Positions 1 through 64,000 of a stretch of 64,000 nucleotides of DNA are shown here, one piece after another. The DNA lies in contig OX597821.1 in the NCBI GenBank assembly GCA_951406725.2, positions 1,240,001 to 1,304,000 of the forward strand, read 5' to 3'. Source of the stretch: Octopus vulgaris. Its lineage: Eukaryota. The position numbers were made by a program, and so were the translations under genes. Numbering within the stretch: position 1 is the first letter of the stretch; each line of letters opens with the position of its first letter. Below the pieces are notes generated by a model. That model was not told the origin of the DNA. It saw only the letters and a program-made list of their open reading frames with translations, and did not search any database.

Positions 1-140
1 CCGGCTTACATTCTGAGTCTAAGTTCTTCCGAGGTCGACATTTCCTTTCATCGTTTCGTATTTGATAAAATAACTAACATTTACCCTATTCCAACCGTGC
101 CCACCAAGCCCGAGCTTCAGTCCTTGTGGCTATACTAGAA
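1..140 (+). mobile_element. SINE family A, diverged partial copy
   Basis: TTCTGAGTC...CCGAGGTCGAC...TTTCATC...GATAAAATAA. Confidence 0.55.
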
Positions 141-274
141 AGAATTGTTAGTAACTTCGTTTTTCAAAGACAAAACTGTGATTATCTTCGGCAATGTTTA
201 TTTTACCACAGGAACTAATAAGAAGAAACCGTAAATTGCAGAAACCACAAATCTACATTAGGGCGGTCGTGTGA

Positions 275-313
<39 letters not shown>

Positions 314-394
314 TGAGTATATGTGTGTGTATGTATACATATATATATTTATATATGTATATATGTATATATATATGAATATATATACGTGAAT

Positions 395-432
<38 letters not shown>

Positions 433-467
433 GTATATATATGCGTATATGTATATATATATGTATG

Positions 468-512
<45 letters not shown>

Positions 513-1640
513 CAAAGTAAGGGTGAAAAAATTGGATATTAATTTAATAACATTAATTTAACACCAGGTGGTTTAGCGCATAAAAACCTGAGATTCAGTA
601 AATATTAATACACAAATATGAGAGAGAATCTACTATGTGGACGCTCTTTCGCTAAAAATAGATCCTCAATTTGTATATATATATATATATATTCATATAT
701 AAATATATATTATAGATGTATCTATCTCGCTACCTGTCTATGTATGTATGTATGTATGTATGTATGTATGTATGTATGTATCTATCTATCTATCTATCTA
801 CATATATCTTTGTATTTACACACACACACACACACACACACGTACACACACACACACACACATATATAAATATTTGAGAAGCGGTGTATTTAGTACACTA
901 TACATTAAAGGTATGTGTGTGTATTTATGTGAATGTATATGCATACTCTCACACACACACATACGTACACATAAGCAATACGCCCGTATAGGAACGGTAC
1001 TAAGGCAAATATTGATTTTGGCAACCTGACAAAGAGCAGAGAAGCATTTCGGTGCAAGTCAAGTAGGCAGAGTTGAATGAATAGTAGGAAGGTGGCCGCA
1101 CACTGGCCCACGGGTGTTTAGTCGAGCGACTGACATCTTATCTTTTCTGTCATCTTGACTCGCCGACCGTAAGGAAAGGCAGGAAATAAATCATCAAAAA
1201 CAAAGATATGAAAGACTGAATTCAGATACAAAAATACAAGTTCATTCCATGTACAGTTACCGAAACACCAACACAACGTATATGCGATTAAGTTTGTAAA
1301 CAGGCGTATTGATAGCCTAGCTGTCGAAGTAGGTTCAGTGTGTAAGCTATGCAAGGCTAAGTAATTGCCTGGGAGAAAGATGAAGGCGACTAGTGAATCG
1401 ATAACCCGTCGGGTTTCCTTGAAGTCATTAATGAATGTCTTTTTATAATATAAAAGAATGGTAACTAAATTCTCTCAGCAGACTGAAAAAGAAAAGTAAC
1501 TGAATCCTGACTAAGGCTTTAAAAATAATTGGATGTAATTAGTTGACTAGTGAACTGGGTCATTGTCACTGTTTACTGATTTTCTTATTCTTGTAAACTG
1601 TTTACAAATTCAAAACAAAATGGTGTTGTACAGAAGTAAA

Positions 1641-2041
1641 TAATCTTTTCTACTCTAGGCACAAGGCCCGGAATTTGGGGGGAGGGGGCCAGTCGATTAG
1701 ATCGACCCTAGTACGCAAATGGTACTTAATTTATCGGCGCCGAAAGGATGAAAGGCAAAGTCGACCTCGGCGGAATTTGAACTCAGAACGTAGCGACAGA
1801 CGAAATACCTATTTCTTTACTACCCACAAAAGGCTAAACATAGAGGGGACAAACAAGGACAGACAAACAGATTAAGTCGATTACATCGACCCCAGTGCGT
1901 AACAGATACTTAATTTATCGACCCCGAAAGGATGATAGGCAAAGTCGACCTCGGCGGAATTTGAACTCAAAACGTAACGGCAGACGAAATACCGCAAAGC
2001 ATTTCGCCCGGCGTGCTAACGTTTCTGCCAGCTCGCCGGCT
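1641..2041 (-). mobile_element. tRNA-derived SINE family A (Meta-domain-like), two internal units
   Basis: Head GGCGAGCTGGCAGAAACGTTAGC, B box GAGTTCAAATTCC, central GGTCGACTTTGCCTTTCATCCTTTCGGGGTCGATAAATTAAGTACC. Confidence 0.85.
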
Positions 2042-2519
2042 TTGCACAAGTAAATAGTACCGAGGCAATGTTGACGTGTCTTATTAATAAATTATTTAGC
2101 GTTATTGTTTCGAAGTACGAAAACAGATAAATGAGCTGCGTAAGTAAATTATTTCGTCTACCAGCTGACTGGCTGTTGTTGTTGCTTAAGGGCAACTATG
2201 CTTTGATCGAGATGGTTATCACCGAAGTATCCCATCTTTTGTTTTTTTCAGCCCCAGTCTATCTCGGAATGCATTAACCATTGCATTCTTTTTCTAACTG
2301 GTACGATATCGTTTTAGAGAGACATGCCTACTATTTATTACAGATCAAGTGATCACGTAGGGGCTCCTTCATTGGCTTGTAGTTTATTAGTTATTGATGT
2401 CAAATCTCCCTCAAATGGCAACGTATGATCTTAGACACAGGGCATAACGTGATTCTAGTTTTTTTTTGTATTTACTTATGTGCAAAAAACGGTATGTTTT
2501 CGGTTGGAGTGTGGAACCT

Positions 2520-2672
2520 ATCTTTACGTTATGAGTTCAAATTCCGCTGAGGTGGACGTTGCTTTCATCCTTTGGGGCTCGATAAAATAAGAGTGAAGTC
2601 CTTGGGTTAATGTAATCGGCTTATACCCCACACCCAAAATTGCTGGCCTTGTTTCAAAATTTGAAATCAGTA
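2520..2672 (+). mobile_element. SINE family A, partial
   Basis: GAGTTCAAATTCCGCTGAGGTGGAC...TTTCATCCTTTGGGG. Confidence 0.7.
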
Positions 2673-2967
2673 TTATTCAATGGCTTCTTTGTCAAGGTTC
2701 AACAAAATTAAATACACCACAAAAAATTTCTGCAGACACTCGCGCACACACTCATACACAGATACACATACATAGGTATGCAAACATATATAGATACATA
2801 CACACACACATATACACTCAAACATACACAGACACACACGCACAGGCATATACAACTGCACACATACACGCGTCTGTGCGCACGTATATACATTCTGCCA
2901 CATACATATACACAGAGATCCATATAAACACTATTTCATATGTAAAAATAACATTTCGACCGCTAAT

Positions 2968-3150
2968 ATTTTGTATGACTTTGGCACAAGTCCACAAACT
3001 TTGAGGGGGAAAAGTCCAGAAAATTTGAGAGGTAGTAGACTACAGCGACCCCAGTATCCGAGTGGTGCTTTGTTTTACTACTCAGACAGGACCAAAGGCA
3101 AAGAGGAACTTGGCGGAATTTGAACTCAGAACGTATAGAGCCGGAAATGT
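2968..3150 (-). mobile_element. SINE family A, diverged partial copy
   Basis: GGCGGAATTTGAACTCAGAACGTA block. Confidence 0.55.
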
Positions 3151-3531
3151 TTCGAAAGTAGGTCAATTAAGATGTACCTATCGTCCCACTACCTATCCCT
3201 GTTCCCAGTATCCGTATTTAGTTCTCCACCCGCCAATACCCCAAGAGGCGATATCACTCATTTTGAGAGGACGAATTTAAAACAGTAATTGCTATTAAAA
3301 CCCGTTGCGTTTTCGCCACGCAAAACCCGTTCCTACATGAACCCACTGGGAAGCATCTGACTGAGCCTACGAAATGTTCAGTAGGTAGTCGACCCCGTAT
3401 CTAACAGTTGCCTACTGTCCTTCTCTTCCAGATTATGAAAGCTTACCATAACGTTTAATCTAAATATAGTGAAATTTCAAGATTTCCTTTTTCTTATTAG
3501 GCGTATGTGGGTTAAGGTAGGCGTTAATACT

Positions 3532-3830
3532 GGCATTCCGCCGGTTACGGAGGCGACGATTCCCTGTTCATCAGACCAGCTGAATAGCCTGCTCTTGAAA
3601 TTAACATGCAAGTGGCTGAGTGCTCCACAGACACGTGTTCTCAAGGAGATTCAGCATGATACACAATGTGAAAAGGCTGACCCTTTGAATTACTTATTTC
3701 TGCCAGCTGAGTGAACTGGAGCAACGAGAAATAAAGTGTCTTGATCAAAGACACAATGCGCTGCTGAGAGTTGAAATCACAACCTTGTGAGTGTGAGCCA
3801 AATACTCTAACCACTAAGCCATGTGTCTTC
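3532..3830 (-). mobile_element. tRNA-derived SINE family B
   Basis: Reverse complement of the GGCTTAGTGGTTAG...CACTCAGCTGGCA...GTCTGTGGAG..CTCAGCCACTTGCA consensus. Confidence 0.75.
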
Positions 3831-3977
3831 AGCTGTTGACGTCAAGTGTATATAAGACTGACGGAAGGAAGGATTATTTCACACTTACTCCGTCCCTTAG
3901 TTTTACACTATATTTTAGAGACGAGGAATTCTGTACATTATTTACATTGGACTGATATGTCTCCTCATCTTTTTGTT

Positions 3978-4024
3978 ACCACGACGTTTCGGCTGATTTC
4001 CTCTCCACCCTTCATCAGGTGTCC
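3978..4024 (-). ncRNA. Minimal type I hammerhead ribozyme motif
   Basis: Minus strand: GGACAC-CTGATGA-AGGGTG GAGAGGAAAT CAGCC-GAAAC-GTC-GTG. One mismatch in stem II; loopless AC/GT stem III of the dimer-type HHRs. Confidence 0.65.
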
Positions 4025-4090
4025 AGGTAGAATTTCGAACCCAACCCTGGGTTTTCATTCCTAAGATATTTTTTACTGATGTTATTGTTA

Positions 4091-4140
<50 letters not shown>

Positions 4141-4147
4141 TATTCAA

Positions 4148-4220
4148 GGCACTGCCTGGAATTGAACTCGCAATCTGGAGGTTAGTAACCCGCGCTCTTA
4201 ACCATTACGCTGTATGTCCG
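4148..4220 (-). promoter_or_regulatory. tRNA-derived head with Pol III A and B boxes
   Basis: Minus strand reads GGACATACAGCGTAATGGTTAAGAGCGCGGGTTACTAACCTCCAGATTGCGAGTTCAATTCCAGGCAGTGCC. A box-like CAGCGTAATGG, B box GAGTTCAATTCC. Confidence 0.65.
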
Positions 4221-4412
4221 TGGGCAATTATAAGGTTTATAACCCATAAAATTCACTCTATAATTCCTCACAGGCATATAGCGAAAGAGCGCGGGCTACT
4301 AACCCCAAGATTGCGAGTTCAATTCTAGGCAGCGCTTGAAAAAATAATTATAACTTCAGCCAAAAATTACCTTAGGAATGTAAACCCAGGGTTGTGTTCA
4401 AAATTCTACAAG

Positions 4413-4453
4413 GACACCTGATGAAGACTGGAGAGTAAATCAGCCGAAACGTC
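4413..4453 (+). ncRNA. Minimal type I hammerhead ribozyme motif, 3' side of stem I lost
   Basis: GACAC-CTGATGA-AGACTG GAGAGTAAAT CAGCC-GAAAC-GTC, followed by a deletion relative to the other copies. Confidence 0.55.
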
Positions 4454-5123
4454 TAATGTAAATAATGTACCCTAGTTTTACAGCATTATCTGATCCTTTT
4501 TGTCGAGTCCACACTGTTGTAGTCATTTGGGCCGGCTTTCCAGTCAAGTCTGATCAAGGCTAACATGGGGATAAACAACAACAGCAAGAAGAAGAAGAAA
4601 AAGAAAAGCAACAACAACAACAACAGTCTTGAAGTCAGCAATGAATTTATTTTTATAATATAAAGAACAATAACTAAATTTCTTTCGACAAAGTTAAGAA
4701 AAAGTAACTGAATCCTGACTATGGCTTTAAAATTGGATCAAACTAATTGATTCGTGGACTGCCTCGTTCTCACTGTTTACTGAGCTTCATGTAAATCTGA
4801 TTACAAATTTATTAGAAAGATAGTGTTGTACAGAAATCAATAATGCGGAGGTAATGTTAGCGGGTCTCACTGATGAGCCATCTAGCACAAGGCCTTGATT
4901 GATCCGAGGCTATAGTATATGATAAATAAATTGTTGAAGGAATCGTACTGTGAGAACGAACTTGAAATAACGTAATTGCCAAGGAAGCTTCATAACCACG
5001 TGGTCATTCTAAAGCACATCGTCTTGTCCTTCTGGCTCCCTTCTTAGATTATAACTTTCACTGACAGAACTAATGACGATAAATGACAACATCACCTCGT
5101 GGGATATGCCTCCATTTTTGCAC

Positions 5124-5884
<761 letters not shown>

Positions 5885-5916
5885 TTAAAAAAGGAGATGT
5901 GGAACACGAGTTGTGA

Positions 5917-6150
5917 TATATAAAAAAAGGAAATGAAGAAAATGCTGACAAAATAATTTAAGTAAGGGAGAGTGTATTTAATTAGATGAATGTTCTTTTT
6001 ACCGGTTGCGCATTTGTTATGCTTATCAAAATATAGAGTTCCTTTCTGATTGATTTTTTTCAGAGAAAAAAATCAATCAGAAAGAACTTTCACCTAATTA
6101 AATACACTCTCCCTTACTTAAATTATTTTGTCAGCATTTTCTTCATTTCC

Positions 6151-6160
<10 letters not shown>
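5917..6160. repeat. Foldback element with ~73-bp inverted arms, an internal hairpin and a decayed HHR-like motif
   Basis: 5917-5990 is the reverse complement of 6089-6160; inner hairpin at 6036-6090. Minus strand 5998-6033 reads TTGATAA-GCAT AACAA ATGC-GCAA-CCGG-TA. Confidence 0.6.
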
Positions 6161-6218
<58 letters not shown>

Positions 6219-6252
6219 CACACACATATACATACATACATACATACATACA

Positions 6253-6286
<34 letters not shown>

Positions 6287-6312
6287 CACATATATATACA
6301 TACACACTCATA

Positions 6313-6632
6313 TATTCTTTTATTCTTTTACTTGACCTAGTCATTTGACTGCGGCCATGCTGGGGCCCCGCCTTTAGTCGAGCAAATCGATCACAGAACT
6401 TATTTCTTGTAATCCAATCCTAGTACTTATTCGATCGGTCTCTATTGCCGAACCGCTTAGTTACGGGGACGAAAATACACCAACATCAGTTGACAAGTGA
6501 TGGTGGGAAGACAAACACATACACACAAACATACACACACACACACAAACATACACACACACACACTCTCACACACACACACATATATATATGTACACGC
6601 ACATATATATAAAAATACATACATACGTTCAA

Positions 6633-6664
<32 letters not shown>

Positions 6665-7080
6665 ACATATATATAGATATATACGATAGTATATATATAC
6701 TAGGCGAGCTGACAGAAACGTTAGCGCGCCGGGCGAAATGCTTAGTGGTATTTCGTCTGTCGATACGTTCTGAGTTCAAATTCCGCCGTGGTCGACTTTC
6801 AGCCTTTTGGGGTCGATAAATACAGTACCAGTTTCGCCCTGGGGTCGATGTAATCAACTTAATCCCTTTGTCTGTCATTGTTTGTCCCCTCTATGTTTAG
6901 CCCCTTTTGGGTACTAAAGAAAAAAATATATATACGATAGTCTTCTTTCAGTTTCTATCTACCAACTGCATTCACAAGGCTTTGGTCGGCTCGGAACTTA
7001 TGTAGAAGTTGGCACACAATGGGATTGGATCTAGAAACCATGTGACAGGGAAGCAAACTTCTTGCGATTCTGCCTACTAA
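6313..7080 (-). mobile_element. SINE family C (CORE-like) with internal CA microsatellite, interrupted by a family A copy
   Basis: Tail GTCATTTGACTGCGGCCATGCTGG...GCCGAACCGCT; head TTTCAGTTT...CAAGGCTTTGGTCGG. Confidence 0.7.
6702..6925 (+). mobile_element. SINE family A nested inside a family C SINE
   Basis: Full head-to-tail copy lying between the tail (6313-6520) and head (6934-7080) of a minus-strand family C element; ATATATACGATAGT occurs on both sides. Confidence 0.8.
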
Positions 7081-7539
7081 CACCTGTATCATACTTGTGT
7101 TGCACAGTGAACATTCACTGACGGAGGCCCCACAAGTACAGGGAACCGTTAAAGAGTTAGCTGAGATCCCTTGTAGATATCTATTCCGGATTTTTACGTT
7201 CTGCCGGCAAGGCTTGCGACAACACTGGTGCCAAATTGCATCGGCCAACGTCGGCAGCTTTTCCCTTGCATGTTAGGATACACATCAGCTGACTTCTCTA
7301 TACACTTTCCCCTCGACTTACGACCTATGCGACTTACGAACATCCGCACTTACAACTACATTTTTCGTAGGTCGGGCAACTACATTTATAATAACTAAGG
7401 CAGCATCTGGCAACGCAGGTCTCCCTCCGACTCAGTCATCCACTGTTTGCCACTGTCTCTTACTCGATAATAAGTCGAGGAGAAGGTGTATATGCAATTA
7501 TCAGCTTTCCTCATAAGGTCTTGCTCTAAGTATATGTAA

Positions 7540-7883
7540 TCTTTTATTCTTTTACATGTTTCAGTGATTTGACTATGGCCATGCTAGAGCACCGTCTTTA
7601 GTCGAACAAATCGACTCAGGATTTATTCTTTGTAAGCCTAGTACTTATTCTATCGGTCAATTTTGCCGAACCGCTAGGGTACGGAGACGTAAACCCACTG
7701 ACATCGGTTGTCAAGTGATGTTGGTGGGGGGGGGGGACATATGTTTGTGTGTATGTGTTTGTCTCCTCACCATTGCCTGTCAACCGATGTTGGTGCATTT
7801 ACGTCCCTCATAACTTCGGCAATAGAGACCGATAGAATAAGTACACACACAAATACATGCATGCATACATACATACATATCTA

Positions 7884-7964
<81 letters not shown>

Positions 7965-8116
7965 GATGGGTTTCTTTCAGTTTTCGTCTACCAAATCCAC
8001 TTACAAGGCTTTGGTCGACCCGTGGCTATAGTAGAAGACACTTGCCCAAGGTGCTACGCAGTGGGACTTTACCCGGAACCATGTGGTTGGTAAGCAAGCT
8101 TCTTACTACACAGCTG
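7540..8116 (-). mobile_element. SINE family C
   Basis: Tail block, microsatellite, then ATAGTAGAAGACACTTGCCCAAGGTGC..GCAGTGGGACT (CORE-like CACCTTGGGCAAGTG on the minus strand). Confidence 0.8.
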
Positions 8117-8587
8117 CTGAACATAAACAGGTGGAGGCCTTACATATTCTTAGGCGTGTGGCTTTGCGTTTTTACACAAGACTTTGAAATCTCGTTTATT
8201 TAACTGCTTTAATTTGTAACCAAAATTTTGTTGAGAAACTTACTTGCAATATATATTAGATTTGTCTCCTATCTGTTTACCGATACAAAAAGACAAAAAC
8301 TAAATTCGTTACATATTTAAGTACCAATCTTTATTGGTTCCTTGTTGTCTCTGAAATGGGATTAATAAAAATAAAAATAGCGATAAAAAAAATAAGAAGA
8401 GAAACAGGAAGCAAATCTGAAAAATGGTTGTTTGAATAGTTTTGTGAAGACTTTGTAGGCTGGAAGTGAAATAATCAGCGAGCGAGCTTTTCGGTAATTG
8501 AAAACTGACATTGAATGATAAACTGCGAAGAGGGAACGACGAAAAGAATATTTGAAATTCTTCTCCACCTTTAAGTCTTTTTCTGTT

Positions 8588-8634
<47 letters not shown>

Positions 8635-9196
8635 GTGCGTGCGTGCGTGCGTGTATGCGCACGAGCGTCAACATGCAAACAAAAGAAGGGAGAGAGAGAA
8701 AGACATTAAGAAAATGGAAGTGAAACAAAAACAAACAAACAATAACAACGATACCAAACAAAAGAAACAATAAGGAAACAAAAACAGTACAAATAAAACC
8801 ATGTAAATGATATGGTACCCCCAAAGGATAAAAGATGATATATGGCACTGAAGAAGAAAAACAAAACAAAAAGACACCAAGAAAAACAAAATATGGAAAA
8901 AGAAAAAAAGGCCGATAGATCGCTGGGTTAAATATTCAGGTGGGAATTTTACTGGAAGTTTTCGTGTTAGATGATGTTTTGATTTTTGTGTGATTTCAGC
9001 TTCTTTGGACGTTTATCGATTTTCATTGTTTTTGTTTTTGCTGTTGTTGGTTTTGCTAAGAAAACCTGTGAAATTGTTTCGAAGCAGAATTTGATTTTTG
9101 AAGCAAATACGAAAATATACAGAGAAATCTTGAAAGAACAAAAAAACAAAGGAGAAAGCCAATGTATGTATGTAACAAGATGTATGTACACAAGAT

Positions 9197-9498
9197 GAAG
9201 GTGTGCGGCTCAGCGGTTAGGACATTCGGCTTACGATCGTGAGATCGCGAGTTCGAGTCCCGGCGATGCTTTGTATCCTTAAGCAAGGCACTTTATTTCA
9301 CGTTGCTCCTGTTCACTCAGCTGGTAAAAAAAAGAAAAAAAGGAATGAGTACGTGTATTTGAAAGGAGCAGTCTTATCACATTTTGTATCACGCTGAATC
9401 TCCCTGACATCTACATTAAGGGTAGACGTGTCTGTGGAGTACTCAGCCACTTGCGTGTTAATTTCACGAGCAGGCTGTTCCGTTGATCGAATCATCTG
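9197..9498 (+). mobile_element. SINE family B
   Basis: A box GGCTCAGCGG, B box GAGTTCGAGTCC, body TCCTTAAGCAAGGCACTT...CACTCAGCTGG. Confidence 0.8.
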
Positions 9499-11241
9499 AA
9501 ATGAAGGGAAAGGATATGGTTATAAATGCCGAATGGGGGGGGGGGGGTAGGGTGAGTTTCGGGCGAAGGGAGTAATTCGATAAACGAAGGTGGGGTGTCG
9601 GCAGGGGGGGAAAACTGAAGCAGGTAGAAAGGTATGAGATAGATAGAGAGGGTAGACAGAGAGGGGGAACAAAGGAAAGGATAAGTTGGTAGCGATGGCA
9701 ATAGGTAGTTAGGGCTAAGCTGTTCTTGTTGAATTCACTTCCTTTCAATAAACGCCCCTCCATTTTCTCATCGTACCTATTTCTCTTTTTCAGATCTATA
9801 ACCTCCATCAACCCTAATTAATAACGACTGTAGTCAACGCACCCAGCTACGACTCCACTCTTCACAATACTCCCCATCTCTCGATTCACCACAACTACTT
9901 CTCTCAGTCACTTGGTCACTCACCCCATCTTCCCTCCCGCTCCGCCGCTCCGCCTCTCCTATCTCTTCTTGTCCTCTTTCTGCCTTAACACGTCCTCCTA
10001 CCCTGAACCACCTACTACCTCTCTCCACTTACTTTTGTCGGTCTTCTTCACTCATTCTACCCTGCATTATGATTTGAACTATTAGATTTCAACCTTTCCA
10101 TCTTGATGACGGAAGCCGGATTTACTGTAATGTTTATAAGCAGCCAGGTTGCGTATCCATAATTTTTGCACAATCCATTAGCGAACATTACTACTATTCC
10201 GTAATTCCGATACCCCAGTAACAACTGTCAGACCTGAAATCCCATGCCCTAACCCTTAAGTTTTCTGCATTTTGTACTCCGTGTGAATCTGTTCTGTAAA
10301 CATATAAAAAAACCTACATGCTTTTACAAGAGTGTTTATCTTCTGAATGAATATTTTCAGTTGTTTTTCTGTTTCTCTATATATCGCTATGTAGATTTAC
10401 ACGTATATGTATATTTTATATATCAAACCTAAGCGTGTTTATATATTTCTTTGCATCATCTCCTCCCTCGCTCTGTCTGTCTTTCTCTCCTTCCCTCCTC
10501 TTCCCCCCCTCTCTTCCTATATTGCGACACTGTCTGATGTAGAAGTGAGATAAAGCGATGTGTCATTATCCGGTCGAGCTTGCTCGTACATTAAACGTTT
10601 CTCCATTGCAAATTTCTCGTCTATGGTCGCAGGTCTTATAGGCGATTGCAATGTCAGTCAAACTGATGAGTTTTTTTCCAAATACGATTGTTAAAAGTGT
10701 AATTTGTTCTGCCAAGTGGAAAGAAATCCAAACGCAAAGTATTTTTCATGTTTTTCACTTTATTCCCTGCTGCCATCCTGCTTATCAACGATAGGGAAAA
10801 TTCCGTTCTATCCAGACCGTCCGAGTTTCACCGCGACCCTGTCAGATTGACTAACGGGTGCTATGCCTTGCCAAAGGGCGATCCGTAATGCTATGCTATC
10901 CGGGACAGCTTATTTAGAGAATTATTATTGCTGTCGAACAGATTTTCGAAATCAGTAAATGTATTTACGTGAAAATCTATATATAAATATCCTGCACAGA
11001 GAGTCGTTCGTCGAGGGGCGGTGCCTACCATACGTTGACGAGAGGCAAACACCTCGAAACCTGGGTCCGTATGTGGCATCCGCTTCTTCGGGGAATGATC
11101 TCCCTTTGCAGGATAGAGGACACCGTGATGGTGTCAGCCTATCTGGTGACGTTGATGATCGCCTGGGGCTAAATGCATCAGTAACACCCCCACCGCCCTG
11201 CCCTGTCCCTAGCCACATTCAAATGGCTAATGTCCCTTTTG

Positions 11242-11292
<51 letters not shown>

Positions 11293-12044
11293 CATACTGA
11301 CCATTCCCTTTTCCGCATACTGGGGACCCGATGAATGGGAGTTTTCATTACCAAACCACACAGTGATTTGCAGATTGTTCTAATACTGTGTTTGTAAATT
11401 TGTAAATGACGTTGGAATGGGCAACAACGATATGTAGCTTTTTCCAATTCCTTGCATGGATATGTGTGCATGCACGTGTACATACATATGTGTGTTTGTA
11501 TATCTATGTGTACGTGTAAGAACCAACGTCACACGGCTCTTTATGAAGTATTCTAATATTTAGAGTGCAGCCAGCCATCACTTAGATGTAAAACTTTATG
11601 AATCAATAATATACCACGGCAACACTACCACCGTCACTATCTCACTATGTCCATAATTAGCTTCTTGGCCTGTTCCTTTTATGGCGAATTCTGGCGCTCT
11701 GTGTAATTATACATACAGATGGCTAATTTACCAGATGCTGCTGCACTTGTGACACTTGTCAAAGTTGCAAACAAACATTTTTACATAATACACACACACA
11801 CACATACTCAAACGCGCATAAATATATATGCACAAGCATACAAACGCGCGCGCGCACACACATACACACACGCACACACACACATACACACACACTCATA
11901 CACGTATACACGTACGCGTATATATACAGACAGAAAGGTGGGTGTGGAATACTTAATACAAAATAAGAGAGTTTAATATTTTATTCAATCTGATCCAATG
12001 TCTAGCCGGTTACTCAGGATCAAACTAAATTAACTATTTGTTTC

Positions 12045-12056
12045 ATCTATCTATCC

Positions 12057-12143
<87 letters not shown>

Positions 12144-12158
12144 AATCTATCACTATAT

Positions 12159-12213
<55 letters not shown>

Positions 12214-12214
12214 A

Positions 12215-12292
<78 letters not shown>

Positions 12293-12313
12293 GTCTGTCT
12301 GTCTGTCTGCCTT

Positions 12314-12408
<95 letters not shown>

Positions 12409-12416
12409 GTCTGTCT
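12045..12416. repeat. (ATCT)n/(CT)n microsatellite
   Basis: Direct inspection. Confidence 0.95.
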
Positions 12417-13854
12417 ATATATGTAGCTAGCTACGCATAAACATAGAGAGAGTAAGCGTGAAAGAGGGGAAATTTGATCGGTTGACGAAACTATGAAGCT
12501 CGCACGATGGATTTTATCACCTGCCTTGTCACAATTGAATCACGCTGATTCTGTCTAACGTCAAAAATATGTGTGTGCGAGATACTCAACCACATGGCAT
12601 GCTAATTCAACGCGCACATTTTTCAGGAGATTGAACGCTTGGGGGTTATACATCAAGATTGACGGCCAATCTGACATCACTATATTATGCTAGTGGCGGA
12701 GATGGCGAATTAATATATCATTTCACTCTTCAAGCAGAGAGTTTTTTTCCTTCAAGAACGGGAATTATATATGAGTATCTCATGACTGAATAATCTGCGG
12801 TAGAATATAGACGTTTCGTATGAATGTAGTAATTTGATCAGATAACACATTCATCTAGGATGATGACTGATTTAAATGAATACAAATAAATTATTCATTC
12901 CGCATTATCGATATGTAAAAATATCTCAGTGAAATAATCAAGCATGTGTGGTTCTACTCAACTGCACTGATGGAGTACAGATATATACTGTAGCAAAACA
13001 TGTGTCCATATCTCTCCATTACCTACGAATAATGTCAGAGTTACTCCTCTTTGAAGCATGTAAATAGTTCACGAAAAATTCGTTAATTTCTTTAAATTTA
13101 TCTCCCCTTTTCTTTGAGAGTCGCCAACAGCTGCCGCTGGATTTTCCTTTTTTCATCTTTTAACCACTGCAGCTAAGAATAAAATTTTAATTAATTAAAA
13201 AGAATTTTGTTGTATTTTTTTTGCAATGTGATATTTAATGCATTACCTGTTAATTAATTGATTATCGAGATTTATGCCATTTGTGTATTTTAGTTATTTC
13301 CCTTTGCTAATTTTTCTTTTTTAATTATGGCTTTGTTATTTTTACTGTTATTGTTGCTGCCTTTGGAGAAGAATAATCCCAGAAGTTCAGTTTGAGAGGA
13401 ATTATACCTAAATCTGCTCTCTCTACAATATGACACGTAACATTGTTCACAGTAATAATCTATTGATCCCAATACAATTTATCAATATTGCCCGCTGGGG
13501 CAAATAGAAGAAATCCTCATCCACTCACACATACACATCCCCCCCACACACACATACGCACAAACATACGCAAGCATGCACACACACATATACTCACTGC
13601 TGCATGCGCACATATACGTAGGTACACAACCACACGCATACAGAATAAATACAGCAGAGTTAATGAAACTACAACGAGACTTACATATAGTGAATTACAT
13701 ATACAACAGACGTAACAATACAGCTACATATACACACACACACATACACACACACAGAATCGCACACGCTCATACACACACAACTTTAGTCATTTTTATA
13801 TAACGAAATGGCCACATTCTTGCAATCTGAGACTTGCAAACTCATACACACATA

Positions 13855-13929
<75 letters not shown>

Positions 13930-14041
13930 GTATGTATATATGTATGTATGTGTATGTGTGTGTATACGCACATAGAAAACTAGGTGGTATCACACATCTT
14001 ATACATGCTCATGCACACATAGCAGAAATATAGGGACATAT

Positions 14042-14124
<83 letters not shown>

Positions 14125-14546
14125 ATATGTGTATTATAAATATGTGTTCTTGTGTATATATATGAAACTTCCTCTCACGTGTATAGACACGTACATACAA
14201 AATATAAGTCTTAGTCTTATATAAGCACACCGCGAAACCTTTACTCACCTTACATGTAATAAAACATATTCACATACTTACATAAACTATAACCTATACT
14301 CACACATACACACACAAAAAGACCACAGTCAAACATCCACAGAAAACACAAAAAAGATGTGAAAATCGCTAGAAGAATATTCTCGTCTGAATAAATAAAA
14401 ACGAGTCCATGAGCCGTTGTAACGATTTTACAGTGAGATAATCGGCTAAGAAAATCTACTTTATAACTATTGATATTATGATTATCATTCCTATTAGTAA
14501 TATTATTGTTATTACTATTATAATTATTTTTTATTTTATTATTATA

Positions 14547-14621
<75 letters not shown>

Positions 14622-14785
14622 GTTATTGTTATTATTGTTATTATCGGTTATTCTTAAAATGAATAGTCTTCCCTTTCTTTTTAGGCTAACGTCGTATTTA
14701 CCAATGGCTGAATGCAAACAAAGACACCACATAGATACATACACGTACTCAAACACATGCATGTACGTACATAGATACACACACG

Positions 14786-14839
<54 letters not shown>

Positions 14840-14843
<4 letters not shown>

Positions 14844-15012
14844 ACTAAAAATAAGGTTGTCTGAGAGACACCACCATGCCGAAATAGCAGTCAAATTCCT
14901 GACTCTAAAAGCCACCTTAAATGTTCATATCATAGGGTGGTTTTCAGAGTCAGGTATTAGACTGCTATTTCGGCATGGTGGTGTCTCTCAGACAACCTTA
15001 TTTTTAGCTGTA
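14840..15012. repeat. Near-perfect ~78-bp-arm palindrome (foldback element)
   Basis: CTAAAAATAAGGTTGTCTGAGAGACACCACCATGCCGAAATAGCAGTC... is matched by ...GACTGCTATTTCGGCATGGTGGTGTCTCTCAGACAACCTTATTTTTAG. Confidence 0.85.
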
Positions 15013-15101
15013 AAATATTATTTCCTTTGTATGGTATTTATTCCCATTCTGGCCACTTGATAATATCGATATTTAAATATCGATATTATCCTTATTTATA
15101 A

Positions 15102-15141
<40 letters not shown>

Positions 15142-15149
<8 letters not shown>

Positions 15150-15297
15150 TTAAATTAGAGACAAAACCACTATTTAACAATTTAACAATTATAATTGTTA
15201 AATTTCTAAATTTATATAAATTATTTTATGTATTGGCTTAAGTCTTTCTTTGTTTGATTTGCATAATAGTGGTTTTGTCTCTAATTTAAAATAATAT
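15142..15297. repeat. Inverted repeat with ~30-bp arms
   Basis: TATTATTTTAAATTAGAGACAAAACCACTATT pairs with AATAGTGGTTTTGTCTCTAATTTAAAATAATA. Confidence 0.75.
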
Positions 15298-15442
15298 AAT
15301 ATTTTACTATAAAATTGGATTCAATCCTAAATCTGATTTTTCCCTGTAAATTTGGATTTATTCCCTAATATTCATTATTATATATATATATATATATTAG
15401 TTATGTGTGCATGAGTATGTACGTATCTATGTTGTATTCACA

Positions 15443-15484
<42 letters not shown>

Positions 15485-15621
15485 GTAGAAGACACTTAAC
15501 CCAAGGTGCCTCGCAGTGGGACTGAATCCGGAACCATGTTGTTGGTAAGCAATCTACTTACCACACAGCCATATATACACACACATACACACATATTTAT
15601 ATATACTTATAACGAGAAATT

Positions 15622-15684
<63 letters not shown>

Positions 15685-15687
<3 letters not shown>

Positions 15688-16025
15688 CACAGTTAAGAAG
15701 TTTGCCTCCCAACCACGTGGTTCCAGGACCAGTGTCACTACGCAGAACCTAAGACAATTGTCTCCTACCATAGCCTCGGGACAAGCAATGCCACATGATT
15801 AAATTTGGTTGGCAGAAACTGTGTTTGTACCCAACTTCATCTTAATGACCGCCATTGCTTTCTTTACTTTCCTGCAAATTAGAAGTTTAGCGAAAGAGAG
15901 CGATAGAATGAGTACCAGATTAATTAAAAAAACTAAGTGCTGTGGTCAATCTGTTCGAGTAAAATCTTTCATAACGATGCCCCAGTATGGCCAAAGTTCA
16001 ATGACTGAAACATGTAAAATGTAAA
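15685..16025 (+). mobile_element. SINE family C, diverged
   Basis: AAGAAGTTTGCCTCCCAACCAC...GATAGAATGAGTACCAG...ATGACTGAAACA. Confidence 0.6.
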
Positions 16026-16049
16026 AAATTTTACTGACCGTCAAACTAA

Positions 16050-16260
16050 TACAGGGTGGGGCTGAGAGGACGGACGGTTTTGAAATGGCTATTGCTCCAC
16101 ACATAATAATCAGGGGTGTTGTACTCTGGGGAGTTAAGTGACCACATGTTACGGGTGGTGTGGTCGCAGAAATTGTCTGACAGCCATGAGTGGGTTTCCC
16201 TGGTTGTGTGACATGGTGCAGACTGCTGTTTTTTTTACCGACGGTGCCCAACTGATCCTA
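16050..16260 (-). mobile_element. Tc1/mariner (maT-like) transposase fragment with a TIR-like end
   Basis: Minus strand SWLSDNFCDHTTRNMWSLNSPEYNTPDYYVW resembles WPPNSPDLNPLDYYVW; TA-CAGGGTG terminus at 16050. Confidence 0.55.
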
Positions 16261-16359
16261 CTATACTGTGTAGACGAGAAAATGTAAAAAAAGAAATTCT
16301 GCATGCGCAAAGCTAAAAATATAAAATGGCGACAATTTACCCACCGCACACCCCGCTGC

Positions 16360-16648
16360 TTGGAATTTTATTTTAATTCTCTCGCAGGAAGGCCCAGTTG
16401 ACGATGTGTCCTGTCTTGCCTTCGAAACACGACTGAGCTAACTAGCGACAGCTGATGACGGTGGATTTTTCCTTGTGTAGCATGTCCTGTACTTGTTTTC
16501 TTGTTATAAATTTTTGTCTTTCCGTTTCTACGTCTTGTTGTGGTGTCCTGTACTTACGTATATTTATTTATATATGCATGTATATATACATGTAGATGTA
16601 GGTACGTACATATATATTTGTATGTATGCATATATTTTTATTTATCAC

Positions 16649-16660
<12 letters not shown>
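16360..16660 (+). repeat. Dispersed repeat family D with permuted HHR-like motifs, copy 1
   Basis: GCAGGAAGGC...GCCTTCGAAACACG...CAGCTGATGACGG...GTCCTGTAC...CATGTAGATGTAGGTACGTAC, shared with the copies at 43.4, 49.2 and 56.1 kb. Confidence 0.65.
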
Positions 16661-16700
<40 letters not shown>

Positions 16701-16754
16701 CATAAAAATAAATATATATATATGTATATATATACATGTGTATATATATATATA

Positions 16755-17540
16755 TAACTTAAAATTGTATGATAGATTGCCGTCAATTCATTCTCTCTTA
16801 CCTGTTTGTGTCTGCCTTCCAATTGCTGTGTTTTTTTACTGAGATCTCCCTTTTTAGTAGAAGAAATAGCTATAACTCTTTGACTGCTATTTCTAAATTC
16901 GGTCTGTGGTAAGGCAATTCGTTGCTAAACCCTTTATTGCTTAGTATTACTTAAATTTTCCTCTAATGAGGCTTTTACATGCCGAAGACTACTTGGTGTA
17001 ATTGATAATTATTCCAAATTAATTAATTTCACCCTTCATTATTACGGATAACCATATTTTATCTCAGTAGATGATCATAGCATCTTGTTTTGGCTACACG
17101 CGGGTGGGAAGGGGCTGGTGACACAATCCTTTCATTCACACGTTGAGTTTGGTGATACTAGTTGCGGATTCTAGCTCGCTCTGATACTGAGTTGAGTTGG
17201 TGCCTTCTAGTATCTCAAAATTCAATATATAATCACTTATGATTATAGTATTCTACGCTGAAGAGAAAAGAAGTTTGGGTAACGTAGAATTATTTAATAT
17301 TTAATTCTCATGCTTTCCTAAAAACTTGATTTCGAAACGTGCGTCCGTAGATAACTTAAAATTGTATGATAGATTGCCGTCAATTCATTCTCTCTTACCT
17401 GTTTGTGTCTGCCTTCCAATTGCTGTGTTTTTTACTGAGATCTCCCTTTTTAGTAGAAGAAATAGCTATAACTCTTTGACTGCTATTTCTAAATTCGGTC
17501 TGTGGTAAGGCAATTCGTTGCTAAACCCTTTATTGCTTAG

Positions 17541-17543
<3 letters not shown>
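16755..17543 (+). mobile_element. Retrozyme-like / non-autonomous Penelope-type element: ~597-bp unit plus ~190-bp partial repeat, carrying a type I hammerhead ribozyme
   Basis: Near-identical direct repeats 16755-16946 and 17352-17543 (TAACTTAAAATTGTATGATAG...CTTTATTGCTTAGTA). Non-coding, flanked by (TA)n on both sides, HHR immediately before the second repeat. Confidence 0.75.
17252..17351 (+). ncRNA. Type I hammerhead ribozyme, canonical core
   Basis: Stem I TCTACG/CGTAGA (6 bp), CTGAAGA at 17258-17264, long stem II (GAAA...TTTC with inner AGAATTA/TAATTCT), GAAA at 17334-17337, stem III AC-GTGC-GT, GTC cleavage triplet at 17343-17345. Confidence 0.85.
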
Positions 17544-17571
<28 letters not shown>

Positions 17572-17977
17572 ATATATACATATATATATATATACACACA
17601 CACATATATATAAATATATATAAGTACTTATACGCATGTACACTCTGTGTGTGTGCAGTGATGGATGTATGCATGCATATATGTATAAGTGTGTATGTGT
17701 GTACGTGTGCGTGTATACATTCTTGTACATGTGTATTTGCCCTTGTGAATTTTGAAACTTGTGTCTGTCCGTCCGTGTGTGCACTGCTTAATCTCTGGCA
17801 ACTCATCGCGTGACACAGAATAACTATAAAGGACGGAAATTAGGACTTACTGGAAAAGAAACCACGTGCATTTAAATACTCATATCCTCACACTCATAAT
17901 GTACACACATACACACACACACACACACACGCATGTATGCATACATACAAACATACATACAAACATACATACATACA

Positions 17978-18008
<31 letters not shown>

Positions 18009-18039
18009 GTAAGTACATGCATAGGTATATATATATATG

Positions 18040-18092
<53 letters not shown>

Positions 18093-18110
18093 GCATACAT
18101 ATATATGCAT

Positions 18111-18177
<67 letters not shown>

Positions 18178-18192
18178 CACACACACACATAT

Positions 18193-19052
<860 letters not shown>

Positions 19053-19776
19053 TGCGCTCATATGTGTGCCTGAATATATGTCTGCGTATGTACGTATATT
19101 CGTTATATATATTGATTGTTTCGTTGATTGAAATATAAAGATTATTAATGCGAAAAATTACTGAAAACTGAACATATAGAACATAAATTGTGATAAACAC
19201 ATACATATTATATTCATATATCTTTCTCCGAGAACGAATTCGTTTTTCTAACCAACCTCACATTTAAAATTAAACAAACAGTATTTCTGTTAACAGAAGA
19301 TAACCAGATGCGGTTGTAAAGCAGTTATGCACACTATATCTATAGACTATATAGATAAATTAAAAAGAAAGAGAAAAAAAAACAGGAATATACTAATGCA
19401 GTCGAAATATCTATAAATCATTTCTGTCTGTGAAATAATTTGCTGTAGCGCTCAAAAGTCTGAAATTTAATTTTAGTAAAGGTATCTAAAATTTACGCAA
19501 AGTAGCGGGAGTTACGTCGTGGATTTCCAGTACAAGAAAGAATTATCGTCAATGATTCTATCGATATTTCAACTGTGTTCGTACCTTTGTTTATTCTCGT
19601 CTTTGGTATTTTTCTGTTTTTTAACAGTATACTTTTCTTACGAGTCTTTCAATAACGAAATAGTTGGTCAAAATACCACAGACAAATTCATTGGTTTCGA
19701 GGTTCTATCAATGTTACTGGAATAAATCGATTGATTTCGATCAACATACCATATTACAGTTATGAATAGATTAAAA

Positions 19777-19851
<75 letters not shown>

Positions 19852-19884
19852 CATTATTATTATTATTATTATTAGATATAAATA

Positions 19885-20080
19885 GGCCGCGAGCTGGTAG
19901 CATCGTTAGTACTCCGGACACTTTGCTTAGCGGTATTTCGTCCGTCTGCGTTCAAGTACCGCCGACGTCGACTTCGCCTTTCATCCTTTTGGGGTCGATA
20001 AAGTAAGTAGCAGTTGAACACTGGGATCGATGTAATTGATTTAACCCCTCACTCGAATTTGCTGACAATACGAAACCGTT
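19885..20080 (+). mobile_element. SINE family A
   Basis: GCGAGCTGGTAGCATCGTTAG head and the central domain. Confidence 0.75.
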
Positions 20081-20107
20081 ATCAAGTGATTAGAATAGTA
20101 ATAATGA

Positions 20108-20325
20108 CGGCGGCGAGCTGGCAGAAGCGTTAGCACACCGGGCGAAATGCGTAGCCGTTACGTTCTGAGTTCAAATTCCGCCGAGGTCGACTTTGCCTTT
20201 CATCCTTTCGGGGTCGATTAAGTAAGTACCAGTTACGCACTGGGTTCGATGTAATCGACTTAATCCGTTTGTCTGTCCTTGCTTGTTCCCCCTGTGTGTA
20301 GCCCCTTGTGGGTAGTAAAGAAATA
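20108..20325 (+). mobile_element. SINE family A with target-site duplication
   Basis: Full copy; TSD AGAATAGTAAT(A/T)ATGA at 20092-20107 and 20326-20341. Confidence 0.85.
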
Positions 20326-20696
20326 AGAATAGTAATTATGAAATTTTATGCCGAGTTGAAATATATTGGTTTCTGTTAGTTCTTGATTTCCGAAAAGTTG
20401 GGGTGATTACGGTTGGAAATCGTATGATGAATGTTCTTCTCGGCAATCGTTATTGTTGTCTTATTTCAACAATAACAAAAGTAGCAATAACAACGTAAGT
20501 GTATTCTACTAGGTATTAATAATCAACGAAGAACAAGAATTTGTGTAAGTCCATATTCCATCTGTACGAAAAGAGGATTCTGGAATTTCTAGGCTGATCC
20601 TACGTTTGAGAAATAGATAGTAAGATAGACAGATAGATAGATAGACAGACAAATAACTAGATATTGATAGAGAGGGAGAGGGAGAGAGAAGGGAAA

Positions 20697-20778
20697 GAGA
20701 GAAAGGGCCAGCGAGAGAAAGGGCCAGCGAGAGAAAGGGACAGCGAGAGAAAGGGGCAGCGAGTGAGAGGGAAAGCGA
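20697..20778 (+). repeat. 16-bp minisatellite GAGAGAAAGGGCCAGC, about 5 copies
   Basis: Direct inspection. Confidence 0.75.
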
Positions 20779-21637
20779 AATTATTTTTATATAGGCTTTG
20801 TCTGTGAACCGCCGGGAAAGTCTAACATCGTTTTAATCCTCATGTTTTACAAACTCACCCAATCTTATGAGCTTCACTGAATATTATTTCTCGACAGACC
20901 AAGATCAGTTTCCTAAAACTCTGAATATTTGGCACTAATAATTAGATTAGTGTGCACTTAAAAACCTCGCCGTTAATGACACCTACCTACTGTCCTCAGT
21001 TGCTCTCATTGTCATGGGTAGATTATTTGTCTTCAGTTAGGAGTGTACGGCTATTAGTTTAACAGAAAAAGAAGACGTGATATATCTTCATCCATTTTTA
21101 ATTCCACCGGTTGGGCATATTTTTCGACATAATGATCGATAACCGCGAGCGATTGAACTGAAAGACGACAACTTATCCAAGATTCATACCACGTTTTTGA
21201 GCAGGAGTGGTGTAGTATACTTAATTATGCAGTACATGACCCCGCAGATCAAATATCTAATGAAGAGAATAAATCTTGTCATCTGTAAAACGCCCATAAC
21301 GAAATTCCTGCTGTCTCTTACTCTTGATTGCTAAACACGTAAACATTATCACGCATGCGCATGCTACAAACTGTGAAAGTTGTTTCCATTCTATAGCTGG
21401 AAGCACACTAATCTTGATGCAAGTTAACTGGTGTGTTTGCCATAGTTCGCTATGACACTGCTTTTCTGTTAGCCATTAGAATTAACTCTACGTTTAAATA
21501 AACATTATCTGTATCTATGAAATATATAATAAGATTTTCCACGTGATTTCGGGTTCGATATCGCAGTGCAGTACCATGGCTAAATTTCTTCTACCGTTGC
21601 CTGAAAAGACAAAAAAACTCCAGCAAAAACTGCGTCG

Positions 21638-21745
21638 TACATCGGTTTAATAGAAAGCTCATTTAAGAGACGTCTACCTCAACACATGTGCTCTTTCATA
21701 CGTTGTCATAATGAAAACGCTACATCACTTTGAAACACATCTTGG
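21638..21745 (+). pseudogene. Penelope-like element GIY-YIG endonuclease remnant
   Basis: Translates to YIGLIESSFKRRLPQHMCSFIRCHNENATSL*, matching the Penelope motif YIG.T...FK.R...H..SF......T.LS; in-frame stop present. Confidence 0.6.
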
Positions 21746-22224
21746 TAAAGAAAAGTAGATTCCGCCAGCCTTGCATGGTCTACTTTGGACAGAGTGAAGT
21801 CGTACACAAATGGTTCAAAACGGCGCTATTTATGGTTCAGTAGGAACTATATAAGAAAACCCACATAGACAGAGCAGTGGTGAGGTCACATACGACGTGC
21901 CATTTCACGTATTTTGTGCTTCAAGGGTTTGTCCACAGCACCGAAAATTACAGAGTCAAATTTACCTGGATGGAAGCATTAATGTCCTGAAGTTACAAGA
22001 CAATATATACATATATATGAATGTATATGTATACATATATATGTATGTATATCATGCAGATCTGCAACAAAAGTAGTCAACTGAGAGGTCATGAACGGAA
22101 AGTCAGAAATGACTTTGAAAAGAAGGAAGCACAAGGGGACGGTGATCATATCTGAAGAAGGAGCAACCACCATATGCATATGTGTAAACGTACACGTATA
22201 TACACATATACATACGGTCATCTG

Positions 22225-22315
<91 letters not shown>

Positions 22316-22319
22316 CCGT

Positions 22320-22371
<52 letters not shown>

Positions 22372-22375
<4 letters not shown>

Positions 22376-22533
22376 GCTTCTTTCAGTCTCCATCTACCAA
22401 ATCTACTCACAAGGCTTTGGTCGGCCCGCGGCTATACTGGAAGATACTTGCCCAAGGTGCCACGCAGTGGGACTGAACCCGGAACCATGTGGTTGGTAAG
22501 CAAGCTACTTACCACACAGCCACTCCTGCGCCT
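22372..22533 (-). mobile_element. SINE family C, 5' half
   Basis: Minus strand GGCGCAGGAGTGGCTGTGTGGTAAG...GGGTTCAGTCCC...CACCTTGGGCAAG. Confidence 0.8.
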
Positions 22534-22604
22534 ATATATGTGTGTGTATGTGTTTGTGTAGAATACACACACCTACACGCGCGTAAACACACACACGCGC
22601 GCGT

Positions 22605-22636
<32 letters not shown>

Positions 22637-22826
22637 CTACAGATAAACAAAACAGAATCATAAAAACAGATGCACTGCCCTTCATTGTCGCTGTGAGTTG
22701 CCCTTGAAGAAAGTAAGGGCAAGCCAAGAAATAGTGTTTCTCATTGACAGAAAAGAAACCTTACCTTCGAATAAATATACACGTCCATGTTGACACAGAG
22801 ACAAATTCAGGAGGGTGAAAGTGAGT

Positions 22827-22858
<32 letters not shown>

Positions 22859-23464
22859 CAAAAGGAAAGGGAGACAGAGAGAGAGAGAGACAAAAGGAAA
22901 GGGAGAGAGAGAGAGAGAGATAGGCAAAAGGAAAGGGAGGGTAGAGAAGGGATGAGAGAATGGAGGAAGCGTTGAAGAAATAATGATGCGACTTAGTTTG
23001 TGTAAACAGTTATTAGTTATAAAATACAGAATGAAATTACTTTACAACGTTCGAGATAATTAAATTACTGTTCTTTGGTCATGTGATGTGTCACGTGTTA
23101 AAACTGATTTTAAATTTTCCTGGATCAAGACATGCAACATTCTCATCTGTTCAATTGCTAGGAAAATAATAATTAATGGGTTCATTGGGAAACACACGGT
23201 CAACACACATAATACATACGCATAAACATGCACGTACACACATACATGCATACCTTATAAACGCCCTCCCCCACACACACACAGAAACACACGCGCGCGT
23301 TTTCGTTAAACTTTATCAGCTATGGCTCTGTGGTTAAGCAGCTCGCTTCTTCAAGCGCTTAGTTTCGTGTTCAAACCCACAGCATAAAATCTTTACCAAG
23401 TATTTTCTACTATTGCCTTTAGCTGCCATATACTTCAGGAATATATAGAAACTGGAAAAGCACG

Positions 23465-24374
<910 letters not shown>

Positions 24375-24375
<1 letters not shown>

Positions 24376-24878
24376 CCCTGGCCTGGCAGTGCTACCGAGA
24401 AGCGCTACCCGTTCGGGATAAGCTCTACAGACACGGCTCGAGAAACACGGGGCCGACCTGCCCGAGATGCGGTCAGAGCGACGAAACCGTTCTGCACGCA
24501 CTCGTGCAGTGTCCAACAATTTCCGACCTGTGGGCTTGTGTCGAACAACTGCTGTCACGTGTGGGACGAGTCGGTTTATCAGCTGAGTCTATCGTTAATA
24601 TTGTCACGCCTCCCTCCTTCAAACGGGAAGGAAGAGCTATTTTCATCATCCTTGTGGCTATGGCGAAAGAATGTATCTGGTGGACGCGTCTGAAAGGATT
24701 GGAGACAAACACTTTCCTCTCTGGTCAATCTCTCATCAACTTCTTCAAGTACCACTTGAAAAGGAAAGTGAGAGTAGAGAGGCAAGTTTTGTCTAGCGAA
24801 TGTTTTAAAAAAAGATGGGTGAATGTAGCAAGAATGGCACGTATGAATGACGAAGCCACCTTGAGCATGATCCTATGA
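24375..24878 (+). pseudogene. ORF2 C-terminus with zf-RVT zinc finger (truncated LINE polyprotein)
   Basis: LAWQCYREALPVRDKL...CPRCGQSDETVLHALVQC...LW fits the C-x2-C-x8-H-x4-C zf-RVT motif of L1/Tx1 ORF2. Confidence 0.85.
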
Positions 24879-25249
24879 ACCCAGAAATTGAAAACAGAGA
24901 GTTGCTTATTTGCAAAAAGAAAAAAAGAAATATAACATGTGACTCCATTGACCGAGGTTACCGTGGTCTTTTCCGTAGGCTTTTCTTTCCACGGGTAAAC
25001 CTCACCTGTCCTCCCCTTTACACTTCATATTGACATTTCTGTGATAACGATCCCTATTGATCAAATTTTTTTTTCCCTCTCCCCCTTTTTTTAACCCCCC
25101 ATTTTTTGTCCTCTTTCTCTCCTTTAACGATCCCTTTTGATCGAAACTCCCCCTTTCCTTTTTTTTTTTTTTTTAAACCTTCAAAAGAAAAGCTCTACCT
25201 TGTAATTTGTTCTATCTATGTGCAGCCCTGTGTGGCTAATAAAGAAACA

Positions 25250-25250
<1 letters not shown>
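24375..25250 (+). mobile_element. Tx1/L1-clade LINE, 5'-truncated copy 2
   Basis: Open frame 24375-24878 plus a 3' UTR ending AATAAAGAAACAT(ATCT)n; preceded by (ATCT)n. Confidence 0.9.
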
Positions 25251-25302
<52 letters not shown>

Positions 25303-25304
<2 letters not shown>

Positions 25305-25651
25305 TTGCAAAAAAAAAAAAAAAGAAATATAAAATGTGACGTCATTGACCGAGGTTACCGTGGTCTTTTCCGTAGGCTTTTCTTTCCACGGGTAAACCTC
25401 ACCTGTCCTCCCCTTTACACTTCATATTGACATTTCTGTGATAACGATCCCTATTGATCATTCTTTTTTTTTTTCCTCTCCCCCTTTTTTTTTAACCCCC
25501 CTTTTTTTGTCCTCTTTCTCTCCTTTTACGATCCCTTTTGATCGAAACTCCCCCTTCCTTTTTTTTTTTTTTTTTTAAACCTTCAAAAGAAAAGCTCTAC
25601 CTTGTAATTTGTTCTATCTGTGTGCAGCCCTGTGTGGCTAATAAAGAAACA

Positions 25652-25652
<1 letters not shown>
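25303..25652 (+). mobile_element. Tx1-like LINE copy 3, 3' UTR only
   Basis: Nearly identical to 24909-25250; flanked by (ATCT)n on both sides. Confidence 0.85.
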
Positions 25653-25715
<63 letters not shown>

Positions 25716-25748
25716 CATCCATCCATCCATCCATCCATCCATCCATCC

Positions 25749-25783
<35 letters not shown>

Positions 25784-25793
25784 CATCTATCTA

Positions 25794-25828
<35 letters not shown>

Positions 25829-26281
25829 GTCTATGTATCCATCCATCCATCCACATCCCTCCCTCCCTCTCTACCTACCTATGTATATAATACATGATTG
25901 ATCAGTAGCCACTAAACCATTTTCTATTTTCTCTCTCTGTTTATTTCTGTTTAAGAGCGTAAGTTCGAAACGTAAAAGACTTTCTCACTTCCCGAGCGTT
26001 AAACTAATACATCTTTTTGTTGTTTACACACCCGTCTTCGTCTTTTTTTTTTTTGTAAATTCCAACTATATAATGCTCTACAAATCCACATTCGGAGGAA
26101 AATATCTCAAAAAATATTCTCTACGTAAGATAGGGTATGGTGTCAGAAGATGGAAAGCTTCAATCAACCATTATTTTCTCTGCAATTAGCGCAGAAAATC
26201 TTTCCCCGGAGAAAGTTTAAAGTCTTTAAAAAACATGCAACTAGGATAAATCTAATGTCTATTGATTGAATCTTTTGGACA

Positions 26282-26349
<68 letters not shown>

Positions 26350-26666
26350 ATGTGTGTGTATGTGTGTGTATGAAAGCATGTAATACGTAAGTATGTATAT
26401 GCGTATACATGCATGTATGCATATATGTCTGTATGAGAGTGCGTGTTTGTATGTATGTGCATGTGTATGTATGTATGGAAGAATGTATGTATTGTGTGTG
26501 TATGTATGTGTGTATGTGTGGATACATGCATGTTTATATGCAAGCATGCGCGCACATGATTCTGCGGAGAGGTGCAAATTAGGAAATTTAGCTAAAAGCG
26601 AATTTATTTATAACACATGTATATGAATGCAATTAAATTGGAAAATTGATGATGATGATGATGATG

Positions 26667-27840
<1,174 letters not shown>

Positions 27841-28032
27841 TTCCTAGAGATATTCCTGTATGAGGTCCTCCTCATACATCTCCATCATGTCTCTCCGCCA
27901 ACTTTTTTTTAAACATGCTATGTATGTTTCCCCTCCTTTTCAGTGTATTTTTGTTAATCCTTTCATTATCTGCAACCCCACCCAACACTTTATGTCTGTC
28001 TTTGTATTGTCCACCTCATCCTTCACCCTTGT

Positions 28033-28209
28033 GGCGAGCTGGCAGAAACGTTTGCGGCGTTTTCGTCCATCTTCATATTCGTGCAAATTCCACCGAAGTC
28101 GACTTTGTCTTTCATCCTTCGGGGTCGATCAAATAAGTATCAGTCGAGTACTGGAGTTAATGTAATCGACCAGACCCCTCCCCCAAAATTTCATGCCTTA
28201 TGCCTGGAA

Positions 28210-28287
<78 letters not shown>

Positions 28288-28740
28288 CATCATCATTATT
28301 ATTTAGGCGTGAGTTCACAGAATCGTTAGCACGCCGGATAATGTGCCAGAGACATTTCGTCCGTATATACGTTCTCAGATCAAATTCCGCCGTGGTCCAC
28401 TTTGCCCTTCATTCTTTCGGGATCGATGTAATAAGTGCCAGTTGAACTCTGGTGTCGATTTAATGAACTATCCCCTTCCTCCAAAATTTCAGGTCTCCTA
28501 CTATAGTACAAATTATTTTTATTGCGACGAGCTGGCAGAATTGTTAGCAGAATTGTTAGCACACGAAATGCTTAGCAGTATTTCGTCCGCCTTCACATTA
28601 TGAGTTCAAATCCCACCGAGGTCGACTGTGTCTTTCTACCTTTCGGGGTCGATAAATTAAGTACCAGCGAAACACCGTGGTCGATGAAATTGACTAGTCC
28701 CTCCCTCCTGAATTTGAGGCCTTGTGACTATAGTAGAAAG
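28033..28740 (+). mobile_element. Cluster of three SINE family A copies
   Basis: Heads near 28033, 28305 and 28524, each with the central domain; (ATT)n tracts follow the first and third. Confidence 0.8.
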
Positions 28741-28741
28741 G

Positions 28742-28860
<119 letters not shown>

Positions 28861-29284
28861 TTTCTTTCCGAGAGGACGGACGTGTGTGAAGCTGCTCCGT
28901 AAGTTTTCTGCAAATTTTGTTGGAAATCCTGTGAAAAGTTTTTATATTTTTCGATATTTGTGTTGCCAAGCCAACTAACTTTTAGCGGAGCTAGTTGGCT
29001 CGGCAAAATTTTACCCCATTGGGGGTAAAATCACTGTTTGATATTTGACTTTTGCATACATTTCACTCACAAATTTTCAAAATGGCTATGAAAAGAACTG
29101 GCTGTTCTCTCCTTCAAGCTTCACCCTCACCACACGAAAAAATTTCGTTAGCGGCTCCGAACCGCCCATTTCGCGCCTTAAAAGGCAAGGAGAATATTCT
29201 GATTGAACATGCTGGCACGCGCAGCGTTCCAAAGAAAAGTGACAACGATGGCGTCACCTTGGTATCATTTTCAAATAGGTTTCA

Positions 29285-29545
29285 GTACCTTTTTTTTTTT
29301 ATCATTCCTAGAGATCCTACAATCATTTTTTCATTCCTAGAGATCCTGTAGTTGCCTTGAAATGCCAGTTTTTCATTTTCTATTAGCAAGTCTTTATATT
29401 TACTGATCTTGTCAAATTCTTTCGCCGCTATATTTTGATCGTAAGGAATACTCATGTCAATTAATAAAAACACCTTTTTTCTCTGATCTTTTATAATAAT
29501 AATCGGTTTATTAGCTTTTATAGTTTTATCGGTATGTACGGTATT
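29285..29545 (-). mobile_element. R4/Dong-like non-LTR retrotransposon fragment, restriction-like endonuclease domain
   Basis: VHTDKTIKANKP.IIIKD...LLIDMSIPYDQNIAAKEFDKISKYKDL...IVGSLGMIKK fits the RLE (PD..D...K..KY..L) domain. Confidence 0.75.
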
Positions 29546-29596
29546 CTTATTCTTATTCTTCTTATTGTTGTTGTCGTCGTCGTTGTTGTTGTTATT

Positions 29597-29815
29597 AAGG
29601 CGGTGGGGTAGCAGAATCGTTACCGCGCCAGGTGAAGTGCTTAGCGGAATTTCGTCTGTCACTACGTTCTGAGTTCAAACACCGTCGAGGTCGACTTTGC
29701 GTTTCATCCTTTCGGGTTTCGATGAAATAGGTACCAGTTACGCACTGTGCTTAATGTAACCGACTTGTCTCCTCCCCATAAAATCTGAGGCTTTGCGCCT
29801 ATTGTAGAAAGGATT
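29597..29815 (+). mobile_element. SINE family A
   Basis: Head, B box, central domain and (ATT)n tail. Confidence 0.8.
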
Positions 29816-29876
29816 ATTATTATTATTATTATTAATATTATATTATTAGTTGTAGTAGTAGTAGTAGTAGTAGAGT

Positions 29877-30198
29877 GAAGGTGCGTGGCTTAGTGGTTAG
29901 GGCATTCGGCTCACGATTGTAAAGTCGTGAGTTCAATTTCCGTCGACGCGCTGTGTCTTTGAGCAAAACACTTTATTTCACGTTGCTCCAGTCCACTCAG
30001 CTGGCAAATATGAGTTTGTACCTGTATTTCAAAGGGCTGGCTTGTCACACTCTGTGTCACGCTGAATCTTCCTGGGAATTGCGTTAGGGGTACGCGTGCC
30101 TGTGGATTGCTCAGTCACTTGCACGTTAATTTCACGAGCAAGCTATTCCCTTGAATCGTATCAGCTGGGACCCTTGTCATCGTAATCGACGGAGTGCT
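29877..30198 (+). mobile_element. SINE family B, full length
   Basis: GAAGGTGCGTGGCTTAGTGGTTAGGGCATTCGGCTCACGAT head through CGTAATCGACGGAGTGC. Confidence 0.85.
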
Positions 30199-30228
30199 CC
30201 TATACCTATTAGTAGTAGTAGCAGTAAT

Positions 30229-30332
<104 letters not shown>

Positions 30333-31298
30333 TAGTTGCAGTAATAGTGGCGCGAGGTTTTAAAGCCAACTGAAAAACGTAACGCATGTGTTTTGGTCTT
30401 AGACATTTTACCGAAGCATATTATACTCACTTAGCAAGATTTGTTTTGACCAATTTACATAACAACTACAATAACAAAAACATCCACATCATTATGGAAA
30501 AAACATTTGACAGTAGCAACAACATCATCCAACTGCAAAGCGTGGCCCAAACGTCCGTAGTCAGAATGTCGCCTATCGAGATACTGTTTTAGCTGCAGCT
30601 CAACACCTTTTTTTCTTTTCCGAATACGGTTTTTCCTTCAATTTGATTCTTTAACCTTCTTGAAATGAGCGAAGCTGTGTACGAGAATTATAGCGAATGG
30701 GCAGTTGTATAAATTAGTGCGTTTATCAACAATTACACGGTGATTGATGGCCTCAAATGTTTTTGATAAATTCAGAATCGCTATAGAATTTGACGTATTT
30801 CTATGCATGTTTAATTATGCTGTCAATTAACTCAGTACATAACGAATGGTAGAAGAACCGCTTAATATCTCATCATATCAGATGCATTAAATTCAAGCAT
30901 TTAATTTATTTAGTAGCCAATCAAATACAAGATGCTGGATTCAGCCATGTTGGAGACTGTTCTTGACTGTTTAAGTGATCGGTTTTGCACATAATCTCTC
31001 AGTCAGAGCTTTAAGGACTTGGATTCCTGGCGGCATCTGCTATATTTCATTAGGAAGAGAACTTTGATAAAGGAAACATTTATTTAGAGCAGATTGTAAT
31101 GCAGTAGATAGAATCAACTATTTGACTGTTGATGATCAAATATATCCATCAAAGAATGGTGAGATCTATTGATTTCAGCTGTCGGGGAAGGAGAATAATG
31201 GCAAGGTTGTTCATACAAGCTTTAGTGTCATTAAAAACGAACAAAGAATAACTTCACTTTCTGGGTACAGGGAGTGATTTAACCATTTGTATGTTTCT

Positions 31299-31936
31299 TA
31301 TTTCTTTATTGCCCACAAGGGCAGACGAAATACCTATTTCTTTACTACCCACAAGGGGCTAAACACTGAGGGGACAAACAAGAACAGACAAACGGATTAA
31401 GTCAATTACATCGACCCCAATGCGTAACTGGTACTTAATTTATCGACCCCGAAAGGATGAAAGGCAAAGTCGACCTCGGTGGAATTTGAACTCAGAACGT
31501 AACGGCAGACGAAATACCTATTTCTTTACTACCCACAAGGGGCTAAACACAGAGGGAACAAACAAGAACAGACAAACGGATTAAGTCAATTACATCGACC
31601 CCAATACGTAACTGGTACTTAATTTATCGACCCCGAAAGGATGAAAGGCAAAGTCGACCTCGGCGGAATTTGAACTCAGAATGTAACGGCAGACAAAATA
31701 CCTATTTCTTTACTACCCACAAGGGTCTAAACACAGAGTGGACAAACAAGGGCAGACAAACGGATTTATTCGATTACATCGACCCCAGCGGGTAACTGGT
31801 ACTTAATTTATCGACCCCGAAAGGATGAAAGGCAATGTCGACCTCGGCGGAATTTGAACTCAGAACGTAACGGCAGACGAAATACCCCTAAGCATTTCGT
31901 CCGGCGTGCTAACCACTCTGCCAGCTCGCAGCCTTC
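31299..31936 (-). mobile_element. SINE family A with three tandem ~184-bp internal units and a 16-bp TSD
   Basis: Unit boundaries near 31321, 31505, 31689 and 31873. TSD CCATTTGTATGTTTCT at 31283-31298 and 31937-31952. Confidence 0.9.
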
Positions 31937-32089
31937 CCATTTGTATGTTTCTGCCCTACAGCTTAAGATAGAATGCCGTCAGGCGTTCAACTCTCTCGAC
32001 CAGTTGGGCAATTCAGTTGATCAAAGTTGAAATTTAGCAATATCTTTAGAAAGGTACTGGTGGATAAAATCGATAATGTTCTTCAAGAA

Positions 32090-32630
32090 ATTCTAGGTGT
32101 TGACTCGCACGAACTATCTGCTCTATTTGGGCTGGGAAATACTATTAATAATTTCCCGAATATCTTGGCTTTACATTACTGCCGAAATGCACTACCGGTT
32201 AACGATAAACACCAAAGGTACGGAAGTGCAACCAGGGGTATTTGCCCGACATGCGCGCAAAGCGACGAAACCGAACTGCATGTACTGTGTACTATCAGAT
32301 CAATTGCTATTTTGAGAGTTGTCACGTGTAGGACGAATCCAGCTATCTGCTAAGTTCATCGTGAAAATCATCACATCACTGCCTTTAAGATTCGAGACAG
32401 GCGGTGCTCCTCAGTAAAATGGCAATGGCGAGAGAGGTTATGTGGTAGATGAGGCTAAAATACATTTCTCTATTCCTCCAAGACCGCATCGACATTTTCC
32501 GTTTCGTTTGCTAAGAATAGTGAGGAAGGAGAGGGATATGTTCTCTTACAGTGAAATTGTCAAAAAGTGGGAGACTGTGACAAAAATGGTTTAGGCGAAA
32601 GGAACTACTCCAAGCATATACCTATTGATT
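32090..32630 (+). mobile_element. Old diverged Tx1-like LINE 3' fragment
   Basis: LALHYCRNALPVNDKHQRYGSATRGICPTCAQSDETELHV is homologous to the zf-RVT region at 24375; multiple frameshifts and stops. Confidence 0.7.
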
Positions 32631-33756
32631 GGAGGATAACATTGGAGTAAGAATTTGTGCCTTTGGTGTTCAGGACAATTCTGGAGATATGCGGTTCCTT
32701 GAGTAGCCCTAGTTAGAGGATCTCCTGTACCAGAAGGACTGCATTACCCATATTTTCGCATATTTTGTAAACTATATAAATGTGAGAAAATATCCCAAGG
32801 TGCCCTCTATATGGAGGACACCTTCGGATATTTTAGGATATATGGAGAACATAGAGATAAGTACCTGTAAAATATTTAATGTACCATGTGAATAAAAGAC
32901 ATAATTAATTAGTTGAAATTTAACACGTAGAAAAAGTCATCAGTATTAAGGGTAATTTTTAACGAAGAGAAGAATTGGAGAGAACTTGGAAATCTAAATT
33001 AACCGAACATCAAATGGAAACATGCAACTGGCAGTTGTCGGGTCATATATATATATATGAGTATGTGTGTGCATGTGTTTGTGTGTGTGATTCCCGAACT
33101 CGACGGACAAACAGCATGAGCGTCCAAACCACCCACTTTATGTATGGATGTACCTGATGCGACGCAAACTGCAACATGGGTGCAACAAATGGTGTACGGA
33201 GTCCCATCTATAAGGGGCAGTAGCAAGATCATCGAAACGATTGTCGTACAAAATAAAGACTGATATTAAATCCAACTTCTAGTTACTTAATCAATTATTA
33301 TTATTATTATTATTATTATTATCTCAATTAACACTGCGGAATTCCTGAAGTAGATTCACGGAAATATACCCCGACTGCGGACGACACCAGGTAGCCCAAA
33401 CCGTGCCAGTGCTTTACTGAACACTTCAACACACTAATTCACATATACGAATTAGTCCAAAATATTACACACACACACATACACACGCAAACACACACGC
33501 AGTCTTTCATTCTTACGTGTTTCAGTCATTTTGACTGTGCTCATGCTGGAGCACCGTCTTTTAGTCGAATAAATCGAATCCTGGACTTGTTCTTTGTAAG
33601 TCTAACATTCTCTTTTCCCGAGCACAACATACATTCACATTTATCCTTCTCTCTCTCTCTCTCTCTGTATATATATATATATATAACGTACTGTTCCATG
33701 ATACATAATACAAAATTTAAATAATTTAAATCAGAAGAGAACGAACATGCGTATAT

Positions 33757-33811
<55 letters not shown>

Positions 33812-33835
33812 GTTTGTGTGTGTGTGTAAATATAA

Positions 33836-33891
<56 letters not shown>

Positions 33892-34070
33892 AAGTAAGGG
33901 ACCGTACACGCCCTGCTTGCAGTGAGCGTTTTGAAAAATTATATTAATTACTATGTTGAACTCTGCGTCGAGTCGTGGACGTAACCAGTCAGTCGCTTGG
34001 TTTGTGTTTAACAAGAATTAATATATATATATATATCTCCATATATATATATATATATATGTGTATGTAT

Positions 34071-34142
<72 letters not shown>

Positions 34143-34247
34143 TTTTTATATATATAAATATATATATATTATGTATACGCATATATAAGTATACACACAC
34201 ATACATACATACATACATACATACATACATACATACATACATGCATG

Positions 34248-34306
<59 letters not shown>

Positions 34307-34450
34307 GTATGTTAACTAGTGTCTAGGTTACGTTCTGTGATTAGGCTGACAGAGTCAGGAGAGCGAATCTACATTTCGATCTAAATGAGCGCGTGGGAGT
34401 GCACTTGTGATTCCTTGGTAACTTGAATATATCTGTGTGGCTACATAGGT

Positions 34451-34492
<42 letters not shown>

Positions 34493-35305
34493 GCGCGCAA
34501 ATACACACAGACCCACACACAAACACACTTACACACATGTATATATGCATATATGTATGCTTATAGATATATATGCTCACGTATGCCTGTGGACGTATAT
34601 TCTTTTATTCTTCTATTTGCTTCAGTCATTTAACTGCAACCATGCTGGAGCACTGCCTTTAATATATATATACATATATATATATGCATATTTGAATATA
34701 TACATGCATATATCTATGTATGTATCAATAATTTACATCTTTGTATGTATGTATGTATGTATGTATGTATGTATGTATCTATCTATCTATCTATCTATCT
34801 ATCTGTCCGTCTTTTTGTCTGTCTGTCTGTCTGTCTGTCTATCTGATGCTGTAATCCTGCGTTGTGGTCATTGGGAAGATAAAGCACATCGTCTAAGCAT
34901 TTGCTGTCCATATAATAATGACCGCCTCTCGGAATGGAGGTTATAAAGAAGGGAGAAAGAAAGAGAAAGCGAGAGAGAGGGGGAGAGAAGGAGAGCAAGA
35001 GCGGGCATTGGCAGGATGGAGAGTGTGGGGGTAATATGGTGGATGTACTCGCTACAGATTAATTCGCATTAGACGATGGAATGGTGGTCCTGGCACTGCT
35101 AATCGTGGTGATGAACGTGTATGGAAAGGGGTTAGGGATTTCTACAAAGACACACAGACAGATTATAGTTATGCATGGATGTGCTGCTGGTGGTGGTGGT
35201 GATGGTGGCGATAGTCGTCTTCTTGGTGGGGGAGGCGCAGCAATATCAATACACTTCATCAATAATTAAATGAACAGATGGACGTTATACAATAATTATC
35301 TTTTG

Positions 35306-35342
<37 letters not shown>

Positions 35343-35829
35343 TTTGGCCTTAATTAGTATCTGTAGAGTGCTTGCGTATTTATGTGCTTGCTTCGAAATG
35401 TATTCATAAATATGCATGAGTATGTGAATTTGTATACGCTTCTGTGTGTGTTTGTGTGTGTGTGTGTGTGTGTGTTTGTGTGTATGCATTAGTGTTTGAT
35501 TGCTTGTGTTTGTGAATGCATTTATGCACAAACGTTTCTAAGAGTATTTATGCGCACGTTGGTCCCTATTAGTATGCATTTGTGTATATGTGCAAGCCTG
35601 TATTACATATATGTACATACGCGCATATGTATATATTTCCAAACGTAAGTGTTCATATATATATGTGTGTGTATGTGGTGTGTAGCTATACACACACTCA
35701 CGGACACGCACACACACATACACACTCAACCACACTCACACGCACATGCAAACACACACACGCGGGTGCGTGCATATATATATATATATATGTAATATTT
35801 TTCTGGATTTGACTACCAGAGTGCGCTTA

Positions 35830-36300
<471 letters not shown>

Positions 36301-37070
36301 GAAAAGTATATATATAGTTATACAAGTATATGAATGTATGTATGAATGTGTGTGTGTGTGTGTGTGTGTGTGTTTCTGAATGCATTATTAACACACAGAG
36401 ATATTCACACACATAAGAGGGAAATGTGTAAGCGACTGTCTGCTTCACTGTCAACATGTGTAACCGTGTATTTGTGTTTACATACAATCAATATTCGTAT
36501 GCAACCGCGCCCTTGTGCGTATATATGTGTGTGTGTGTGTATTTATTGCTTTAAAAGTGTGTCAGGATCACCCCAAAATGTCTGTATGAATATTTCTTTC
36601 CATCCGTCTCTGTCATTTCCTTCATTTCTGTTATCTTACTACTTAATTGAACTAATTTCATGTCCACGAAACTATTTTCTTCCATCTGCTCATTTTCTTT
36701 ATGATCTCCGTCTTGCTCGTTTTCTCTCCCATCCTTTTCAACATAATACTTTTGTTTCCCAACTTATTATTGACACCCATTATATCGCTAAAAGTAGTTC
36801 AGCTGGTGTACAATGCAAAGATTTAGGACACCAATTTCTTATGAATTTGTCTCATTATCGAATCTTTCAGTTCAGGAAATCTCTTACAGTCTTCAACATT
36901 TCATAAGTCTGTCTCTATTCTTACTTTCATCATTTTTATATATTCTCCAAATCTCTTTTCCCAAAGGCTTATAATTAAGTGAACAAGAACCTTAACACCT
37001 CTTTTCACTGTTCTAAATATAATACTCCGTTTTTATCAGAACTAATTTAGTTCGTACCATACAAGAGTAT

Positions 37071-37950
37071 ACGAAGGGTTACTCAAAAGAAACCGGAATT
37101 TCGCAGTATTATTTTACTCATTTAGTTTTACATGTTTACACTTTTATCGCCTTCAAGATATTCTCTATTTGAATCAATACATTAGTGCGGGCGCATTTTC
37201 TGCTATTTGAAGCAGTGCTCGAACTCTTACGAAGTGATGCCTTTTAATACCTCCGTCATTTTTTTCTTCACCTTTTCCATATCTGCGAATTACGTAGCAC
37301 CAGCTTTCGTCGCCAGTGATGATCTTCGAAAAAAGATCCGGATCAACCTCCGACTGTTCTTTCAGTTTACAGCACGCATTCAGTCGTGACTGATTTTGAT
37401 CTTCCGTGAGCAAGCGAGCCACAAATTTTGCTGCAACTTTTTTTTATTCGCATTTCCTCGCTCAAAATTCGTTAGCAGGAGTTCTAGGACACAGCAATCA
37501 TATTAACAAGTTCGTCGTTTGTTCGGTGACGGTCCTCCAAGACCAGTTCGTGAATTTTCATAATGTTTTCATTCATTCGAGAGGTCAGCGGTCGTTCTGA
37601 ACGAGGTTGGTCTTCAAGCGACAAATGCCATTCTTAACGTGCGAAAATCACTCATAAAATTGAGTTTTGCTCATGGCAGCGTCCTTGTAAGCTGTTTGAA
37701 GCATGACAACTGTTTTGGCCGCCGTTCACGAAAGCATACTGTTCCTTCGTTTCAGCCACCGCAAAAATCGACGAACAGAGAAGTACTGCAAAACAAAGAC
37801 GCACCACGTGACAATATGACCACAAAGGACAACGTCGATCAGCAGACTATTGCTTGATGGTCGCATCAAGGGGACACTAGCGGTGGAAGCTTGAACTACA
37901 ACGGGCTCGTGTCACAAAGAATATTTTCAGTTATTTTTGGGTACCCTGCA
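37071..37950 (-). mobile_element. Internally deleted, decayed mariner element
   Basis: RLLTEDQ...RLNAC...DPDLFSKIITGDESWCY motif. Degenerate TIRs AGGGTTACTCAAAAGAAACCGGAAT (37075) and TTTCAGTTATTTTTGGGTACCCT (37925-37947). Confidence 0.8.
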
Positions 37951-38599
37951 TCTGCACTTACATATTACAACTTTCATTTAATTCTGTATTTATTTTAGCC
38001 TATGCAATCCCTTATATAATCTGGTTGTCTCTGCAGTGTTTTGTGTGTACAATTTAGTTTAAGCCATATATAAAAGTGCAATTGCGTATATGTTCTCTTA
38101 GTCATTTTCTTGTGCAGATGGTTTAGTTGTAAAGTTTAGACCATGCTGGAGCAGCACCTTATTTATGGACTGAATCGTATTTAGTTTATTCTTTATATTG
38201 TATTTCCTATTTTGCCATTTTGTCTGAGCATTATCTATTGTTTTTCTTTTTAAGTGAGTTTATTTATTTAAATGTTTCTGCCATGAACCTACACTTCTGG
38301 AGATGGATTGTCTGGTGATTGGAAGTGAAATCTAATCTATATAAATGATGTTTAACATTTTCAAAACGTTCCTTTGGGATGCGTTTTGCTTTTCGCCTTT
38401 ATCTTCAGTAACGTACGTAGAATTCAAGCACAGGTTTTAGATAAGCTACTGTTCCTTTTGCTATTCATCTTCTAAAGGGTTAATAACATACGAAGCAATC
38501 AAATATTGGTTTGAGATAAACCCCACTACGTTTCTGGACTTACGCCTATGTAAAATATCAATATAATGGTGTTATTAGAGTAATGGTGTGTTTATAGTT

Positions 38600-38915
38600 G
38601 AGAGTATCTTTTAAAATGACAGTATCTTTGACAGTCAACATTATCTTTCACAGTTGGCAGTATCATATCTTTGGGAGTACCTCTAACAATCCACAGTATT
38701 TTTGACACTGTATTTGACATTCAACGTTATATTTGACAGCTGACAGCAACTTTGGACGCGTATTTCTGACATTTGACAGTATCTTTGAAACTATCGTTGA
38801 AATTCGATAAATCCTTGATAGCATATTTGGCAGTTGACAATATTTCGACCGTTGACAATATATTTGACAATGTCTCTAACTACTATTGAAACTATTTTTG
38901 ATTGTTGACATCTTA
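38600..38915 (+). repeat. Degenerate minisatellite built on TTGACAGTATCTTTGACAG
   Basis: TGACA motif recurs more than 10 times at irregular short spacing. Confidence 0.55.
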
Positions 38916-39154
38916 TTTAGAGTTAATAGAATACGGGCTATAATTAATGATACACAGTAAAATTAAGTTTGGAATTCCAGGTTATCAGGGATAAAATATT
39001 ATAATTGTATGGAGAGAGAAAGGGGATAGAGAGAAGAGGAAGAAAAGAGAGAGAGGGAGAACAGTGAGGGATAGAGAGATAAATGCAAAAAGAAACGAGT
39101 AAAAGCAGGTCAAACTTATGAAAAGTATGCAGGTGTGTTAGGGTTAGGTTTAAT

Positions 39155-39415
39155 TTTAAGATACATCTTGCAGATACTCTGGGATGCATCGTCAGCAATG
39201 TCTCCGGAGTTTCTGATATTTCCAGGTCGTTCAGCATCAGATCCTTACATCTAGTTGTCCCAGTCGAGGTTGATGAAGTCCCCGCTTGCATCCCAGTACC
39301 AGTAAATCTCTGGTTCATCCTTTTTGTCCAAAGTCACCCGGTGGCTCTGCAGATTCAGCTTTATTGTTCACCGCTTTGCTGCACCAGTAACTCCAAGCCC
39401 CGCCAGAGCTTTCAC
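39155..39415 (-). mobile_element. Hero/R2-group RLE retrotransposon 3' end remnant
   Basis: Minus strand encodes LAGLGVTGAAKR*TIK...LWTKR with decay. It is followed by a 3' UTR (TCAACCTCGACTGGG...CTGATGCTGAACGACCTGGAAA...CATTGCTGACGATGCATCC) resembling Hero 3' ends as recalled. Confidence 0.5.
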
Positions 39416-39969
39416 AATTAAACGCCCCCTCCCCTCAAAACCTCGAAGGCCCACGTCTATTATTTTAGAACATGCCTATCAAAGCCCTACTCTTTCATGA
39501 CTATATAAAATTTTATGTCAAATAGAACATCCTCCAGATGTATCTAATTCTAGTGAAAGTTGTAATTCAGGAGAAAAGCCTTCCCTCAAAAACACATCCT
39601 GCTGAAGAATGCCACATTTAGTATGAAACAATGCCATAGGCACAACCCATCACATAGAATGAATCCACGGTGGACCTTGAAAGTGTTTTCTTTCAGTCCA
39701 GCCCATTTCAAACATTCAGGATAGGTCATAGAAAGTATGATGATTTCCTTTCACCAATCCCAGTAATTTTGGGTTTCCTAGAATTGTTGCAATCAAATTG
39801 TGTTTCGTTATTTAACTGAGTTATAAAAAATTCACTAGAAAACTAGTAATATTTATAATACAAGATTTCATGTGAATATATTAACAATATTTTTTATATA
39901 ACGCATTGTATAGTCTTATTTTCGATCAAAAGCCACATTTGAATATTACTGTATGTACGAACGTATGTG

Positions 39970-40026
<57 letters not shown>

Positions 40027-40305
40027 ATATGTATATATGTGTGTGTGTGTGTATGTGTGTGTGTGTGAGTGTGTGTGTATGTATATATATAAATATATAT
40101 ATATGTATATATATATGTATGTGTGTGTATATATATATATGCATATCTGCATATACATATGTATATAGACATATGCGTGTGTATAAATTTATATATATAT
40201 ATATATATGTATAGATACGTACATAAATATGTAATGTGACCTCGTGTGCACCGTTGGCGATTTTTTTCCTCTGTCTTCCCTTCTCTGGATTATTCCTTCT
40301 CCTAT

Positions 40306-40340
40306 GTTTCCGACGAAGAGCTCTGCTCGAAACGTTAAAC
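40306..40340 (+). ncRNA. Minimal type I hammerhead motif, CCGACGA variant
   Basis: GTTT-CCGACGA-A-GAGC TCT GCTC-GAAAC-GTT-AAAC. All three stems present; core U4 changed to C. Confidence 0.55.
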
Positions 40341-40432
40341 CCTCCTTCTTTCCTTCTTTCCTGAGCATCTAATAATATTTATTCCACGTCTTCGCGTTGT
40401 TGTGTTTTTTTTGTGCTTTCTTGTTTGGATTA

Positions 40433-40566
<134 letters not shown>

Positions 40567-41646
40567 TGTATTTATGTAATTATTGTTTGTGTGAGTGTGT
40601 GTTAGCGAGCGTGTTCCTCTGTATGTCGCTGTGTCTATATGGATGTTATAACGTAGATGTGTACTTATATACATCCAAGCACACACTCTTATATACACAC
40701 ACGCACATACTCACACAGACACACTCTTACACCATTTGGCAAGTGTGTTCTTGTGCGCATATAAATACACACATATAAAACATTTACATCCATAAACATA
40801 CATGCACATGTGTATATTTGTATTTGTAAATGTACATATGTATAAACGTATGCAAATATTTATGTGCATATAAGCACATACGTACGCACATACATACGTA
40901 CGCACATACATACGCACATACATACGTACGCACATACATACGTACGCACATACGTACGCACAACCATACGCACATACATACGTACGTACAAACAGATACA
41001 CACACACACACACACACACACATACACATATATATATATACATAGATACATGCATACGTACATGCTCAAAGACACATACACACAGACACACACACATACA
41101 TGCATGCATGCACACAGACGCAGACGCACACATAACTCCCTCCGCACACACACACGCACGCATATATTATATACATGCTATAAAAGTACAACGCACGGTC
41201 TATTGTGCATACACACATAAGAAACAAACGTGTAAATACCCTTAAGTCCAAGTTTATATTTAAATTTCCCTAGCTACCAAAGTAACATATAACACAAACT
41301 TTTATGTTAGCTATCGGTTAAAGTCCAACAGAGATTTTGTAAACCTGTTTATTACATTAAAAAACAAAAAAGCGGCAAGATAAACTACCTACGGTTTGAC
41401 CGTCGAATTTTATTGCCGATAAAAACTTAAAACGATCACACAACCCACTCTCGTGTAGGGATAACATGAAAACGTATTGTAAACCGTTAAAGCCAACTTT
41501 AATTGCTTTTGGCTATGTTCTACCAATATAAAACCTTAGTATAGGATGTTCTTCTGGTTTTTATGATACAATAGATGCCTTAAGGGATATACCATATGCG
41601 TGTATGTACGGGCATTGATGCGAGTGTATGTAATTATGTATATATA

Positions 41647-41722
<76 letters not shown>

Positions 41723-41723
41723 A

Positions 41724-41785
<62 letters not shown>

Positions 41786-42055
41786 CTTTATGTATATGTC
41801 TATATGTATATAATTATATATGAATGTATGTATATATGTATATATACATGTATGTATGTTGTATGTATGTTCATATGTATATGTGTGTGTGATTGAATGT
41901 ATATGCATGTAGCTGTTTGATTTGTATGTGTGTGTGTGTATATATATATATATTTATATATATATATACACACATACATATATAAGTATATGTTTATATA
42001 TATGTATATATATGTATATATATGTATATATATATATATATCACATATACATGCA

Positions 42056-42099
<44 letters not shown>

Positions 42100-42221
42100 T
42101 GTATATATATAAAAAAGATGTTCATTTATCTATATTTATTTACTTGCGAGTTATTTACATTTTTGTACATGCAAAGTGCATGTTTATTTGCATGGAGAAA
42201 AAAAATATATATACACATATA

Positions 42222-42324
<103 letters not shown>

Positions 42325-42710
42325 GTACGCGTAGATTTACTTCAATTCGAGAATAGATTAGGTGGTGAAATATAGAGCCTGTATCCATGAAATTCTTTTT
42401 AACGTTCGCAATAGGACATAAATCTGTTTCAACGGCAAAAAATCACATCGGTAAACAACACAAAAGTAAGTCTTATTATAAGGCATGATGTAAACATTGT
42501 CAACAACAACAACAACAACAACAATGACAGCAACAAGAACAGCAACAGCAACAAGAACAATGTGGTATTGTAATAGGTCGTTGTGTATTGATGACTCTCA
42601 TCTCTATGGAAGTTCTGAGATTGCCATGTTAAGTGCAATTTGGCTTTAAAGAATTATATATGGAGTGAGAATGTACAAACCATTGAAGTATATGTACGAT
42701 CCCACTATTA

Positions 42711-42746
<36 letters not shown>

Positions 42747-43002
42747 CTACTACTACTACTACGACGACGACGAATGCTACTAGTACTACTATCACTAAAA
42801 CTGCTGCTGCTTCTACTACAAGTACTACTGATAGTCCCACCACTAGCACCACCATCGCAACCACTACCACCACCGCAACAACTACCACCACCGCAACCAC
42901 TACCACCACCGCAACCACTACCACCACCGCAACCACTACCACCACCGCCGCCGCCGCTACCAACACCTACGTCAACCACCACCACCATCACCACCACCAC
43001 CA

Positions 43003-43195
43003 TCCCGGAAAGGTGAAAGGCAAAGTCGACCTCGGCGGAACTTGAACTAAGAACATCAAGACACGAAATACCGCAAAGCATTTCGCCCGGCATGCTAACG
43101 TTTCTGCCAGTCACCGCCTTGTAAGAATCGTAATATTCTTTTCTACTCTATGCACAGGCCTGAAAAATTTTTTTGGGGGTTGGCGGGCAGTCGAG
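43003..43195 (-). mobile_element. SINE family A fragments
   Basis: GAAAGGCAAAGTCGACCTCGGCGGAA...TTCTGCCAG.CACCGCCTT plus a tail fragment. Confidence 0.7.
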
Positions 43196-43339
43196 GGATC
43201 GCGGGTTCGAATCTCAGAATTTAAGATGGCCCTTCGTCAGAAAGAGGAAAGAGTTATAGAAAAGCATTTGTGCGGTTATATGGCTATACATATGCATACA
43301 TACATACCTAGACACACACACACACAGAGAAAAAATATA

Positions 43340-43370
<31 letters not shown>

Positions 43371-43404
43371 GTGTGTGTGTGTGTGTGTATGAATATATAT
43401 ATAT

Positions 43405-43485
43405 AATAACAATTTAACAAATAAAACATATGCATACATACATACATATAGGTAATACCTACATCTATATGTATATATACATGCA

Positions 43486-43543
<58 letters not shown>

Positions 43544-43790
43544 TACAGGACACCACAAATAAACGTAGAACACAAAGAGAAACGAAAACATAAAAACAAA
43601 CAAGGAGACGCACTTTTTTTAACAATGAAAAAACAGAGTACAAGACAAACAATACAAGGAATATTCCCCTTCATCAGCTGCCCCTGGTTCGACTCAATGC
43701 GTGTTTCGAAGGTAAAGGCAGAACACGATCCGGCCGAAGCAGTCCTTCCTGCAAAATGAATTAAATAAAATTCTTTTGCAGAGGGGTAAA
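43405..43790 (-). repeat. Family D, copy 2
   Basis: Minus strand: TTTGCAGGAAGG...CCTTCGAAACACGCATTGAGTC...CAGCTGATGAAGGGG...GGTGTCCTGTAC. Confidence 0.65.
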
Positions 43791-44037
43791 AAAAGAAAAA
43801 GAGTGACAAGAACAGGACGTAAAAGCAATACAAATAGAAATACAGTACACATAAAGAATAAAAACAGGACAAGGAAACCAACATTGGGGGCTTTTTTAAG
43901 CCTAGACGGTGGAAAAATTCGTTGGAGCGCAATTCAGAAAATCGACAGAAGTTGGTGTTGACTTGTTGAAGTCTGCGAGCGAAAGAAAGTTAGTAGTCCG
44001 GTCAGCGGCCAGAGAGAGGAGTGAGAGAGAGGAAGAG

Positions 44038-44093
<56 letters not shown>

Positions 44094-44772
44094 GAAACCT
44101 TATAAATATATACGCGTACACGTGTGTATTATGGGTGTGCATGTATGTGTGTGACATGACGACAGTTTTCCAAAGATGACCAAGTCCAGGAACCTGACCG
44201 GCCGTCATGAGTTTGTGCCGGTCGCTGTTTTCATGGAACCCGCACAATTGATTCCCTCCGCAAAATCAGAATACTTGCGTTTCGTCAGAGAAATAAGCTG
44301 TAAAGCCACCCCGCTGTAAGGCCATGGAGGGGGCGGACTTACAGCAAGTGCCGCTGGCCATTCTCCGCAGTATTATATTTGCAATCATGTCCGCGAGGTG
44401 CGGCTATCCATTACTCTCTCCTTCCCCCATCTTCTGCTGCTTAATCTCACCTTTTTTTCTACTTCCTTGGTGAGATATTTAAGAAGTTTCTTTTCTTTCG
44501 ATAACTTGGTATTTTATTCTTTTAATGTTTTCTTTCTTTTCTTCTTGTAAAAATATTTTGCTAATAAAATGTACTTTTTGATTCTTAATAAAAATACGTT
44601 AACAATGTACTTTGATGTAATGCAAGCATCCATTGAGCCAAGAAGGAAGTGTAGTTTTAAATTGTTAACAATCTAAAACTATGCAGTTCGAATTTCCGTC
44701 AGAGTGAAATTACAGACCGCATCCCGAATTTAATTGCCATACTTGTATGTATATATGTATGTATGTATGTAC

Positions 44773-44803
<31 letters not shown>

Positions 44804-44891
44804 TGTATGTATGTATGTATGTATGTATGTATGTATGTATGTATGTATGTATGTATGTATGTATGCATGTATGTATGTATGTATATGTATG

Positions 44892-44934
<43 letters not shown>

Positions 44935-44960
44935 TTTATTTAAAGCAGCAGAAAATTCAA

Positions 44961-64000: not shown

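Follow-up and report, generated by a model that had tools for sequence, protein, structure and literature searches.

The element at 16755–17543 of the window, a 64,000-nt stretch of Octopus vulgaris contig OX597821.1, is real, mobile and recent. On balance we favour reading it as a young copy of a non-LTR retrozyme whose 596-nt, non-coding unit bears a hammerhead motif and is mobilized in trans by the RT/GIY-YIG enzyme of a Neptune-type Penelope-like element (PLE), probably from a circular monomer RNA.

Results

A partial tandem of a non-coding unit within a TA microsatellite

The element sits in a 2.8-Gb genome that is rich in microsatellites and, as both the sequence and TRF indicate, is flanked on either side by (TA)n, as originally predicted. 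TRF places these unstranded flanks at 16559–16756 and 17541–17622, the left, (TA)n-rich target microsatellite ending at 16754 where the element begins. The direct repeats of about 190 bp, 596–597 bp apart, were confirmed as 16755–16947 (193 nt) and 17352–17543 (192 nt), with 99.5% identity. Their sole difference is one T in a T-run, so that the period shortens from 597 to 596 across the run. The 5′ copy (+ strand) corresponds to unit positions 1–193 and opens a full, circularly permuted unit of 597 nt (16755–17351, + strand; ORF check, alignment and folding). Its start is the 5′ truncation point, 6–7 nt past the predicted cleavage site after C17345, close to the ~7 nt first estimated. The 3′ copy (+ strand) is a partial second unit that ends at a 3′-end site, A, with TAT overlapping the flank. 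The whole copy is a 1.32-mer partial tandem containing a single ribozyme, and the (TA)n flank hides any target-site duplication.

The unit is 35% GC, non-coding and strongly self-paired, folding better than shuffled sequences both as a linear RNA (z −5.3) and as a circle (z −7.4, 25 shuffles). Stop-to-stop frames within it reach at most 67 aa, bearing out the absence of a transposon-type ORF, and a tRNA scan of the element found none. A helix shared across subfamilies (16897–16914 with 16967–16984; + strand) surrounds site A and is a likely candidate for recognition by the RT. A second conserved hairpin (16992–17036) is followed by another 3′-end site, B (16992–17057 in all, + strand), the stretch from A to B forming a ~100-nt tail. 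Elsewhere in the window, a 184-bp tandem array of 3.1 copies (31320–31886) and a 211-bp array of 2 copies (27038–27456) resemble a common dispersed repeat of the same genome.

A young subfamily within a large superfamily

The 19-nt 3′ half of the ribozyme has 277 exact matches in the genome, as against 0 for the reversed control. The element is not a local duplication. A subfamily-specific 24-mer has 336 exact matches (control, 0). The subfamily comprises about 300 units that are 98.5% identical to that of the window (82 arms, 54 loci); with copies dispersed and circularly permuted, the predicted recent insertion of a ~1.3-mer into a TA microsatellite was upheld. The longest array, at L027, holds at least 4.5 units. 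With 6,968 matches, a degenerate motif based on the conserved part of the unit marks out a superfamily of non-coding units of 540–600 nt; where measurable, the periods of older subfamilies are 543–594 nt. Four units folded as circles, including the window's, gave z-scores of −5.2 to −8.4 (25 shuffles each). The description of an undescribed mobile circular-RNA family therefore holds for the family but not for its class, non-LTR retrozymes having been described already, and the circularity of its RNA is our inference.

Contigs from four sequencing runs, their type guessed as RNA, cover 16824–17536, a match uninformative about transcription, strand, ends or circles; among the sequence holders on record for the element, none is recorded as RNA. 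Contigs of run X13, whose organism is labelled differently, extend over much of the unit and differ little from it. Hence, close relatives of the family exist beyond this genome's label.

A type I hammerhead conserved across subfamilies

The hammerhead motif lies at 17252–17351 on the + strand. Stem I pairs TCTACG (17252–57) with CGTAGA (17346–51), the core CTGAAGA lies at 17258–64, and a 69-nt stem II (17265–17333) is followed by GAAA and by a stem III of 2 bp with a palindromic loop (17337–44). C17 is at 17345, the predicted point of cleavage. A type I hammerhead is found in each unit across the copies inspected, which come from several subfamilies. The original prediction of a type I hammerhead was thus right in its parts; the epithet canonical fits less well, given the length of stem II and an Rfam scan of 16000–18500 in which none of 68 matches at E≤1 was to a hammerhead family, only microsatellite-driven miRNA and snoRNA matches being returned.

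Covariation was assessed in 11 natural copies hand-picked from several subfamilies, against a structure hand-set from those same sequences, which favours it. Pairing holds in 99% of the alignment's cells, a level reached by 0 of 500 shuffles and approached by no slid control (≤36%). Double-sided, compensatory changes occur in 5 of the 6 stem I pairs, the core C3–G8 pair becomes U3–A8 in one subfamily, and older-subfamily copies present further variants of stem I. These compensatory changes, together with the 277 matches against none for the reversed control, argue that the motif is not a product of chance. Judged from such comparisons the ribozyme motif is under selection, and self-cutting is predicted. 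Two folding results tell against the reading we favour: on its own the hammerhead region is no better than shuffles (z −1.4), and within a monomer stem III pairs with a probability of less than 0.01, the self-duplex being worth −8.8 kcal/mol. Hammerheads that act as dimers are known, and a weak stem III with a palindromic loop fits them (PMC4209133).

A loose hammerhead pattern search of the window was uninformative, giving 12 matches where 7.3 were expected and missing the long-stem motif. Another short repeat, with the hammerhead-like core CTGATGA...GAAACGT, has three dispersed copies in the window (3983–4018 on the − strand; 4418–4453 and 51288–51323 on the + strand), which are probably the ends of another Penelope-type family. 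Other hammerhead families with a long stem II are frequent in DNA flanking the loci (L039, L065, L107, L126, L128, L222, L229 and L239). The genome therefore holds many more ribozyme-bearing repeats.

Insertions have two fixed 3′ ends and paired arms

The insertion sample comprised all 59 clusters into which matches 1–100 of the 336 listed for the 24-mer fell. Twenty-nine loci are two-armed with outward-pointing 3′ ends, 26 are single-armed and 4 are of other kinds; a TA run adjoins at least one flank in 58 of the 59 and both flanks in 46. The 5′ ends vary along the unit, as in random truncation, and the 3′ ends are fixed, at site A (unit ~187–199, mostly 193) or, ~100 nt away, at site B (unit ~288–303). 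The repeats of the window copy, originally called terminal, are consequently neither fixed termini nor LTRs. Site A falls within the conserved helix and site B just past the second hairpin.

The two arms of an insertion follow a strict rule. Twenty-three of the 29 two-arm loci combine an A end with a B end, none combines A with A or B with B, and 6 have one end outside both ranges (p=1.2e-7 against 50:50). In all 23 classifiable two-arm insertions the A–B tail is present on one end only. More than half of the clean junctions (28/49) overlap the TA flank by at least 3 nt, compared with 15–27% for random breakpoints, although junctions are not independent of one another. Partial tandems, an inverted 5′-truncated arm and a microsatellite target are marks of mobilization by PLEs, and that a PLE mobilized the element is very probable.

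The tail region taken alone has a z-score of −1.6 and, while its alignment is conserved, shows double-sided covariation in only 5 of 22 pairs; its structure is therefore less secure than that of the ribozyme. By eye, an ACCC plus T-rich motif precedes both 3′-end sites (~16927–16947 and ~17033–17050 in the window) and recurs in other subfamilies, making it a candidate start signal.

One haplotype per insertion and read-through of the ribozyme

Template use was analysed in 82 arms from 54 loci, after L156, L157, L167, L171 and L177 had been excluded for duplication, gaps or complexity. Arms have a median length of 260 nt. The predicted cleavage site is crossed 0, 1, 2, 3 or 4 times in 37, 29, 14, 1 and 1 arms, respectively, and 64 of 67 arrivals at it read on through. 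Since arms mostly cross the ribozyme site rather than stop there, the template was mostly continuous over it. A 5′ end near the cleavage site had been offered as proof of processing, which we do not accept, enrichment being marginal: 3 of 82 arms begin at unit 592–597 where 0.84 would be expected (p=0.053), and 6 at unit 582–597 against 2.2 expected (p=0.025). The event at L156/L157, among those left out, likewise begins at unit 593. Four loci (L008, L163, L178 and L189) have arms starting at unit 582–584, where palindromic stem III begins, and a Neptune copy (L066:1981) starts at the equivalent point. Such ends possibly reflect pausing of the RT at the ribozyme.

Of the sequence variants scored at 76 loci, 11 are common to at least three loci. 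When the 8 commonest are considered, none of the 44 multi-unit arms that are informative is mixed, whereas the null gives a mean of 29 and a minimum of 20; L025 is the one discordant locus among 32 with two arms (null mean 18, minimum 11). Extending the comparison to all 11 sites brings the discordant loci to 3 of 53, and in two of these the site concerned lies next to a homopolymer. L025 is a single insertion with segments from two haplotypes, which suggests that two template RNAs may have contributed to one event. Among 73 private variants, 59 occur in one unit, 10 in every unit and 4 in some. Haplotype uniformity and read-through fit repeated copying of one monomer, probably circular.

We consider it likely that the template was a circular RNA. 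A circle is the simplest template, but re-annealing of the template or homogeneous linear masters would also do, and homogeneous units are expected from these too. The main alternative retains a PLE-mobilized, non-autonomous element and dispenses with the circle, the template being either uncleaved linear read-through of tandem masters or a linear monomer copied repeatedly through template jumping. Uncleaved RNA explains the 64/67 read-through equally well, possible multi-unit masters exist (L027), and in vitro cleavage is dispensable for insertion and uncleaved RNA is the dominant substrate of the only PLE tested (PMC11167929). It also counts against the reading we favour that 8 of 9 Xenopus retrozymes tested gave no cleavage (10.64898/2026.07.22.740005). 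Copying from linear arrays would, however, shrink them every generation, given the median arm length. Moreover, because the 8 common variants are uniform in 44/44 arms and 10 locus-private variants are found in every unit, multimers are regenerated from monomers, and the ribozyme core has been kept, with covariation, over diverged subfamilies. A linear template is hence unlikely, if far from negligible.

Neptune-type elements as candidate helpers

Intact, young Neptune-type PLEs are present in the same genome and share the (TA)n target; the label follows the domain description in bioRxiv 10.1101/2021.04.23.441226. Two intact RT/GIY-YIG families encode proteins of 781 and 775 aa, with 117/117 scored matches identical in the latter. 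Copies of both families terminate in (TA)n and bear hammerhead-like motifs, the two 3′ ends being separated by 35 and ~33 nt, respectively, and A+B arm pairing recurs in all 3 twin-arm Neptune-type insertions seen (L063, L069 and L225). The 781-aa family is represented at L061–L068 by a very young element of ~4.7 kb (for example L066:1981-6768), with an upstream ORF ahead of the RT/GIY-YIG ORF; its tail measures 35 nt, and the core of its hammerhead-like motif has the U3–A8 variant, as in one retrozyme subfamily. The 775-aa family (L223–L225 and L069) has a period of ~4,271 bp and no fewer than 117 copies with identical protein; the core of its hammerhead-like motif is CCGAAGA at these loci and CTGAAGA in L034.

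The 66 PLE loci compared, a small fraction of those in the genome, yielded no pseudo-LTR sequence in common with the unit. This lack of kinship in the sample and the tail lengths of the intact families (35 and ~33 nt against ~100 nt) both tell against the reading we favour, and the Neptune-type enzymes stand as candidate helpers. Unit matches near GIY-YIG genes at L038, L057, L072 and L209 were rejected as parents, since each is an insertion of its own in an adjoining TA tract or flank. A post-ribozyme stretch, TTAAAATTGTAT, resembles by eye the tail of the 781-aa family; it is AT-rich and missing in other subfamilies, neither blastn nor nhmmer retrieved the resemblance, and it was likewise set aside.

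The copies might instead be 5′-truncated ends, or pseudo-LTR tandems, of an autonomous Penelope-like family outside the sample. Every insertion mark is PLE-like, 24 of 57 Xenopus retrozyme families matched transposable elements, nearly all PLEs (10.64898/2026.07.22.740005), and the set examined is a small part of 6,968 motif matches and 18,170 RT candidates. Against this, units lie head to tail without an intervening ORF, and all measurable subfamily periods are 540–600 nt. Searches from four older subfamilies showed no unit joined to an ORF among the loci inspected, and Neptune-protein searches of superfamily loci returned fragments only, those inspected not being joined to the unit. The unit is thus not the pseudo-LTR of an autonomous element in any superfamily locus sampled, in keeping with the original prediction, and an autonomous parent is improbable. 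LINE twin priming produces inversions and LINEs are present (L064 ORF), but spread by LINEs, or by DNA rolling-circle or satellite processes with the ribozyme as passenger, is more improbable still, as there is no poly(A) tail, the fixed 3′ ends are internal, the outward arms have A+B ends and the strict (TA)n targeting is that of Neptune families.

Discussion

The trans-mobilization that we favour would begin with transcription of a tandem copy. Hammerheads, probably acting as dimers or aided by protein, would release the monomer, and its ligation would give a self-paired circle, as the structure and known retrozymes suggest. A PLE enzyme would then bind the two conserved stem-loops, nick (TA)n and prime cDNA at site A or B, helped by 1–4 nt of TA pairing; the fixed ends are observed, the enzyme is presumed. 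The RT would go back over the ribozyme junction for 0.1 to >4 rounds, the observed lengths implying near-random stops. In about half of the insertions the opposite target strand would prime at whichever site the first had not used, on a template of the same haplotype, yielding the inverted arm seen in the data. In this scheme priming at site A, followed by 1.32 rounds of extension, produced the lone arm of the window copy.

A bolder version is tentative and, in our estimate, rather doubtful: that an old, repeatedly re-expanding circular ribozyme RNA lineage of ~550–600 nt parasitizes Neptune through RNA structure and not sequence, a dimeric RT copying one circle from two starts 100 nt apart onto both nicked (TA)n strands. 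If this were true, the insertions would prove from the genome that an animal circRNA undergoes rolling-circle reverse transcription, and a single two-primer reaction would account for both the tail and the inverted arm of PLEs.

Non-LTR retrozymes were defined by Cervera & de la Peña (2020, PMC7229834), with circles in coral, mussel and axolotl and PLEs as candidate helpers. Li, Clavereau & Pollet (2026, bioRxiv 10.64898/2026.07.22.740005) argue for a PLE origin, with cleavage in 1 of 9 constructs and a sampling without molluscs. PLE help has so far been deduced from co-occurrence and pseudo-LTR similarity, these two sources calling the mechanism open. The family described here offers insertion-level evidence on how retrozymes move: two start sites, strict A+B arm pairing and one haplotype per insertion. 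It also coexists with two very young, intact Neptune-type enzymes. With the 596-nt RNA, two candidate proteins and the (TA)n target, in vitro assays of a kind already in use could directly test whether the template is circular or linear, what governs tail length and where the inverted arm comes from. Literature listings with few subscription journals among them showed no paper on a cephalopod retrozyme and none on A+B arm pairing in retrozymes.

Among known systems, plant LTR retrozymes likewise consist of a hammerhead-bearing, non-coding unit of ~600 nt and a pair of direct repeats enclosing it (per PMC7229834 and 10.64898/2026.07.22.740005). Their ribozyme is type III, whereas here it is type I, occurs once in the copy and lies between repeats that are not fixed LTRs. 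Endonuclease-bearing (EN+) Neptune-type PLEs (10.1101/2021.04.23.441226; PMC11167929; PMC4209133) resemble our element in their partial tandems, inverted 5′-truncated copy, tail on one end and (TA)n targeting, and also in a hammerhead upstream of the 3′ ends and two internal start sites. Indeed, Frangieh et al. (2024, PMC11167929) describe two internal RT starts that bound the PLE tail in vitro, both strands being nicked and extended with no need for cleavage, and these starts and tail match the A+B pattern. Unlike EN+ PLEs, the element has no RT/GIY-YIG ORF, and its tail is ~100 nt against a published 30–40 bp.

The closest likeness is to metazoan non-LTR retrozymes (PMC7229834; 10.64898/2026.07.22.740005), which share the non-coding tandem unit, one type I hammerhead, a short palindromic stem III, low GC (<50%), a self-paired fold, the absence of fixed LTRs and co-occurrence with PLEs. 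The 596-nt unit exceeds the 170–400 nt of PMC7229834 and lies inside the 51–972 bp of 10.64898/2026.07.22.740005. The element departs from them in its 69-nt stem II and in existing mostly as dispersed 0.2–3-mers whose arms may be inverted and whose 3′ ends are fixed at two sites. Unlike retrozymes akin to PLE pseudo-LTRs, it matches no sampled pseudo-LTR. The class is known, and this family is a variant of the non-LTR retrozyme, set apart by its ~100-nt tail, by arms that strictly follow a two-site rule, by the size of its superfamily and by having no parent in the sample that matches it in sequence.
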